Assembly: GCA_965205265.1 (NCBI GenBank)
Contig: CBDBGH010000003.1
Coordinates: 3,040,001 to 3,104,000, forward strand
Reading direction: 5' to 3'
DNA from: Alphaproteobacteria bacterium
GTDB lineage: Bacteria > Pseudomonadota > Alphaproteobacteria > Bin95
DNA length: 64,000 nucleotides
The notes beneath the pieces are model-generated. The model had not been told where the DNA came from, searched no databases, and saw nothing but the letters and a program-made list of their open reading frames with translations. Within the stretch, counting starts at the first letter, position 1. The number at the start of each line of letters is the position of its first letter. Shown here in pieces: positions 1 to 64,000 of the stretch. The translations under genes and the position numbers were made by a program.

Positions 1-142
1 CCTTCTGCCCTTCGCTGAGCGTGGACAGCCCGGCCCTCTCGACGGCCGAGATGTGGACGAAGGCGTCGCTCGAGCCGTCTTCCGGCTCGATAAAGCCGTA
101 ACCCTTGGCGGCGTTGAACCACTTGACGGTACCGGTAGGCAT
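1..142 (-). CDS. cspA: Cold-shock protein (3' end runs off the window)
   Basis: Manual translation [47 protein letters not shown] contains RNP1 (KGYGFI) and RNP2 (AFVHIS); not in the ORF track. Confidence 0.95.
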
Positions 143-327
143 GTTCGATTTCTCCAGACGATGGAATTCCACGCATCGCAGCGCGCGACAGCGTTGTTGT
201 TTAACGGTCACATTGTTGGGGGGATGTCGGTCGGCCCGGCGAACCGGGTCCACAGAGAGCACCAGACGAATGTAACGTGCCCGTGCGGTGTGCAACCTCC
301 GGGCTGCAAAGTCAAGCCGTCTGCAGG

Positions 328-1359
328 CTACCTCCCGGCGCGCATCCCGCTAAGCGCCGCCTCCACATCGAAGGACGGGGTGCGCCCTTCCTGGGGCCGT
401 GTGCCCTCGACCGCGATTTCGGGCGCGGTCGGGCGCATCGCGTCGTTCTTCAGCCAGAGCCTGAGCAGATGGCGGCGCCACTCCGGCTCCTCCCAGTCCT
501 CGAAGGCCGTGCGGGCGTGCAGATGGGTGAAATTGTTGAACCAGAGGATCTCCCCCGGCCCGAGCGTGAACCGCAATTGCAGCTCATCGCTGCGCGCCGC
601 CGCCAGGAAGGCCTCGACGGCCTCTTCCGCAAACCCTTCGAGCGATTCCCCTTTCGCCTCCTGGCCGAGAACCGCGTAGGTCCTGACCCAACGGCAGCTG
701 ACCTTGCCTTCGATGGACGAGAAGACCGGCACCTTCCAGGGCGTGACGGGGTCCTCGCCGGGCGCCTCCTCGCCGCGCCGGTGCATGTAGAAGCCTTCGT
801 AAAGCCGTTCCAGATAGTCCGGCCTCCCGGCGAACAGCCGGTTGTGGACGGCGAGCGCGCTGGTGAGGTGCGACACGCCGCCCTTCCTTGCGACGCGCAG
901 GCTGAACAGGCCGACGACATGCGCGCGGTCCGTATGCGGGTCGAGCTCCCGGCGGTTGCGGTAGGCGCGCGCATGCGGGTCTTCGCGTGTCACGTCCCGG
1001 ACATGGCCCAGCCGGTCGCCGAGGACGCTTTGCGACATGCCGGTCCCGAGCCGCGTGCCCATCGCCCAATAGACCCGCTCCGCGTCTTCCTGCCGCCAGC
1101 GTTCGACCGGCAGGCCCGCCATCACCGCGAAGCCGCGCCCGTCCCGCAGCTCGTCGTAGAGGGCGGCGAGCCGCGCCTCGACCGACGGGCAACGGAAATC
1201 GTCCCTGCCGATGTCGTCGAGCGCCTTGCCCGCCCGGTCCATCTCCCGGATGAACCCGTCAAGCTCCGCGATCTCAGCCGCCGTCAGCCGGACCGTGTAG
1301 TCCTCCGGGCCGGCGAAATCCCCGACGGTCCAGATACCCGGGTCGTCAACGGCCTGCAT
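328..1359 (-). CDS. TauD/TfdA-family Fe(II)/2-oxoglutarate dioxygenase
   Basis: HxD (PHTD), distal His (NNFTHLHAR), RHLLRLWL; start set at MQAVDDPG. Confidence 0.88.
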
Positions 1360-1439
1360 CGGTCTCTCCCGCGATTTGCGCCCTGCATTCCACGGTCCGC
1401 CACCATACAGCAACAGACTGCGGGACGAAGCGCGGCTTG

Positions 1440-1580
1440 CTCCGCCGCGCCTGGCGCAGCACATGACGCGGCGCGAATTCGTCCATGAACACGAATGGCG
1501 GCGCGGCGATATCGCGCTCTGGGACAATGCCCGCGTGCTGCACCGCCGCGAGCCGTTCGATCCCGCCCCGCCGCGCGCAG
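1440..1580 (+). pseudogene. C-terminal remnant of a TauD-type dioxygenase
   Basis: HEWRRGDIALWDNARVLHRREPFDP matches the TauD W..GD...WDN...H motif; no N-terminal part present. Confidence 0.65.
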
Positions 1581-1594
1581 CGGGCCCACGCTCC

Positions 1595-2068
1595 TCAGCC
1601 TTCCGACGGCCCCCACCAGGCGGCGCCCACGATTTCTGCGTCGGGATCGTCCCTCCCGGTCTCGAACGTAAGCCGGACCCGGCATCCGGACCTGCCGACG
1701 ACCAGACGCGGCCGGTTCTCCGGACCGATCAGAAGGCCCCGCTCGGGGTCATAGGAAAAGCCCGTTTCCGGTTCGACGCCGCCCCATCGCATCAGGGCCG
1801 CGAAGCCGCCTCCCGCATAGCCGTCGATCAGCAGATAGAGCGACTCTTCTGCAGGGCTGCCGTAGCCGAGCACAACGGTGCTTCCATCCGACACGCGCAC
1901 GGCGACGATCTCATCGAGTGCCACCGTGCCGCGCGACTCCGGACCCGCATACACGCTTTTGCGGGAAAGGACCGTCACTACCGGCAGAAGCGGAGTCCTG
2001 TTCCCGGAACGCCGCTCAACTTCCGCGGAGCGTTCGGGAACCGGTCGCCTACATCCTTGCCGGATCAA
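1595..2068 (-). CDS. Hypothetical protein, unassigned domain, copy 1 (no HTH)
   Basis: TTG start preceded by AGGAGA; shares PVV..., DE(I/M).AVR.SDG..(L/I)GY..EE and Y.P..GL.IGPE motifs with 2429..3160. Confidence 0.6.
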   Translation of the reverse strand: MIRQGCRRPVPERSAEVERRSGNRTPLLPVVTVLSRKSVYAGPESRGTVALDEIVAVRVSDGSTVVLGYGSPAEESLYLLIDGYAGGGFAALMRWGGVEPETGFSYDPERGLLIGPENRPRLVVGRSGCRVRLTFETGRDDPDAEIVGAAWWGPSEG

Positions 2069-2242
2069 GCGGATCTCTCCTATTCTCCTGCCGCCGAACC
2101 GCGAGGCGTGTCCTCGCGGGATGCCCGGCAGGCTGACGGAGCTGCACCGCCGACCGCCTCTTCAGGCGGGACAACGGGAGTGAGGATCATGCAGCTCCGC
2201 CAGCCATGCGGGCCAATATGGGCCGGCGAATTCCGGATGGCC

Positions 2243-2304
2243 ATAAAGTTTGCTTCAGTTCAGGAATTTATTTTTGGCGAAATATAAAGTTTTCTTCACT
2301 TTCA
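2243..2304. promoter_or_regulatory. AT-rich direct-repeat pair, candidate operator
   Basis: ATAAAGTTTGCTTCA at 2243 and ATAAAGTTTTCTTCA at 2284 (14/15 identical, 41 bp apart), upstream of copy 1. Confidence 0.45.
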
Positions 2305-2428
2305 ATTTGTGCAGTCTATTTCCCGACCCCATTCGCACGGTCATTTCCCGATCCGATCAACGGGCGCTATGTCCGCGAGGCCCGCTGCGAGACGATATGC
2401 ATGCCATAAAGCGGTGAGCACATGATGC

Positions 2429-3160
2429 TCAACCTTCTTCCTCTTGCCCTGTCACTGAGTAAACATAGGCCTGTTTAGCCGCTCTCTCATTTCTCTCCTT
2501 CAGGTATTCAAGCCGTATGCGGGTTCCGGAAGCCACGACCAAAAGCTGTGTCTGCCCCTCGGGGCCGATTCGCAGTCCCACCCCGGGCTGGTAAACGATC
2601 CTCGCTGTCTTCGCATCGACTTTGCCCCACTTCAACAGCTTGTGTATGTCGCCCCCGAGCCACCTTTCAGCCAGCCTGATGAGCGCGTATTCCTCTACTG
2701 GCGAATAACCGATGGGAATGTTCTCGCCGTCCGAAAGACGGACTGCCATGATTTCATCCATCTCTACCGAATCCAATTCTCTAGGTCCGTCGATCAGAAG
2801 GTCAACCGTAATTACAACCGGAACGCCGACATATCGGTCCTCTTCGTATTCACCTTCGTTCGCTTCTCCGGGAACGTCTTCCAGAAGATCGCTGACCTCC
2901 ACTCCCATGCCGACGGCAATGAAGCGAGCGGTTTTCGGGTCTACGTTTCCACCGTTGTTCTCGATCTTGCTGAGCGTAGCCATTGAAATCGGGTCGGGGT
3001 TGCCGTGTTTCATTCGGTCCCTGACCCATTCGATCATGGGCTTGTCATCCGAGTTCAGGACGTTGTCGATCAACTCCTTTATGAATTGCGGTTGGGTCAG
3101 GGCCATGGATTTTCGACGTTCGCGTACCATGTTCCCGCGTAGCATAAAGGACCTGGACAT
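2429..3160 (-). CDS. XRE-type HTH regulator fused to the unassigned domain (copy 2)
   Basis: RERRKSMALTQ ... ISMATLSKIENN ... IAVGMGVEVSDLL is an HTH_XRE-like pattern with an insertion; visibly lower GC than the flanks. Confidence 0.7.
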   Translation of the reverse strand: MSRSFMLRGNMVRERRKSMALTQPQFIKELIDNVLNSDDKPMIEWVRDRMKHGNPDPISMATLSKIENNGGNVDPKTARFIAVGMGVEVSDLLEDVPGEANEGEYEEDRYVGVPVVITVDLLIDGPRELDSVEMDEIMAVRLSDGENIPIGYSPVEEYALIRLAERWLGGDIHKLLKWGKVDAKTARIVYQPGVGLRIGPEGQTQLLVVASGTRIRLEYLKERNERAAKQAYVYSVTGQEEEG

Positions 3161-3410
3161 TTCTCTTCCTCCTCGAAGTGAGTGGCGTTACCGTCCTATA
3201 TGTTGACCGGCAGTCCCTATGGCGGGCGAGACAGCCGGAAGAGGCCCGACCCGCTGTCCGGCGTCACCGGCCGGAGGCAGGGCCGTTGGGTTCGCACGAG
3301 GCAGCCTCCTTCCTTCCGATGGTGCGCAGTACGACGCGGAATCGTCGTTTTACGGCACCGGTCCGGGCAAGCTACCCAAATCGCCGGTCGTGACAAAGGG
3401 ACGATTCTGG

Positions 3411-3867
3411 TCACAACTGCGTGAGTAAATTTGCAGACAATTGACGGTTTCTTGAATGCCCCGCTCGGGGATCGTACGAAAATCCCGTTTCCGGCTCGAC
3501 GCCGCCCCGGCGCATCAATGCCGCGAACCCGCCGCCCGCATAGCCGTCGATCAGGCAGATAGAACGCCTCTTCTTCAACGCCCCCGTAGCCGAGTATCGG
3601 CGCGCTCCCGTCCGACTGGCGGACGGCGACCATCTCGTCGAGCGCGACCGTGGCGCGCTCGCCGGGGCCGCCATGGATGAATTTGCAGGAAAGCACTATC
3701 GCCACCGGCAGAAGTGCAACTCCCTCCTTTGGCGCAATCGGCGCTTCTTCGGAACGCCGCAGCCGTCCCCTTGAGCTTCCGGGAAAGCGGCGCGGAGTCC
3801 GCTGCCGTAACGGGCGAGTCTCCTGCGTTCCCTCGCTGTCCGACCGCATGGCGCGCCCTTCGTGCAT
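3411..3867 (-). pseudogene. Frameshifted copy 3 of the unassigned domain
   Basis: TVALDEMVAVRQSDGSAPILGY in one frame and LIDGYAGGGFAALMRRGGVEPETGFSYDP in another; clear nucleotide similarity of 3458-3715 to 1737-1990; extra G near 3554. Confidence 0.7.
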
Positions 3868-4344
3868 TGTTTCCGGGCTGGAGGAGCGGCCCGAACAACC
3901 GGCTCATCACGTCCGGCGGTCGGGGGAGGGCCGTGCGCTCCTCCAGCTATGGACTCAATTCTATCAACAACTCCCATGCAGCGAGCAAGCTGCCATAATC
4001 CCTTATATTTCTTGGAAATTATGGTTCCCAGCAGCGATAGCCCGGACGCCTCGCGCACAATTTCCCCGGTCCGGGAGACCATTCTCCGGGTATCGGAAAA
4101 GTAAACCTACTTCCAAAAAGTTCGGACCGGAGGGAGCCTGTCGCAAAACTACCGCTGCCGGGAACGACGATTACGTCAATCGGGAATTTTTGGTGGCGCG
4201 AAACGGTTTTCCGCATGGCCATTTGTCGCGCGGGTCGAAATATGTGTCAGGGAAATACGGCCGAGCGTCCTTCCTGCGGCGGACGCAAGAGAGGTCCCGC
4301 AGGCGCTTGTGGGAGGGGCCAGACGGTGTAGGATTCCTGCCGTC

Positions 4345-5172
4345 ATGCGCAGCGATGTGGCCGAGCTTCACGCCTTCTATGACGGGCCGCTCGGGCGGGC
4401 GGCGGGGCTTGTGCTGGCTGAGCGCGTGCGACGGCGCTGGCCTTCGCTCGGCGGGATGCAGGTGCTGGGCCTCGGCTATGCGCCGCCCCTGCTCGACGGG
4501 CTCGGCGACGGGAGCGCGCATGTGCTGGCGGCCATGCCGGCGGGACAGGGCGCGCTTCGCTGGCCGGCGGAGGGCCGGTGCCGGACGGTGCTGACGGAAG
4601 AGGACGCACTGCCCTTCCCCGACCTCGCCTTCGACCGCGTGCTGCTCGCCCACGATGTCGAGACCTCGGACCATCTGGCGGGGCGGCTCCGCGAGGTCTG
4701 GCGCATCCTGGCGGCGGAGGGCCGGCTGATGGTCATCGCGCCGAGCCGCCGCGGCCTCTGGGCGCGCTTCGAACACACGCCCTTCGGCCACGGCCGGCCC
4801 TGGTCCCGCTCGCAACTGGAGCGGCTGCTGCGCGAGGCGATGTTCGAGCCGCTCGGCAGCGAGGAGGCGCTGTTCGCCCCGCCGCTCCGCCGGCTGGTGC
4901 GGCCGGGCGCGGCGGAGGCGTGGGAGCGGTTCGGGCGGCGCTGCCTGCCGGTATTCGGCGGGGTGGTAATTGCCGAGGCGGCGAAGCGGCTCGCGGGGGT
5001 CACGCCGCTTCCCGTGCGGTCGCGCCGGTCGTTGCTCCAGGGGGTGCTGAGTCCGCAGGCTACGCCGCAGCCGAGCGGCGCTCCTCGCTGCGGGCCGCCT
5101 CCCAGCCGATCAGCGCCGCCTTGCGGGCCAGCCCCCACTCGTAATTGTGGAGATAGCCGTTCGCGAGGATGA
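4345..5172 (+). CDS. Class I SAM-dependent methyltransferase (type 11)
   Basis: MRSDVAELHAFY start, VLGLGYA, LPFPDLAFDRVLLAH, TPFGHGRPWS; conserved alphaproteobacterial family. Confidence 0.85.
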   Translation: MRSDVAELHAFYDGPLGRAAGLVLAERVRRRWPSLGGMQVLGLGYAPPLLDGLGDGSAHVLAAMPAGQGALRWPAEGRCRTVLTEEDALPFPDLAFDRVLLAHDVETSDHLAGRLREVWRILAAEGRLMVIAPSRRGLWARFEHTPFGHGRPWSRSQLERLLREAMFEPLGSEEALFAPPLRRLVRPGAAEAWERFGRRCLPVFGGVVIAEAAKRLAGVTPLPVRSRRSLLQGVLSPQATPQPSGAPRCGPPPSRSAPPCGPAPTRNCGDSRSRG

Positions 5173-5905
5173 CCCGGTGGCAGGGCACGAGCCAGGAGAC
5201 CGGGTTGCGGCCGATGGCGGCGCCGACCGCCCGCGCCGCGCGCGGCGCGCCGACCGCCGCCGCCACATCGCCATAGGTCGCGAGCGCGCCCGGCGGAATG
5301 CGCAAGAGCGCGTCCCAGACGCGGATCTGGAAGTTGGTGCCGTGCAGGGTGAGCGGCAGCGGCGGCGCGGCGGCCTTGGGCTCGAATATGCGCCCGGCGA
5401 GCGCGGCGGTCTCGTCCGGCGCCTCCGTGAAGGCCGCGGCCGGCCAGCGCCGGCGCATGTTGTCGAGCCCCGCCCGCTCTTCTCCCTCGGCGGCGAAGGC
5501 GAGCCCGCAGATGCCCCGGTCGGTCGCCATCAGCAGGCAGCGGCCGAAGGGGGAATCGTGGATGCCGTAGCGGATGGCGAGGCCCGCGCCGCGCCGCTTG
5601 TAGTCGCCGGGGGTGACGGCCTCGTGGGTGACGAACAAATCGTGCAGCCGGCCGGGGCCGGAGAGGCCGGCGTCCCAGGAGGCCTCCAGCACGCTGGCGT
5701 TCTCCGCCAGGCTGGCCTTGGCGCGCTCCAGGGTCAGATATTGCAGGAACTTCGTCGGGCTGATACCGACCCAGCGGCGGAAGGTGCGCTGGAAATGGTG
5801 CGGGCTCATGCAGGCGGCGGCAGCCATCTCGTCGAGCCCCGGCTGGTCGGCCTGGTTCTCGGCGATCATGACGAGCGCGGCTTCGATGCGGGAATAGAGG
5901 CTCAT
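5060..5905 (-). CDS. AraC-HTH / methylated-DNA-protein-cysteine methyltransferase (Ada-like)
   Basis: SPHHFQRTFRRWVGISP AraC motif and PCHRV active site. Confidence 0.92.
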   Translation of the reverse strand: MSLYSRIEAALVMIAENQADQPGLDEMAAAACMSPHHFQRTFRRWVGISPTKFLQYLTLERAKASLAENASVLEASWDAGLSGPGRLHDLFVTHEAVTPGDYKRRGAGLAIRYGIHDSPFGRCLLMATDRGICGLAFAAEGEERAGLDNMRRRWPAAAFTEAPDETAALAGRIFEPKAAAPPLPLTLHGTNFQIRVWDALLRIPPGALATYGDVAAAVGAPRAARAVGAAIGRNPVSWLVPCHRVILANGYLHNYEWGLARKAALIGWEAARSEERRSAAA

Positions 5906-6026
5906 GGGCTTGGGTCTCCTTGCCGGGTCTCGGAGGCAAAGCTAGGATCGCCCGCGCGCGTCCGCCACCCGATGCTTGCGCATTTTGGCCCGCGCCTCCA
6001 GCGGCGGCAAAGGCTGCCCCACCCGC

Positions 6027-6054
6027 TTGATTGCATCGCAATCGACCCTAGAAT
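6027..6054 (+). promoter_or_regulatory. Candidate sigma70 promoter with overlapping inverted-repeat operator for the TA operon
   Basis: TTGATT-N16-TAGAAT; GATTGC-atc-GCAATC at 6029-6043. Confidence 0.5.
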
Positions 6055-6085
6055 GGTCTTCACCGGCGAACGGAGCACGGGACCT

Positions 6086-6328
6086 GTGGCCAGCATCACG
6101 ATCCGCAACCTCGACGACGATGTGAAGACCCGCCTGCGGGTGCGCGCGGCGGACAACGGGCGGTCCATGGAAGAGGAGGCGCGGCTCATCCTGCGCGACG
6201 CCGTCGGGCGCAAGACCCCTCCCCGGAATCTCGCGAGCGCGATTCGCGCGCGGATCGCGCCTCTCGGCGGCGTGGACCTGGAATTGCCGCCGCGCGGGCC
6301 CGGGCGCGAACCGCCGTCCTTCGATTGA
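6086..6328 (+). CDS. FitA/StbC-like ribbon-helix-helix antitoxin
   Basis: (M)ASITIRNLDDDVKTRLRVRAADNGRSMEEEARLIL, directly upstream of a PIN toxin. Confidence 0.92.
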   Translation: MASITIRNLDDDVKTRLRVRAADNGRSMEEEARLILRDAVGRKTPPRNLASAIRARIAPLGGVDLELPPRGPGREPPSFD

Positions 6329-6338
6329 GGCGGCGGCG

Positions 6339-6761
6339 GTGTTCCTGCTGGACACGAACATAATATCCGAACTCCTGCGTCCGTCGCCCGACCCGGCTGT
6401 CGAAACCTGGGTCGGTGACCACCGGGCAACGGACCTGTATTTCTCGGCAATCGGCGAGGCGGAGTTGCGTTACGGCGTTGCCGTTCTGCCGGCCGGGCAG
6501 CGGCAGGCCGCGCTTGCCTCCGCCATCGAGGCAATCCTGCAAGAGGACTTTATAGACCGGGTTCTCCCGTTCGACCGCGAGGCGGCGCGGGACTATGCGG
6601 ACATAGCCGCCATGCGCCGCGCCGCCGGCCGCACCGTGCTGCCGGCCGACAGCCAGATCGCGGCGATCGCGCGTTCCCGCGGGATGGCCGTGGCGACGCG
6701 CAACGTCCGGGACTTCGAGCACATCGGCATCGAGGTCATCGACCCCTGGACGGCGGCATGA
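6339..6761 (+). CDS. vapC: VapC/FitB PIN-domain toxin
   Basis: LLDTNIISE, AELRYG, DSQIAAIA, TRNVRDF. Confidence 0.95.
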   Translation: MFLLDTNIISELLRPSPDPAVETWVGDHRATDLYFSAIGEAELRYGVAVLPAGQRQAALASAIEAILQEDFIDRVLPFDREAARDYADIAAMRRAAGRTVLPADSQIAAIARSRGMAVATRNVRDFEHIGIEVIDPWTAA

Positions 6762-6791
6762 GCGGCGCGCCGTCGAAGGGCGCGGGCTGAC

Positions 6792-7679
6792 ATGCGCCTC
6801 ACTCTGCTCGGCACCGGCACGCCGGCGCCCTCGCTGAGGCGCATGGGCTCGGGCTATCTGGTCGAGACCGGCGGCGACACCATCGTCTTCGACCACGGGC
6901 CCGGCGCGCATCACCGGCTGCTGGAGGCGGGCCGGCGCGCGGTCGATGTCACCCACTGCTTCCTCACCCACCTGCATTACGACCACTGCATGGACTATGC
7001 GCGGCTCGTGATGAACCGCTGGGACCAGGGCGCGGGCGAGCTCGGCGAGCTGCAGGTGTTCGGACCGCCGCCGACGGCGCGTATGACCGGTCTCCTGTTC
7101 TCGCCGGAGGGGGTTTACGGCCCCGATATCGAGGCGCGCACCCGCCATCGCTGCAGCCTCGACGTGTACGAAGCGCGCGGCGGTGCCGGCGAGCGCGCCC
7201 GGCCCGACCCGCAGGTGCGCGAGGTCGGCCCGGGCGATGTCGTGGAGGGGAAGGACTGGCGCGTCACGGTGGGCGAGGGCTGGCATTTCCAGCCATACCT
7301 GCAATGCCTCGCCTACCGCATCGACACGGATGCGGGCTCGATCTGCTATTCCGGCGACAGCGGCGGCGTGTGCCCCGACATTATCGAATTGGCGCGGGGC
7401 GCGGATGTGCTGATCCACATGAACCATTTCTTCACCGGCACCGAGCCGTCGCCGGAATACCGCCGCGCCTGCGGCAACCATAGGGACACGGCCGAGGTGG
7501 CGGCCGAGGCGGGCGTGGCGACCCTGGTGCTGACGCATATCACGAGCCAGATCGACACGCCCGTCATGCGCTCGCGCATCTTGCGCGAGATGGCGCCGGT
7601 TTTCGGCGGCGACATCGTCTGGGGCGAGGACCTGATGGAGGTCCCGGTCCGGCAGGCAGACATCGGGCGGATCGACTGA
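6792..7679 (+). CDS. MBL-fold metallo-hydrolase (RNase Z/AtsA-like)
   Basis: LLGTG, THLHYDH (HxHxDH), YSGDS, LVLTH. Confidence 0.88.
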   Translation: MRLTLLGTGTPAPSLRRMGSGYLVETGGDTIVFDHGPGAHHRLLEAGRRAVDVTHCFLTHLHYDHCMDYARLVMNRWDQGAGELGELQVFGPPPTARMTGLLFSPEGVYGPDIEARTRHRCSLDVYEARGGAGERARPDPQVREVGPGDVVEGKDWRVTVGEGWHFQPYLQCLAYRIDTDAGSICYSGDSGGVCPDIIELARGADVLIHMNHFFTGTEPSPEYRRACGNHRDTAEVAAEAGVATLVLTHITSQIDTPVMRSRILREMAPVFGGDIVWGEDLMEVPVRQADIGRID

Positions 7680-7699
7680 CGGGTCGGGAAGGCGGAACG

Positions 7700-8755
7700 A
7701 TGAACGATATCCTGAATGCCGGGCCGGCTCCGGTGGAGACGCCGCAATGCTGGCGCGGCCCCGACATGGCGCGGCGGCCGGAACTCTGGACGCATGAGCT
7801 CGCGCCGGAAGAGGTCGCGGAGATCGAAGCGGCGGCCGCGCGCCTCGACGAGGTGCCCATTCTGGAGATCGTCCGCGACCCCCTGCCGAAACTGTCCGGG
7901 CGGCTGGGCCGCATCCGCGAGGAGGTGCTGCACGGCATCGGCTTCCAGGTGATCCGGGGGCTGCCGGTCGGGCGCTGGCCGCTCAGGCGCGCGGCGGCAG
8001 CCTTCTGGCTCATCGGCCTGCATCTGGGCGAGGCGGTCTCGCAGAACGGCAAGGGCCATGTGCTGGGCCATGTCCGCGACCTCGGCCTCGACTACAGCCT
8101 GGCGGAGACGCGCGGATACCAGACGAATGCGCGCCTGCCCTACCACACCGACCAGTCGGACCTCGCCTGCCTGCTCTGCCTGCGCACCGCGCGCGAAGGG
8201 GGGCTGTCCTCGCTGGTGAGCTCGGTCACAGTCTGGAACGAGATGGTCCGCCGCCGCCCGGACCTGGCGGACGCGCTCTGCCGGCCCGTCGCCCGCACGC
8301 GCTGGGGCGAGGTGCCGGAAGGCAGGAAGCCCTGGGCGGATGTTCCGGTGTTCGTGCCCTGGCGGGGCAATGTGGTCACGACCTACACGCGCAGCGCCGT
8401 GGAGAAGGCCCGCGCCATGCCCGGCCCGCCGGAGCCGGACGCGCTCCAGGCGCAAGCGATGGACATGATCGACGCGCTCGCCGCCGACCCGGCGTTGCAT
8501 CTCGACATGGCGCTGGAGGAAGGCGACATCCAGATCGTCTCCAACCACCGCATCCTGCATTCGCGCACCTCCTATGTGGACTGGGAGGACCCGGCCAGGA
8601 AGCGCCACATGCTGCGCCTCTGGCTCGCCTGCGCGGACGGGCCGGACCTGCCGCCGCTGATGACGGAGGAATACCAGGAGGCGACCGCGTCCGGCCGGCC
8701 GAACGGCATTCGCGTGCCGGGCGTGCCGCTGTCGGCGCCTCTTTCTGCCAATTAG
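7700..8755 (+). CDS. TauD/TfdA-family dioxygenase
   Basis: YHTD, NHRILHSRT, RHMLRLWL; paralogue of 328..1359. Confidence 0.88.
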   Translation: MNDILNAGPAPVETPQCWRGPDMARRPELWTHELAPEEVAEIEAAAARLDEVPILEIVRDPLPKLSGRLGRIREEVLHGIGFQVIRGLPVGRWPLRRAAAAFWLIGLHLGEAVSQNGKGHVLGHVRDLGLDYSLAETRGYQTNARLPYHTDQSDLACLLCLRTAREGGLSSLVSSVTVWNEMVRRRPDLADALCRPVARTRWGEVPEGRKPWADVPVFVPWRGNVVTTYTRSAVEKARAMPGPPEPDALQAQAMDMIDALAADPALHLDMALEEGDIQIVSNHRILHSRTSYVDWEDPARKRHMLRLWLACADGPDLPPLMTEEYQEATASGRPNGIRVPGVPLSAPLSAN

Positions 8756-8853
8756 ATTCGGGCGAAGCCCGGTGCTATTGTCCGCCCCCCGCGCCGGGGA
8801 GACCGTCCCCCGCGCCCGTTTCCGCGCCGTGCGTGGGTTGGGACGATCCTGAT

Positions 8854-9324
8854 ATGACCGCGAAGACCGTCAAGTTCCTGCTGTCGGACGGCAGCACGAT
8901 CCATGTCGAAACCCTTGCCGGCGAGGCGGAACCGCCTGAAGACGCGGCCGCAGGCAGCATGGAGATCGTGCCGCGGTTCGAGCGCGCCGCCTCGCGCCTG
9001 CAACCGCTGGCCGGAACCCTGCTGGAGCAGGTGAAGGCGGCGGAACCGGGAAAGGTGGCGATTGCGTTCGCGCTGAAGTTCGACGCCGCCGGCGAGCCGG
9101 TGGTGGCGGCCGGAGACGAAGGCGCGGCCTTCCGCATCACGCTGGAATGGCAGCGCGGCGCGCGGCCCCCCGACCGGCAGGGCGACAACCGCAGGGGCCG
9201 GCCCTTCGAGGACAGGCGGGGCGACGACCGCCGCGGCGGCTATGACGACCGGCGGGGCCCGCCGAGGGGCGGCGGACCGAGGCGGCCCGGCTTCCGCAAG
9301 GACCGGGACCGCGACCGGGACTGA
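8854..9324 (+). CDS. Trypco1/CU044_2847-like protein with Arg/Gly/Asp-rich tail
   Basis: FERAASRLQPLAGTLLEQVKAAEPGKVAIAFALKFDAAG...AAFRITLEW resembles the Trypco1 pattern (recognised by eye); low-complexity C-terminus. Confidence 0.6.
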   Translation: MTAKTVKFLLSDGSTIHVETLAGEAEPPEDAAAGSMEIVPRFERAASRLQPLAGTLLEQVKAAEPGKVAIAFALKFDAAGEPVVAAGDEGAAFRITLEWQRGARPPDRQGDNRRGRPFEDRRGDDRRGGYDDRRGPPRGGGPRRPGFRKDRDRDRD

Positions 9325-9330
9325 TCCGCC

Positions 9331-9771
9331 CTACTGGGCCCCGGCCGGCTGGCTGAAGCGGCCGACATTGCCGAGGATCTGTTCCAGAATGGTGATCGAA
9401 TGGCCGGCCGTTGGCGTCTCGCGGCTGATCAGCACGACCTCGCGGCCGCTTTTTGCGTCCTTCGTCCCGATCTCGGACAGCAGGCCGCCGTCGTCGAAGC
9501 GCAGAATGAGGATATGGCGCTCGATCAGCTCGGGGTCAAAGAACGCCTCGCGCCAGGTCGTCTCGCCGATATAGTACCAGGTGTTGTCGTCCAGGGCGGC
9601 CGTGCTGGAGGGCGACCCGAGCGCCTGCAGCACCTCGTCGCGGGTCGCCGTGCCCGAGGCGAGCTTCTCCACCGCCTGTTTCGGCACCACATAGCCGCGA
9701 TGGTCTATCGCGGGCGTGCAGCCGGCAAGCACGAGGCCAAGCGCGACAAGCATGGCGGCAATCCGTATCAT
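9331..9771 (-). CDS. bamE: Outer membrane assembly lipoprotein BamE/OmlA
   Basis: Lipobox LAGC, HRGY, LGSPS, WYYI; synteny with cbp3-yceD. Confidence 0.92.
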   Translation of the reverse strand: MIRIAAMLVALGLVLAGCTPAIDHRGYVVPKQAVEKLASGTATRDEVLQALGSPSSTAALDDNTWYYIGETTWREAFFDPELIERHILILRFDDGGLLSEIGTKDAKSGREVVLISRETPTAGHSITILEQILGNVGRFSQPAGAQ

Positions 9772-9807
9772 GGGCAGCGCTTTCCCGCTCCGGAGTTCCG
9801 CTTCTTG

Positions 9808-10371
9808 ATGGCGAGACGAGGCCCCGCTGTCAATCTCGGCGCGCTGAAACGCCTGTTTTTCAGGCCGCAGCCCGCGGATGCAGCGTGGCAACTCTACCGC
9901 GCGGCCGTCGATGCGGCGCGCCGGCCGGCGGTCATGCTGGCGCTCGGCGTGCCGGACACGCTGGACGGGCGGTTCGAGCTGGTGACCCTGCATGCCGCGC
10001 TGCTGCTCAGGCGCCTGCAGCGGGCCCCGGCGCTGGCGGGGCTGGGCCAGGGGCTGGTCGATCTCTTCGTTGCGGACATGGACCAAAGCCTGCGGGAGAT
10101 GGGCGCGGGCGACCTCTCGGTCGGCCGCAAGGTGAAGCGGATGGCGTCGGCCTTTTACGGCCGGCTGGACGCCTATAGCGACGGGCTCGACCGGGGCGGC
10201 GACCTCGCGGCCGCGGCGGAGCGCAACCTCTACGGCACCTTGGAGGCCGCGCCCGGCCAGGCGGAGCGCGCGGCGGCCTATATCCGCGCGGTCGAGGCGG
10301 CGCTGGCCGCTGAGGAGGACGCCCGGCTTGCCGCCGGCGAGGTTTCGTTCCCGGACACCCCGCCATGCTGA
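9808..10371 (+). CDS. Ubiquinol-cytochrome c chaperone (Cbp3 family)
   Basis: GVPDTLDGRFE..LH, DMDQSLREMGAGDLSVGRKVKRMASAFYGR. Confidence 0.92.
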   Translation: MARRGPAVNLGALKRLFFRPQPADAAWQLYRAAVDAARRPAVMLALGVPDTLDGRFELVTLHAALLLRRLQRAPALAGLGQGLVDLFVADMDQSLREMGAGDLSVGRKVKRMASAFYGRLDAYSDGLDRGGDLAAAAERNLYGTLEAAPGQAERAAAYIRAVEAALAAEEDARLAAGEVSFPDTPPC

Positions 10372-10874
10372 CCTTGCGCATCCTCCGCCCCGAGACCGAG
10401 ACACGTATCGAGGCGCGCGCGACGGAGGCGGAATGCCGGGCGCTCGCGGGGCTGTTCGACCTGCCGGCGGTGCATGCCGTCGAGGCGGTCTTTGCCGTCC
10501 GGCCGCTGCCCGGGGGCGGGCTCGAACTGGAAGGCCGGGTGGCGGCCCGGCTGCGGCGGCTCTGCGTGGTGACGGCGGAGCTCTTCGACGAGGACTTCGC
10601 CGAGCCGGAAACGCGGCGCTACCTGCCGGGGCCGGTCGAGGCGGAGGAGGGCGAGATCGAGGTCGCCGCGCTGGAGGAGGACGCGCCCGAGCCGCTGCCG
10701 CCGGAGGGCGTCGATCTGATGGAGCTGGTGTCGGAGGTGCTGGCGCTCGGCCTCGACCCGCATCCCCGCGCCCCCGGCGCCGACATCGCCGAGCTCGAAT
10801 ACGACCCGGAGGCAGACGAGGAGCCGGCAGGCCCCTTCGCCGCGCTAGCCGCGATAAGGGAACGGGACGGATGA
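10365..10874 (+). CDS. yceD: YceD/DUF177 family protein
   Basis: CVVT, DLMELVSEVLALGLDPHPR, GPFAALA; synteny. Confidence 0.85.
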   Translation: MLTLRILRPETETRIEARATEAECRALAGLFDLPAVHAVEAVFAVRPLPGGGLELEGRVAARLRRLCVVTAELFDEDFAEPETRRYLPGPVEAEEGEIEVAALEEDAPEPLPPEGVDLMELVSEVLALGLDPHPRAPGADIAELEYDPEADEEPAGPFAALAAIRERDG

Positions 10875-10884
10875 GGACGCAGCA

Positions 10885-12615
10885 ATGCTGACGAAACTCA
10901 CGGTCCGCAATTTCAAGCGGTTCGAGGACGTCGAGATCGAGCTCGGCAATCCGGTGGTGTTCGTCGGCCCGAACAATTCCGGCAAGACGACGGCGATGCA
11001 GGCGCTCGCGCTCTGGGATGCGGGTTTGAAGCAGTGGCTGGCCAAGCGCTCCGGACGGACGGCGCCCGAGAAACGCCCCGGCGTCACGGTCAACCGCCGC
11101 GACCTGACGGCCATCCCGGTCCCCAGGGCCAACATGCTCTGGCACGGGCTGCATACACGGCGCGTCGAGCGCGGCGAGGACGGTAATCAGCGCACCGACA
11201 ATATCCGCATCGACGCGATCGTCGAGGGCGTTACCGAGGACCGGCATTGGGCCTGCGGCCTCGAATTCGACTATGCCAATGAGGAATCCTTCTATTGCCG
11301 CCCGCTGCGGACCGGCGGGGGCGGGCGGATGCCTGTGCCCTCAGAGGCCGGAAAGACGCAGATCGCCTTCCTGCCACCGATGTCCGGGCTTTCCGCAACG
11401 GAAATCCTTCTGCCCGACGGCGCGGTCAAGGTGCGCATCGGCGAGGGGCGCACCGCCGAAGTGCTGCGGAACCTCTGCTACGCCATTTCCAGCGACACGG
11501 ACCGGCCCGGACTTTGGGAAGGGCTGGTCGCGCAGATCGACCGGCTGTTCGGCGTCCGGCTCGAAGAGCCTCGCCACGCGCCGCAGCGGGGCGAGATTGA
11601 GATGGCCTACAGGGAAAACGGCGTTCTGCTCGACCTCTCCTCCAGCGGGCGGGGTTTGCAGCAGACGCTGCTGATCATGGCCTATCTCTGCGCCAATCCC
11701 GGCAATGTGCTGCTGCTGGACGAACCGGACGCGCATCTGGAGATACTTCGCCAGCGCGAGATCTACCGCCTGCTCTCGGAGACGGCCGCGCAGAGCGGCA
11801 GCCAGGTCATCGCCGCAAGCCATTCGGAAGTGCTGCTCAACGAAGCCGCCGGGCGGGACCTGGTTGTCGCCTTTGTCCGTCGGCCGCGAACGATCGGGGA
11901 CAGGGGGAGCCAACTCTACAAGGCGCTCGCCGAAATCGGATGGGATCACTATTCGCAGGCGGACCAAAAGGGCTGGGTGCTTTATCTGGAAGGCTCCACC
12001 GATCTGGCGGTTCTCCAAGCCGTTGCAATGCGTCTGGGCCATGAAGGCGCCATAGAAGCGCTGCAGCGGCCGTTCGTCCATTATTGCGGCAACGAGCTAC
12101 GCAGGGTGCGCGAACATTTCTACGGCCTTGCCGACGCCGTGCCGAAACTGCAGGGCCTCGCCCTGTTCGACCGGCTGGAGAGCGCACAATCCGGCGAAGG
12201 CAGCCTTCGCATCGTCGATTGGCGTAAACGGGAAATTGAAAATTATCTCTGCACGCCGACGACCCTGGAGGCATGGGCAGCTGCGTCCGCACCGAACGAA
12301 TGGAGCGGGCCGTTATTCACCGCAGCGCAGGCTGAAAGACGGGTGCAGGCGATGCGCGAGGCTATCGAAGAAACCTCCGATGCATTGCGAAGGTTGAACA
12401 GGGGGTCGCCCTGGGATGGAGATATGAAGGTGAGCGACGAGTTTTTGCCACCGCTTTTCGGCAGCTATTTCGAGAAATTAAACCTGCCCAACCTGATGCG
12501 GAAGAAGAATTTCCACGAGCTTGCCGACCATGTCCCCGACAGCGAGATCGACCCGGAAATCCGGGAGAAACTGGACGCCATCGCGCAGGTGGCGGAAAGC
12601 GCCGGGCAGTCATGA
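10885..12615 (+). CDS. ABC-type ATPase with TOPRIM-like C-terminal domain (OLD-like)
   Basis: RNFKRF, Walker A GPNNSGKT, signature SSGRG, Walker B LLLDEPDAHL, SHS switch, LEGSTD, REIENYL. Confidence 0.8.
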   Translation: MLTKLTVRNFKRFEDVEIELGNPVVFVGPNNSGKTTAMQALALWDAGLKQWLAKRSGRTAPEKRPGVTVNRRDLTAIPVPRANMLWHGLHTRRVERGEDGNQRTDNIRIDAIVEGVTEDRHWACGLEFDYANEESFYCRPLRTGGGGRMPVPSEAGKTQIAFLPPMSGLSATEILLPDGAVKVRIGEGRTAEVLRNLCYAISSDTDRPGLWEGLVAQIDRLFGVRLEEPRHAPQRGEIEMAYRENGVLLDLSSSGRGLQQTLLIMAYLCANPGNVLLLDEPDAHLEILRQREIYRLLSETAAQSGSQVIAASHSEVLLNEAAGRDLVVAFVRRPRTIGDRGSQLYKALAEIGWDHYSQADQKGWVLYLEGSTDLAVLQAVAMRLGHEGAIEALQRPFVHYCGNELRRVREHFYGLADAVPKLQGLALFDRLESAQSGEGSLRIVDWRKREIENYLCTPTTLEAWAAASAPNEWSGPLFTAAQAERRVQAMREAIEETSDALRRLNRGSPWDGDMKVSDEFLPPLFGSYFEKLNLPNLMRKKNFHELADHVPDSEIDPEIREKLDAIAQVAESAGQS

Positions 12616-13016
12616 AGGCCGAAGAAGTGGTCCGGCGGCTTCGGCTGGAGCCGCATCCGGAGGGAGGCTTCTACCGGGAGATTTACCGCGCGCCCGGGGA
12701 GGGGCGGACGGCCGTCACCTCCATCTACTTCCTGCTGGAGGGCGGGCCGTCGCGCTGGCACCGGGTCGATGCGCCGGAAATCTGGGCCTGGCACGGGGGC
12801 GCGCCGCTGGTGCTGGAGACGGAATCGGGCCGCGTGACGCTCGGGCCGCTGGAAGAGGGTCACGAACTCCAGGCGGTCGTGCCGGCGCATGAATGGCAGC
12901 GCTGCCGGTCCTTCGGCGCCTGGAGCCTCGCCGGCTGCATCGTCGCGCCTGCCTTCACCTTCGAGGGCTTCGAAATCGCCCCGCCCGGCTGGGAGCCGCC
13001 GGGCTCAGGCCTCTGA
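12612..13016 (+). CDS. Cupin, DUF985 family
   Basis: LEPHPEGGFYRE, TSIYFLL, WHRV..EIW.WH.G, CIVAPAF.FEGFE. Confidence 0.9.
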   Translation: MKAEEVVRRLRLEPHPEGGFYREIYRAPGEGRTAVTSIYFLLEGGPSRWHRVDAPEIWAWHGGAPLVLETESGRVTLGPLEEGHELQAVVPAHEWQRCRSFGAWSLAGCIVAPAFTFEGFEIAPPGWEPPGSGL

Positions 13017-13331
13017 GTCGGTCAGCAGCATGAGGCCGCCGGCGCCGACCACGATCATCGCGATCAGGCCCGCCTTCAGGAGGCTCATCTTCTCGCCGAA
13101 CAGGACGACGCCCGCCAGCACGACCAGCGCCGTGCCGACGCCCGACCAGATAGCGTAGGCGGCGCCGACCGGAATCGCCCGGAGCGCGAGCGCCAGGAAG
13201 AAGAAGCACACGCCGTAGGCGAGCATGGAAAGACCGCCGATCCCGACCCGCTCGAAGCCGTGGGAAAGCTTCAGCAGGCCGGTGCCGACGGTCTCCAGCA
13301 GGATGGCGAGCGCCAGATACGCCCAGGCCAT
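13005..13331 (-). CDS. SMR/DMT small multidrug efflux protein
   Basis: Glu in TM1 (AILLETVGT), AYAIWSGVG, four TM segments. Confidence 0.92.
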   Translation of the reverse strand: MAWAYLALAILLETVGTGLLKLSHGFERVGIGGLSMLAYGVCFFFLALALRAIPVGAAYAIWSGVGTALVVLAGVVLFGEKMSLLKAGLIAMIVVGAGGLMLLTDSEA

Positions 13332-13344
13332 CCCCTTTGTCTCC

Positions 13345-14142
13345 TTATCCGCAGGCGGTTACGGCCCGGCGGGCCATGACGCCGACCAGATGCGCGCGGT
13401 ATTCCGCCGAGGCGTGGATGTCCTCGTTCAGGTCGTCGGCCGAGGCGGTCATGCCATCGAGCGCGGAGGCTGAGAAGTTCCCTTCCAGCGCCGCTTCCAT
13501 CGCCGTCTCGCGATAGACGCTTGCGGCCGCGCCGGTGACAGCGACGCGCACGCCGCCGCCGGTCGTCCGGGCGACGAACACGCCGACGATGGCGTAGCGC
13601 GAGGCCGGGTTCGGGAACTTCATGTAGGCCGCCGTCTCCGGCGCCGGGAAGCGCACGGAGGTCACGATCTCGCCGTCTTCCAGCGCGGTCTCGAACATAC
13701 CGGTGAAGAAGTCGTCGGCCGCGATCTCGCGCCGGTCGGTGCAGACGGTCGCGCCGAGGCCGACCAGGGCTGCCGGATAGTCGGCGGCGGGGTCGTTGTT
13801 GGCGATCGAGCCGCCGATGGTGCCGCGGTTGCGGACCTGCGGGTCGCCGATATGGCCGGCAACGGCCGCCAGCGCCGGGATCGCCGCCGCCACCTCGGAG
13901 GAGTTGGCGACCGTATCGTGCGTGGTCATCGCGCCCACCGTAACCGCGCCGCCGGACACCTGGATGCCGCTCAGCCCGGCGATGCCGCCGAGATCGACCA
14001 CGTCGGAGGGCTGCGCGAGACGCTGCTTCAGGGTCGGCAGCAGGGTCATGCCGCCGGCCATCAGCACCGCGTCCTCTCCGGCGGCGGCTTTGGCGGCGGC
14101 GTCCGCAACCGAACTCGCCGCGTGATAGGTGAAGTCATGCAT
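13345..14142 (-). CDS. coxM: Molybdo-flavoenzyme FAD subunit (CoxM-like)
   Basis: AGGMTL, QVRNRGTIGGS, DPAAD. Confidence 0.88.
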   Translation of the reverse strand: MHDFTYHAASSVADAAAKAAAGEDAVLMAGGMTLLPTLKQRLAQPSDVVDLGGIAGLSGIQVSGGAVTVGAMTTHDTVANSSEVAAAIPALAAVAGHIGDPQVRNRGTIGGSIANNDPAADYPAALVGLGATVCTDRREIAADDFFTGMFETALEDGEIVTSVRFPAPETAAYMKFPNPASRYAIVGVFVARTTGGGVRVAVTGAAASVYRETAMEAALEGNFSASALDGMTASADDLNEDIHASAEYRAHLVGVMARRAVTACG

Positions 14143-14187
14143 GGGAAGGAGACTCCTTTGGCTCAGGCGTCGGCGCCTGCAGAGGAC

Positions 14188-16542
<2,355 letters not shown>

Positions 16543-16545
16543 GGG

Positions 16546-17025
<480 letters not shown>

Positions 17026-17184
17026 GGGAACGCATCCTCCTGGAGTTCCTGAGCGCGAGTGTTGTCCCGACATGGCGGCCGGGTCAAGCAGCATTAGCGC
17101 GCGGGCGCGGGGCGGGCGCAGTTTCCCGGACCTCACAATCCGGCTTTGATTTCCGCGCCGCCCCCGGATAAGCCGGGAGCCGCT

Positions 17185-18479
17185 ATGCGATGCTTTTACA
17201 TGCAGGCTTTCGGCGCGTTGCTTGCGCTCGCTGCGGGCGTCGCAATGCCGCCCGGCTCGGCCGCCGACGCCAACCGGACCGAGGCCGAATGGCTGCGGCT
17301 TGCCGTCGAGCGGCTGTGTCCGGAGCCGGGACTCACCGGCCTCGACGCGCAGGACGCCTTGTCCGGCAGCTGGCTGCTGAACGAGACCCGACGGCCCGAG
17401 AGCGGGAACCCCCGGCGAATTGTGGTGCGCCTGCTGCTGCCGGGGGCGGGTGAACTCACTGTCGAGCGGCGGCAATTCGGCGGCAGGCTGCGCCAATTCC
17501 TGGTTTCCTATGCCGCGCATGACGGCGAAGACGCTCGGCCATCCCTCCAGGCTATCGCCGACGGGAGCTGCGCGATCCGGTCCGGGCGCGCGATCCGGCG
17601 GGAGGACGGTGGCCGGCACTATCTCGACCAGCTGGAAAGCGACCTCCGGACGCTGAAATGGACCGAGACCCTGCAGGCCCCGTGGCCCGCAGGCGAAGAC
17701 CCCGGCGGCGTCCGGGTCGCACTCGTGGACTCGGGGCTGGCCTACGACCTGCCGCTGTTCCGCGACCGGCTGGCCCGTGACGGCGAGGGCATGCCGCTCG
17801 GCTACGACTTCTGGGACCTCGATCCCTGGCCCTATGACGGGGACACCGCGCGCGGCCCCTTCCTCCCGATCCGCCACGGCACGGCGGTCGCATCGGTGCT
17901 CGCGCGGGAGGCGCCGGACGCAGCCCTCATTCCGTTCCGCTATCCCCGCCCCGACATGACCCGCATGGCCGCGCTGGTCCGCCGCGCGGCCGAGGCGGGC
18001 GCCCGCATCCTCGCCATGCCGCTCGGCAGCCGCAATCCGGAGGACTGGCGCGGGTTCGAAAATGCGCTCGCCAGGCACGATATTCTGGCCGTCGTCTCGG
18101 CGGGGAATAACGGCCGCGACATCGACAGGGACCCGGTCTATCCGGCCTCATCCGCGCTCGAAAACATCCTCGTCGTCACATCGGCGGACGGCTTCGGGCG
18201 CCTCGCCGGGGGTCGAACTGGGGCCGGGAGAGCGTGGATGTCATGCTGCCGGCGGAGAATGTCGGGATCGTCGATTTTCGCGGCGCTTCGGGGACGGCTT
18301 CCGGCTCCAGCTACGCGGTTCCGCGCCTTGCCGCCCTTGCCGCGAGGCTGCTGGCGCGGGAGCCGGGACTGACTGCGGCCCGGCTCAAGGCGCGCATCCT
18401 GACGCGCGCAACGCCGTCTCCCTATGAACGGGAGGGCGTCGTGGCCGCCGGCTGGATTCCGGACCCGCTCGCGGATTGA
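17185..18479 (+). CDS. Secreted S8 subtilisin-like protease, frameshifted at the G5 run 18208-18212
   Basis: Signal peptide; Asp (LVDSG), His (HGTAVAS), oxyanion Asn (SAGNN); Ser motif (SGSSYAVP) lies in another frame and one added G restores GSNWG..VDV. Confidence 0.8.
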
Positions 18480-18489
18480 CCCGCGCTGG

Positions 18490-20535
18490 CTACCGGCGCC
18501 CCGGCGCGGGCGGGGCCGCGTCGATGAAGCGCCGGGCGGCCTCGGCCTGGCGCGGATCGGCCTTCCTGAGCGCCCGGTAAGCTTCCTCGGCCAGTTCCGG
18601 CGCACCGCCCCAGACACCGGACTGTATGGCGAACCGCAGGGCCTGCGGGTCCTCGGGCGCCATGCCCATCAGCCGGCGCGCATGGCCCGTCATCTCCTCG
18701 AAGCGCCCGCCGAGCTGCAGCGACACCAGCAGCGAAATCCGCGCATTGATCGAGTTCGGAACCTGCCGGGCTGCCTGGCCGTGCAAAGCGATGGCGCGGT
18801 CGAAATCGCCGGCCCGCGCCAGCAGCCGGCCGGCTTCCAGCAACTGGCCATGGTTCCGCGCCGCAGCGCAGGCCCCGGCCAGCCCGTCGCGGCCGGCCTC
18901 GGTTGCCGCACGGCCCCGGAATGCGTCCAATCCGGCCGCGCAGGCCGAAAAGACCGCCCCCAGCCGGCGCGTGACCTCGGCGGCCGCAGGGTGCGCGCGC
19001 AAGGCAAGGAGCGCGCGAATGCTTTCCACCGGCATCGCCTCGAACCGCCCGTCGCCGCCGCCGACGGCAATCCCCGCCAACCGGCCGGCCGCGTCCACCA
19101 GCGCGCCGCCGCTGACGCCGGGCTGCATGCGCGCGCGAATGTGCAGCCGCCCGAGCGCCGCGCCCTTGGCAGGCCCTGCGATCAGCCCGCCGGGCTCGAA
19201 GACGCGCACCTCCTTCCGGGCTATATCGACGCCGACGGCGTAGAACTCGCCGCCGCCCGGGACTTCGCCTTCGAGGCCGGGGATGAACCCGTCCGACGGC
19301 AGCCCCGGGACTTCCAGCAACGCGAGGTCGCCGGCATAGGCCGAGGGGACCACCCTCGCCTCCCTCGGCCCGCCCGGTGTGTGGACGACCGCGTCCGGCC
19401 GGTCCGCCAGCACATGCCGGTTGGTGACGAGCAGCGCCGGTCCGATCCGCGTTGCGCTTGCGGCCGGATCGAAGCCCGAGACCGGGAAGACCGCCTGCCG
19501 GACGCGGCAGACCGGCGCCGGATGGGGGCAGTCCGCCAGCGCTTCGGACGTCTCTGGCGCGGCGGCCGCCTCTGGCGCGGCATCGAAGGAGAACGGGACG
19601 ACGTGCCCCTGCCCGCCGCGCAGCAATGCGATGTCCACCGGCGTGGCGGGATCGCGGAGGACGGCGAAGGCGGCAATGGCGTCGCGCGGCGTGCGCACCC
19701 GGCGCGCGCCGATTTTCACGATCCTGTCGCCGGGCCGGATGCCCGCCCTGTCTGCCGGGCCGCCCTCGCCGACCGCATCGACCACCGGGGCGGCCACCTC
19801 GGCCAGCCGGTCGCGCCCGGCGGCCTCCAGCCTCCAGCCCGGTGAGGGGTACGCAACCTTGCCATCGGCAAGCAGCGCCTCGACGACGCGCAGGAGCAGG
19901 TCGGTCGAAACGGCGAAGTTGATGCCGATATCGGTGTCGCCGGCAGAGGCGAAGATCGCCGACATCATGCCGACAAGGCGGCCCTGCCGGTCCACCAGCG
20001 CGCCGCCGGAACTGCCCGGATTGGCGGCCGCGTCCGTCTGGACGAAGTCCTCCACGGGGTTGAAGCCTGCATCCGTCACATTCAGTGCGGAGACCACGCC
20101 GCATGTCACCGAAAGGCCGAGGCCGTAAGCATTGGCGATGGCGCATACCGGCTGCGCAAGCTGCGGGGCGGGCGCGATGGCGACGGGCGGCAGGCGGGCA
20201 TCGACGCGCAGGAGCGCGATGTCGCTCGCGGCGTCCTTCGCGGCCAACTGCGCCGGCAGGATGCGGCCGTCGGAGAGCCGGACATCGATCCGCCGGGCCG
20301 GCTCCACTACATGCCAGGCCGTCGCGATCGTCCCGGGCCGCAGCACCACGCCGCTGCCTTCCGGCGCCACCCCCGGACGCCGGCCCGCACCGCCCTGCGG
20401 CCGCCCCGGCCACACGGGCAGCACGGAGACGACCGACTCCAGCACCTCTGCCGGCAGCGCACCTGCCGGGACCGGTTGTGCGCCGGCGAACGCCAGCAGC
20501 AGCACCGTCGCCAGGAGGCATTTTCGGAAGGACAT
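18490..20535 (-). CDS. Secreted protease: trypsin-PDZ-trypsin-TPR
   Basis: Domain 1 TAWHV/DIALL/NPGSSGG; PDZ GPADRAGIRPGDRI; domain 2 TNRHV/DLALL/PGVSGG; helical TPR-like C-terminus. Confidence 0.8.
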   Translation of the reverse strand: MSFRKCLLATVLLLAFAGAQPVPAGALPAEVLESVVSVLPVWPGRPQGGAGRRPGVAPEGSGVVLRPGTIATAWHVVEPARRIDVRLSDGRILPAQLAAKDAASDIALLRVDARLPPVAIAPAPQLAQPVCAIANAYGLGLSVTCGVVSALNVTDAGFNPVEDFVQTDAAANPGSSGGALVDRQGRLVGMMSAIFASAGDTDIGINFAVSTDLLLRVVEALLADGKVAYPSPGWRLEAAGRDRLAEVAAPVVDAVGEGGPADRAGIRPGDRIVKIGARRVRTPRDAIAAFAVLRDPATPVDIALLRGGQGHVVPFSFDAAPEAAAAPETSEALADCPHPAPVCRVRQAVFPVSGFDPAASATRIGPALLVTNRHVLADRPDAVVHTPGGPREARVVPSAYAGDLALLEVPGLPSDGFIPGLEGEVPGGGEFYAVGVDIARKEVRVFEPGGLIAGPAKGAALGRLHIRARMQPGVSGGALVDAAGRLAGIAVGGGDGRFEAMPVESIRALLALRAHPAAAEVTRRLGAVFSACAAGLDAFRGRAATEAGRDGLAGACAAARNHGQLLEAGRLLARAGDFDRAIALHGQAARQVPNSINARISLLVSLQLGGRFEEMTGHARRLMGMAPEDPQALRFAIQSGVWGGAPELAEEAYRALRKADPRQAEAARRFIDAAPPAPGRR

Positions 20536-21650
20536 CAGGCGTCTCCGCCGGCCGGCCCGCCCTCGAACCTGCGGCGCCATTCCTCGAAGCGGCCCTGCTC
20601 GATGGCGGTGCGGATTTCGGCCATCAGGGCCTGGTAGAAGGCGGTGTTGTGCCAGCTCAGCAGGGTCGCGCCCAGCATTTCGCGCGACTTGACGAGATGG
20701 TGCAGATAGGCGCGGCTGAACTCGCGGCTCGCCGGGCAATCGACGCGCGCATCCAGCGGCGCGGGATCCTCGGCATGACAGGCATTGCGCAGGTTGAGCG
20801 GCCCCTCCCAAGTCCAGGCCTGCGCCGTGCGGCCGGACCGGGTCGGCAGCACGCAGTCGAACAGGTCTATGCCGCGCGCCACCGCGCCCACGATGTCCGC
20901 CGGCTTGCCCACGCCCATCAGGTAGCGCGGCCGGTCCGCCGGCAGGGCATCGGGGACGGTGTCGAGGACGGAGAACATCGCCGCCTGTCCCTCCCCGACC
21001 GCGAGGCCGCCGACCGCATAGCCGTCGAAGCCCATGCCCACGAGAGTCCCGGCCGACTCCGCGCGCAGGTCGTCATGCACGCCGCCCTGCACGATGCCGA
21101 ACAGGCCGTAGCCGGGCCGGTCCCGGAAGGCGGCCCGGCAGCGTTCGGCCCAGCGCATCGACCGGCGCATGGACGCGGCGGCACCGTCCTTGTCGATAGG
21201 CCAGGGCGTGCATTCGTCGAGCGCCATGGTCACATCGGCGTCGAGCAGGTATTGCGCCTCGACCGCGCGCTCGGGCGTGAGTTCGAGGCGCGCGCCGTCG
21301 ATATGGCTGCGGAAGCGCACCCCGTCCTCCCCGACCCTGGCGAGGCCGCCGAGCGACATGGCCTGGTAGCCGCCGGAATCGGTCAGGATCGGCCCCGGCC
21401 AGCGCATGAAGGCGTGCAGGCCGCCGAGGCGCGCCACCCGTTCCGCGCCGGGGCGGAGCACGAGGTGGTAGGTGTTGGCAAGCACCATCTGGGCGCCGGT
21501 TTCCGCCACCATGGCCGGGGTGAGCGCCTTGACGGTGGCGGCCGTGCCGACCGGCATGAAGGCGGGCGTCTCGACCGGGCCGTGCGCCGTCTGGAGCCGC
21601 CCGCGCCGCGCGCGCCCGTCAGTGCCCGTCAGCGCGAAGCCGAGCGCCAT
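20535..21650 (-). CDS. tgt: tRNA-guanine transglycosylase
   Basis: [40 protein letters not shown]. Confidence 0.97.
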
Positions 21651-21651
21651 C

Positions 21652-22479
21652 TTACCCTTCGGCCTCGGCTTCCTCTTCCGCCTCCGCTTCGGCTTCCGCG
21701 CGGGCCCGGCGGCGCTCGATGCCGCGCGCGAGCGCGATCGAGATTTCGTAGAGCACGAGGCCCGGGAGCGCGAGGCCGACCTGGCTGATGATATCGGGCG
21801 GCGTCAGCACCGCCGCCGTCAGGAACACGACCACGATGGCGTATTTGCGCCCGCGGGCCAGCTGGTCGGCGGTGACGATGCCCGCGCGCGCGACCAGGGT
21901 GAGCCCGACAGGCATCTGGAAGAACAGCCCGAAGGCGAACATGAGCTTGATGACCAGCGAGAGATACTCCGAGACCTTGGCCTCGAGCTGGATCGGCAGC
22001 GTGCCGGCCTCGCCCTCCGCCCCCGGCGCGCCGGGCGTCTCGAAGGTCAGGAAGAACTCCCAGGCAAGCGGCATAACCGCGTAATAGACCATCGCCCCGC
22101 CGGCGAAGAACAGCACCGGCGTCGCCACGAGATAGGGCAGGAAAGCCTGTTTCTCGCGGCGGTAGAGGCCCGGCGCGACAAAGCGCCAGAGCTGGTTCGA
22201 GATCACCGGGAAGGAGATGAACAGCCCGGCATAGATGCCGATCTTGATATAGACGAAGAAGGGCTCGTAGAGGGCGGTGAAGATCATCCGCCGCCCGGCC
22301 TCGTCGCCGAGCGCGCGGGCGAGCGGCGCGGTCAGGAACTCGAAGATATAGCTTGCGACCGAGACGCAGACGATGAACCCCACCAGGAGGGCGATAACGG
22401 AATAGACCAGCCGGTTGCGCAGCTCGATGATGTGGTCGAGCAGCGGGGCTTCTTTGTCTTCTTCCGCCCCCTGGTTCAC
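21652..22479 (-). CDS. tatC: Tat translocase TatC
   Basis: [25 protein letters not shown]. Confidence 0.97.
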
Positions 22480-22826
22480 CAGAGTTTCGCCGGCTTGCCG
22501 GACTCGGCGGCGGCGGCCTGCGCCGTCGCGGAAGGCTGTGGCGAGGCTGCGGCGGGCGGAGACTGGCTGGCCGGCGGCTTGACGACGGCCTTGTCGTCAA
22601 GCCAGTTGTCCACGCGGGTTGCGCTCTCGACGGATTTCTTGACCTCGTCGAGCTCGGCCTCGCGCGCCATGTCCTCGATGCCGGTCTGGAGCTCGCGCAC
22701 CGTGGCCCGCGCCTTGCGCACCCAGCCGCCCACGGTCTTCAGCATTTTCGGCAGGTCGCGCGGGCCTATGACGACGATCGCGATAACCGCGATCACGAGC
22801 ATCTCCGTCCAGCCGATATCGAGCAT
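22476..22826 (-). CDS. tatB: Tat translocase TatB
   Basis: MLDIGWTEMLVIAVIAIVVIGPRDLP. Confidence 0.95.
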   Translation of the reverse strand: MLDIGWTEMLVIAVIAIVVIGPRDLPKMLKTVGGWVRKARATVRELQTGIEDMAREAELDEVKKSVESATRVDNWLDDKAVVKPPASQSPPAAASPQPSATAQAAAAESGKPAKLW

Positions 22827-22851
22827 GGCGCGTTGCCGGCCCTCCCGGCCG

Positions 22852-23070
22852 TCAGGTGCGGGCTGCGGTGTCTTTTTCGCTTTCGGCGGCGGCGACGGTC
22901 TCCGCCGGCTTGGACTCGATGGCCGTCTCGCGGTCTTCCTCGTTCAAGCCTTTCTTGAAGTTCTTCACGCCCTTGGCGAGATCGCCCATCACGCGCGGGA
23001 GTTTCCCGGCGCCGAAGAGGATCAGGATTATCACCAGGACGATGATGACTTGCCAGGGACCGATGCTCAT
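22852..23070 (-). CDS. tatA: Tat translocase TatA
   Basis: [38 protein letters not shown]. Confidence 0.95.
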
Positions 23071-23132
23071 ATGCTGTGCCTCCTGCTGCTGGGCGCCCTT
23101 ATCGCAGAAGCGCGCGCCGCCCGCAACGCGGC

Positions 23133-24215
23133 TCAATCGCGAGGAAAGACGAAGACCTGCTCGCCGTCCAGCGAAAGCTGGCGCACTTCGCCCTCGCCGG
23201 CGGGAACGCGGCCGGGGGACCGGACGTGGAGATGGACGCCTTCCGGGGCGTCGGGACCGTAAACGCCCCGGGCGGCGGCGGCGAGCGTGAGATGGACGAG
23301 CGTGCTGCGGCCGACCATGCGCACGGCATCGACCCGGGCTTCCGCGCCGGCGCCGTCCGGTTCGCCGATGCGGATCGCCTCCGGCCGGACCAGCACCTGC
23401 ACGGCCGATCCGTCCGCGAAACCGGGAGCGGCAACGGATCCGAGCGGCGTTTCCACCCGTTCTCCCGCCACCAGCCCGTCGAACCGGTTCACCTCGCCGA
23501 GGAACGTGGCGACGAAGGGGCAGGTCGGCTCGCAATAGATTTCTTCCGGCGTGCCGTTCTGGACCACCCGGCCGTCCTGCATCACCACCACCCGGTCGGC
23601 CATCATCATGGCTTCCTCGGCATTGTGGGTGACAAACAGGGTCGCGGCGCCGCTCGTCTTCAGGAGGTGCATGGAATCGTCGCGCACCCGGCCGCCCAAC
23701 TCGGGGTCGAGGCCGGAGAACGGCTCGTCCAGCAGCACCAGATAGGGCTCCGGCGCGAGCGCGCGGGCGAGCGCGACGCGCTGCTGCTGGCCGCCGGAAA
23801 GGACGTGGGGATAGGCGCCGGCATAGGCGGACATGCCGACCTTGTCGAGCAGCTCGTCCGCCCGGCGGCGTTGCTCCCGCGCCGCGAGGCGGCTCAGGCC
23901 GAAGGTGACGTTGTCGCGCACCCGGAGATGCGGGAAAAGGGCATAGTCCTGAAACATCATCGAGACGCGCCGCTGCTCGGGCGGCACGGTCAGGCCCGGG
24001 CCGGTCACGGTCTCGCCGGCGATGGCGACCCGCCCATCCGCTGGACGTTCGAGGCCCGCGACGAGGCGCAATGTGGTGGTCTTGCCGCAGCCGGACGGCC
24101 CGAGCAGGCACACGATCTCGCCGGCATCCACCGCGAAGCTCACGCCGTCGAGCACGGTCTCGCCGTCATAGCCGTGCTCCAGGCCTTCCACTTCCAGAAG
24201 AATGGGTGCGCTCAT
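23133..24215 (-). CDS. ABC transporter ATP-binding protein (FbpC/PotA-like)
   Basis: [26 protein letters not shown]-like C-terminus. Confidence 0.9.
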
Positions 24216-24229
24216 TCCCGCCGTTCCGC

Positions 24230-24919
24230 TCAGATGACCGTTATGAGCCCCTCGATGATCCACTCGACCGGCCGCCAGAGCAGCCAGTCCAGCGGGTCGA
24301 ACCCGATGCCCGCCCTGGACAGCAGCCAGGGCAGCACAAACAGCACGAGCAGGATAAGCACGATCCCGCCGCGCTCAAAGGGCAGGAGCAAGCTGCCGAT
24401 GCGGCCCGGCAGCAGTGCCGTCAGGATGCGCCCGCCGTCGAGCGGCGGCACCGGCAGCATGTTGAAGACCGCAAGCACTGCATTGAGGATCACGCTCTTC
24501 CTTGCGGTCTCGACAAGCCATTCCCGCCCCGGCATGTCGGGCGTCCAGCCCAATACCTGAAGGACGACGAGCGACAGGACGCAAAGCGCGATATTGGCCG
24601 CCGGACCGGCCACCGCCACCAGCGCCATGCCGAGCCTGATGGGCTGGAGCCGGCTGAAATCGACCGGCACCGGCTTCGCGTAGCCGATGAGGAAGGGCGC
24701 GCCGGAGAGCAGCAACAGTCCCGGCAACAGCAGCGTCCCTAAGGGGTCGATATGGCGGACGGGATTGAGCGTGACCCTGCCGAGGCGCCGGGCGGTGTCG
24801 TCGCCGAGCTTCGAGGCGGCCCAGCCATGCGCCGCCTCGTGGCAGCCCACGGCCAGCAGCAGGGGCAGCGCCCAGACCGACAACTGGTAGAGGAATTCCT
24901 CCAGCGAAACGCCGCTCAC
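24230..24919 (-). CDS. Site-2 protease (M50)
   Basis: HEAAH, AGPAAN, NMLPVPPLDGG. Confidence 0.93.
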   Translation of the reverse strand: MSGVSLEEFLYQLSVWALPLLLAVGCHEAAHGWAASKLGDDTARRLGRVTLNPVRHIDPLGTLLLPGLLLLSGAPFLIGYAKPVPVDFSRLQPIRLGMALVAVAGPAANIALCVLSLVVLQVLGWTPDMPGREWLVETARKSVILNAVLAVFNMLPVPPLDGGRILTALLPGRIGSLLLPFERGGIVLILLVLFVLPWLLSRAGIGFDPLDWLLWRPVEWIIEGLITVI

Positions 24920-25845
24920 GATGCCCCCAGCCAGTTCCGGGCGCGCCGCCAGCGCGCAGCCGCCGCCGCCGTCATGCGGCCGGCCGCGGCGGCGACCTCG
25001 GCCATCTCGGCGGCGTCCGCGTTGCAGTGGAGCGCGATGTCGCAGCCGGCGTCGAGCGCCCGGCGGGTCCTCGCGCCGAACGGGCCGTCAAGCGCGTGCA
25101 TGGAGAGGTCGTCGGTAAGCAGCAGCCCGTCGAAGCCGATGCGCCCGCGCACGATCTCCCCGATCACCGCGGGCGAGAGCGTTGCCGGCAGCCGGGCGTC
25201 CCAGTCGCGGTAGAGCACATGGGCGGTCATGCCGACCGGCAGGTCGGCGAGCGCGGAGAAGGCCGCAACGGAAGGCTCGTCGGCATCCGTCTCCGGCAGG
25301 ATTTCGTGGCTGTCGCCAACCGCACGCCCGTGGCCCGGCAGGTGCTTGAGCACCGGCAGCACGCCCGCCTCTCGCAGGCCCTCGGCATAGGAGCGGGCAT
25401 GCACCGACACGATGGCGGGGTCGCTGGAGAAGGCGCGCTCGCCGATCACCTCGTGGGTGAGTCCGGGCGCGTGGACATCCGCGACCGGAGCGCAGTTCAC
25501 ATCGATGCCGAGCCCGGCCAGCATCTCGCCGATGGCGCGCGCCGTCGCCCGCGTCTCCCCGGCAGACCCCTCGGCCAACCGGGCGGCGGAAGGAAAGGCC
25601 GGCCATTCGGGCGGGCCGAGCCGGGCCACGCGCCCGCCTTCCTGGTCGATCAGCACAGGCGCGGCGGCATCGCCCACCGCCTCGCGCAGCTCGCAAGCGA
25701 GCCGGCGAATGGCCGCAGCGTCGCCGAGATTGCGCTCGAACAGGATGAAGCCCAGCGGATCCGCGTCGCGGAAGAAGTCGCGCTCCCGGGCCGTGAGCAC
25801 AGGGCCCGAGCAGCCGAAAACGGCCGCTAGCGGCGCCTCGCGCAC
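24916..25845 (-). CDS. nagZ: Beta-N-acetylhexosaminidase
   Basis: IDQEGGRVARL, KHLPGHGRAVGDSH, TDDLSM; start approximate (GTG). Confidence 0.93.
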   Translation of the reverse strand: MREAPLAAVFGCSGPVLTARERDFFRDADPLGFILFERNLGDAAAIRRLACELREAVGDAAAPVLIDQEGGRVARLGPPEWPAFPSAARLAEGSAGETRATARAIGEMLAGLGIDVNCAPVADVHAPGLTHEVIGERAFSSDPAIVSVHARSYAEGLREAGVLPVLKHLPGHGRAVGDSHEILPETDADEPSVAAFSALADLPVGMTAHVLYRDWDARLPATLSPAVIGEIVRGRIGFDGLLLTDDLSMHALDGPFGARTRRALDAGCDIALHCNADAAEMAEVAAAAGRMTAAAAARWRRARNWLGAS

Positions 25846-25855
25846 AACGGTCCGC

Positions 25856-26530
25856 TCAGCGGACGAGGGAACAATCGACATTGCGCGCCTTGAGCTGTTC
25901 GCAGACGAGTTGCGCCAGCGCCGCGTTCGAGACGGGGCCGGCGCGGACCCGGACGACCCCCTCGCCATGGACGAATTGCGCATCCATGCGCCCCAACAGG
26001 TCGTCATGCCGCTTCCTGAGTCCCTCCCAGGCCTCGCGGGCGGCGGCCTCTGTGCCGAATGCGCCGAGCTGCACGGAAAGGGGAGCCGCGGCTTGCTGCT
26101 GCGGCCTTGCAGGGGGCGCGGGCGGGGCGGCGGCGGTCGCGCTGCCGCCCCGAGGGGCCGGCACCGGCATGGGCGCGGCCTTCGGCCCGGTTTCCGCCGG
26201 TTCGGAGGATGGTGCCGGCGTCGGAGGCGGGATCACCGGCCGGGGCGCCTCCGGCAGCGGGCCGATGGTTTCGGGCACCGCGCCCGGCCGGCCGCGCACC
26301 AGCGCCTCGTAGATGCTCGCATCCTGATGGTCCACTTCGAGTCCCCCCCGGTCCTTCGGCACCACCTTGTAATCCCCCTCCGGAGCCTTGACGACAGGCA
26401 GGTCCGCATCGCTCGACCCCTGCAGCGCCCAGTAGCCGAACCATAGCAGCCCGCCCACCGCGACGACCGACAACACGCCCAGGCCCGCAAGCCGGAACGT
26501 ATGGCGTCGGTTGTCGGGCGCCGCCGCCAC
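25856..26530 (-). CDS. SPOR-domain membrane protein
   Basis: N-terminal TM, Pro-rich linker, VQLGAF...RVRAGP...C..L....C. Confidence 0.88.
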   Translation of the reverse strand: MAAAPDNRRHTFRLAGLGVLSVVAVGGLLWFGYWALQGSSDADLPVVKAPEGDYKVVPKDRGGLEVDHQDASIYEALVRGRPGAVPETIGPLPEAPRPVIPPPTPAPSSEPAETGPKAAPMPVPAPRGGSATAAAPPAPPARPQQQAAAPLSVQLGAFGTEAAAREAWEGLRKRHDDLLGRMDAQFVHGEGVVRVRAGPVSNAALAQLVCEQLKARNVDCSLVR

Positions 26531-26534
26531 GGCC

Positions 26535-28241
26535 CTACATCCGTTCCACCGGCTCGACGCCGAGCGTCCGGAGCCCCCCGGCGATGACGATGGCGGTCGC
26601 GCGGACCAGCGCCAGCCGGGCGCGGGTGCCGGCCGGGTCGTCCTCCTGGATGAATCTCAGCCGGGCGTTCTCCCGGCCCTTCGTCCAGAGCGCGTGGAAA
26701 TCGGTCGCAGCGTCCATGAGGTAGAAGGCCGCGCGGTGCGGCTCATGCGCGGCCGCCGCCGTCTCGACGGTGTGCGGCCAGGCCGCCAGCCTGCGGATCA
26801 GCGCCAGTTCCTCGGGCGCTTCGAGATGCGCCAGGTCTTCCGCGTCCGCCTCGCCGATCCCCTCGCCGTGGCGCAGCACGGAGCAGCAGCGGGCATGGGC
26901 GTACTGGACATAGAACACGGGATTGTCGCGCGACTGGGCCACCGCCTGGGCGAGGTCGAAATCGAGCGGCGCATCGTTGCGGCGGGTGAGCATCAGGAAG
27001 CGCAGCGCATCGCGCCCGACCTCGTCCACGACTTCGCTGAGGGTGACGAAATCGCCGCTGCGCTTGGACATGCGCACCAGTTCGCCGCCGCGCAGCACGC
27101 GCACCAGCTGGCAGATCTTCACATCCAGCCTGGCGTCGGTCGCGGCCGATACCGCCGCCTGCATCCGCTTGACATAGCCGCCATGGTCGGCGCCCCAGAC
27201 ATCTATGAGTTCCTCGAAGCCGCGCGCCGCCTTGTCCATGTGGTAGGCGATGTCGGAGGCGAAATAGGTCCAGCCGCCGTCCGACTTCTTCAGCGGCCGG
27301 TCCACATCGTCGCCCGCCTCGGTCGAGCGGAACAGCATCTGCCGGCGGCCGGGCTCCCAGTCGTCCGGTTTCCTGCCTTTGGGCGGGTCCAGCACGCCCC
27401 AATAGACCAGCCCCTTTTGCTCCAGGCCGGCAATCGCGCGCTCAACGCCGCCGGACTCGACCAGTGCGCGCTCGGAGGCGAACACCTGCTGCTCGATGCC
27501 GGCGGCGGCCAGGTCCTCGCGGATCGCCGCCATCATCGCGGCGACGGCCCGGTCGCGGAAGGGCGCCAGCCACTCGGATTCGCCGGCGTCCCGGTAGCGG
27601 GGGCCGAACTCCTCCGCAAGCGCGGCGCCCACCGGCTTCAGGTAGTCGCCGGGATACATGTCTTCCGCCATCGGCCCCGGCGCTTCTCCCAGCGCCTCCA
27701 GATAGCGGTGGTGGACGGAACGGCCGAGCGCATCCACCTGGGCGCCGGCATCGTTGATGTAATACTCGGTGGTGACGTCGTAACCGGCCTTTGCAAGCAG
27801 GCGGGCGAGCGCATCGCCGAACACGGCGCCCCGCGCATGGCCGACATGCAGCGGTCCCGTCGGGTTGGTGGAGACATATTCGACATTCACCCGCCGGCCT
27901 GCGCCCCCGTCCGAGTCCCCGTAGGCCGGGCCCGCCGCGAGGATCGCCGGAATCTGCCCCCGCCAGAACCCCGGAGCCATGCGCAGATTGACGAAGCCGG
28001 GGCCGGCGACCCCGGCGCTCGCGACCCTCCCGTCGGCGCGGAGGCGCCCGGCAAGCGCGTCCGCCAGGTCGCGGGGTTTCTTTCCGGCGGCGCGGGCCGA
28101 CGTCATCGCCGCATTGGTGGCGAAATCCCCATGCGCCGGGTCGCGCGGCAACTCCACTCCGGCGGCGGGCGCGTCCAGCCCGTCCGCGACATCGCGGAGG
28201 GCGGCGCGCACGGCCTGTCCGAGTTCGCGAAAGACATTCAT
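26535..28241 (-). CDS. argS: Arginine--tRNA ligase
   Basis: [33 protein letters not shown]. Confidence 0.97.
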
Positions 28242-29401
28242 CCGGACGGGTTGTCTCCCCTGCAGAGGCGGGCGTGTTCGCTGTCGGCGAAGCGGTCGGT
28301 CATGCCGGCAATATAGTCCGCAACGACGCGCGCCGCCCGGCAGGCGTCCGCGCCCTCCGCGCGCCGGCGCCATTCCGGGGGCAGCGCTTCGGGCCGGGCC
28401 GAAAGCGCGCCGAACAGGTCCGTCACCACGGTCCGGGCCCTCCCGGTCTCCGCCTCGATACGGGGATGGCGGAAGACCCGCTCGCGCATGAAGGCCTTGA
28501 GCGCCCGGTCCGTGTCCGCCATGCCTTCCGAGAAGGCGACCAGCGGCCGGCCCGCCCGGCGGACATCGTCGGCGGTCTCCGGCCGGACCAGGGCCAGCCG
28601 CCGGCGCGTCTCCGCCACCGTATCCGCCACCATCGCGCGCACGCCCCGGCGCACGGTCTCGTGAATGAGGCGCGCCGGCGCCAGCTTGCCGTAGCGCGCT
28701 TCCACCTCGGCCATGGCCCCGCCGAAAAGCGGCAGGCCGCGCAGGTCGTCGGGGCGCAGCAGGCCGGAACGAACGCCGTCGTCGATATCGTGGTTGTTGT
28801 AGGCGATGTCGTCGGCGAGCGCGGCGGCCTGCGCTTCGAGGCCCGGCCACTCTTCGAGCCGGAGGTCCAGTTCGCGGTCCAGTTCCGCGACGGGGACGGG
28901 AACGGCGCCGGGAACGGCGGGCCCGTTATGCTTGGCGAGCCCTTCCAGCGTTTCCCAGGTCAGGTTCAGGCCGTCGAAGGCGGCGTAGCGGGCCTCCAGC
29001 CGGGTGACGATGCGCAGGGTCTGCACATTGTGGTCGAAGCCGCCGCAGCCGGCGAGCGCGCGATCGAGCGCGGCTTCGCCCGCATGGCCGAAAGGCGTGT
29101 GGCCGAGATCGTGCGCCAGCGCCAGCGTCTCCGCCAGGGTTTCCTCGAGCGCGAGGCTGCGGCAGATGCTGCGCGCGATCTGCCCGACTTCGAGCGAGTG
29201 GGTCAGCCGGCTGCGGTAGTGGTCGCCCTCATGCGAGACGAACACTTGGGTCTTGTATTGCAGCCGGCGGAAGGCGGCGGAATGGAGGATGCGGTCGCGG
29301 TCGCGCTGGAAGGGCGTGCGGTCGGCGGCCTCCGGCTCCGGATGGCGCCGGCCCCGACCGGCCGAGGGCGAGGCGGCATAGGGCGCGAGCGGCGCGTTCA
29401 T
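28238..29401 (-). CDS. dgt: dGTP triphosphohydrolase
   Basis: [32 protein letters not shown]. Confidence 0.95.
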
Positions 29402-29630
29402 CGCCGCCGGCCGGCCGCGCCGCCGCCTTCGCCCATCCTGTCGGTCATGCGCTGTCCTTTTCGGGGCTTCCGCTCTGACATCCCGCCCGGCGGCGGCCCG
29501 CAACATAGCATTGCGGGGCTCCCGAGGGCCAGCGGTCCGTTTTCGTTCTTGCACGCTGCGGCAGGCCATGCTTATGTTTCGGGAATGAACGAGACCGGTC
29601 CCCGCGACGGGCCGGAGAGACAGGAAGGCC

Positions 29631-29957
29631 GTGGCGACCGTATCGCAGGACCGCATCCGCAGCGAACTCGAACGGCAGGGCATCCAGTCCGATGTCGCCG
29701 CTGCCCTTGCGGGGGCCGCTGCAACGCGCGCCGCCGCGCCATCTTATAGGGACTGGTTGCTGCCCATTCTGGCTGCGGGCCTGCTGGCGCTGCTCGGCTG
29801 GATCGCGCTCTCCATCCACGACATGAACGCCCGCATCGGTGTCGTCGAAACCCGCCTGATCGGGCTGGAAGAGGGACAGGCATCGATCAGGAAGGAACTC
29901 CAGACCCTCAATAGCAGGGTGGACGACATCTACCGGCGCGTGCCTCCCGAGAGGTAG
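29631..29957 (+). CDS. Small membrane protein with C-terminal coiled coil
   Basis: AGGAAGG RBS before GTG; one TM segment followed by heptad repeats. Confidence 0.6.
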   Translation: MATVSQDRIRSELERQGIQSDVAAALAGAAATRAAAPSYRDWLLPILAAGLLALLGWIALSIHDMNARIGVVETRLIGLEEGQASIRKELQTLNSRVDDIYRRVPPER

Positions 29958-29979
29958 CGCCGCGCTTCGAGACCCCCGC

Positions 29980-30780
29980 TCACGCGCCCCGGAAATTCGC
30001 CGGGCGCGACTCGCGGAAGGCGGCGACGCCTTCGGCGAAATCCTCCGTGAGCTCCGTCAGCATGACCTCCTCCGTGTCCATGTGGATGGCGGCCCCGGCG
30101 AGCGCGCCGGCGATGGCGTTCACGGTGGTCTTGGTCATGCGCAGCGGCACGGGCGGCATGGCGGCGGCGCGGGCGGCGAGTTCGAGCGCGCGGGCCGCCG
30201 CCCTGCCGTCCTCCACCACCTCCTGCGCCAGCCCCCAGGCGAGCGCGTCGGCGGCCCCGATGCGGTCATTGCCGAGGCAGAGGATCTGCTTGGCGCGGGC
30301 CGGGCCCACAAGCGCCACGAGGCGCGGGATCGTGCCCCAGCTCATGGAGAGGCCGAGCGCCACTTCCGGCGCACGGAAATGCGCCCCCCGGCCCATCACG
30401 CGAAGGTCGAAGGCGGCCGCGAGCGCGAGCCCGCCGCCGATGGCGAACCGCTCTATCGCGGCAACGGTGAATTGCTCCAGCCCCTCCCAGGCCGCGCAGA
30501 GGCGCTTGCCGGCCCCGGCCGCATGGCGCCGCGCGAGCATCGGCTTGTCGCGGCGCAGCGCCATCGCCGGGTCCGCGAGGTCGCGCCCGGCGGAAAAGCC
30601 GCTGCCCTCCGGCATGCGCAGCACGATGGCGGAGGTTTCGAGGTCGTCCCGGAAGCCGAGCGCCGCGTCGGTCAGCTCCTCGACCGCCTGGAGCGACAGC
30701 GGGTTCAGCCGGTTGCCCCGGTCGAAGGTGACGGTTGCGACGCGGCCCTCGCGCCGGACGGAGACATAATCGTAAGCCAT
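29980..30780 (-). CDS. Enoyl-CoA hydratase/isomerase family protein
   Basis: FSAGRDL, AIGGG, PEVALG, EGVAAFRE.R. Confidence 0.9.
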   Translation of the reverse strand: MAYDYVSVRREGRVATVTFDRGNRLNPLSLQAVEELTDAALGFRDDLETSAIVLRMPEGSGFSAGRDLADPAMALRRDKPMLARRHAAGAGKRLCAAWEGLEQFTVAAIERFAIGGGLALAAAFDLRVMGRGAHFRAPEVALGLSMSWGTIPRLVALVGPARAKQILCLGNDRIGAADALAWGLAQEVVEDGRAAARALELAARAAAMPPVPLRMTKTTVNAIAGALAGAAIHMDTEEVMLTELTEDFAEGVAAFRESRPANFRGA

Positions 30781-30815
30781 GAGGGAGCGGTCCTTGTCGG
30801 GTGGCGGGAAGGGGG

Positions 30816-31466
30816 TCAGAAGCCGAGCGCCCGGGGAATGTCGGCGAAGCAGTTCAGCAGGGGCGCCGGGCCGCAGGGCCGGCCGTAACCGTAGCCGACG
30901 CCGACGAACAGCGCCCCCGCGCCCCGCGCCGCCTCCTCGTCATTGCGGGAATCGCCGACCAGCGCCGCAGAGGCGGGCCGGCTGCCGAGCGGCTCCAGGC
31001 AGGCGAGCAGATGGCGCGGGTCGGGCTTGCGGAACGGCGTGCGATCGCCGCCGACCAGCACCCGGAACCGCTCCCGGACGCCGAGCGCGGAAAGCGTGCG
31101 GTCGGCGGCCGCCTGCGGCTTGTTGGTGCACACGCCGAGCCTGAGGCCTGCCGCGGCCAGCCGCGCCAGCGTTTCCTCGACGCCCGGATACAGCCGCCCG
31201 AGGACCGGCTGGGCCGGATCGACATAGGCGTCGGCGAAGGCGCGCGCGCCGCGGTCGAGCGAATCCCCATCCATCGGTCCGCCCCGCAGCGCAAAGGCGC
31301 GCTCGACGGCCTTGCGGGCGCCGTCGCCGACGATACGCGCGGCTTCCTCGCTGGTGACCGGGTCGAGGCCCTCGCCCGCCAGCGCCGCATTCGCCGCAAA
31401 CGCGATGTCGGCGGCGCTGTCCACCAGCGTGCCGTCGAGATCGAAGATGACGGTGTCGATTGTCAT
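30816..31466 (-). CDS. gph: Phosphoglycolate phosphatase (HAD)
   Basis: FDLDGTLVDS, CTNKP, KPDP, VGDS.ND; divergent from glmU. Confidence 0.85.
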   Translation of the reverse strand: MTIDTVIFDLDGTLVDSAADIAFAANAALAGEGLDPVTSEEAARIVGDGARKAVERAFALRGGPMDGDSLDRGARAFADAYVDPAQPVLGRLYPGVEETLARLAAAGLRLGVCTNKPQAAADRTLSALGVRERFRVLVGGDRTPFRKPDPRHLLACLEPLGSRPASAALVGDSRNDEEAARGAGALFVGVGYGYGRPCGPAPLLNCFADIPRALGF

Positions 31467-31555
31467 AACCCGCAACAAAGCTTGAACCGCCGCCGATTGC
31501 GCCGCAACGAATTTCGCATAGGTTTCGGGCGGGGTCCCGGACAGGAGGCGAGGAC

Positions 31556-32899
31556 ATGGCGCGGCGGGCGCTGGCGGCGGTGGTGCTGGCGGCAGGCAGG
31601 GGCGAACGGATGCGCTCGTCGATGCCGAAGGCGCTGCATGAGGTCGCGGGCCGGGCCATGGTCGCCCATGTGATCGACACGCTGGGCGGTCTTGCGCCGG
31701 AGCGGATCGTCTGCGTGACGGGGCCCGGCATGGACGGGGTGGCCGCGGCGGCCGCACCGGCGGAGGCGGTCCTGCAGGCGGAGCAGCTCGGCACCGCCCA
31801 TGCCGTGATGGCGGCGCGCGGGGCGCTTGGCGGTTTCGAGGGCGCGGTGCTGGTGCTGTTCGCGGACACGCCGCTCATCCGGGCGGAGACGATGCAGGCG
31901 CTCGCCGATGCGGTGGACGGGGGCGCGGCCGTCGCCGTGCTGGGGATGCGTCCCGCCGGCGCCAACGAATACGGGCGGGTGGCGCTCGACGGGGCGGGCC
32001 GGCCGGAAGCGGTTGTGGAGTGGCGCGACGCCGGGCCGGAGGCGCGCGTCCTGCCGGTCTGCAATGCGGGCGTCATGGCAGTGGACGGCCGCCGGCTCTT
32101 CGCGCTGCTCGACCGGGTCGGCAGCGACAATGCCAAGGGCGAGTTCTACCTGACCGACATCGTGGCGCTCGCGCGGGCGGACGGGCTGGAGACCGCGCTG
32201 GTCGAGGTGCGGGAGGAAGAGGCGCTCGGCGTCAACTCGCGCGCCGAGCTCGCCCGCGCCGAGGCCGTCATGCAGCGCCGGCTGAGAGAGCGCGCCTTCG
32301 ATGCCGGGGTCACGATGGCGATGCCGGAGACCGTCTATCTCAGCTACGATACGAGTTTCGGCAGGGACGTGACCGTCGGCCCGCACACCGTGTTCCTGAC
32401 CGGTGTGACGGTCGGGGACAATGTCGATATCCGGGCGTTCTGCCATCTGAAGGGCGCGGTGCTGAGAAGCGGCGCGCGCATCGGCCCCTATGCGCGGCTC
32501 CGGCCGGGCGCCGATGTCGGGCCGGGCGCCGGGGTCGGCAATTTCGTCGAGGTCAAGAACGCCGTGCTGGAGGCGGGCGCGAGGGCGAACCACCTCGCCT
32601 ATATCGGCGATGCGCATGTCGGCGCACACGCCAATATCGGCGCGGGCACGATCACCTGCAACTATGACGGCTTCCGCAAGCACCGGACCGAAATCGGCGC
32701 GGGCGCCTTCATCGGCTCCAACACCGCGCTCGTCGCGCCCGTCTCGGTCGGCCCCGGCGCGGTGGTGGGCGCGGGCTCGACCGTCAGCCGCAATGTCGAG
32801 GCGGACGCGCTGGTGGTGGAGCGCGCCGAGCAGACCGAGCGCAAGGGCTGGGCGGCGCGGCTGCGCATGCGCCGCAACCGCCAGTCCGCCGGCGACTGA
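31556..32899 (+). CDS. glmU: Bifunctional GlmU
   Basis: LAAGRGERM.S..PK, hexapeptide repeats, GNFVEVK, CNYDG. Confidence 0.97.
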   Translation: MARRALAAVVLAAGRGERMRSSMPKALHEVAGRAMVAHVIDTLGGLAPERIVCVTGPGMDGVAAAAAPAEAVLQAEQLGTAHAVMAARGALGGFEGAVLVLFADTPLIRAETMQALADAVDGGAAVAVLGMRPAGANEYGRVALDGAGRPEAVVEWRDAGPEARVLPVCNAGVMAVDGRRLFALLDRVGSDNAKGEFYLTDIVALARADGLETALVEVREEEALGVNSRAELARAEAVMQRRLRERAFDAGVTMAMPETVYLSYDTSFGRDVTVGPHTVFLTGVTVGDNVDIRAFCHLKGAVLRSGARIGPYARLRPGADVGPGAGVGNFVEVKNAVLEAGARANHLAYIGDAHVGAHANIGAGTITCNYDGFRKHRTEIGAGAFIGSNTALVAPVSVGPGAVVGAGSTVSRNVEADALVVERAEQTERKGWAARLRMRRNRQSAGD

Positions 32900-32914
32900 C
32901 AGGGCCCGGCGCCC

Positions 32915-34738
32915 GTGTGCGGCATTATCGGCATTCTCGGCAGCGGCCCGGTCGCCTGGCCGCTGATCGACGGGCTGAAGCGGCTGGAATATCGCGGCTA
33001 CGACTCCGCCGGCATTGCGGTGCTGGACAACGGCGCCATCCGCCGCCGGCGCGCGGAAGGCAAGATCGACCGGCTGCGCGACCTGGTGGCGGCGAAGCCG
33101 GTGGCGGGCGAGTCGGGCATCGGCCACACCCGCTGGGCGACCCACGGCGCGGCCAACGAGACCAATGCGCATCCCCATGCGACCGGCCGCGTGGCGGTGG
33201 TCCATAACGGCATCGTCGAGAACTTCCTGGCCCTGCGCAGCGAGCTTGAGGCGGAGGGCTGCGCCTTCGTCACCGAGACCGACACGGAGGCCGTGGCGCA
33301 GCTCATCACGCGCAATCTTGAGCGCGGAATGGACCCGGTTTCCGCCACCGATGCGGCGCTGGCGCGGCTCGAGGGGGCGTTTGCGCTCGCCATCCTGTTC
33401 GCGGGCGAGCAGGACCTGATGATCGGCGCGCGGCGGGGCAGCCCGCTCGCCTTCGGGCCGGGCGAGGGCGAGATGTTCCTCGGCTCCGACGCGCTGGCGC
33501 TCGCGCCCTTCACGGACCGGATCGCCTTCCTCGAAGAGGGCGACCGGGCGGTGTTCACGCGCCGCGGCGCGGCGGTGCGCGACACGCATGGCCGCGCGGT
33601 CGAGCGGCCCGTGCGCCGCAACCGGCTGGCGGGCGCGATGATCGGCAAGGGCAATTACCGCCACTACATGCAGAAGGAGATCCACGAGCAGCCGGCCGTG
33701 ATCGGGGACACGCTGCGCGCGCTGTTCAACCCGCTGACGCGCGCGGTCGCGCTGCCGGCGCTCGGCATCGACCTCGCCTCCGTTCCCCGGGTGACCGCCT
33801 CGGCATGCGGCACGGCCTATTATGCCGGCCTCGTCGGCAAATACTGGCTGGAGAGCCTGGCCCGGCTGCCGGTCGATCTCGATATCGCTTCCGAACTGCG
33901 CTACCGCGAGCCGCCGCTGGAGCCGGGGGCCATGGCGCTCCAGATCTCGCAGTCGGGCGAGACCATCGACACGCTGGAGGCGCTGCGCTATGCGCGCCGG
34001 CAGGGGCTGCATTCGGTCTCCATCGTCAATGTCTGGGAGAGCGCGATCGCGCGCGAGAGCGACGCCGTGATCCACACGCTCGCCGGCCCGGAGATCGGTG
34101 TCGCCTCCACCAAGGCCTTCACGACCCAGCTCGTGGTGCTGGCGGCGCTCGCCATCGCGGCCGCGCTCGCCCGGGGCGCGATCGACGGGAAGGAAGCCGG
34201 ACGGCTGACCGAGGCGCTGCTGGAGGCGCCGTCGCGCACGGCGGACATACTGGAGCAGGATGACGGCATCGAGGCGCTGGCGCACCGCCTCGCGACCGCC
34301 CGCGACGTGCTCTATATCGGGCGCGGCACGAGCTACGCCATCGCGCTCGAAGGGGCGCTGAAGCTCAAGGAGCTCTCCTATATCCATGCCGCCGGACATG
34401 CCGCCGGAGAGTTGAAGCACGGGCCCATTGCGCTGATCGACGAGGAGGTGCCGGTGGTCGCCATCGCGCCTTCGGACCGGCTGTTCGACAAGACCGCCTC
34501 CAATGTCCGCCAGGTGGCGGCGCGCGGCGGGCGGGTGATCCTGGTGAGCGACGCGGCCGGCATAGAGGCGGTGGGCGGCGACGCCGAGGCGGCGGTGGAG
34601 ATGCCGGCGGTCGATCCTTTCGTCGCGCCGATCCTCTACGCCGTCCCGGTGCAGCTTCTCGCCTACCACACGGCCGTGGCCAAGGGCACGGATGTGGACC
34701 AGCCCCGCAATCTCGCCAAGGCGGTCACCGTCGAATAG
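32915..34738 (+). CDS. glmS: Glutamine--fructose-6-phosphate aminotransferase
   Basis: MCGI, GHTRWATHG, SQSGET, PRNLAKAVTVE. Confidence 0.98.
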   Translation: MCGIIGILGSGPVAWPLIDGLKRLEYRGYDSAGIAVLDNGAIRRRRAEGKIDRLRDLVAAKPVAGESGIGHTRWATHGAANETNAHPHATGRVAVVHNGIVENFLALRSELEAEGCAFVTETDTEAVAQLITRNLERGMDPVSATDAALARLEGAFALAILFAGEQDLMIGARRGSPLAFGPGEGEMFLGSDALALAPFTDRIAFLEEGDRAVFTRRGAAVRDTHGRAVERPVRRNRLAGAMIGKGNYRHYMQKEIHEQPAVIGDTLRALFNPLTRAVALPALGIDLASVPRVTASACGTAYYAGLVGKYWLESLARLPVDLDIASELRYREPPLEPGAMALQISQSGETIDTLEALRYARRQGLHSVSIVNVWESAIARESDAVIHTLAGPEIGVASTKAFTTQLVVLAALAIAAALARGAIDGKEAGRLTEALLEAPSRTADILEQDDGIEALAHRLATARDVLYIGRGTSYAIALEGALKLKELSYIHAAGHAAGELKHGPIALIDEEVPVVAIAPSDRLFDKTASNVRQVAARGGRVILVSDAAGIEAVGGDAEAAVEMPAVDPFVAPILYAVPVQLLAYHTAVAKGTDVDQPRNLAKAVTVE

Positions 34739-36257
34739 GCCGGACCGTCCTGCCGATCAGCAGGCAGACGGGCAGCATCGGCAGGATGCAGAACACCGCC
34801 ATGGCGATGAAGCCGTCCTGGAAGCCCAGCATGTTCGCCTGCGCGGCCACGACATGGCCCAGATAGTCGAGCGCGGCCTGCTCGCGCACGCCGTCGGGCA
34901 GGCCGGCGCGCCCCAGCAGCCCGCCCACCCGGCCTAGAAGTTCGCGGGTGGCGTCGTTGGCGGCGGTCTGCGTCGCGGCGAAGGCGTCGCTGTGGTGGCC
35001 GATGCGCCGCTCCAGCACCACGACCAGGATGTTGATGCCGCAGGACCCGCCCAGCATCAGCAGCAGGTTGACCACGCCCGCGCCGCTGTCGAGCTGGCGG
35101 GGCTCCAGCGCGGCGAGCGCGGTGTTGTTGATCGCGGGCGTGACGAAGGCGACGCCGATACGGTTCACCAGCAGGTAGCCCGCAATGGTCCAGAAAGCGG
35201 TGTCGCTGTCCGCGCCCGCCATCAACACCGCGCTCACCAGGGCCGCCAGCATCCCGCCGATGACGATCGTCGGGGCCGGGAAATGGTCCGAAAGCCGCCC
35301 GGCGAGCGGCAGCAGCAGCGCCGCGACGACGCAGCCCGGCAGCAGCAGCGAGCCCGCCTCGGTCGCCGTCATGCCCGGCACGATCTGGCCGAAGACGGGG
35401 AAGATATAGACCGTGCCGAAGGAGGCGAAGGCGAAGACGAAGCTGGTCGTGCCCGCCGCGGCGAAGCGCAGGTTCCGGAAGAGGCCGAGATCGAGCAGGC
35501 TCGCGTTCGGCCGCAATTGCGAGAGCACGAAGCCCGCCCCGGTCGCGACGAACCCGCCCCAGACCGCCAGCATGTAATCCGAAAACCAGCCTTCGCGCTG
35601 GCCGGAGGCGATGCCGGTGGTGAGCAGGAAGATGGCGGCGGCGACGAGCGCGAAGCCCAGCGCGTCGAAGGGCTCCGGCGGCGCGCGCTGCTCGCGTTCC
35701 GGAATGAAGACCAGGCCCAGGAAAAACGCCAGCGCGGCCGCCGGCAGCGGCACCAGGAAGATGTAGCGCCATTCCAGCAGGTCGATGGCGAGGCCGCCTA
35801 TGGCGGGGCCGAGGCCGAGCGCGAACACCACGCCCATGCTGAACAGGCCCATGGCGAGGCCGCGCCTGTCCGGCGGGAAGACCTGGAACAGCACCACCAT
35901 GATGAGCGGCTGCACGATGCCGGAGGAGAGGCCTTGGACGATGCGCCCGAAGACGATCAGGCCGAAATTGGGCGCCCACCAGCAGATCATGCTGCCGACG
36001 CCGAACAGCACGAGCGAGAGCGCGAAGGCGTTGCGCTGGCCGATGCGCGCCACCAGCCAGCGGTTGAGCAGCAGGCTCGCCGTGTTGGTGGCGAGGAAGG
36101 CCGTGGCGAGGAACTGCGCCCGGTCCTGCCCGATGCCGTATGCGCCCATCACATGCGGGATCGCGACATTCGCCATGGTGCTGGAGAACACCATGGTGAA
36201 GAACGCCAGCAGCCCCGTCACGGTGACGAGCCAGATATAGAGCGGGCTGCGGTCCAA
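34725..36257 (-). CDS. DHA2 (EmrB/QacA) MFS efflux permease
   Basis: ANVAIPHVM, GRIVQG, GPAIGG, WRYIF, about 14 TM segments. Confidence 0.9.
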   Translation of the reverse strand: MDRSPLYIWLVTVTGLLAFFTMVFSSTMANVAIPHVMGAYGIGQDRAQFLATAFLATNTASLLLNRWLVARIGQRNAFALSLVLFGVGSMICWWAPNFGLIVFGRIVQGLSSGIVQPLIMVVLFQVFPPDRRGLAMGLFSMGVVFALGLGPAIGGLAIDLLEWRYIFLVPLPAAALAFFLGLVFIPEREQRAPPEPFDALGFALVAAAIFLLTTGIASGQREGWFSDYMLAVWGGFVATGAGFVLSQLRPNASLLDLGLFRNLRFAAAGTTSFVFAFASFGTVYIFPVFGQIVPGMTATEAGSLLLPGCVVAALLLPLAGRLSDHFPAPTIVIGGMLAALVSAVLMAGADSDTAFWTIAGYLLVNRIGVAFVTPAINNTALAALEPRQLDSGAGVVNLLLMLGGSCGINILVVVLERRIGHHSDAFAATQTAANDATRELLGRVGGLLGRAGLPDGVREQAALDYLGHVVAAQANMLGFQDGFIAMAVFCILPMLPVCLLIGRTVRPIRR

Positions 36258-36346
36258 CGGGCGCTCCTGCCGGAAGCCGGAAGAGGAGGATAATAGGCCG
36301 CCCGAACCCGGTGGAAAGGCCGGGCCGGTCCCGTGGAGCCTGTCGC

Positions 36347-37630
36347 TCAGAACTGCCTGACGAAGGAGAGCTCGGCGCGGTTGCGGTCGTAGTCGAGGGC
36401 CTGGGCGTTGGTCTCGCGCTCCTCGCGGATGAGCGAGAGGCGCGGGCTGAAGCCGGCGAGCGTGAAGGCGCGGTTGTGCACCGAGAGCGAGAGCGTCCGG
36501 GTCTCGTCCTCGCGCGGCTCGCGGTCGATGGTGCGGTGGGCGAAGCCGCGGCCCCGGTATTCGGTGCGCTGCAGGGAGGCGCGCAGGCCCAGGGTGAAGC
36601 CGGCTGGCAGCGCCAGCGTTGCGCCCAGGCTCGCCTGCGGGCCGCTATTGCGCCAGTGCTCCAGATTGGCGCGGGCCCAGCTCCAGCCGGCATTGCCGCC
36701 GAAGCGCAGGATCGGCAGCGCGGCCCAGCTTGCCCCCAGCGAGACATCGCCCACCGGGCCGTCGAGCCAGTTGCAGTCGCGGCAGTTGCGCCGGGCGGCG
36801 CTCACCCTGCCGAACAGGCCGAGGCGCGGCGTCAGCACATGCTCGCCTTCCAGCCGGATGCCGAAGCGGTCGGTCTCGGGCATGCCGGCGGTCCATTGCC
36901 GCTCTACGGTCGCGAGCAGGCTGGCCTCGGTGCGGGCGTCGATCAGCCGGCGCGGGCCGAGATGGGCGGCGAGGAAATGCCGGTCGAAATCCCCGCCCTT
37001 GTATTCGCGGATGCTGGCATTGGCCCCGGAGCGCAGCCGGAGATTGTGGGAGAGTGGATACTGGTATTCGCCCCCGCCCCAGATCGAGACGCCGACGCCG
37101 GATTCGGGCTTCGCGGGGTCGTCGAGGGTGAAGGGCAGGCGGCCGAAGGGCGTGTCGAGGAAGACCGTGCGCTCGCCCGAGGCGGCGTTGAGGTTGCTGT
37201 CGGGGGCCAGCGCCGCGCCGAACTGCGCCTCCCAGCGCCGCCGCGCGCGCATGACGCGCAGGAAGCGGACGATGTTGACCGCCACGGCCTCGGGCGGCTT
37301 GCCGGCCAGCACCTGCTCGAAATGCCGCCTTGCCAGCGTGTCCTCCTCCTTCAGGAAGAAGGCGCGGGCGAGTTCGAGCCGCACACGCACGAGCTCCGGG
37401 CGGTCCACCAGGATGGCGCGGAAGGCGGCGATGGCCTCGTCCAGCTTCCCGTCGCGGGCCTCCCGGTCCGCGATGGCATGGGCGGCGGTCAGCGCCTCCA
37501 TGCCGGCACGGAAACGCGCTTCGGTGGCGTCCCCCTGGCCGTAGGCGAGCGCGCCCCAGCCGACCGACGCGAAAACCAGGATCGACAGGCCGAGGACGAG
37601 GACGAGGACGAGGGTAAGGAACCGTGTCAT
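36347..37630 (-). CDS. Surface lipoprotein assembly modifier (Slam; TPR plus DUF560 barrel)
   Basis: Signal peptide, RVRLELARAFF TPR, DSNLN motif, amphipathic strands, terminal Phe (FVRQF). Confidence 0.82.
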   Translation of the reverse strand: MTRFLTLVLVLVLGLSILVFASVGWGALAYGQGDATEARFRAGMEALTAAHAIADREARDGKLDEAIAAFRAILVDRPELVRVRLELARAFFLKEEDTLARRHFEQVLAGKPPEAVAVNIVRFLRVMRARRRWEAQFGAALAPDSNLNAASGERTVFLDTPFGRLPFTLDDPAKPESGVGVSIWGGGEYQYPLSHNLRLRSGANASIREYKGGDFDRHFLAAHLGPRRLIDARTEASLLATVERQWTAGMPETDRFGIRLEGEHVLTPRLGLFGRVSAARRNCRDCNWLDGPVGDVSLGASWAALPILRFGGNAGWSWARANLEHWRNSGPQASLGATLALPAGFTLGLRASLQRTEYRGRGFAHRTIDREPREDETRTLSLSVHNRAFTLAGFSPRLSLIREERETNAQALDYDRNRAELSFVRQF

Positions 37631-37702
37631 GGCGTTACCCGTCTTTCGATTTGCCCGGACAGGAGGCCGGAAAATTTCATCGGCGGCCCCAATGCGGGCG
37701 GC

Positions 37703-37741
37703 AAAGAAAACCCCCGGCGCGAAAAGGGGACGCGCCGGGGG
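37703..37741 (-). terminator. Rho-independent terminator between the lipoprotein and slam genes
   Basis: 11-bp stem CCCCCGGCGCG/CGCGCCGGGGG followed by TTTTCTTT on the minus strand. Confidence 0.7.
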
Positions 37742-37797
37742 AAAGAGGCGGGAGCAGAGAAGCCCGGACGGGCCGGCTCCCCTCCCGAGGTTATCGA

Positions 37798-38520
37798 CTA
37801 CCGGCGGGCGCCGAACCCTCCGGCGATGTTGGCGCCGGCTCCGTCGGCAAAGAACTCGCCGGCTACTGCAAGCGGCGCGGCATTGTCCGTGTTGGCGACC
37901 GTGCCATCCGCGGCGCGAGCTTCCTTCGCATTCTCGAAGAATGAACCCGACCACCTGCCGTATACTGTCGCATCACCGAGCGTTGCGACCGTACCATTGA
38001 AGTTGGTACCAGCCGTGTTAGCTCCGGCACCTGTGGTGGCGCTCGTGAACGCCGCGGTCAAGTCAGTCAAGGTGATCTTCTTGAGTGCGACGCTCCAGCC
38101 CGCCATGGCGCCGGCAGCACCCTGGAAGTTGCTTACACTTCCGGAGATCGAGCCGACTTCCGTTGCATTACCGAACTTTGCCGTCAGCGTGGCATCGGCT
38201 GTGAAGGCTCCAGCCTCCTCGCCGACGACGTACCGCCCGGCAGCATTACCGGTATAGACAGCGTCGCCCGTCACGGCGGCACCGGTAGCATCGCCAGCCG
38301 GGGCTGCTACGTAGGCCGTGGTGCCGGTACCAATGAGATCGAAGGAATAAGTCCCCGTCGACTTGGCCGGCTCCCTCATCCACCAGCCGAAGGTCAGGTA
38401 ACTGCCGTCCTCGCGGTAGGCTGTCTGACCTGCGTTCGGAGCGAAGGTCCATGCGTCGGCAGTGGTGTACGTTCCCGCAGGCGAGACCGAAACCGAGCAC
38501 GACGTTGCACCACCAGCTGG
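37798..38520 (-). pseudogene. 5'-truncated TbpB-like surface lipoprotein (C-terminal barrel)
   Basis: Frame stays open upstream of the track start (PAGGATSCSV...YLTFGWWMREP...YTGNAAG...FTADATLTAKF...WSGSFF...GGFGA) up to the palindrome; no start codon or signal peptide. Confidence 0.75.
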
Positions 38521-38551
38521 AACATTTATGCCGAATTCGGCATAAATGTTC
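38520..38551. repeat. Perfect 32-bp palindrome at the RIT left junction
   Basis: GAACATTTATGCCGAATTCGGCATAAATGTTC is its own reverse complement. Confidence 0.95.
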
Positions 38552-38594
38552 TAATGCCGCAAAAATTTTAATGCCGCGTTTCCGGTATCAGCCC

Positions 38595-38653
38595 CTTGCT
38601 GCACTTGGGTTTCGGGTCCGGAAAACGCGGCATTAATCGGTGGCTTCACAGGG
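38595..38653. repeat. Left copy of the 59-bp perfect inverted repeat
   Basis: CTTGCTGCACTTGGG...GGCTTCACAGGG is the reverse complement of 44717-44775. Confidence 0.93.
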
Positions 38654-38729
38654 TACCCGTTCCGCTTGATCGCACCCGGCTGGCTGCGACTGTGCTCTCC
38701 ATGGGTCAACAGGCACATGGAGAGTTATC

Positions 38730-39986
38730 ATGCCATCAAAGACCAATCACGATGCTGCCGCCCGCCTTGGCGTGAGTTGGCTGACGCCGTTGCGGGCGTC
38801 GTTTCTGGCCGACCTGAAACGGCAGGGCTATGCGCCGGCGACCGTTCGGGATTACGCGACGTCGCTCAAACGGTTTCAGGAGGAGATCGAGGCCCGCTGG
38901 CTGGGTGCCAACGACCTGGACGCCGGAACCCTGAGGGATGTGGAGGACGCCATTCTGGCCTGTTCTTCTGCGGCTCCCCGGCGCCATCGACGTTTCCATC
39001 TCCGCCGATTCGTCACCCACTTGGCGGCCGAGGGGGTGATCGCCGCACCGCCGGTTCCGGAACCGCCTCCCGGTTGGCTTGAGGAACTGGGCCGGACCTA
39101 CGGTGACTGGCTGTGCCGGCACCGGGGCCTGGTACCGTCCACGATCCGGTATCGCCGGTGGTTCCTGAAGCGGTTCCTGACGTTCTGCTTCGGGGGAAAA
39201 TCCGGTGATCTCAATGGTATCGGCGCTGCCGACATCCGGGCGTTTCTTGACCTGCCGCCGGGTCGGCCCTCGACCGGACCGGGCCTTGCCAGTCGGGCAG
39301 ACAGCCTGCGCTGTCTGTTCCGGTTCCTGTTCGCCACCGGCCGGACTCACGCCGACCTGAACCTGTGCGTACCGAAGGTCGCAGCGCCGAGCATGCATGG
39401 AGCCGCCGTCGGCCATCTCTCGGCAGAAGACATTGCGGCCCTGGCCGAAGCCGTCCGTGGCGACACCGTGCGCGCACGCCGCGACCTCGCGGTGCTGCTG
39501 CTGCTGGCCCGGCTCGGGCTGCGGTCGCAGGAGGTCACGGCGATCCGGCTGGCCGACATCAACTGGCCATCCGGAACCCTTCTGGTGCGCGGCAAGGGCG
39601 ACCAGCATGCCGTCATGCCGTTGCCCGTCGATGTCGGCGAGGCAGTTGTGGACTACCTCCTGAACGGCCGGGCCGGATCGGAACAGCGTCTGTTTGTTTC
39701 GGTACGGGCGCCGTACCGGCCGTTCCGAGGTTCGAGCTTCATTCGCAGGATGCTCCAAGAGGCGTTCGCCAAGGCCGGCCTGGCGGTGCCGGAGGGCGGG
39801 GTTCGCTGCCATCTGCTGCGCCACAGTCTCGCCGCCCAGCTGCTGGACCGCGGTGCGTCGCTGGAGGAGACCGGCGACGTGCTGCGCCACCGACTGGCGC
39901 GGACCACGACAATCTATGCCCGCTACGGCATCGGAGCCCTGCGGCCGTTGGCCCGGCCCTGGCCGGCACCGGGGGAGGACGACTGA
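38730..39986 (+). CDS. Tyrosine recombinase RitA-like
   Basis: GLRSQE, RGKG, HLLRHS, LRHR, TTIYA. Confidence 0.9.
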   Translation: MPSKTNHDAAARLGVSWLTPLRASFLADLKRQGYAPATVRDYATSLKRFQEEIEARWLGANDLDAGTLRDVEDAILACSSAAPRRHRRFHLRRFVTHLAAEGVIAAPPVPEPPPGWLEELGRTYGDWLCRHRGLVPSTIRYRRWFLKRFLTFCFGGKSGDLNGIGAADIRAFLDLPPGRPSTGPGLASRADSLRCLFRFLFATGRTHADLNLCVPKVAAPSMHGAAVGHLSAEDIAALAEAVRGDTVRARRDLAVLLLLARLGLRSQEVTAIRLADINWPSGTLLVRGKGDQHAVMPLPVDVGEAVVDYLLNGRAGSEQRLFVSVRAPYRPFRGSSFIRRMLQEAFAKAGLAVPEGGVRCHLLRHSLAAQLLDRGASLEETGDVLRHRLARTTTIYARYGIGALRPLARPWPAPGEDD

Positions 39987-40707
39987 TGACCAGCTTCACG
40001 GATCGTCTCGACCAGTGCCTGGCGGAACGCCGCCGCTACGGTGGTAACTGGCTGTCCCAGGCCCGATCGGTCCGACCGTTCGCCGCCTTCGCCGACCGCC
40101 AGCGCGCGGACCGGATCACGACCGAGCTGTTCCTGCGCTGGAAGGAGGGGTACGGATCCGCCGGCCGGTCGACCTGGACGGTGCGGCTGGCGGCCGTGCG
40201 CGTCTTCGCCACCTGGCTGAAGGGCATCGACCCGCGCACGGAAGTTCCGCCCCTGGGACTGGTCCCGGGCAGCTCCCGCCGGGCGCGGCCCTACATCTTC
40301 TCCGACACCGAGATCCGCAGCATCGTGGCCGAGGCGGATCGGCTGCCTTCCTGTACGGGACTGCGCGGACTGACGTATTCCACGCTGTTCGGGTTGCTGG
40401 CCGTCACCGGCATGCGTATCGGCGAGGCCGTCGCGCTGGACGGGCGTATAGCGCGACAATCTGGGTGAGAGCCGCGCGTCAATCAGGATGAGATTCCCCG
40501 GCGGCATCGGCGAGTTGATGATTGTCGCGCGGGGCGCGGATTGCAAGCGGTTTCGGATTTTGATTGTCGCGGCGCGACAAACAGGGTTTTCGGAGAGCGT
40601 TTTGATTGTCGCGGGGGGGCCGTCGGGTCGGAGAAGAGACGGCCCGCGGAGGCGATTCCCGCGGGCTGTGAGTGTTGTGGCCGCTGGGCCGATCTGGCGG
40701 CAGCGGT

Positions 40708-43055
<2,348 letters not shown>

Positions 43056-43728
43056 CTACTCGGAAAAACGTCACCGTTCGCCCAGCCGACCGACCCCGCC
43101 AGAAGGTCCAGGAAAAATTTTTGAGGCGGCGGCCCGGAACTCCGGTCGGGCTACGCCCTCCCTCCGTTCCGGGCCGCCGCCTTCCCCCGTCTCATCCTGA
43201 TTGTCGCCAGCGTCTCAAGCTGATTGTCGCGCCGCACGGGCGGGACATCGGTCTCGATGCGGGCCTGATCCGGGTTCGCCATGCCAAGGGCGGCCGCAGC
43301 CGCACGGTACCGATCACCGGATGTACGGCCGAGCGCCTGCGGGAGTACCGCGTCAGGATGACGGCCGTCCTCGGCCGCACCCCGGACGCCTGGTTCTGCG
43401 GCAGCATGGCCGGGAACCGGATGCTCCGGGGTACCGCGCAGCAGAACTTCGCCAAGGTCGGCCGCAGGCTCGGACTGCGGCCGCCGCAGGTGAAGGGCCG
43501 CACCGTGCGCGGTCCGCACCTGCATGACCTGAGACACACCTATGCCACGAGGACGCTGCTCGACTGGTTTCGGCGGGGCCAGGACGTCGACGCCGAGATG
43601 TACAAGCTCAGCACCGTACTCGGCCACACGTGTCCCGGCGGCACCTACTGGTACATCGAGGCCGTACCGGAACTGCTGGCCCTGGCCAGCGAACGCTCGG
43701 GAACCGCACCCGACCGGAGGGCCGGATC

Positions 43729-44724
43729 ATGAGCGGGCACCCATTGGCCCCGCATCTGGCAGACTTCTTCCATCATCGCCTGAACGGGCAACTCAACGCC
43801 AGCGAACATACGGTGAAGAGCTACCGGGACGCCATGAAGCTACTGCTGACCTTCGCTCAGAAGCAGCTGGGCCGCGAGCCGATGCGGCTGGAAGTCGAGG
43901 ACATCGATGCCGATCTCGTCTGCCGGTTTCTGGACCATCTCGAGACGGACCGGAAGAACAGCATCGCCAGCCGAAACATCCGGTTGGCCGCCATCCGCTC
44001 CTTTTTCACGCATGTCTCCCGCTGCGAGCCAGCCCTGCTCGATCACTGTCGGAAGGTGGGCTTGCTGCCCGGCAAGCGGCAGCGCAAGCCGACGGTCCAG
44101 CATCTCGACGAGGCCGAGATCCAGGCCCTGCTCGATGCCCCGAACCTCGATACCCGCACGGGCCGGCGGGACCGGGCGATCCTGCTGCTGCTGGTACAGA
44201 CCGGACTGCGGGTCGGTGAGCTGATCAATCTTGACCTCGGCAACATCAGCCTCCAGGGTCAGGCCAGTGTCTTCTGCCTCGGCAAGGGACGCAGGGAACG
44301 CTCGACCCCGCTCCGGCAGGATACCGTGCAGGTGCTCAGCGAGTGGATGGAGGAACGGGCCGCCGGCGCCGGCGACCCGCTGTTCGTGAGCAACCGGAAT
44401 CGGCGACTCAGCCCCGACAGTGTCCAGCAACTGGTGCGCCGGCATGTCGAACGGGCGGCCCGACAGTGCCCGTCACTATCGGCCAGGCGGATCACTCCGC
44501 ACAGCTTGCGACACACCGCAGCCATGCAGCTTCTGCGTCATGGCCGGTCAATCACCGTTATCGCCTTGTGGTTGGGACACGAATCGACCATGACGACGAT
44601 GAAATACCTGCATGCGGATCAGAGGATCAAGCAGGAGGCCATGGAACTGACGCGGCCAGCGGACGTCCCACCGGGGTGCTACCAGCCAACTGACGAGGTG
44701 ATGGCCATGCTTAACGCCCTGTGA
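43729..44724 (+). CDS. Tyrosine recombinase RitC-like
   Basis: SEHTVKSYRD, TGLRVGE, GKGRRER, PHSLRHTAAM, WLGHE, KYLHAD. Confidence 0.92.
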   Translation: MSGHPLAPHLADFFHHRLNGQLNASEHTVKSYRDAMKLLLTFAQKQLGREPMRLEVEDIDADLVCRFLDHLETDRKNSIASRNIRLAAIRSFFTHVSRCEPALLDHCRKVGLLPGKRQRKPTVQHLDEAEIQALLDAPNLDTRTGRRDRAILLLLVQTGLRVGELINLDLGNISLQGQASVFCLGKGRRERSTPLRQDTVQVLSEWMEERAAGAGDPLFVSNRNRRLSPDSVQQLVRRHVERAARQCPSLSARRITPHSLRHTAAMQLLRHGRSITVIALWLGHESTMTTMKYLHADQRIKQEAMELTRPADVPPGCYQPTDEVMAMLNAL

Positions 44725-44775
44725 AGCCACCGATTAATGCCGCGTTTTCCGGACCCGAAACCCAAGTGCAGCAAG
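44717..44775. repeat. Right copy of the 59-bp inverted repeat, overlapping the ritC stop codon
   Basis: CCCTGTGAAGCC...CCCAAGTGCAGCAAG. Confidence 0.93.
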
Positions 44776-44887
44776 AGGGCGACACGCGGACGCCAAAGCC
44801 CCTGAGCTTGCTGTCGCGAACCTCGCGGACGGACTTGCGGGACCTGAGCGTCCAGACTCGGGTCTCGGTGAGATTGGTTCTCGGCAA
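44776..44887 (-). pseudogene. N-terminal arm-binding stump of a genomic-island tyrosine integrase
   Basis: GGGAGA RBS, TTG start, LPRTNLTETRVWTLRSRKSVREVRDSKLRGFGVRVSPS, cut exactly at the RIT inverted repeat. Confidence 0.7.
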
Positions 44888-45081
44888 CGGATTTCTCCCG
44901 GCTCCGGTTGCAGCCAGGGAACAAAGGAATTGCACCCTACTTCCCCAGTTGCAGATTTTCGGGAGAAAAAACGATTCTATATCAGATAGTTAGCACCCAC
45001 CGGTGTGCATATTGGTGTTCGGTATTGTCTCAGTCTGAAATCGGGAAAGTCGGGCGAGGAGCGACCCCGCCCGACATGGTG

Positions 45082-46170
45082 CTACTGCCGGGTCCCAGCC
45101 CAAGCACCGACCATGACTCCCCGACCCCCGCCGGCTTCCGTCCATTCGGCACCGGCCGTGCCCGCCGCCAAACGCGGACCGCCTGCCCGGCTCGGGACAT
45201 TCGAGAACCGGCCGCCCCATGAACCGCTTGTCTGCGTCACGGTCGCGTCGTCGCGTTCCACGACTACATCCCGATTCCTGAAAGCGCCGTCCGATCCGAA
45301 GGACGCCGCGCCCAGACGCAGCCGCGCCGGAACATGGACACTCTCGAATGCCTGCGTTTGCCCGTTCGCATCGGTGGCAACCCCGGTCACGTACACGCCG
45401 CCATTGCATCCGATACAGCCGGAGATGGTGTTCGTGGCGAAATTGGCCGTGAGAGTTGTGGCGCCCTCGAACTCGCCGATCTCCACGACTCCCGAAGATC
45501 CGTAGCCATAGCCGTAAAGACCGGCACCCTGCCCTGAGTAGGTGGCCGTGCCGAGGTTCGGCAGCGTCGGCGCGCCTGAGATTTCCGGGCCGTCCACAAA
45601 GGCTCCGATTTCTGCGCCGGTAATCTGCAGGGGGGCTGTGCGTCCCTCAAGGTGCATCCAGTAGCCGCCGGCCATGTAGTCGGTCGGGTTGGCGTTGTTC
45701 CAGTTGGTATAGACCGCCGCGACCGAGACGCTGGTGCCGGTATGGGTCAGAAGCGCATCGCCGCGATAGGAGTAGCCCGACAAAATCGGTACGTAGTCTT
45801 CGCTGCCGATCCGGTCGGTCGCCGCATCGAAAACGAGACGGCTTCCGTCATTTCGCCGGACTGTCAGCCGCACATCGCGGCCATCGAATGAGGCGGAGGC
45901 CGCATCGCCTGTAATGCCCGCAACCGAACCGGCGTTCGACGACTGGGTAACACTGCCGAAGTTCGGGAGATTGCCCGCCGCTTGTGCGCCGGCGCTGCGG
46001 GTCGCATCGGGATTGGCGGCCCGAACATCGCCAAGGCTGGGAGCCGCGCCGGGATTGGGGTTAGGGGGCGCACCGGGACCGGACGGCCCTCCGTTCGAGG
46101 CGGTTCCTCCGCCTCCGCATGCTGCAAGGACGAAAACAGCGGTCAACGCCGCCAAAGTGCGAAAAGTCAT
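45082..46170 (-). CDS. TbpB-like surface lipoprotein (likely Slam substrate)
   Basis: Lipobox LAAC-GGGG, Gly/Pro linker, DYMAGGYW, GTATYSGQGAG, TLTANF, GSWGGRF barrel. Confidence 0.78.
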   Translation of the reverse strand: MTFRTLAALTAVFVLAACGGGGTASNGGPSGPGAPPNPNPGAAPSLGDVRAANPDATRSAGAQAAGNLPNFGSVTQSSNAGSVAGITGDAASASFDGRDVRLTVRRNDGSRLVFDAATDRIGSEDYVPILSGYSYRGDALLTHTGTSVSVAAVYTNWNNANPTDYMAGGYWMHLEGRTAPLQITGAEIGAFVDGPEISGAPTLPNLGTATYSGQGAGLYGYGYGSSGVVEIGEFEGATTLTANFATNTISGCIGCNGGVYVTGVATDANGQTQAFESVHVPARLRLGAASFGSDGAFRNRDVVVERDDATVTQTSGSWGGRFSNVPSRAGGPRLAAGTAGAEWTEAGGGRGVMVGAWAGTRQ

Positions 46171-46516
46171 GTACATTCCCTTCCTGTTGCACCCGGCGGG
46201 GTCGCCGGGCTGTTGCAAACGTTCCCAGGATTCAGGAAGGTCCCCGCCTATTCGCCAAGCGCGGGGGAGCTACCCCTTTGCCGGGTTCGGCTGTTCTATT
46301 CAGCGGGCAACCCGGCACATGCCGAGAGCCCTGGGAACGTTTGCGAGAACCAGTCTGCTTTGTGAAAATCGTCGATGCAAGCGAGGCATGATCACGGCAA
46401 TACCGCGTGCCGGTTGCCGCCCATGTCGATCGGCGCGCCGTCAGGCGCATTGCGGGTGGGCCGGACCGCGCATACCCCTCGGACGCGACTCGACTCTCGC
46501 CGGACCGAAGATACCG

Positions 46517-46666
46517 ATGACAGACGAGCCGAAGCGACCGCGTGGACGGCCCGTCGAGAAGCGGATGCCGGAACTGGTCCCGGGCGCGCCGGAGAGCAGT
46601 ACCCGCGTGATTGTGGCCGGGCCGCCGAAGATGGAGTGGGACTACCTCAAGCGCGAGGGCGAATAG
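46517..46666 (+). CDS. 49-aa AT-hook-motif peptide
   Basis: MTDEPKRPRGRPVEKRMPE...GPPKMEWDYLKREGE. Confidence 0.5.
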   Translation: MTDEPKRPRGRPVEKRMPELVPGAPESSTRVIVAGPPKMEWDYLKREGE

Positions 46667-47032
46667 GTTTTGCCAGTGCGAATGAAGGACCGTCAGCTCA
46701 GATAATGGCTTGGGTCATGGCCCACTCGTTCATCGGAGGCGGAATTTGGCTTTCCCTTGAGATGAGGAATCCTGCACTAGCCATAGTCCCGGCCATACCG
46801 GACTTCTTCGTCATTCGCTGGTTCGGATGAACCGGACGGTCCCGTTCGGGATCGCGTGAGGCATGTGAGTAATCTGGCATGCGATCCCCATCAACACGCA
46901 TATGAATTCACTATAAAAAGTTCTATAATCTGTGAATTATTACTTTTTTACAGCATTTTATAACTCTCCAATCGTTATATAATTCCACAGCATCACATAA
47001 TCCGGAGACCGGCTTCGGCAAACGCCCGGCGC

Positions 47033-47527
47033 TCAGGATGCAAGACCGCGTTCCGCCGCTCTGCGGTCCGCTCCGGCCGCTATCTCCGCCCCGCGCGCAC
47101 TGCCGAAATGGGCAGCCAGAAGCGCGTCCCGCTCCTGCCTGAGACCCCGCCCGGCCATGTCCAGCAGCACCGCATCGAAGAGGAACGCCGCCATCGCCGC
47201 CTGCTCCGCAATCTGTCCGCTGCCCGGCATACGCCCCGCCAGGTCCCTCACGCCGTCGAGCAGGGCCTGCTGCTGCGCCGCGTCCAGCACAAGGCCCTCC
47301 GCGCCCGGCGGCGGCCAGTCAACGCCCTTGTCGATGAGAGCCGCCGCCTCCATGGCGCAGTCGATCAGGTAGCGCGAGATCGTCTTGCCCGCTGCATCGG
47401 CAAGCCGGCGGATACGGGCCCACTCCGCGTCCGTGCAGGAAATCGACAGATGGACCCCCGAAATCCTGTCCTTCGGACCGGGGCGCTTGCGGCCGGTCGC
47501 GCCTCTCCCCGTGGCCGCCCGCCTCAC
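47033..47527 (-). CDS. MobC-like ribbon-helix-helix protein (third of trio)
   Basis: SISCTDAEWARIRRLADAAGKTISRYLIDCA. Confidence 0.72.
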   Translation of the reverse strand: MRRAATGRGATGRKRPGPKDRISGVHLSISCTDAEWARIRRLADAAGKTISRYLIDCAMEAAALIDKGVDWPPPGAEGLVLDAAQQQALLDGVRDLAGRMPGSGQIAEQAAMAAFLFDAVLLDMAGRGLRQERDALLAAHFGSARGAEIAAGADRRAAERGLAS

Positions 47528-47844
47528 CGCATCGCCTCCGCCGTGAGCGCACGATAGACGAAGGCGAGCGCCTCCAGTGCCGTCGCCTCGATGCCCGACA
47601 ACGGCTCCCGCAGCGCCGCGTCCAGCGCCGTCAGACGCTCAACGCCCTCGACAAGCCCCCGTTGCTCCTCATCGCTCAAGACAAGAGCCTCACCGGTCGG
47701 ACCCTCGCCAAGGGCCGCAGCATTGCGCAGGCCGCTGGCAATCACGAACCGCGAGACCGGGTCCCCCAGCTTCGCCGCCGCCGCCTGGATCGTCGCCTTC
47801 TCCAACGGCGTGCAGTAGAGCGTCCGCTGCCGCGCCTTCCTCAT
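47524..47844 (-). CDS. MobC-like ribbon-helix-helix protein (second of trio)
   Basis: TLYCTPLEKATIQAAAAKLGDPVSRFVIASGL. Confidence 0.7.
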   Translation of the reverse strand: MRKARQRTLYCTPLEKATIQAAAAKLGDPVSRFVIASGLRNAAALGEGPTGEALVLSDEEQRGLVEGVERLTALDAALREPLSGIEATALEALAFVYRALTAEAMR

Positions 47845-48161
47845 CCCAGGCCCTCCTCCGCCGCCAGCTGCGCATCGACCTCGGCGGCCACCCGTTCCCA
47901 GGTCTCTTCCTCGCCCTCCCGGCCCGCCATGCGCTGCTGTTCGATCCGCGACAGGATCATGACCTCCCGCAGCACCCGGCGCAGCAGTTCCGGCGAGGGG
48001 TCCGCCGCCGCCGCCGGCGTCTCCGCCGGGCCTGCCAGCCGGTGCGCGATATAACGCGAGAACGGCATGCCGGCCGTCTTCGCGCGCGCACCGATGCGGT
48101 CCCTCTCACGGTCGGTCAGCAACACGGCGCGCTGCCTGCGTTTTCCCTCGGGTCCCCTCAT
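47841..48161 (-). CDS. MobC-like ribbon-helix-helix protein (first of trio)
   Basis: AVLLTDRERDRIGARAKTAGMPFSRYIAHRL; purine-rich RBS-like sequence upstream. Confidence 0.7.
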   Translation of the reverse strand: MRGPEGKRRQRAVLLTDRERDRIGARAKTAGMPFSRYIAHRLAGPAETPAAAADPSPELLRRVLREVMILSRIEQQRMAGREGEEETWERVAAEVDAQLAAEEGLG

Positions 48162-48472
48162 TGGCCTCTGTTCCTTTCCCGTCGATAGCGATACAATGGG
48201 CCTGTCACAGCGCACTCATAGGTCCACTATCCTATATGCATCTCCGTAGCACTATCCCGATATCCCCGACGTCATGCCCGGCAAAAGAAGCTCCAATGCC
48301 TGCCCATCATCGAATCCTTCAATCCAGTTCCCGAATTTCCACAGAAATCACCCATCGCTGTCACCCATTGTCATAGCTATACAAGATTACCACCCTTGAC
48401 TGGCTCCCGAATGCATTGCAGGATAAGCCTTCCATGGGAGACAGGCAACGCTATACAAATAGTTAACAGGCT

Positions 48473-50125
48473 CTAACGGAATATTCGTTCGGTTACACCG
48501 AGCCCGGCCGAAGACAGGTCCGCCTTCTTCCTGAGCGCGCCGGGGTCTTTGCGCCAGACGCGGCCGACATCGTAGAACCCGTATATCTGGTAGCCCTGCA
48601 GAGCCCCGGCGCCGAGATTGTGGCCGTAGCGCACTTCCGCCAGCAGGCAGGCCCCGTCGTCGCCCGTCACCTCCGCGGGGTCGAAAGCCCGGCCGCAGCC
48701 CTCGCCCCCAAGGCCGAATTCCTCCGACGCCAGCAGCTTGGATGCGGCAAGCTGGGACCTGAAATCGGCAAGCAGCGACCAGCGGTCGCCGAGCCGCTGC
48801 AGACGCGATACGTTCAGCCGGAGCCTGGTGAAGTCCGCGCGCCCCTTCTCGCGCGACAGGTCCTTCGAGCCTCTCCGCGACTCGCCCATTACATTCAACC
48901 CCCGGTCGAGGCCCAGTCCGAGCATGTTGACGCCGCCGAGCCCGTCGGCGCTGTCGTAGTGCGCGCCCAGGCTGACGAACCGGACCCGGTCCCTCGAAAG
49001 CCGGTTGTCGAAAATCTTCGTCTCGCTGTTGCGGACGGTAAAGTCGGCGCGCAGCGACAGGTTTTCGGCCCGCGAGCGAATCAACGGGCTCACGAAGCCT
49101 GCACTGAAAGACCGGGATTTGCTTTCGATGTCCAGCTTCCGGAGAAAGTGGCCGGGCTCCGAATCCGTATGGGTGAATTGCAGCTGCAGCTTGTTGCCGT
49201 CGGTGCCGATCTGGCGCTCATGGCCGACCTCCAGATAGGTCAATTCCCGCCTGAGCCGGTCGGCGGTGACGAATCTCGCAGCCGTTCTCTCATGGGCCCC
49301 GGCAAAGGAGTTCAGGCCGGCTCCGAGCCAGAGCTGGGCGGGGCCGTTGAACCTCGTGCCGCGGTTGTCGAGGCGGACGAAGCCGTCCTCCGCATCCTCC
49401 TCGACGAGAATGACCACGTCCGCAGCGCCCGGCGTATCCTCCGCCGGGTTCAGAACCGCCTTCGACGAGATTCCGGGCAGATCCTCGATAAGCAGCAGGT
49501 AACGCTCCAGGTCTGCGATGGACAGCGGCCGCGAATTCACGATCCTCGCCGCATAGGCGTCCAGCAGCGCCTGCTCTCCGCGCAGCTCGCCCTCGATCCG
49601 TACTTCGTGGATATAGCCCTCGACGATCCGGATCCTGACCGCGCCGTCCTCGATCGTCTGCGGCGGCAGGATCGCGCGCGACAGGATATAGCCGTCATTG
49701 CGGTATCTGGCCGTGATCGCGTCGGCGATCGCGAACACCTCGGCAAACGCGATTTTCCGTCCGAGCCGGTCTTCGTACAGGGACGCCAGATCCTCGTCCG
49801 AATACACCGTCGAGCCCTCGACAACCACGCTCTCCAGCACCAGGCTCAACTCTCCCGCCTCGTCCGGCGGCACACGGAAGTCCTTGTCGAAGACCGGGCC
49901 GCGGCGAGGAATTCGCGGTGCCGCCGGCGCCCGCAGGTACCGCTCGATCTGCCCGGGGTCCACCCTCGGGGCCACCTCCGGAGGAATGGCGGGCGACGAT
50001 TGCGCAATTGCCGTTCCGGCAACCGCCGAAAACGCGCAGGCGAACAGCGCCGCCCGCAGAGGGCAATAACCGAAGAGGTCGGCAGGGTTGGAAATCCGGA
50101 AAAGCAATTTGAACCTTGGATACAA
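48473..50125 (-). CDS. ShlB/FhaC/HecB (TpsB) transporter, probably 3'-truncated
   Basis: POTRA domains (YRNDGYILSRAILPPQ, LERYLLLIEDLPG), LDNRG, GRAFD, FYDVG; ends SAGLGVTERIFR without the last strands or terminal aromatic; start uncertain. Confidence 0.82.
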   Translation of the reverse strand: MYPRFKLLFRISNPADLFGYCPLRAALFACAFSAVAGTAIAQSSPAIPPEVAPRVDPGQIERYLRAPAAPRIPRRGPVFDKDFRVPPDEAGELSLVLESVVVEGSTVYSDEDLASLYEDRLGRKIAFAEVFAIADAITARYRNDGYILSRAILPPQTIEDGAVRIRIVEGYIHEVRIEGELRGEQALLDAYAARIVNSRPLSIADLERYLLLIEDLPGISSKAVLNPAEDTPGAADVVILVEEDAEDGFVRLDNRGTRFNGPAQLWLGAGLNSFAGAHERTAARFVTADRLRRELTYLEVGHERQIGTDGNKLQLQFTHTDSEPGHFLRKLDIESKSRSFSAGFVSPLIRSRAENLSLRADFTVRNSETKIFDNRLSRDRVRFVSLGAHYDSADGLGGVNMLGLGLDRGLNVMGESRRGSKDLSREKGRADFTRLRLNVSRLQRLGDRWSLLADFRSQLAASKLLASEEFGLGGEGCGRAFDPAEVTGDDGACLLAEVRYGHNLGAGALQGYQIYGFYDVGRVWRKDPGALRKKADLSSAGLGVTERIFR

Positions 50126-50711
50126 TCACTGCAATTTAGTGCGCACAGTTAAGATTTCTTTCAGGACATCGTCCACAATATCTTGCCGCAGCTCGAGATG
50201 CGCGCCCCGCCTCCTGAAGGATCCGGAGCCCGGGCATTGTGTCTTCCGTCCGCACGGGCTTCGGGTCGCGGAGCCGGAGCCGGTCCGGGCAAGCGGCACG
50301 CCAGCCATCCCTCCCGAACGCTGCCGGTCCAGTCTTCGGGAAAAGCCGGCGCGATAACCGACGCGGCCTCCGCCACGCGGCGTCACGCCGTCCGTCTGCA
50401 TCCCGTGCGGTCCATGCGCTGTCATGATGCTGCTTCCCCCAACAGTCCCCCGAGCCGACGCAATTAGCAGCGGGCAGACCCGGAACAAAATGCTTTTTCA
50501 GGACGAATCCATGCCTCAAGCTTATATGGCCGACTCGCAGCCGGACCTCGGCCCGGGAACGGCCTCCCGGCAGCTCAAGCTCAGGTGGACCGCGGGAGCT
50601 GCTTGAGCCATAGTTATGGAGTCCGGCTCGCCAGCCTCCTGCCGAATGCACTCTCCAGCGAAGGGCGGCAAAGGCGTTCGGCGCGCCGTCCGGATGAACG
50701 GGAGCTCAAAC

Positions 50712-51494
50712 ATGGCGGCGGTGTCACTGGCCGATATCCGGGTTCGGCCCATCCGGTCGGACAATGTCTGGCGCTGGCTTTCCGCAGGATGGAGCGACAT
50801 GTGGCGGCGCCCGGCGATCAGCCTGGGCTACGGGCTGTTCGTCGCCGTGCTGAGCTATCTCGTATTCGCCTGCCTTTACTTCTTCGATGCGGTCTATCTG
50901 TTCCTGCCGCTGGCGGCCGGCTTCATGTTCGGCGGCCCCCTCATCGCCGTCGGCCTCTACGAGATGAGCCGGCGGTACAAGGAGGGCGCGGCGTTCGGCC
51001 TGCCGGACGTTCTGGGCGCGGTTCGGCACGCGCCCCTGCAGCTCGCCTATATGGGGATGGTCCTGCTGCTGTTCGCGCTCCTGTGGATACGGATCGCGAC
51101 GCTGCTGTTCGCTCTCTTCTTCGGCTCTTCGACGCCGCCGCTCGACGGCCTGTTCGAGTCGCTGTTCCTCTCCATGCAGGGCGCGGCCTTCCTCGCGGTC
51201 GGCACCGCGACCGGGGCGGTGCTCGCCTTCGCGGCCTACGCGATTTCGGCGGTTTCCATCCCGTTGATCGTGGACAAGGAGGTGGATGCGATGACGGCGA
51301 CCATCGCAAGCCTCGCTTCCGTTCGCGACAATTTCGTGCCCATGATGCTGTGGGCGTGGCTGATCGCGATCTTCACCGCCGTTGGCATCGCGACGCTGTT
51401 TCTGGGGCTGATCCTGTTCTTCCCGCTATTGGGCCATGCAAGCTGGCACTGCTACCGGGACGTGCTCGGCATGGCGGACGGGGAACCCGCATAG
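50712..51494 (+). CDS. DUF2189 membrane protein
   Basis: WLSAGWSD, GPLIAVGLYEMSR, PLLGHASWHCYRD; commonly next to cco genes. Confidence 0.85.
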   Translation: MAAVSLADIRVRPIRSDNVWRWLSAGWSDMWRRPAISLGYGLFVAVLSYLVFACLYFFDAVYLFLPLAAGFMFGGPLIAVGLYEMSRRYKEGAAFGLPDVLGAVRHAPLQLAYMGMVLLLFALLWIRIATLLFALFFGSSTPPLDGLFESLFLSMQGAAFLAVGTATGAVLAFAAYAISAVSIPLIVDKEVDAMTATIASLASVRDNFVPMMLWAWLIAIFTAVGIATLFLGLILFFPLLGHASWHCYRDVLGMADGEPA

Positions 51495-51507
51495 ACGGAC
51501 CGGCGGC

Positions 51508-51666
51508 TCAACTGTCGCGGTCGCGTTCCTCCTCGTCGATCAGGATGCGCTCCGAGGCGCCGTCGAGATCGTCGAACTGGCCGCTCTTCAAGGCCCAGAG
51601 GAACGCGGCGAGACCGACCAGCCCCAGCAGCAGGGCGGCCGGAATGAGGATCAGCAGCATGTTCAT
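51508..51666 (-). CDS. ccoS: cbb3 oxidase maturation protein
   Basis: LIPAALLLG..AFLWALKSGQFDDLDG. Confidence 0.93.
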   Translation of the reverse strand: MNMLLILIPAALLLGLVGLAAFLWALKSGQFDDLDGASERILIDEEERDRDS

Positions 51667-53876
51667 GCGAAGGGGCTCCGGCCGGCGCGTCCCAGGCGCA
51701 GCGCATTGAGCGTGACCGCGATGGACGAGGCCGACATGGCGGCGGCTGCAATCAGCGGCGTGACATGGCCCGCGACCGCGAGCGGCACTGCGAGCGCATT
51801 GTAGGCCGCCGCCAGCGCGAAGTTCTGAAACACGAGCCGCCGCGCCCGGCGCGCGGTCCGGATGGCGAGCGCAACGCTCTCCAGCCTTTCGCCCTGGAAG
51901 ACGATATCCGCCGCCGTCTGGGCGAGATCGGCGCCCGCCGCGGGCGAAATCGAGGCGTCGGCGCCGGCGAGCGAGGGCGCATCGTTCAGCCCGTCGCCCA
52001 CCATCAGCACGCGGCGGCCCGCCTGTTTCAGCGCATCCAGCCGGGCGAGCTTGTCGGCAGGGCGGGCCCCGGCCTTCCAGGCGTCGATACCAAGGCTTTC
52101 GGCGGCGCTTCGGACCGCAGGCGCCCGGTCGCCCGAGAACAGCTCGACGGCGAAGCCCTGCCGCTTCAGCCATTTTACGAAGGCCGCTGCATCGGGGCGG
52201 AGGCGGTCGGCGAAGCAGAACCGCACCGGCTCCCGGCCCGGGCGGCGAAGCCACAATTCCGGCCCGTCCGCACTGTCGCCGCCCGAGCCGGAAACCCCGC
52301 ACCAGGCGCGGTTGCCGAGCCGGACCTCGTTCTCCCCGGACCCGGCGGCGAGGCCCATCGCCACCTCCTCGCGCACATCCTCGCGGACCGGCGCGGGGCC
52401 GGCGGCCCTGAGCACCGAGCGGCAGAGCGGATGCCGGCTTGCGCCCGCCAGCGACGCCGCCAGCGACAGGTCCTCGTCCCGCAGCGCGTCCCGGCCGGTG
52501 ATTTCGGGGCGCCCGAAGGTGAGCGTGCCCGTCTTGTCGAGAAGAACGGTATCGACCGCGGCGAGGCGCTCCAGCGCGTCGCCGGCCTTGACCAGGACAC
52601 CGTCTCTCAGCAGCCGGTTGCAGGCGACGACCTGCACGGCCGGCACGGCGAGCCCGAGCGCGCAAGGACAGGTGATGATGAGCACGGCGACGCCGATCAG
52701 CAGCGCATCGCGAAACGGCAGCCCGCCGAAGCCCCACCAGCCGGCAAAGGCAAGCAGCGCCAGCCCATGCACGACGGGCGCGTAAAGCCGGGCCGCCCTG
52801 TCGGCGAGGCGCACATAGGCCGCCCGCCCCTGCTCGGCGGCTTCCGCGAGCCGCACGATCTCGTTGAGCAGCGTGCCGTCGCCGGCGGCTGTGGCGGCGA
52901 GCGTCACGGGATCGCCTGCATTGACCGTCCCGGCATAGACCCTGTCTCCCGGCATGGCGGCCTCGGGCACCGCCTCGCCGGTCAGCAGGCTGCGGTCGAT
53001 GACCGTCCGGCCCGAAAGGATGTCGCCGTCCACCGGAATCCGCTCTCCGGCCGCGACCAGCACCCTGGCTCCGGGCCGGACCGCATGGGCCGGAACGAAT
53101 TCGCGCACCCCGTCCGGGCGCAGCACAGTCGCCGGCTGCGCGGCGAGCGCCGCGAGGTTCTCCGCCGTGGAGCGCATCGCGCCGCGCGTCCTCAGGTCGA
53201 GATAGCGGCCGACCAGCAGGAAGAACAGCAGCATGAGCGCGGCGTCGAAATACACGTCCGGCCGCGCGGCCAGCAGCTCGGCGAGGCTGATCGCGGCGGT
53301 GACGCAGACCGCCACCGAAATCGGCAGGTCCATATTGACGCGCCGCGCGGCCAGCGCCCCGGCCGCGGAGCGGAAGAACGGCAGGCCCGCATAGGCGATC
53401 GCCGGCAGCGCGACGAGCGCCGATATCCAGTGCATGAGCGCCCGCGTGCTCTCCGCCATGCCGGAAGGGCCGCCGGCCCAGACCGCGATGGAGAGCAGCA
53501 TCACGTTTCCCGCGGCGAAACCGGCGACCGCAAGCGCGCGCAGCAGGCCGGCCTCTTCCTGCCGGCCCGCGCTGGAAAACGCCGCCGGGCTGTAGGGCAC
53601 CGCCGGATAGCCTAGCCGGTCGAGGGACTCCACCAGAGCTCCGGGATCGGCCGCGCCGTCGCGCCAGGCAAGGCGCAGCCTGCGGGCCGTGAGGTTCACC
53701 CGCGCATCGACGACGCCCGGCTCGGCGCGCATGGCGCTCTCGACGGTGGCGATGCACTGCGCGCAATGCACGCCGTTCACCAGCAGGTTGAGCGACGCCG
53801 TGCCATTCCCGTCCCGCTCGACGAAGGCCGACAGGTCGTCGGCCGGGGCGGCGGGCGTTTCGGCGGTCACGCTCAC
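51663..53876 (-). CDS. ccoI: Cu P1B-type ATPase FixI/CcoI
   Basis: CAQC, TGE, CPC, DKTGT, GDGLNDAP. Confidence 0.93.
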   Translation of the reverse strand: MSVTAETPAAPADDLSAFVERDGNGTASLNLLVNGVHCAQCIATVESAMRAEPGVVDARVNLTARRLRLAWRDGAADPGALVESLDRLGYPAVPYSPAAFSSAGRQEEAGLLRALAVAGFAAGNVMLLSIAVWAGGPSGMAESTRALMHWISALVALPAIAYAGLPFFRSAAGALAARRVNMDLPISVAVCVTAAISLAELLAARPDVYFDAALMLLFFLLVGRYLDLRTRGAMRSTAENLAALAAQPATVLRPDGVREFVPAHAVRPGARVLVAAGERIPVDGDILSGRTVIDRSLLTGEAVPEAAMPGDRVYAGTVNAGDPVTLAATAAGDGTLLNEIVRLAEAAEQGRAAYVRLADRAARLYAPVVHGLALLAFAGWWGFGGLPFRDALLIGVAVLIITCPCALGLAVPAVQVVACNRLLRDGVLVKAGDALERLAAVDTVLLDKTGTLTFGRPEITGRDALRDEDLSLAASLAGASRHPLCRSVLRAAGPAPVREDVREEVAMGLAAGSGENEVRLGNRAWCGVSGSGGDSADGPELWLRRPGREPVRFCFADRLRPDAAAFVKWLKRQGFAVELFSGDRAPAVRSAAESLGIDAWKAGARPADKLARLDALKQAGRRVLMVGDGLNDAPSLAGADASISPAAGADLAQTAADIVFQGERLESVALAIRTARRARRLVFQNFALAAAYNALAVPLAVAGHVTPLIAAAAMSASSIAVTLNALRLGRAGRSPFA

Positions 53877-54385
53877 CGCGTCACCAGGATTTCGTCTTCG
53901 GCCCGGAAGCGGCGCCCGGCCCCGTCCCGCAGCTCGATGACGACCCTCCAGCGGCCCGCCGCGAGAGGCGGGCCCGCGGCCTCGTAGAGTCCGGGCGCGG
54001 TCTCGACGATGTCCAGAGTGCGGTCCTCGGAATCGCTGGCCGGACGCCCGATCTGCGCCGCGCCGGAGAGCCCGGCCACGGCCGCGCCGGCGGCGTCGCG
54101 CAGATGCAGCCGGACGGTTCCGCTCTCCTCCCGGACTTCGGCGCGCCAACCGAGCGCCTGCTGGCGTTCGGCGCGCTCCAGCACCCGGTTGTACTCGAGC
54201 CCCTCGCGATAGGCGTCGCGCGCGGTCGTGCCGGGGTGGGAGGTCAGCGAGAAATAGATGAACGCGCCGTTGACGGCGAAGACCAGGAAGAAGAACCCGA
54301 GCAGCATCGCCAATACGCGCCGGCCCGTAAGTGCACCGGGCTGCCGGCCGGGCGCATCGCTCCTCTTTGCCGACCGGACGCTCAC
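53873..54385 (-). CDS. ccoH: FixH/CcoH
   Basis: LTGRRVL..FF..VFAVN, QQALGW; synteny. Confidence 0.9.
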   Translation of the reverse strand: MSVRSAKRSDAPGRQPGALTGRRVLAMLLGFFFLVFAVNGAFIYFSLTSHPGTTARDAYREGLEYNRVLERAERQQALGWRAEVREESGTVRLHLRDAAGAAVAGLSGAAQIGRPASDSEDRTLDIVETAPGLYEAAGPPLAAGRWRVVIELRDGAGRRFRAEDEILVTR

Positions 54386-55863
54386 TCGGCCCGCCGGAAT
54401 GTCGTGGCATGCGCGAAGCGCTCGCCCGTCGCCAGGTCGGCAGCCACGATGTCGAACGGCGTCACCGCCTCCGGCGTCGCCGAGAGCGGCGCGGCCACAT
54501 AGAGGCGCAGCGTGCGGAGCCGGTCGGGCCCGACGGGAACATCGTCGCTGCTGCCGCCCACCGCGGAAAGAACGGCACCGGGCAATCCTTCCGCCAGGAT
54601 GCGGAAACGGCGCGTCTCATGCCGTTTGTTCTGGAGCTTGACCGTGTAGCCGTTGCGGAAGCTGCCGTCGGAAAGCTGCACGAACAGCGGGTTGCGGTCC
54701 CGCAACACGGCGATGTCCGTATCGCCGCGCGAGAGCAGGGTTGCCAGCATGACGGCGCCGACCAGCACTATCGACACGCCATAGAGCAGGGTGCGCGGGC
54801 GCAACAGGCGCAGGCGCCGCCAGGTAGGCCGCACGGCGCCGTCCGCCGACGGGCCGGCGAGCCCTGCCACGGTGTCGTAGGCGATCAGGCCGCGCGGCCG
54901 GCCGACCCGGTCCATGATGTCGTTGCACGCATCGACGCAGAGCGCGCAGTTGATGCATTCGAGCTGGTTGCCGTCGCGGATGTCGATTCCCATCGGGCAG
55001 ACGGCGACGCAGGTCCTGCAGTCCACGCAGTCGCCGCGGCCCTCCCAGCTCTGGCCCCTCTTGTGGGAACCGCGCGGCTCGCCCCGCTCGCGGCGATAGG
55101 TCACCAGCATGGAATGCTCGTCCAGCATCGCGCCCTGTATGCGCGGCCAGGGGCACATGAAGGTGCAGACCTGCTCCCGCGCATGGCCGGCCAGCAGGTA
55201 GGTGGTGCCGGTCAGGAGCCCGATGAACAGGTAGGACACCGTCGGCGCTTCGAACCGGGCGAGGTCGGCGGCAAGCGTCGGCGCGTCCGCGAAGTAGAAC
55301 ACCCACGCGCCCCCGGTGGCGACCGCGATCAGCAGCCAGGCCCCGTGTTTGGCCGCGCGTCTGGCCAGCTTTCTCCCGGTCCAGGGCGCCCGGTCGAGGC
55401 GCATCTGGGCGTTGCGGTCGCCGTCTATGCGCCGCTCGACCCACATGAACAGGTCTGTCCAGACCGTCTGGGGACAAGCGTATCCGCACCAGACGCGGCC
55501 GGCGATGCCGCTCACCAGGAACAGGATAAGCGCGGCCAGGACGAGCAGGCCGGAAATGAAATAGACCTCCTGCGGCCAGATCTCGATGAAGAAGAAGTAG
55601 AAGCGCCGGCCGGGGAAGTCGATCAGCACCGCCTGGTCGGGCGCGTTCGGGCCGCGGTCCCATCTGAGCCAGGGCAGGACGTAGTAGAGGCCGAGAATGG
55701 CGGCGAGCGCGGCCCACTTCACCGTCCGGTAGCGCCCGGAGACCGCGCGCGGGAAAATCTTTGCCCGTTTTTCGTAGAGCGGGCGGCGCTCTGCAGCGTT
55801 TACCGGCTCGGCGTCGATCCTGCCGACATCGGCGGTCTCAGGCTGGGCTGGCGCTGCATTCAT
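54382..55863 (-). CDS. ccoG: FixG/CcoG ferredoxin-like membrane protein
   Basis: GRVWCGYACPQTVW, CPWPRIQ, CVDCRTCVAVCP, CINCALCVDAC. Confidence 0.95.
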   Translation of the reverse strand: MNAAPAQPETADVGRIDAEPVNAAERRPLYEKRAKIFPRAVSGRYRTVKWAALAAILGLYYVLPWLRWDRGPNAPDQAVLIDFPGRRFYFFFIEIWPQEVYFISGLLVLAALILFLVSGIAGRVWCGYACPQTVWTDLFMWVERRIDGDRNAQMRLDRAPWTGRKLARRAAKHGAWLLIAVATGGAWVFYFADAPTLAADLARFEAPTVSYLFIGLLTGTTYLLAGHAREQVCTFMCPWPRIQGAMLDEHSMLVTYRRERGEPRGSHKRGQSWEGRGDCVDCRTCVAVCPMGIDIRDGNQLECINCALCVDACNDIMDRVGRPRGLIAYDTVAGLAGPSADGAVRPTWRRLRLLRPRTLLYGVSIVLVGAVMLATLLSRGDTDIAVLRDRNPLFVQLSDGSFRNGYTVKLQNKRHETRRFRILAEGLPGAVLSAVGGSSDDVPVGPDRLRTLRLYVAAPLSATPEAVTPFDIVAADLATGERFAHATTFRRAE

Positions 55864-55931
55864 CGCTGCATACCCGATTCGGAGAGCAACTCCCCATGCG
55901 CCGGCATGGAGCCGGCGCCGCCGGAAGGCGG

Positions 55932-56795
55932 CTAGGTGCCGCCGCCCAGCGAATGGACGTAGATCGCAAGCTGCTTGATGGTCTCGGGCGGCAGCCGGCC
56001 GCCCCAGTTCGGCATCACGCCGCCGCGCGAGTTCTCGACCTGTGCCCGGACCGCCTCGTAACTGCCGCCATAGAGCCAGATCGCGTCGGTCAGATCGGGA
56101 CCGCCCAGCTCCACGATGCCCTTGCCGTCTTCGCCGTGGCAGGTGGCGCATTCCTCGGCGAAGAGCTCGGCGCCTTCGCCCTCCGCCGCCGCGCCTTCAA
56201 CGGAAGACAGCGACATCGTATAGCGGACCACCGCCTCTATCTGTTCGGGTTCGAGAAGCTCGTCGCGGCCATAGGCCGGCATTTCGTTGAATCTCGCGTC
56301 CTCGTCGCTTTCGTTGCGAATTCCATGCCGGATCGTGAAGGCGATCTCCTCCAGACTGCCGCCCCAAAGCCAGTCGTCGTCGTTGAGGTTGGGATATCCG
56401 ACAGAGCCCTCCGCACCCGAGCCATGGCACTGGGAACAGTTGACGGCGAATGCCGACCGACCGCCGGCAAGCGCAAAGGACAGGAGTTCGGGATCGGCCC
56501 GGATCTCCTCGAGAGACGCCTCGGCAATCCGCTCCAGATGTTGCGCCTGCATCGCGCGGCTGTCGGCGATCCGCTCCGCCAGGACGGCGCGCTGCGAATA
56601 GCCGAGCAGGCCCCGCGTATGGTCCTCGATCAGAGGCCAGGCCGGCATGGCGATCCAGTAGCCTATGGACCAGATCACGGTGGCGTAGAAGGTCCAGAGC
56701 CACCAGCGCGGCAGCGGCTTGTTGAACTCGGTGATGCCGTCCCATTCATGCCCGGTGGTCGGGACGTCATCGGAGGGGCCGCCGCTCCCGACCAT
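55932..56795 (-). CDS. ccoP: cbb3 oxidase subunit III
   Basis: TTGHEWDGI, PLPRWW, two CxxCH motifs. Confidence 0.97.
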   Translation of the reverse strand: MVGSGGPSDDVPTTGHEWDGITEFNKPLPRWWLWTFYATVIWSIGYWIAMPAWPLIEDHTRGLLGYSQRAVLAERIADSRAMQAQHLERIAEASLEEIRADPELLSFALAGGRSAFAVNCSQCHGSGAEGSVGYPNLNDDDWLWGGSLEEIAFTIRHGIRNESDEDARFNEMPAYGRDELLEPEQIEAVVRYTMSLSSVEGAAAEGEGAELFAEECATCHGEDGKGIVELGGPDLTDAIWLYGGSYEAVRAQVENSRGGVMPNWGGRLPPETIKQLAIYVHSLGGGT

Positions 56796-56797
56796 GG

Positions 56798-56947
56798 TCA
56801 GTCCTCCTTGAGCGGAATGCGCGCCGCATCCCGGAACTTGGCGCGGTTGCGCGGCCAGAGCGCATAGGCGACGGCGGCAAGGAACAAGATGACGAGCGCC
56901 ACCAGCCCCCAGGTGGCGGCGAAGGTGCGAACCGATTCGTAATCCAT
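56798..56947 (-). CDS. ccoQ: cbb3 oxidase subunit IV
   Basis: Manual translation MDYESVRTFAATWGLVALVILFLAAVAYALWPRNRAKFRDAARIPLKED. Confidence 0.92.
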   Translation of the reverse strand: MDYESVRTFAATWGLVALVILFLAAVAYALWPRNRAKFRDAARIPLKED

Positions 56948-56960
56948 GATCCGGTCCTCC

Positions 56961-57695
56961 TCAGCGGAGCGCTTCGCCCTCGGCGCGGTAGGCGTCGAAA
57001 TCCACCAGCGTGCCGAGCATTTGCAGATAGGCGATCAGCGCGTCCATTTCGGAAACCATGTCGGGATTGCCGTCGAAATCGCGGACCTGGGCCTTGGGAT
57101 AGCGCTCCATGACGGCCTCCGCCCCGTCCGACTCCGGGTCCGCCTGCGCTTCGGCATCCGCGCGCGCATTCGCGAGCATCTCTTCCGTATAGGGCACGCC
57201 CAGCGCGGCATTGGCGCGGAGGTCGGCCTCGATGGCGTCGAGGTCGGCCGCGCGTTCCATCAGGAAAGCGTAGCCCGGCATGATCGATTCCGGCACCACG
57301 CTCTTCGGGCGGATCAGATGTTCGCGGTGCCAGTCGTCGGAATAGCGCCCGCCGACGCGGGCGAGGTCCGGCCCGGTCCGCTTCGACCCCCACTGGAACG
57401 GGCGGTCGTACATGCTCTCCGCCGCCAGGCTGTAATGCCCGTAGCGGTCCACCTCGTCGCGCAGCGAGCGCACCATCTGCGAGTGGCAGTTGTAGCAGCC
57501 CTCGCGGACATAGATGTTGCGCCCGGCCAGTTCGAGCGGAGAGTAGGGCCGCATGCCGCGGACCTTCTCTATCGTGCTGTCGAGATAGTAGAGCGGCACG
57601 ATTTCCACGAGCCCGCCGATCGACACGACGACCAGCGTCAGAACCAGCATGAGGATCGAGTTTCTCTCGATGGTCCGGTGGCCGAATTTCGCCAT
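56961..57695 (-). CDS. ccoO: cbb3 oxidase subunit II
   Basis: [19 protein letters not shown]. Confidence 0.97.
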
Positions 57696-57707
57696 CGCCG
57701 GGCCTCC

Positions 57708-59333
57708 CTATGCGGTCGCCGGGGCCATTGCGCCCGGCGCCTGCAAAGGTTCCGTTTCGCGGATGTCCCCGCGCGCGGTCCGCCAGAGATTGTAGGCCAT
57801 GATGAAGGCACCGGCGACGAACAGCGCGCCGCCGAGCGCGCGGATCACATAGAAGGGATGCATCGCCTCGACGGTCTCGACGAAGGAGTATTCCAGGAAG
57901 CCCAGCGAATCGTAGGCGCGCCACATCAGCCCCTGCATGATGCCGGAAACCCACATCGCGGTGATGTAGAGGACGATGCCGAGAGACGAGATCCAGAAAT
58001 GCCACTCGACCAACCGGAGCGAATAGAGCCGCTCCCGCCGCCAGACCGCCGGAGCCAGGACATAGAGCGCGCCGAAGCTGACGAAGCCGACCCAACCGAG
58101 CGCGCCCGAATGCACATGGCCCACCGTCCAGTCCGTGTAGTGGCTGAGCGCGTTCACTGCCTTGATCGACATCAGCGGCCCCTCGAAGGTGCTCATGCCG
58201 TAGAACGCGACCGAGACGACCAGCATCCTGAGCACGGGATCGGTGCGCAGCTTGTCCCAGGCGCCCGAGAGCGTCATCAGCCCGTTGATCATCCCGCCCC
58301 AGGACGGCATCCACAGCATGATCGAGAAGGTCATGCCGAGCGTCTGCGCCCAGTCCGGCAGCGCGGTGTAGTGCAGATGGTGCGGACCGGCCCAGATATA
58401 GAGGAAGATCAGTGCCCAGAAATGCACGATGGACAGCCGGTAGGAATAGATGGGCCGCTCGGCCTGTTTCGGAATGAAGTAGTACATGATGCCGAGGAAG
58501 CCGGCGGTCAGGAAGAAGCCGACGGCGTTGTGGCCGTACCACCATTGCGTCAGCGCATCCTGCACACCGGCCCAGGCGATGTAGCTCTTCGGCCCGAAGA
58601 ACGAGACCGGAAGCGCTGCATTGTTGACCAGATGCAGCATCGCGATGGTGACGATGAACGCGAGATAGAACCAATTCGCCACGAAGATATGCGGTTCGCG
58701 GCGCCGTGCGAGCGTCGCCATGAAAACCAGCAGGTAAGCCACCCAGACCAGCGTCAGCCACAGATCGACATACCACTCGGGCTCGGCATATTCCTTCGAC
58801 TGGGTGATCCCGAGCACATAGCCCGACGCCGCCAGAACGATAAACAGCTGGTAGCCCCAGAAGACGAACCAGGGCGCGATATGGCCGGCGAGCCGGGTGC
58901 GGCAGGTCCTCTGGACGACATGGAACGAGGTCGCGATCAGCACATTGCCGCCGAAGGCGAAGATCACGGCCGAGGTGTGTACGGGGCGCAACCGGCCGAA
59001 ATTCGTCCAGGGCAGGTCGAAATTGAGCGCCGGAAAGGCAAGCTGCAAGGCGATCCACAGGCCGGCGGCAAAGCCGACCAGCCCCCAGAATGTCGATGCG
59101 ATAACGCCGGCGCGGACGATGGCTTCGTTGTAGTTCGGCCGGTCGCCGGACAGCATGAGAGCGGGCGCCGGGGCGAGCGCCGCCCGGACTGTCAGCACGA
59201 CAGCAACGATGCAGAAGGCAAGGAACAGAACGCCATGGAATACGAAGCCGGGATCGGCGGCCTGTAACAGGATCAGAACGCCATAGAGCGCTCCGGCCGC
59301 GAACAGGCCGGCCCAAAGCCAGTTGGTTGCCAC
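57708..59333 (-). CDS. ccoN: cbb3 oxidase subunit I
   Basis: [34 protein letters not shown]; start approximate. Confidence 0.97.
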
Positions 59334-59636
59334 TCGCACGCCGCACTCCCAACAGATCCGGGAATCCCGGTGGCGGCATGATATCCGGCAGGTGGAACCG
59401 GCTGTCAATGGACCGCGTGGACGCAGGACTTGCCGTCCGGCGACCCGTCTCGCGCGCACCGCCCGCCCGCCGACGCGGGCGCTGCTCAGGGTGAGGGAAA
59501 ACAGGAAGGCGGAGTTGCGGGAACTCCCTCATCCCGAATAGCGGCAGAGCTGCGTATCGAGGACTTGTCCTGAGCTTGCCGAAGGGGACGGCCGGACTGC
59601 CGTTTCAGCAGGAACGGGTTCCGCACCGGCGTCCGG

Positions 59637-61352
59637 TCAGCGCCCCATGGCCCGACCGGACCGGCGCGGGTCGGCGCCGCCGCAGATCAGTCCGGTTTCG
59701 AGATTCGCGCTGATCGCGCAGACGCCGGCAACGGCATCCGAACGGGCGCCGTGCCATTCCACATCGTGGCCCCGCCGGGCGAGATCGGCGCCGGCCTCGG
59801 ACGCGATCCCCTCCTCGACGACCAGGCGTCCCGGCTTCGCTTCGTGGGGCTCGAAGGAATTCGGGTGGCTGTGCGTCGAAAAGCGCGGCGCCTCGACCGC
59901 CGGCTGAATGTCCATGCCGAAGACCAGATGGTTCAGCAGCACCTGCAGCATGCCTTGCGGCTGCGCATCGCCGCCGGGCGCGCCGAACGGCATGGCGAGC
60001 CGGCCCGGCGCCAGCGCGAGAGCCGGGTTCGGCGTCAGGCGCGGCCGCTTGCCCGGCGCCACGGCCGAGGCGTGCCCGGCCATAGCGAAGGACTGCGAGC
60101 CGCGCGAGGACGGGCAGAAGCCGAGGCCGGGAATGGCCGGCCCCTCGAATGAGACGTCGCTCGGCGTGGCCGAACAGACATTGCCGGCGCTGTCCACCGC
60201 GCAGGCATAGGACGTGTCGGCCGCGGCAATCGAGGCCGAACGCTCGACGGGCGGGATGAAGCAGCCCCCTCCATATCCCTCGATGTCGCCGGGCGGCGGC
60301 ATTCCGGGCCAGGCGCGGGCCGGGTCTATGTCCATCCGGCGCACGGCCGCATAGTCCTGCGAGAGCAGGATGTCCGTCGGCACGTCGATGACGTCGGGGT
60401 CGCCGAAATACTTTTCGCGGTCGGCGAAGACGAGCTTGATCGTCTCCGCCAGCGCATGGATGTAGTCGGCCGAGTTATGCCCGAGGGCGGCAAGGTCGAG
60501 CCCTTCCAGAATCCGCAGCATCTGCAGCAGGGCCGGGCCCTGGCACCAGGGCCGGCAGCTATAGACCCGGGCACCTGCGAATTCGACGCTGACCGGCGCT
60601 TCCACCGGCGTGCGGTAGCCGGCGAGGTCGGCGGCGGAGAGCAGTCCGCCGTTCTCTTCGTGATAGGCGGTGATTTTCTTCGCGATGTCCCCGACATAGA
60701 AGGCGTCGCGGGCCGCCCGGAGCCCGGCCCGGCGCCCGCCGGAAGCCGCTCCTTCCTCGTCCGCCATGTATTGCAGCGTGGCGGCGAGGTCGCTCTGCAC
60801 GAGCAGGTCGCCCACCGCCGGCGGCTCGCCGTCCTTCAGCCAGATCGCCGCATTGCCCGGCCACATCCGGTAGCGGTTCCGGTAGCGCTCGATGAACGCC
60901 GCCATCACCGGGTGAACGGCGAACCCCTCGCGGGCATACCGGATGGCGGGCGCGGCGACTTCGGCGAAGGACATCGTGCCGAACCGCGCCAGCGCGGTAA
61001 TCCAGGCATCGGGAGCGGCCGGCACCACGGTTCGCAGAAGCCCGACGGGAATTCTTCCGCCGTGGCGGTCGCGAAACAACTCGAGGCTCGCCGCCCGCGG
61101 CCAGTATCCGAGACCGGCAATGCTGAACACTTCATCGCGCTCGGCGGAATAGACGAGCATCGGGGCCACGCCGGAGAACTGGACCTGGTCGCTGTGGACC
61201 ACGCCAAGCGCAATCCCCGCCGCGACGCCGGCATCGACCGCATTGCCGCCGGCCTCCAGCATGGCCGCGCCGGCTTCGGTCGCCAGATAGTGACCCGCAA
61301 CGCACATATGGCGCCGCGCCATGACCATGGGCTGTTGCGGCAGAACCGGCAT
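59637..61352 (-). CDS. Gamma-glutamyltransferase family protein
   Basis: GGNAVDA, FADRE..GDP, ADTSY nucleophile, PGKRP, GAPGG, GADPRR. Confidence 0.92.
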   Translation of the reverse strand: MPVLPQQPMVMARRHMCVAGHYLATEAGAAMLEAGGNAVDAGVAAGIALGVVHSDQVQFSGVAPMLVYSAERDEVFSIAGLGYWPRAASLELFRDRHGGRIPVGLLRTVVPAAPDAWITALARFGTMSFAEVAAPAIRYAREGFAVHPVMAAFIERYRNRYRMWPGNAAIWLKDGEPPAVGDLLVQSDLAATLQYMADEEGAASGGRRAGLRAARDAFYVGDIAKKITAYHEENGGLLSAADLAGYRTPVEAPVSVEFAGARVYSCRPWCQGPALLQMLRILEGLDLAALGHNSADYIHALAETIKLVFADREKYFGDPDVIDVPTDILLSQDYAAVRRMDIDPARAWPGMPPPGDIEGYGGGCFIPPVERSASIAAADTSYACAVDSAGNVCSATPSDVSFEGPAIPGLGFCPSSRGSQSFAMAGHASAVAPGKRPRLTPNPALALAPGRLAMPFGAPGGDAQPQGMLQVLLNHLVFGMDIQPAVEAPRFSTHSHPNSFEPHEAKPGRLVVEEGIASEAGADLARRGHDVEWHGARSDAVAGVCAISANLETGLICGGADPRRSGRAMGR

Positions 61353-61440
61353 GGCGGTCCCCTCTTGTCGGTGTTGCTGTCGTCCATCGGAGCGGAAACC
61401 CGCCGACGCGCGACTGGGCGGGCTTGCCGGGGCCGGAAGA

Positions 61441-61516
61441 TGGTGCCGCAGGAGAGACTTGAACTCCCGACCCGCGCATTACGAATGCGCTGCTCTACCG
61501 GCTGAGCTACTGCGGC
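61441..61516 (-). tRNA. tRNA-Thr(CGT)
   Basis: GCCGCAG acceptor stem, anticodon arm GCGCA-TTCGTAA-TGCGC, GTTCAAG T-loop, encoded CCA; 76 nt. Confidence 0.97.
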
Positions 61517-61562
61517 ACGGGCGCGCAAGATAGGCAAGGCGCCCAAGGCTGGCAAGGCGCTG

Positions 61563-62915
61563 TCAGGGCTCCAGCTTGCGGCGCAGCGCCTCGACTTCCT
61601 CTTCCAGCGCCTTGTCGTCTTCCATCAGCTTTTCGATCTTGCGCACGCCGTAGAGGACCGTGGAATGATCGCGCCCGAACTTGCGGCCGATATCCGGCAG
61701 CGAGAGCGAGGTGAGCTGCTTGGCGAGATACATCGCCACCTGGCGCGGCCGCGCGACGGCCCGGGCGCGCCTCGGCGAATCCATTTCCGCGGGACGGACA
61801 TTGTACCGCTCGCAGACGAGCTTCTTGATCGCCTCGACGGTCGGCGTGCGGTCGTTGACCGGCAGCAGGTCCACCAGCACCTTCTCCGCGCGGTCCACGG
61901 AAATCTCTCCGCCGAACTGCCGGTAATGCGACTCCAGCCGGTTCATGGCGCCCTGCAGCACACGCATGTTGGAGGCGATCCGCTCCGCCAGGAAGACCAG
62001 CACCTCCTGCGGCGCCGGCAGCGTCGTTTCGAACGCCTTGCGCTCGAGGAAGGCGAGGCGCAGCGGATAGTCCGTCTCAAGCGGCAGGATCGGCGCCGAC
62101 ACGCCGGTGCTCAGCCGCGAGCGGATCCGCTCGTCGATTCCCTCCAGGCCGACAGGCGAGGCGTTGCCCGAGATCACCATCAGGCGGCCCCGGCTTGCGA
62201 ACGCATTGATGATGTGCAGCAGCTCGACCTGGGTGCCGGAATTCTGGCTCAGAAGATGCACATCGTCGATCATCAGCACGTCGAAGGACCGGACCCTGCT
62301 CTTGAACTCCGCGACCCTCTTGGCAGTCGCCGCATCGATGTAGTGCTGGCGAAAATCGTCCGAACTGAAATAGAGGACCGGGCGGTCCGGGCGGTCCCGG
62401 CGCAGCCTCAGCGCAAGCGCCTGCATCAGATGGGTCTTGCCGAGGCCGACGCCGCCGAACAGGTAGAGCGGGCCGGACGGCCGCACATTGCCGTCCGCGA
62501 TGCCGAGGCAGAGGCCGTGCGCGAGCGCGTTCGACTCGCCGGCGATGAAGTTCTCGAAGGTGAGGAAGGACTGGAACGGCGTGGCGAAGTCGTCGAGGCT
62601 TCCATTGCCGGCCGGCGCCGGGCGCTGCGCCGGCTGGGCGGGCGCTCCCTGCAGCAGCGGCTTCACCTCGAAGCCGACTTCGGAGAGCGCCGGGTCCGCC
62701 TCGAACCAGAGCATGCGGATGCGCTCGCCGTAGCTGCCCTGCACCCGGTCGCGCATGAAGCGCGTCGGAAGCTGGATCGCGATGCCCTGCGCCCCCTTGT
62801 CCACCAGGGACATCGGCTTCAGCCAGCTCTTGAAAATCCCGTCCCCGTATTCGGCCTGGAGCTGGCCGCGGATTCGCATCCATTCGACCTGACGGTCGGG
62901 TTTCGCGCCCGCCAT
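61563..62915 (-). CDS. dnaA: Chromosomal replication initiator
   Basis: TFENF..G.SN, GGVGLGKTHL, IDDV, RPRQVAMYL, SLPDIGRKFGRDHSTV; downstream of rpsT. Confidence 0.93.
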   Translation of the reverse strand: MAGAKPDRQVEWMRIRGQLQAEYGDGIFKSWLKPMSLVDKGAQGIAIQLPTRFMRDRVQGSYGERIRMLWFEADPALSEVGFEVKPLLQGAPAQPAQRPAPAGNGSLDDFATPFQSFLTFENFIAGESNALAHGLCLGIADGNVRPSGPLYLFGGVGLGKTHLMQALALRLRRDRPDRPVLYFSSDDFRQHYIDAATAKRVAEFKSRVRSFDVLMIDDVHLLSQNSGTQVELLHIINAFASRGRLMVISGNASPVGLEGIDERIRSRLSTGVSAPILPLETDYPLRLAFLERKAFETTLPAPQEVLVFLAERIASNMRVLQGAMNRLESHYRQFGGEISVDRAEKVLVDLLPVNDRTPTVEAIKKLVCERYNVRPAEMDSPRRARAVARPRQVAMYLAKQLTSLSLPDIGRKFGRDHSTVLYGVRKIEKLMEDDKALEEEVEALRRKLEP

Positions 62916-62920
62916 GCCGG

Positions 62921-63331
62921 CTACTCCTGCTTCCAGGGCAGGCCGGCGGCCTTCCAGCCCCAGGCCCGGCCGCGATGGCCTTCCCCGTCCCGATCGCCTT
63001 CGAACCCTTCCGAGACGTTGTAGCAGGGGCCGAGGCCGCGCGCCGTCGCCGCCGTCGCCGCATGGGCCGACCGGACGCCCGACCGGCAGATGAACAGGAG
63101 CGGACCGCCCCGCGCGGCGGCCGCCACCTCATCCACGAAATTCGGGTTTATCCCCATGCCCGGCCAGACCTGCCAGGAAACCAGCGATGTTTCGCGCCCG
63201 AGCGGCGCCAGGTCCGGCAAGCCGACATACTGCCATTCCGGCAAGGTGCGGACGTCCACGAGGATGGCGTCCTCGGTCGACTCCAGCATCTCCCAGGCTT
63301 CTCGAGGCGAGACGTCCCCCGCATAGGTCAT
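62921..63331 (-). CDS. Rhodanese-like protein
   Basis: LVDVRT.PEW..VG.P, ICRSGVRS, EGFEGD, GWK..GLPW. Confidence 0.9.
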   Translation of the reverse strand: MTYAGDVSPREAWEMLESTEDAILVDVRTLPEWQYVGLPDLAPLGRETSLVSWQVWPGMGINPNFVDEVAAAARGGPLLFICRSGVRSAHAATAATARGLGPCYNVSEGFEGDRDGEGHRGRAWGWKAAGLPWKQE

Positions 63332-63564
63332 CGGCGCTGTTCCTCCTCCCGACGCCCCGCCCGACAACCGGCCGTCCGGACCCTTGGGCGAAGGCGGTGC
63401 GGCCGCTCCCGACAGCCGCTTCCGTTCGCCCCGATCCGGCCGGCGGCCGACTTGGTGGGACGAAAAAAAGCTACCCGCCTCCAGCCCCGCCGCAAAGGGG
63501 GCCAAGCAGCGAACCCCGCCTCCGGACTCCCTAAGGCCTTAGCGAGGCGTAACAATTTTGTCGC

Positions 63565-63592
63565 AAAAAAATCCGCCGCTCGAAAGCGGCGG
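63565..63592 (-). terminator. Terminator downstream of rpsT
   Basis: CCGCCGCT-cgaa-AGCGGCGG hairpin followed by a T-run on the minus strand. Confidence 0.7.
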
Positions 63593-63618
63593 CGGAAGGT
63601 GCCCGTGCAGGTCTTGCG

Positions 63619-63884
63619 TCAGGCGTTCATGTCCTTGATTTTCTTGGACAATCGCGAAAGTTTTCGCTGCATGTATTGCGATGAAATTTTCCCTTCTGGG
63701 CGCCGCGCGCCATCTCCGGTTCGGCATTCCTGAGCGCGGCGCGCGCCCCTTCCCTGTTGCCGCCTTCTATCGCGGCCTCGACCTTCTTTATGAAGGTTCG
63801 CACGCGGCTGGCGCGGGCGCGGTTGCGGTCGGCGCGTCGCAGGTTCTGGCGAACCCGCTTTCTGGCTTGAATCGAATGGGCCAT
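63619..63884 (-). CDS. rpsT: 30S ribosomal protein S20, apparent 1-nt deletion near 63666
   Basis: [13 protein letters not shown]...[10 protein letters not shown]...HRNT; adding one base restores [16 protein letters not shown]. Confidence 0.92.
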
Positions 63885-64000
63885 GGTGTCGGTGGGTTTC
63901 CGTTCCGGTCGAGTTTGCGCTGGCTTATAGGACCGCCGTCCGGTTCCCGTCAAGCGGGCTCCGGCGCGCCGAAGCGACCCGCCGCCCATCTGTGGAACGC

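Follow-up and report, generated by a model that had tools for sequence, protein, structure and literature searches.

Three co-oriented genes on the minus strand of an alphaproteobacterial contig share a domain of about 125 amino acids (the C-domain). In the interpretation favoured here, to which we give an even chance, this domain would be a new dimerisation module of rare one-component regulators, and an HTH-deleted paralogue encoded in the array would act as the dominant-negative partner of an HTH-fused one. The array, found in a window of 64,000 nt (the whole stretch of DNA that was analysed), is a small cassette, subject to gain and loss, at a hot spot flanked by two core genes and contains the paralogues with their control regions and nothing else (Table 1).

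Table 1. Features of the array, with positions in the window.
Feature	Position	Strand	Description
Copy 1	1595..2068	(-)	Intact HTH-less short paralogue, 157 aa; disordered Arg-rich N-terminal remnant and C-domain
Leader hairpin 1	2120..2216	(-)	Located upstream of copy 1; about 85 nt, with a long stem and an inner hairpin; inverted repeat I1
AT-rich promoter-like spacer	2225..2360	(-)	Between copy 2 and copy 1; two repeat pairs
Copy 2	2429..3160	(-)	243 aa; XRE-type HTH (aa 6-100) bearing an inter-helix insert, linker, C-domain (aa 107-241); lower GC
Copy 3	3454..3849	(-)	Pseudogene (176-aa short type) with a truncated 3' end and two insertions of 1 nt each
Leader hairpin 2	3866..3959	(-)	Upstream of the copy 3 pseudogene; inverted repeat I13, 12/12 complementary

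The initial annotation described a tandem trio with a common domain, and the open reading frames are indeed found where it placed them, the third one being represented by 3217..3867 together with a shifted frame at 3411..3674. Their similarity is well above chance: copies 1 and 2 are identical at 42 of 113 positions (37%, E=1e-21), and copy 1 matches the two frames of copy 3 at 33/53 (62%, E=6e-18) and 29/32 positions (91%, E=8e-19). The resemblance of the two outer genes at the DNA level also holds, as copies 1 and 3 are alignable over about 390 nt, with repeat families sharing 73% identity over 160 nt and 87% identity over 87 nt. In the same way, the HTH is confined, as had been noticed, to the middle gene, whose GC content is 0.49-0.56 in 300-nt windows (2251-3150) versus 0.64-0.72 over copy 1.

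The frameshift reported in copy 3 is real, and the damage is greater than had been stated. Besides an extra C at 3554/3555, the gene has an extra T at 3471 and a truncation: homology stops at 3454, i.e., at about residue 112 of copy 1, and the last three strands are missing. Its start at 3849 was set by homology to the MRS... starts of the 176-aa forms. The segment 1500-4300 is identical, without any indel, in contigs of three runs from three studies (X1 and X4 in a single piece, X5 in parts, X1 being perhaps the source data), which rules out an assembly slip as the origin of these breaks. Copy 3 is the dead remnant of another short copy.

No family could be assigned to the C-domain using Pfam, NCBIfam, PHROGs or PADLOC, and the comparison of the copy 1 model (core pLDDT 92-97) with 48,161 PDB chains by the wide VIA-align search gave no fold match (best Z 3.8), in agreement with the earlier description of the domain as unassigned. 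A second look with the same model retrieved 4 of 997 chains with Z of at least 2 (best 2.7), while the best E-values were 0.35 for Foldseek against the PDB and 7.5e-3 for BFVD (TM 0.23). PAS/LOV and Roadblock/LC7 topologies appeared among the low Foldseek entries and were rejected, none of them having reached Z 2 in the second look. The predicted fold is mixed alpha/beta (beta-beta-alpha-alpha-beta-beta-beta); a missing fold match is not proof of a new fold. An alignment of 23 sequences reveals invariant or near-invariant Glu, Arg, Asp, Tyr, Trp, Ser and Arg residues, and these conserved charged and aromatic residues may just as well belong to a site for ligand binding or catalysis.

The domain is rare, with 17 clusters among 1.84 billion representatives, and its distribution is very narrow: one genus and a few metagenomic proteins. 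Profile scans for it found none in a viral contig collection (one scan) or in a metagenome contig collection (two scans), and the scan of a genome contig collection found four genus-mates only, plus a chance match to an unrelated protein (L017). A class sample of 400 genomes gave matches to the HTH part only, a phylum sample gave 0/400, and the third round of a word-index search, in which 8000 candidates were scored, added nothing. Of the 17 representative matches, 13 are full-length proteins, and in each of these a DNA-binding domain precedes the C-domain. One of the 13 is copy 2 itself (P0001). Seven others align as HTH forms (P0014, P0016-P0019, P0021 and P0023), with Pfam HTH_3 in P0014, P0016, P0017, P0021 and P0023, HTH_28 in P0018, and no Pfam match but weak PHROG regulator matches in P0019. 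P0022 and P0024-27 match Trans_reg_C, the OmpR-type winged helix. Furthermore, in four of the four long proteins, the winged-helix-plus-domain unit is present twice, as would be expected if the domain works in pairs. Apart from fragments and from the short forms, which are restricted to the genus, every occurrence of the domain that was seen is fused to a DNA-binding domain.

In copy 2, residues 58-92 match Pfam HTH_3 (PF01381) with 17.7 bits (E=0.0037), a match that misses the 23-bit cut-off and covers profile positions 21-55 only; the relative P0021 clears this cut-off at 24.2 bits. The predicted model of copy 2 (pLDDT 87.3 overall, 92-98 over aa 11-90) supports a five-helix lambda-repressor-like fold of the N-terminal domain. 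Indeed, 59 chains reached a Z of at least 5 in the wide VIA-align search, and the best 50 of these 59 (Z 8.0-5.3) are nearly all XRE-type HTH proteins, all aligned within residues 1-118. The top chain is 6tri_A (Z 8.0, rmsd 3.0, 74 residues aligned), and residues 6-105 resemble TP901-1 CI (Z 8.0), DdrO (7.2), SinR (7.2; chain 1b0n_A, rmsd 3.5, 66 residues aligned), P22 c2 (7.1) and CapH (7.1). Foldseek gives a probability of 0.99 for C.AhdI and HipB, NCBIfam a HipB-like HTH trace of 12.8 bits (cut-off 71.65), and a PDB sequence-profile search matched the HTH part alone, with weak E-values. The two best matches of that search, to dTor designed repeat proteins (E=7e-11 and 3e-08) and located in the helical HTH/insert region, were taken as composition artefacts.

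Copy 1 starts with a TTG codon preceded, 6 nt upstream, by GGAGAG. Its comparison with the orthologue of genus-mate G013 gives a dN/dS of 0.33, and the C-domain of the short gene has a dN/dS of 0.28-0.44 in 10/10 pairs from five species (Fisher p 1.9e-7 to 7.6e-4), the intact copy 1 orthologues of these species differing by a dS of 0.43-0.68. For the N-terminal remnant of the short forms, most comparisons show no significant departure from neutrality (6/10 pairs non-significant), its few sites giving noisy estimates. Judged by these substitution patterns, copy 1 is a maintained working gene under purifying selection and not debris. When the 176-aa short forms are aligned with the 238-aa HTH forms, the match covers the first ~36 residues of the latter and then jumps over the HTH, a pattern that points to an internal deletion as the origin of the short forms. 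The short copies belong to a subclade (type A) distinct from that of copy 2 (type B); they derive by internal deletion from an HTH-fused type-A gene and not from copy 2's own domain.

The same site, between the same two flanking core genes, carries short copies in four genus-mates, and the cassette is patchy (4/16 genus-mates). The short gene is its constant member, being present in 5/5 genomes with the family, and it directly follows a co-oriented HTH-fused paralogue in three of the five. The gene order is HTH then short in G013 and HTH, HTH, then short in G005. Thus, the survey for recurrent pairs of HTH-fused and unfused genes that the initial annotation had proposed shows that the arrangement is not a one-off, and neither this survey nor the searches for a known domain produced the outcome that it had named as contrary to its proposal. 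In G004, the HTH part of an additional copy can no longer be read. G003 (97% complete, 730 contigs) carries a short copy alone, with no HTH-fused relative in the assembly; the short protein can therefore persist without its proposed partner, which weakens an obligate decoy role. The site also carries VapBC-type pairs in G011 and G013.

A model of the complex between copies 1 and 2, which had been suggested at the outset, supports their pairing. Residues 106-243 of copy 2 with residues 26-157 of copy 1 obtained a score of 0.78, the best of three controls reaching 0.00, with a partner pLDDT of at least 78 and runs agreeing in at least 74% of contacts. The mark used for this score was reached by 116/157 solved complexes and by 2/215 mismatched pairs, counts that apply only roughly to this model, for which our own alignments were supplied; reaching the mark speaks for binding without demonstrating it. 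In the model, the conserved strands at the two ends of the domain make the contacts, with 38 interface positions common to both chains. The predicted mode is near-symmetric and homodimer-like, and one family alignment was used for both chains, so that the model speaks in the same way for a domain that dimerises and for the pairing of these particular paralogues. The predicted interface shows no extra conservation, 15/50 of its positions being identical between copies 1 and 2 versus 28/75 for the rest (p=0.45). As no fold relative was found, the pairing role rests on models, which were built from only 23 sequences.

The control regions are also distinctive. Leader hairpin 1 has a minimum free energy of -65.4 kcal/mol (z -6.5); leader hairpin 2 has a z of -3.9 and matches the covariance model with E=4.3e-13. 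In the consensus structure of the leader, whose alignment includes hairpin 2, 9/29 pairs are compensatory, a value that 0/500 shuffles reach. According to the covariance model, the hairpin is present only upstream of short copies, and every short copy has one. A search of Rfam over 1400-4400 found no credible family. A small ORF at 2080..2244 (-) was rejected as a gene: it overlies the hairpin, and its frame is shifted in G013 by a 4-nt indel. An integron attC site was also dropped as an explanation of the hairpin, attC cores being absent and no integrase ORF appearing in the ORF lists of window 1-8000 and of the related loci, which were read without a family scan.

In the spacer between copies 2 and 1, two 15-nt direct repeats (2243-2257 and 2284-2298) are separated by 41 nt, and another repeat pair occupies 2318-2332 and 2343-2357; repeat families D3 and D8 cover both pairs. 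These repeats are candidate operators. The 15-mer is unique to the spacer in the 5.7-Mb genome (up to 2 mismatches), and this confinement fits a self-contained circuit. The intergenic region between copies 2 and 1 is 94% identical to that of G013. An 11-mer of the repeat recurs in the matching spacer of G005, where the motif is only partly kept, and the motif is not evident in G004. A scan for promoters and terminators gave no excess over the shuffled expectation.

Taken as a mechanism, the favoured interpretation would be as follows. The shared alpha/beta domain would be a C-terminal pairing module, and copy 2 would most likely bind DNA as a dimer through two antiparallel strand pairings, one involving the conserved N-terminal "PVPV/LPVV" strand and the other the last "SG.R.RL.F" strand. 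Copy 1, which arose from a paralogous full-length gene after loss of the HTH helices, is maintained with its own AT-rich promoter-like region and conserved structured leader. Through the same interface, it would join the HTH-bearing paralogue in a mixed dimer. Such a dimer would have one DNA-reading head only, and copy 1 would thus be a dominant-negative tuner or anti-regulator. The initial annotation had proposed a regulator accompanied by stand-alone copies of its own sensor or oligomerisation domain, acting as decoys or anti-repressors. Part of this stands, the domain being C-terminal and probably the pairing module of DNA-binding regulators, and copy 1 being maintained. The decoy part has to be narrowed: one working copy remains, not two, it does not stem from copy 2's own domain, and an obligate role is weakened. 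A more ambitious version combines a new fold forming strand-swapped dimers, a new rare one-component family with XRE or OmpR heads and double units, an HTH-deleted paralogue kept with its leader through speciation in one alphaproteobacterial genus, where it would form the invariable core of a tiny mobile cassette, and a self-targeting regulator/anti-regulator switch, possibly addiction-like or defence-sensing; we hold it tentatively and find it somewhat doubtful.

Other explanations of the array deserve consideration. The short proteins could have a job of their own, for example as non-DNA-binding homodimers binding a small molecule or a protein, and not act on the HTH-fused paralogue at all, their adjacency merely reflecting duplication history. 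The constancy of the short gene in 5/5 genomes and its occurrence alone in G003 are in line with such a role, as are its own promoter-like region, its dedicated conserved leader and the purifying selection that it experiences; furthermore, the type A and type B domains are only 37% identical, with no extra conservation at the interface. We nevertheless consider this rather unlikely, because the short gene directly follows a co-oriented HTH-fused paralogue in 3/5 genomes, the complex model favours pairing and the domain is otherwise fused to DNA-binding domains. That the cassette is a one-off decaying duplication, i.e., a regulator gene with non-functional remnants, seems very unlikely. Copy 3 is a true pseudogene, the HTH part of the G004 copy is unreadable, and the N-terminal remnant of the short forms can mostly not be told from neutral sequence, but in all five species copy 1 or its orthologue has stayed intact, with a dN/dS of 0.28-0.44 at a dS of 0.43-0.68, and the ribosome-binding site and the conserved leader have been kept.

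The cassette could also be toxin-antitoxin-like, or an addiction or defence cassette, with the HTH-fused protein as an autoregulating neutraliser and the short protein as an effector held through the common domain. The VapBC-type pairs at the hot spot in G011 and G013, the patchy distribution in 4/16 genus-mates, the lower GC, the restriction of the content to paralogues and control regions and the candidate operator unique to the cassette would all suit this proposal. It is nonetheless unlikely: PADLOC recognised 0 families for copies 1 and 2, a lone short gene as in G003 is not expected of a toxin, homology between the short copy and its supposed neutraliser departs from the common layout of toxin-antitoxin pairs, and no enzymatic or membrane feature was seen. 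Finally, the loose motif resemblance to S24 (LexA/CI) domains pointed out in the initial annotation, together with language-model look-alikes of copy 2 residues 105-243 (Phage_CI_C with 0.87 and 0.86, and a cluster with 16% Peptidase_S24 with 0.85), could suggest a divergent C-terminal domain of S24 or phage 186 CI type, as in self-cleaving or wheel-forming repressors. Nevertheless, such scores are reached by a third of shuffled proteins, with 85-99 of 256 features in common, 85 in the case of the 0.87 match, and the look-alikes of copy 1 (0.79) belong to unnamed clusters. As regards PF00717, no Pfam family was found at E<=1 for copy 1 or for either frame of copy 3, and HTH_3 only for copy 2. 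The invariant or near-invariant columns of the 23 sequences include one Ser (S211) and no Lys where a Ser/Lys pair was looked for, and the predicted fold is not all-beta. S24 entries were absent from the best 50 rows of the wide fold search (best Z 3.8), and Phage_CI_C (PF16452) entries from the rows listed in either fold search; absence from such a listing does not by itself exclude a family. The likeness to S24 is limited to the position behind the HTH and to the motifs, and an assignment to the S24 or phage 186 CI type, which found no support in these data, is highly improbable.

The favoured regulator/anti-regulator interpretation has parallels in known systems. In SinR/SinI, as well as SlrR/SlrA, of Bacillus subtilis, an XRE-type HTH repressor is encoded beside a small homologue of its C-terminal oligomerisation region, with co-oriented genes. 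There, sinI adjoins sinR, and SinI binds the repressor, blocks its tetramerisation and stops productive oligomers on DNA (PMC3917956), an action that is only predicted here. As in that system, the array encodes a small homologue (37%, E=1e-21) adjacent to the regulator gene, 360 nt apart and co-oriented, and the arrangement recurs in G013 and G005. However, contacts in SinR/SinI involve helical hooks, whereas here a ~125-aa alpha/beta domain would make strand-mediated contacts; the short gene is downstream and not upstream; the short form comes from an HTH deletion in a full-length paralogue; and there is no sequence relation to copies 1 and 2 outside the HTH. As the helical-hook region is lacking, copies 1 and 2 are an analogue and not a member of the SinI/SinR family.

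Truncated paralogues without a DNA-binding domain are described in two Alphaproteobacteria, where they lead to inactive mixed dimers or antagonism. TrlR of Agrobacterium forms inactive heterodimers with TraR (PMC13043044), and CerN of Cereibacter, devoid of HTH, is an antagonist of CerM (PMC11655674). These proteins are of LuxR type, with an N-terminal autoinducer-binding domain, a C-terminal HTH and a known ligand, whereas in the present family an XRE- or OmpR-type DNA-binding domain occupies the N-terminus and the retained domain is an unassigned one. TP901-1 CI, P22 c2, 434 and lambda CI, DdrO and CapH have the same layout as copy 2, in which a five-helix HTH at the N-terminus is followed by a flexible linker and by a C-terminal domain for self-association, but the C-domain matches none of theirs. 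Unlike such phage and XRE repressors, the cassette has no partner protease, no MOR-type antirepressor and no prophage context.

If the favoured interpretation is true, this small system of two proteins, one spacer and one hairpin would define a new domain for which no fold relative is detectable, suitable for naming and for inclusion in family databases. It would also provide a natural case, maintained in evolution, of an HTH-deleted paralogue exerting regulation in a family other than LuxR and SinR, with a deletion history that is still readable, and it would add a structured leader dedicated to the antagonist and possibly controlling it.

The trio of co-oriented genes with a common domain, described in the initial annotation, is real. 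In protein alignments, copy 1 is identical to copy 2 at 42 of 113 residues (37%, E=1e-21), and it matches copy 3 with 62% identity (E=6e-18) in one frame and 91% (E=8e-19) in the other. The DNA-level alignment of copies 1 and 3 spans ~390 nt, including ~100 nt 5' of the coding region. The frameshift noticed initially in copy 3 was found as two extra nucleotides, a surplus C at 3554/3555 and a surplus T at 3471, and its homology ends at 3454, a point equivalent to residue ~112 of copy 1. Copy 3 is thus a truncated pseudogene. This stretch is identical, without indel, in contigs of three sequencing runs from three studies; 1500-4300 is covered in one piece by contigs X1 and X4 and in parts by X5, X1 being possibly the source. 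The low GC noticed in the middle gene was also recovered, copy 2 DNA having a GC content of 0.49-0.56 versus ~0.70 in the surroundings (0.64-0.72 for copy 1). No further copy was found in the genome itself. One sponge-metagenome run (X6) contains 3419-3879 and 4000-4300 with 2 and 3 differences, and one of its contigs stops in a loose end at 3879; a near relative with another arrangement 5' of copy 3 may exist.

Coordinates of the features in the window
Feature	Position	Strand	Remark
TauD/TfdA dioxygenase	328-1527 (327-1372 in the locus comparison)	-	PF02668 match, E=2.7e-27
Copy 1	1595..2068	-	ORF, 157 aa
Hairpin 1 (candidate leader)	2120-2216	-	upstream of copy 1, ~85 nt
15-nt direct repeats	2243-2257 and 2284-2298		41 nt apart
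Copy 2	2429..3160	-	ORF, 243 aa
Copy 3	3217..3867 and shifted frame 3411..3674	-	ORFs
Hairpin 2 (candidate leader)	3866-3959	-	upstream of dead copy 3
Methyltransferase gene	from 4344		
Ada-like ORF	5060-5905	-	resembles a fusion of Ada-type AraC-HTH and methylated-DNA methyltransferase (reading of the ORF list)
Separate VapBC-like pair	6100-6761	+	2 kb further on; named from ORFs, not from the family scan
Second TauD/TfdA-like gene	7700-8755	+	paralogue of the first, the two flanking the region; judged by similarity of the ORF translation only

The region of about 125 residues common to the three copies (C-domain), left without a family initially, has none in Pfam or NCBIfam and matches nothing in PADLOC or PHROGs; in copy 2, Pfam detects HTH_3 at residues 58-92, with 17.7 bits, under the cut-off of 23. 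A look-alike search pointed to Phage_CI_C with a score that chance can produce, and this lead failed to recur. When 1.84 billion representative proteins were searched exhaustively with a profile, 17 matched at E<=1e-3, 13 of them at E<=1e-10; word-index searches gave 11 proteins for copy 1 and two for copy 2, one being copy 2 itself. Among whole genomes, the C-domain is present in 4 of 16 genus-mates, in none of the 20 genomes searched from two sister genera and in none of 400 genomes of a phylum sample. In a sample of 400 genomes of the class, the HTH part alone had matches, and scans of viral and metagenome contigs were negative.

The model of copy 2 (mean pLDDT 87.3) consists of a five-helix HTH with an insert (residues 6-100), a low-confidence linker (99-105) and a C-domain in which a helix is followed by two long strands, two helices, three strands and a final helix. 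The part from residue 6 to 105 resembles XRE-type HTH structures (59 chains with Z>=5), such as TP901-1 CI (Z 8.0), SinR and DdrO (both Z 7.2) and P22 c2 (Z 7.1). For the model of copy 1, whose core has a pLDDT of 92-97, a Foldseek comparison with the PDB, the kind of search envisaged initially for copy 2, gave no relative (best E 0.35). In the same way, no relative was found in BFVD (best E 7.5e-3, TM 0.23) or by all-against-all VIA-align with 48,161 chains (best Z 3.8, none with Z>=5; 2.7 in a second look). Since models without a clear match usually still score Z 7-8 according to the tool's note, this model is unusually isolated, an isolation resting on a 23-row alignment and on a monomer that is perhaps incomplete without its partner. 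The C-domain has no assigned family and stands apart both in sequence and among structure models. Absent matches do not prove that its predicted fold is new, and its novelty is stated here with respect to Pfam, NCBIfam, PHROGs, PADLOC and the PDB, the literature having been consulted for the analogues only. The resemblance to S24 (LexA/CI) proposed initially was unsupported.

In all full-length relatives, a DNA-binding domain precedes the C-domain. This head is of HTH_3 type in P0014, P0016, P0017, P0021 and P0023, HTH_28 in P0018 and OmpR-type Trans_reg_C in P0022 and P0024-P0027; P0019 aligns among the HTH forms, weak PHROG regulator matches being its sole family evidence. The C-domain occurs twice in all four proteins of 512-600 aa, each of which is therefore a fused pair of winged-helix-plus-domain units. 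Forms without HTH are confined to the clade of this genus. At their N-terminus, the short forms of 176 aa align with P0010 and P0011 (238 aa, HTH-bearing) over the initial ~36 residues of the latter, after which the HTH helices are missing from them; this identifies them as internal-deletion derivatives. The C-domain tree has two clades, type A with all short forms and the HTH-bearing P0007, P0010 and P0011, and type B with copy 2, two genes of G005 and one copy of G004. Within type A this tree gives no firm branching, so the HTH deletion may have occurred once or repeatedly. The extra type-B copy of G004 (L006, 140-568) has a C-domain ORF and lies at the contig edge, with stops interrupting its upstream HTH part; it is either an HTH-less derivative or a pseudogene.

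Every locus lies between a TauD-family gene and a methyltransferase gene. Read in the direction methyltransferase to TauD, it contains a dead short gene, an HTH gene and a short gene in the genome studied here (G000), and, in its genus-mates, a VapBC pair, HTH and short (G013), HTH, HTH and short (G005), a contig edge, a copy with an unreadable HTH part and short (G004), or short alone (G003). Where a genus-mate is devoid of the family, only ~750-1000 bp separate the two flanking genes, and in G011 this interval contains just a VapBC-like pair. The VapBC-like pairs of G011 (L030, 917-1497) and G013 (L009, 2647-3377), each an antitoxin-like and a PIN-like ORF, are named from ORFs and not from the family scan. 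As the site is filled variously or holds only a short gap, the cassette is a unit of gain and loss at a hot spot, and its constant member is the short gene rather than the HTH gene. The arrangement recurs in G013 and G005 and is no isolated case; neighbouring HTH-fused and unfused copies, whose recurrence was proposed initially as a check, are present in these two genomes, G003 having the short gene alone.

Copy 1 begins with TTG, with GGAGAG 6 nt upstream. By a simple Nei-Gojobori count on non-independent pairs, the C-domains of the short genes from five species show a dN/dS of 0.28-0.44 in 10/10 pairs (dS 0.43-0.68, Fisher p 1.9e-7 to 7.6e-4). Their N-terminal remnant is mostly indistinguishable from neutral (6/10 pairs not significant, few sites). 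As judged from its sequence, copy 1 is a working gene.

A hairpin of ~85 nt sits upstream of every short copy, including dead copy 3, the further sites being L013 5857-5953, L014 5800-5891, L015 928-1022 and L016 5779-5875. Its consensus fold has 29 pairs, 9 with compensatory double changes, a covariation matched by 0/500 shuffles; slid controls pair at 26-53% versus 87% for the hairpin. Single-sequence fold z values are -6.5, -3.9, -3.6 and -4.0, and -0.25 in G003. In 17 genomes of the genus, with only 150 candidates scored per genome, a covariance model gave no hits beyond these six sites, which are its training set. The hairpin has no Rfam match and may be a new cis-regulatory leader, which would control the short gene. 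An AT-rich segment with the 15-nt direct repeats and a second repeat pair separates copy 2 from the hairpin. No other occurrence of the 15-mer was found in the genome with <=2 mismatches, and these candidate repeats could be the operator of the HTH paralogue.

Identity to the G013 locus is mosaic (window 2060-2845 compared with L009). It amounts to 96.4% (dS 0.107) for the C-domain of copy 2, 94% for the spacer between copies 2 and 1, 76.8% (dS 0.43, dN/dS 0.55) for the HTH part of copy 2, 82.8% for copy 1 and 86-91% for the flanking core genes. This could be due to recombination in the cassette or to strong constraint on the spacer.

The pairing of copies 1 and 2 that had been put forward for modelling is supported by the complex predicted for copy 2 (residues 106-243) and copy 1 (residues 26-157), which scored 0.78 (runs 0.77, 0.78 and 0.78) versus 0.00 for the best control, with partner pLDDT >=78 and contact agreement >=74%. 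The tool's mark was reached by 116/157 solved complexes and 2/215 mismatched pairs, a calibration that holds here only roughly because own alignments were used. In the model, the chains touch through two antiparallel pairs of strands, one of the conserved N-terminal strand (copy 2 107-119 with copy 1 26-36) and one of the last strand (copy 2 211-224 with copy 1 127-140). The interface is nearly symmetric, 38 positions being equivalent on both chains, and the predicted mode is in effect that of a homodimer. Together with the natural double-unit proteins, this gives fair support to the idea that the C-domain works in pairs. The mixed pair itself is less well supported, since its interface is no better conserved between copies 1 and 2 than the rest (15/50 versus 28/75 identical, p=0.45). 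The chief alternative, an independent role of the short protein, draws its best support from G003 with its solitary short gene; we consider this alternative rather unlikely.

There is about an even chance that the C-domain is a dimerisation module and the HTH-deleted paralogue a dominant-negative partner, which is the best-supported mechanism. Its logic is that of SinI/SinR, where the antagonist is homologous to the oligomerisation region of the repressor and encoded by a neighbouring gene (PMC3917956), of TrlR/TraR, where a truncated paralogue without DNA-binding domain forms inactive heterodimers (PMC13043044), and of CerN/CerM, a third such case (PMC11655674). The present proteins belong to none of those families; their probable interaction domain is a different one, and the DNA-binding head is N-terminal and of XRE or OmpR type.

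Follow-up and report, generated by a model that had tools for sequence, protein, structure and literature searches.

The perfect 32-bp palindrome at 38520-38551 of the window (the whole 64,000-nucleotide stretch of DNA that was analysed) is probably, at about 0.75, a joint module belonging to a recombinase-in-trio (RIT) element rather than a copy of host sequence, and a repeat end plus this module would together constitute the recombination site of the element. The module would be composed of a 6-mer, a half-site, 4 nt, a second half-site, and a second 6-mer. The kind of element is already known, and the analysis provides a concrete, testable mechanism for it. The features of the site and of the element are given below in window coordinates (a second copy in the same genome is termed copy 2).

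37801-38519, minus strand: host flank, the 3' part of the interrupted gene; a stop-free frame with no Pfam match that ends at the module.
38520-38525, no strand: outer 6-mer of the putative joint module, GAACAT; the same 6-mer lies in copy 2 between CGGCATTG and the palindrome.
38526-38545, no strand: 20-bp palindrome TTATGCCG-AATT-CGGCATAA, two half-sites of the repeat-terminal kind.
38546-38551, no strand: inner 6-mer ATGTTC, the putative spacer of the core CGGCATAA-ATGTTC-TAATGCCG.
38552-38653, plus strand: left inverted repeat, with half-sites TAATGCCG at 38552-38559 and 38569-38576 and an inverted CGGCATTA at 38628-38635.
38730-39986, plus strand: ritA, 418 aa; Pfam Phage_integrase plus a SAM-like N-terminal domain.
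39986-40446, plus strand: 5' part of ritB, interrupted by the insertion sequence; collinear with the intact copy-2 ritB up to 40446.
40444-43236 (ends approximate), minus strand: IS21-family insertion with istA (41544-43043) and istB (40708-41547).
43226-43732 (start approximate), plus strand: 3' part of ritB, by collinearity with copy 2.
43729-44724, plus strand: ritC, 331 aa; Pfam Phage_integrase, 3.3e-37.
44717-44783, minus strand: only the inner portion of the right inverted repeat, as judged against the intact right end in copy 2.

The window element is a RIT element, and no feature sets it outside that family. In the available text of the sources, RIT elements are described as three adjacent, overlapping tyrosine-recombinase genes (ritA-ritB-ritC) with terminal inverted repeats, which occur as identical copies within a genome and insert into the genes of other mobile elements (PMC2864759, PMC3414803, PMC8138268, PMC10214605); the insertions reported for CH34 lie in radC and in an IS66 tnpA (PMC2864759). 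Target specificity, the empty site, and movement are entered as 'not tested' for RIT elements in Table 1 of a 2023 paper (PMC10214605; also PMC3414803), to the extent that these texts were available; the abbreviation 'RIT' in PMC12306157 refers to terminators and has a different meaning. The genes of the window element follow the order A-B-C, with products of 418, 316 (copy 2), and 331 aa (for RIT elements, ~420, ~315, and ~330 aa are expected) that all match Phage_integrase, including the intact 316-aa RitB of copy 2, and with the window ritB split by the IS21-family insertion. The open reading frames overlap by 1 nt between ritA and ritB (TGATG, 39984-39988) and by 4 nt between ritB and ritC (ATGA, 43729-43732). 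Terminal inverted repeats are present, complete in copy 2 and, in the window, with a right repeat that ends at 44783. An earlier note on this DNA had recognized the site as a RIT end, and the adjoining ritA, IS21-broken ritB, and ritC, with their Phage_integrase matches, bear this out. The assignment of RitA is based on its size, the order of the genes, and the syntenic RitC-like genes present at 59 of 80 loci; RitA has 6017 homologues at E <= 1e-30, the nearest 75% identical and none annotated as 'RitA'.

The IS21-family insertion has repeat arms at 40451-40493 and 43190-43232, and its istB matches IstB_IS21 (Pfam, 5e-65). Each RIT copy holds one such insertion (40444-43236 in the window and C3:4687693-4690488 in copy 2), the two being 90.8% identical, in opposite orientation, and at different positions: within ritB in the window, and between the left repeat and ritA in copy 2. 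A RIT free of the copy-2 insertion is contained in run X12 (a skip of 1684-4486, with 8 shared letters).

At the right end of the window copy, the outer ~65 bp of the repeat are gone, together with the far 6-mer and the second half of the target. The right repeat is cut off after 44783, next to unrelated DNA, so the far junction of this copy has been lost; because the far end is deleted, its own target 6-mer is unreadable. The window copy is probably now immobile. The DNA adjoining the cut repeat (44784-44960, minus strand) resembles the N-terminal ~50 codons of a P4-type integrase on reading of its translation, this stretch having no Pfam match, and paralogues of it elsewhere in the genome are 73-77% identical. 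A few bases (GCCC.CT) are shared at the junction. On the other side of the element, the interrupted host gene, a 239-codon remnant without a Pfam match, sits upstream of a Slam-type surface-lipoprotein assembly gene (36350-37633; SlipAM match, 3.4e-22).

The arrangement described in the earlier note, GAACAT / TTATGCCG-AATT-CGGCATAA / ATGTTC / TAATGCCG-N9-TAATGCCG, was re-read letter for letter at 38520-38577, and the perfect 32-bp palindrome that it reported is present at 38520-38551. The components start at 38520 (GAACAT), 38526 (TTATGCCG), 38534 (AATT), 38538 (CGGCATAA), 38546 (ATGTTC), and 38552 and, 9 nt on, 38569 (TAATGCCG). An additional inverted half-site that was missing from the note's list, CGGCATTA at 38628-38635, pairs with 38569-38585. 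An imperfect palindrome inside the left repeat (38569-38635; TAATGCCGCGTTTCCGG ... CCGGAAAACGCGGCATTA) places this third, inverted half-site ~50 bp inward of the end. The motif TWATGCCG occurs nine times in the 64-kb window, against 2.16 expected (sd 1.57), a number reached in 0 of 100 shuffles; five of the nine occurrences fall within 38526-38635. When 38514-38557 is folded as a single strand, it gives a 14-bp stem closed by a 4-nt loop (-14.8 kcal/mol, z = -7.8), and none of 200 shuffles was equally stable. Genome-wide, the 20-bp palindrome was not found beyond the two RIT copies, and only two half-site-6-half-site cores occur in the whole genome, one in the module of each copy. Judged from the sequence, inverted arms around a 6-bp overlap, as in a core site, are present both in CGGCATAA-ATGTTC-TAATGCCG and in CGGCATTG-GAACAT-TTATGCCG. 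The core-site layout that the note had proposed for CGGCATAA-6-TAATGCCG holds up, in that this unit behaves as a core: among otherwise identical copies in two other genomes, the 6-mers alone vary.

The origin of the outer GAACAT is decided by copy 2 (C3:4687568-4693877), in which all three genes are open. In their bodies, the two copies agree at 100% over 1784 bp and at 99.7% over 1566 bp, and their ritA genes are 100% identical. The left end of copy 2 reads host ...GTGCCTT / ATGTTC-TAATGCCG..., and its right end reads ...CGGCATTG-GAACAT-TTATGCCGAATTCGGCATAA-ATGTTC / CAATAATG... host, so that ATGTTC borders the copy on both sides. Here GAACAT is internal, between the right inverted repeat and the palindrome, and the left end of the window copy (38518-38653, 136 nt) matches the reversed right end of copy 2 at 98.5%. 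Since GAACAT lies inside the element in copy 2, it is part of a module that travels with the element. The claim that GAACAT was host junction sequence mirrored into the element fails on this point, the identical module being found at the opposite end of copy 2.

From these two arrangements a mechanism can be proposed. In an excised circle, the module would bridge the right and left inverted repeats, generating two oppositely oriented tyrosine-recombinase cores; in each of them, a 6-bp crossover sequence would separate a repeat-terminal half-site (CGGCATTR) from a module half-site (TTATGCCG). The spacer of one of these cores would be the outer GAACAT, which in the circle would stand between the half-site of the right repeat and the arm of the palindrome. 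Either core could recombine with a target that carries a similar 6-mer, and the insertion product would run host, module, repeat ... repeat, target 6-mer, host. The module would thus end up beside one repeat only, which is the ritA-side repeat in the window copy and the ritC-side repeat in copy 2. On this view, the last 6 bp of the element would be GAACAT at 38520, which could equally be called the shared crossover sequence. That it is the reverse complement of ATGTTC would follow from the two cores fitting target 6-mers of one kind and pairing with each other in the palindromic joint. Strand exchange would presumably take place at the boundary between host and 6-mer, for example by exchange of one strand pair followed by replication, and particular Rit proteins would presumably bind particular half-sites. 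Mobility of the RIT as a unit is indicated indirectly, by the sequences of two copies at separate sites and of circular contigs of relatives.

The same layout recurs in relatives. A search with the left-end DNA gave no match in 60 related genomes and none in 72,556 plasmids, and an initial protein-based scan of genome contigs returned no relative; an alignment query was required. With an alignment of RitA homologues as the query, 80 loci in other genomes were recovered, with RitA 34-62% identical; a class-wide search found relatives in 5 of 400 other genomes (E <= 1e-40; best identity 36%). A script scored sites at which a perfect 8+4+8 palindrome stands 6 nt away from a repeat with a partner at the opposite end. 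This scored 41 of 82 sources (the 80 related loci and the two own copies), giving 44 rows; the reasons for the other 41 sources going unscored include short contigs, insertions, and imperfect palindromes, and a looser pattern found palindromes in several of them. The order in all 44 scored rows is host, 6-mer, 20-bp palindrome, 6-mer, repeat ... repeat, 6-mer, host. The palindrome module is present at one end in 40 of the 80 related loci; it adjoins ritA in 25 of the scored rows and ritC in the other 19. The outer 6-mers of the 44 rows comprise 31 distinct sequences. The outer 6-mer is identical to the far 6-mer in 21 of 42 rows and is the reverse complement of the inner 6-mer in 22 of 44; mean mismatches out of 6 are 1.0 for outer vs. 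far (42 rows) and 0.93 for outer vs. inner, as against 4.5 at random. The palindrome arms co-vary with the repeat half-sites of each family (TAATGGAG with TAATGGAA, and TTATGTTG with TTATGTGG).

There are exceptions to this layout: locus L047 has no module, and L075 has a module at each end. Host arms of the same kind flank L075 on both sides, and in L158 two different RITs meet head to head, with a single module separating their left repeats. The three arrangements suggest secondary rearrangement, either by inversions between copies or by insertion into a resident core.

The empty targets of the element indicate what the 6-mer contributes. The target of copy 2 is a Transposase_31 (YhgA/Rpn-like) gene, the upstream and downstream pieces of which match profile positions 2-75 and 79-185, respectively; with the element and the palindrome taken out, a single open frame of 400-402 codons results. 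Two intact paralogues of this target have exactly 6 nt, GAGCAC (Glu-His), between the halves. One contig of run X12, from a homologue, has 36 letters in place of L127 1556-7895 (= 12 + 6 + 18), and one contig of run X14 has an orthologous left flank (4 differences in 29) joined to G+TGTTC-CAATAATG, giving the empty site GCCTT-GTGTTC-CAATAATG, in which five of six bases match the ATGTTC of the element. Because these inferred empty targets hold exactly one similar 6-mer, the 6-mer is best regarded as a shared crossover sequence, neither purely element nor purely host. The empty orthologue has GTGTTC whereas both flanks of copy 2 have ATGTTC; a simple crossover therefore fits only if the allele of this strain was already ATGTTC. 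Among 16 genomes of the same genus, no orthologue was found that would provide the empty allele of either host gene. The earlier note had envisaged that GAACAT/ATGTTC, if simply element sequence, would be constant in all copies and absent from the empty target allele; the two copies do share the 6-mer, yet the target is not without a counterpart, since X14 has GTGTTC there and the paralogues have 6 nt.

The same empty sites bear on whether the palindrome was there before the element, as a sequence of host or foreign origin for which RITs merely have a preference (for instance a REP-like repeat, a terminator, or what is left of another element). Palindromes are common targets of some mobile elements, and the module of L158 between two different RIT ends would fit such a preference. 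Against this, the copy-2 target frame is restored by removing the element plus the palindrome, paralogues and orthologues hold only 6 nt at the site, the arms co-vary with the repeat half-sites of each family, and the genome is without another copy of the palindrome. A pre-existing palindrome is accordingly the least credible of the explanations considered, and we regard it as highly improbable compared with a module that belongs to the RIT.

The targets of relatives were read as well. RITs of an Acidobacteria-type clade (L086-L093, L106, L064, L072, L075, L076, and L054) interrupt the codons H-D-L / R-H-T-F-A of other tyrosine-recombinase genes, of which many are ritB-like; the module is invariably on the RHTFA side, and the target 6-mers vary only at Leu/Arg wobble or synonymous positions. 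Other relatives (L034, L060, L081-L085, L077, L079, L039, and L105) lie, on reading of translations, inside mobile-element or nuclease genes. L034 and L060 share one insertion codon in an IS21-type istA, and the target in Kibdelosporangium is a serine recombinase. All six Kibdelosporangium copies of that target are occupied, among them L125, which came to light when an unoccupied paralogue was sought and none was found. The other targets read as ISL3- and IS256-like transposases, an HNH-like gene, and a helicase-like gene.

Multicopy families allow the fate of the 6-mers at insertion to be followed. There are no differences over 3368 bp among five compared copies in Kibdelosporangium or over 3407 bp among seven in a Bryobacterales MAG, and 0-2 differences over 3509 bp among three in a Solirubrobacterales MAG, yet the 6-mers differ between copies; in the former two families, with 100% identical bodies, the 6-mers are the sole variable positions. 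In all eight informative insertions (L087, L091, L092, L093, L103, L104, L105, and L044), the 6-mer on the palindrome side is the family constant and the far 6-mer varies with the target, the two differing by 1-4 nt; L082, L089, and L090 are ambiguous and can be read either way. As read from these sequences, integration leaves the module intact, and the target 6-mer stays at the far end despite 1-4 mismatches. The module 6-mers themselves come in variants: GAAGCT (three copies) and GAGGCC (three, counting L125) in Kibdelosporangium, both of which are Glu-Ala codons of the target, and TCGCCA or GCGCCA in the Bryobacterales MAG. With no other difference in 3.4 kb, these variants point to occasional capture of a target allele, and on sequence comparison the module 6-mers do seem to be swapped for target alleles from time to time.

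This evidence weighs on the central proposal of the earlier note, according to which the 6 bp of each new host site are copied in inverted form into the spacer through a hairpin or inversion intermediate, with the palindrome arms rebuilt from the target. Some observations are of the kind that templating would produce: among 100% identical copies the module 6-mers differ and the variants equal target alleles (Kibdelosporangium GAAGCT/GAGGCC; Bryobacterales TCGCCA/GCGCCA), and L034 and L060, inserted at the same codon of homologous IS21-type istA genes, each have, to the left and right of the palindrome, a match to the 6-mer of their respective target (GACCTC vs. GACAAA). Yet the two copies in this genome share one module at two unrelated targets, a near-identical 6-mer is already present in the empty site, and asymmetric modules persist in use (two mismatches in L049 and two in Kibdelosporangium variant A). 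The co-variation between inner 6-mer and new host 6-mer that the note had put forward as a check did not appear: with target 6-mers differing by 1-4 nt, the module 6-mers were unaltered in eight of eight informative insertions, and hence nothing was templated at integration. A target-templated spacer is also contradicted by the constancy of the 6-mer in both own copies. Because an ordinary crossover within the 6-bp overlap explains the swaps, a templating step by hairpin or inversion is unneeded, and we consider it very unlikely.

The joint that the module would form on excision was sought in metagenome contigs with the pattern half-site-10-ATGCCG-N4-CGGCAT-10-half-site, which gave 50 stretches. 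Five contigs (L159, L167, L173, L174, and L180) carry ritC, the joint, and ritA in one direction. Two of them have exact terminal overlaps of the whole contig (99 nt in L167 and 127 nt in L174) and close to circles of 3428 and 3401 bp, respectively, each with three ORFs of the expected sizes and with the gene order ritC, right repeat, 6-mer, palindrome, 6-mer, left repeat, ritA. Their joint has the form half-site-N9-half-site-6-palindrome-6-half-site-N9-half-site and is the predicted circle joint with two inverted core sites; a tandem array would assemble identically, so L167 and L174 show the joint and not the topology. Many of the 50 matches lie at contig ends; these, and likewise L171 and L175 with their full symmetry, were discounted because they may be artefacts of fold-back assembly. 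In L175, ritC-like genes point away from the joint, and hence it is not a RIT joint. The joint predicted for the window/copy-2 element was not found among public contigs in the parts that these cover (6341-7608 of X12, for example, being uncovered).

A different joint was observed in runs X10 and X14 (L127 7828/1569), in which the inner right-repeat half-site CGGCATTA, one G, and the TGTTC-TAATGCCG of the left repeat are joined. The resulting CGGCATTA-GTGTTC-TAATGCCG is core-like and is without the outer half-site and the palindrome; the proposed mechanism does not account for this joint. Its depth in X10 is 78.8, near the single-copy level, and it is absent from the assembly of this genome.

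The joint also raises the question of the form in which the element moves, because the same sites could act in a folded single strand or a hairpin-ended molecule in place of a double-stranded circle. The right repeat would then pair with the left, the 6-mers would pair with each other, and the palindrome would form the tip, leaving one folded core for a single-strand exchange similar to that of CTX attP(+) or attC. The joint is self-complementary throughout, the 32-bp module alone folding at -14.8 kcal/mol, and exchange of one strand followed by replication predicts the bias in all eight informative insertions, in which the 6-mer of the element stays at the module and that of the target at the far end despite heterology. 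In the available part of Nielsen et al. (2017; PMC5737581), RIT DNA is reported to have been protected from exonuclease while circle joints went undetected, and hairpin intermediates were proposed. On the other hand, a double-stranded circle would account just as well for the circular contigs L167 and L174, and modules with 2-4 mismatched 6-mer positions occur. A folded substrate is thus a doubtful alternative to the double-stranded circle, though a more serious one than templating of the spacer.

Taken together, RIT elements would move by way of a circle or folded strand bridged by a self-complementary 32-bp module, with a 6-bp crossover that tolerates up to 4 target mismatches, is exchanged one-sidedly at integration, and is occasionally swapped for the allele of the target. 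Insertion would be orientation-specific and aimed at conserved codons in recombinase or transposase genes that belong to other mobile elements (HDL|RHTFA of tyrosine recombinases, a serine-recombinase helix, IS21, IS256, and ISL3 transposases, and Rpn/YhgA). For this combined scheme we hold the chances to be evenly balanced. RIT elements are widespread, and the palindrome becomes a defined part of them rather than a curiosity. The model predicts the exact circle joint, two core sites, and target motifs, as well as which 6-mer remains with the element and which with the target. As the joint is a long palindrome, joints would be scarce in short-read data. If true, this would be the first mechanistic model for a family whose movement was never reproduced.

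The element shares with known RITs, as far as the available descriptions go, the overlapping ritABC genes, the terminal inverted repeats, the occurrence of identical copies, and insertion into mobile-element genes; in the parts of the literature consulted, no RIT description of a one-sided 32-bp module, a 6-bp crossover, a circle joint, or a mechanism was found, and Ricker 2013 might hold one. In Tn916 and CTnDOT, the 6-bp crossover sequence need not match the target and is carried from site to site. The available text describes the same for the crossover 6-mer of Tn554 and SE elements (PMC10214605). The tolerance within the 6-bp crossover in these four kinds of element would correspond to that of the RIT described here; as far as their descriptions extend, they are without long inverted repeats or a palindromic joint piece, whereas the module 6-mers of RITs usually stay with the element. 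CTX phage attP(+), which is used by XerCD, and integron attC are folded single-strand recombination sites. By analogy, an imperfect palindrome in the RIT could provide both core arms, with one strand pair exchanged, heterology tolerated, and the product resolved by replication; in contrast to these systems, RITs encode their own three recombinases, and a folded-strand substrate is a candidate only. loxP, FRT, and dif have inverted recombinase-binding arms around a 6-8-bp overlap. The RIT core likewise has inverted arms and a short overlap, but its arms come from separate parts, the repeat end and the module, and one palindrome serves two cores.
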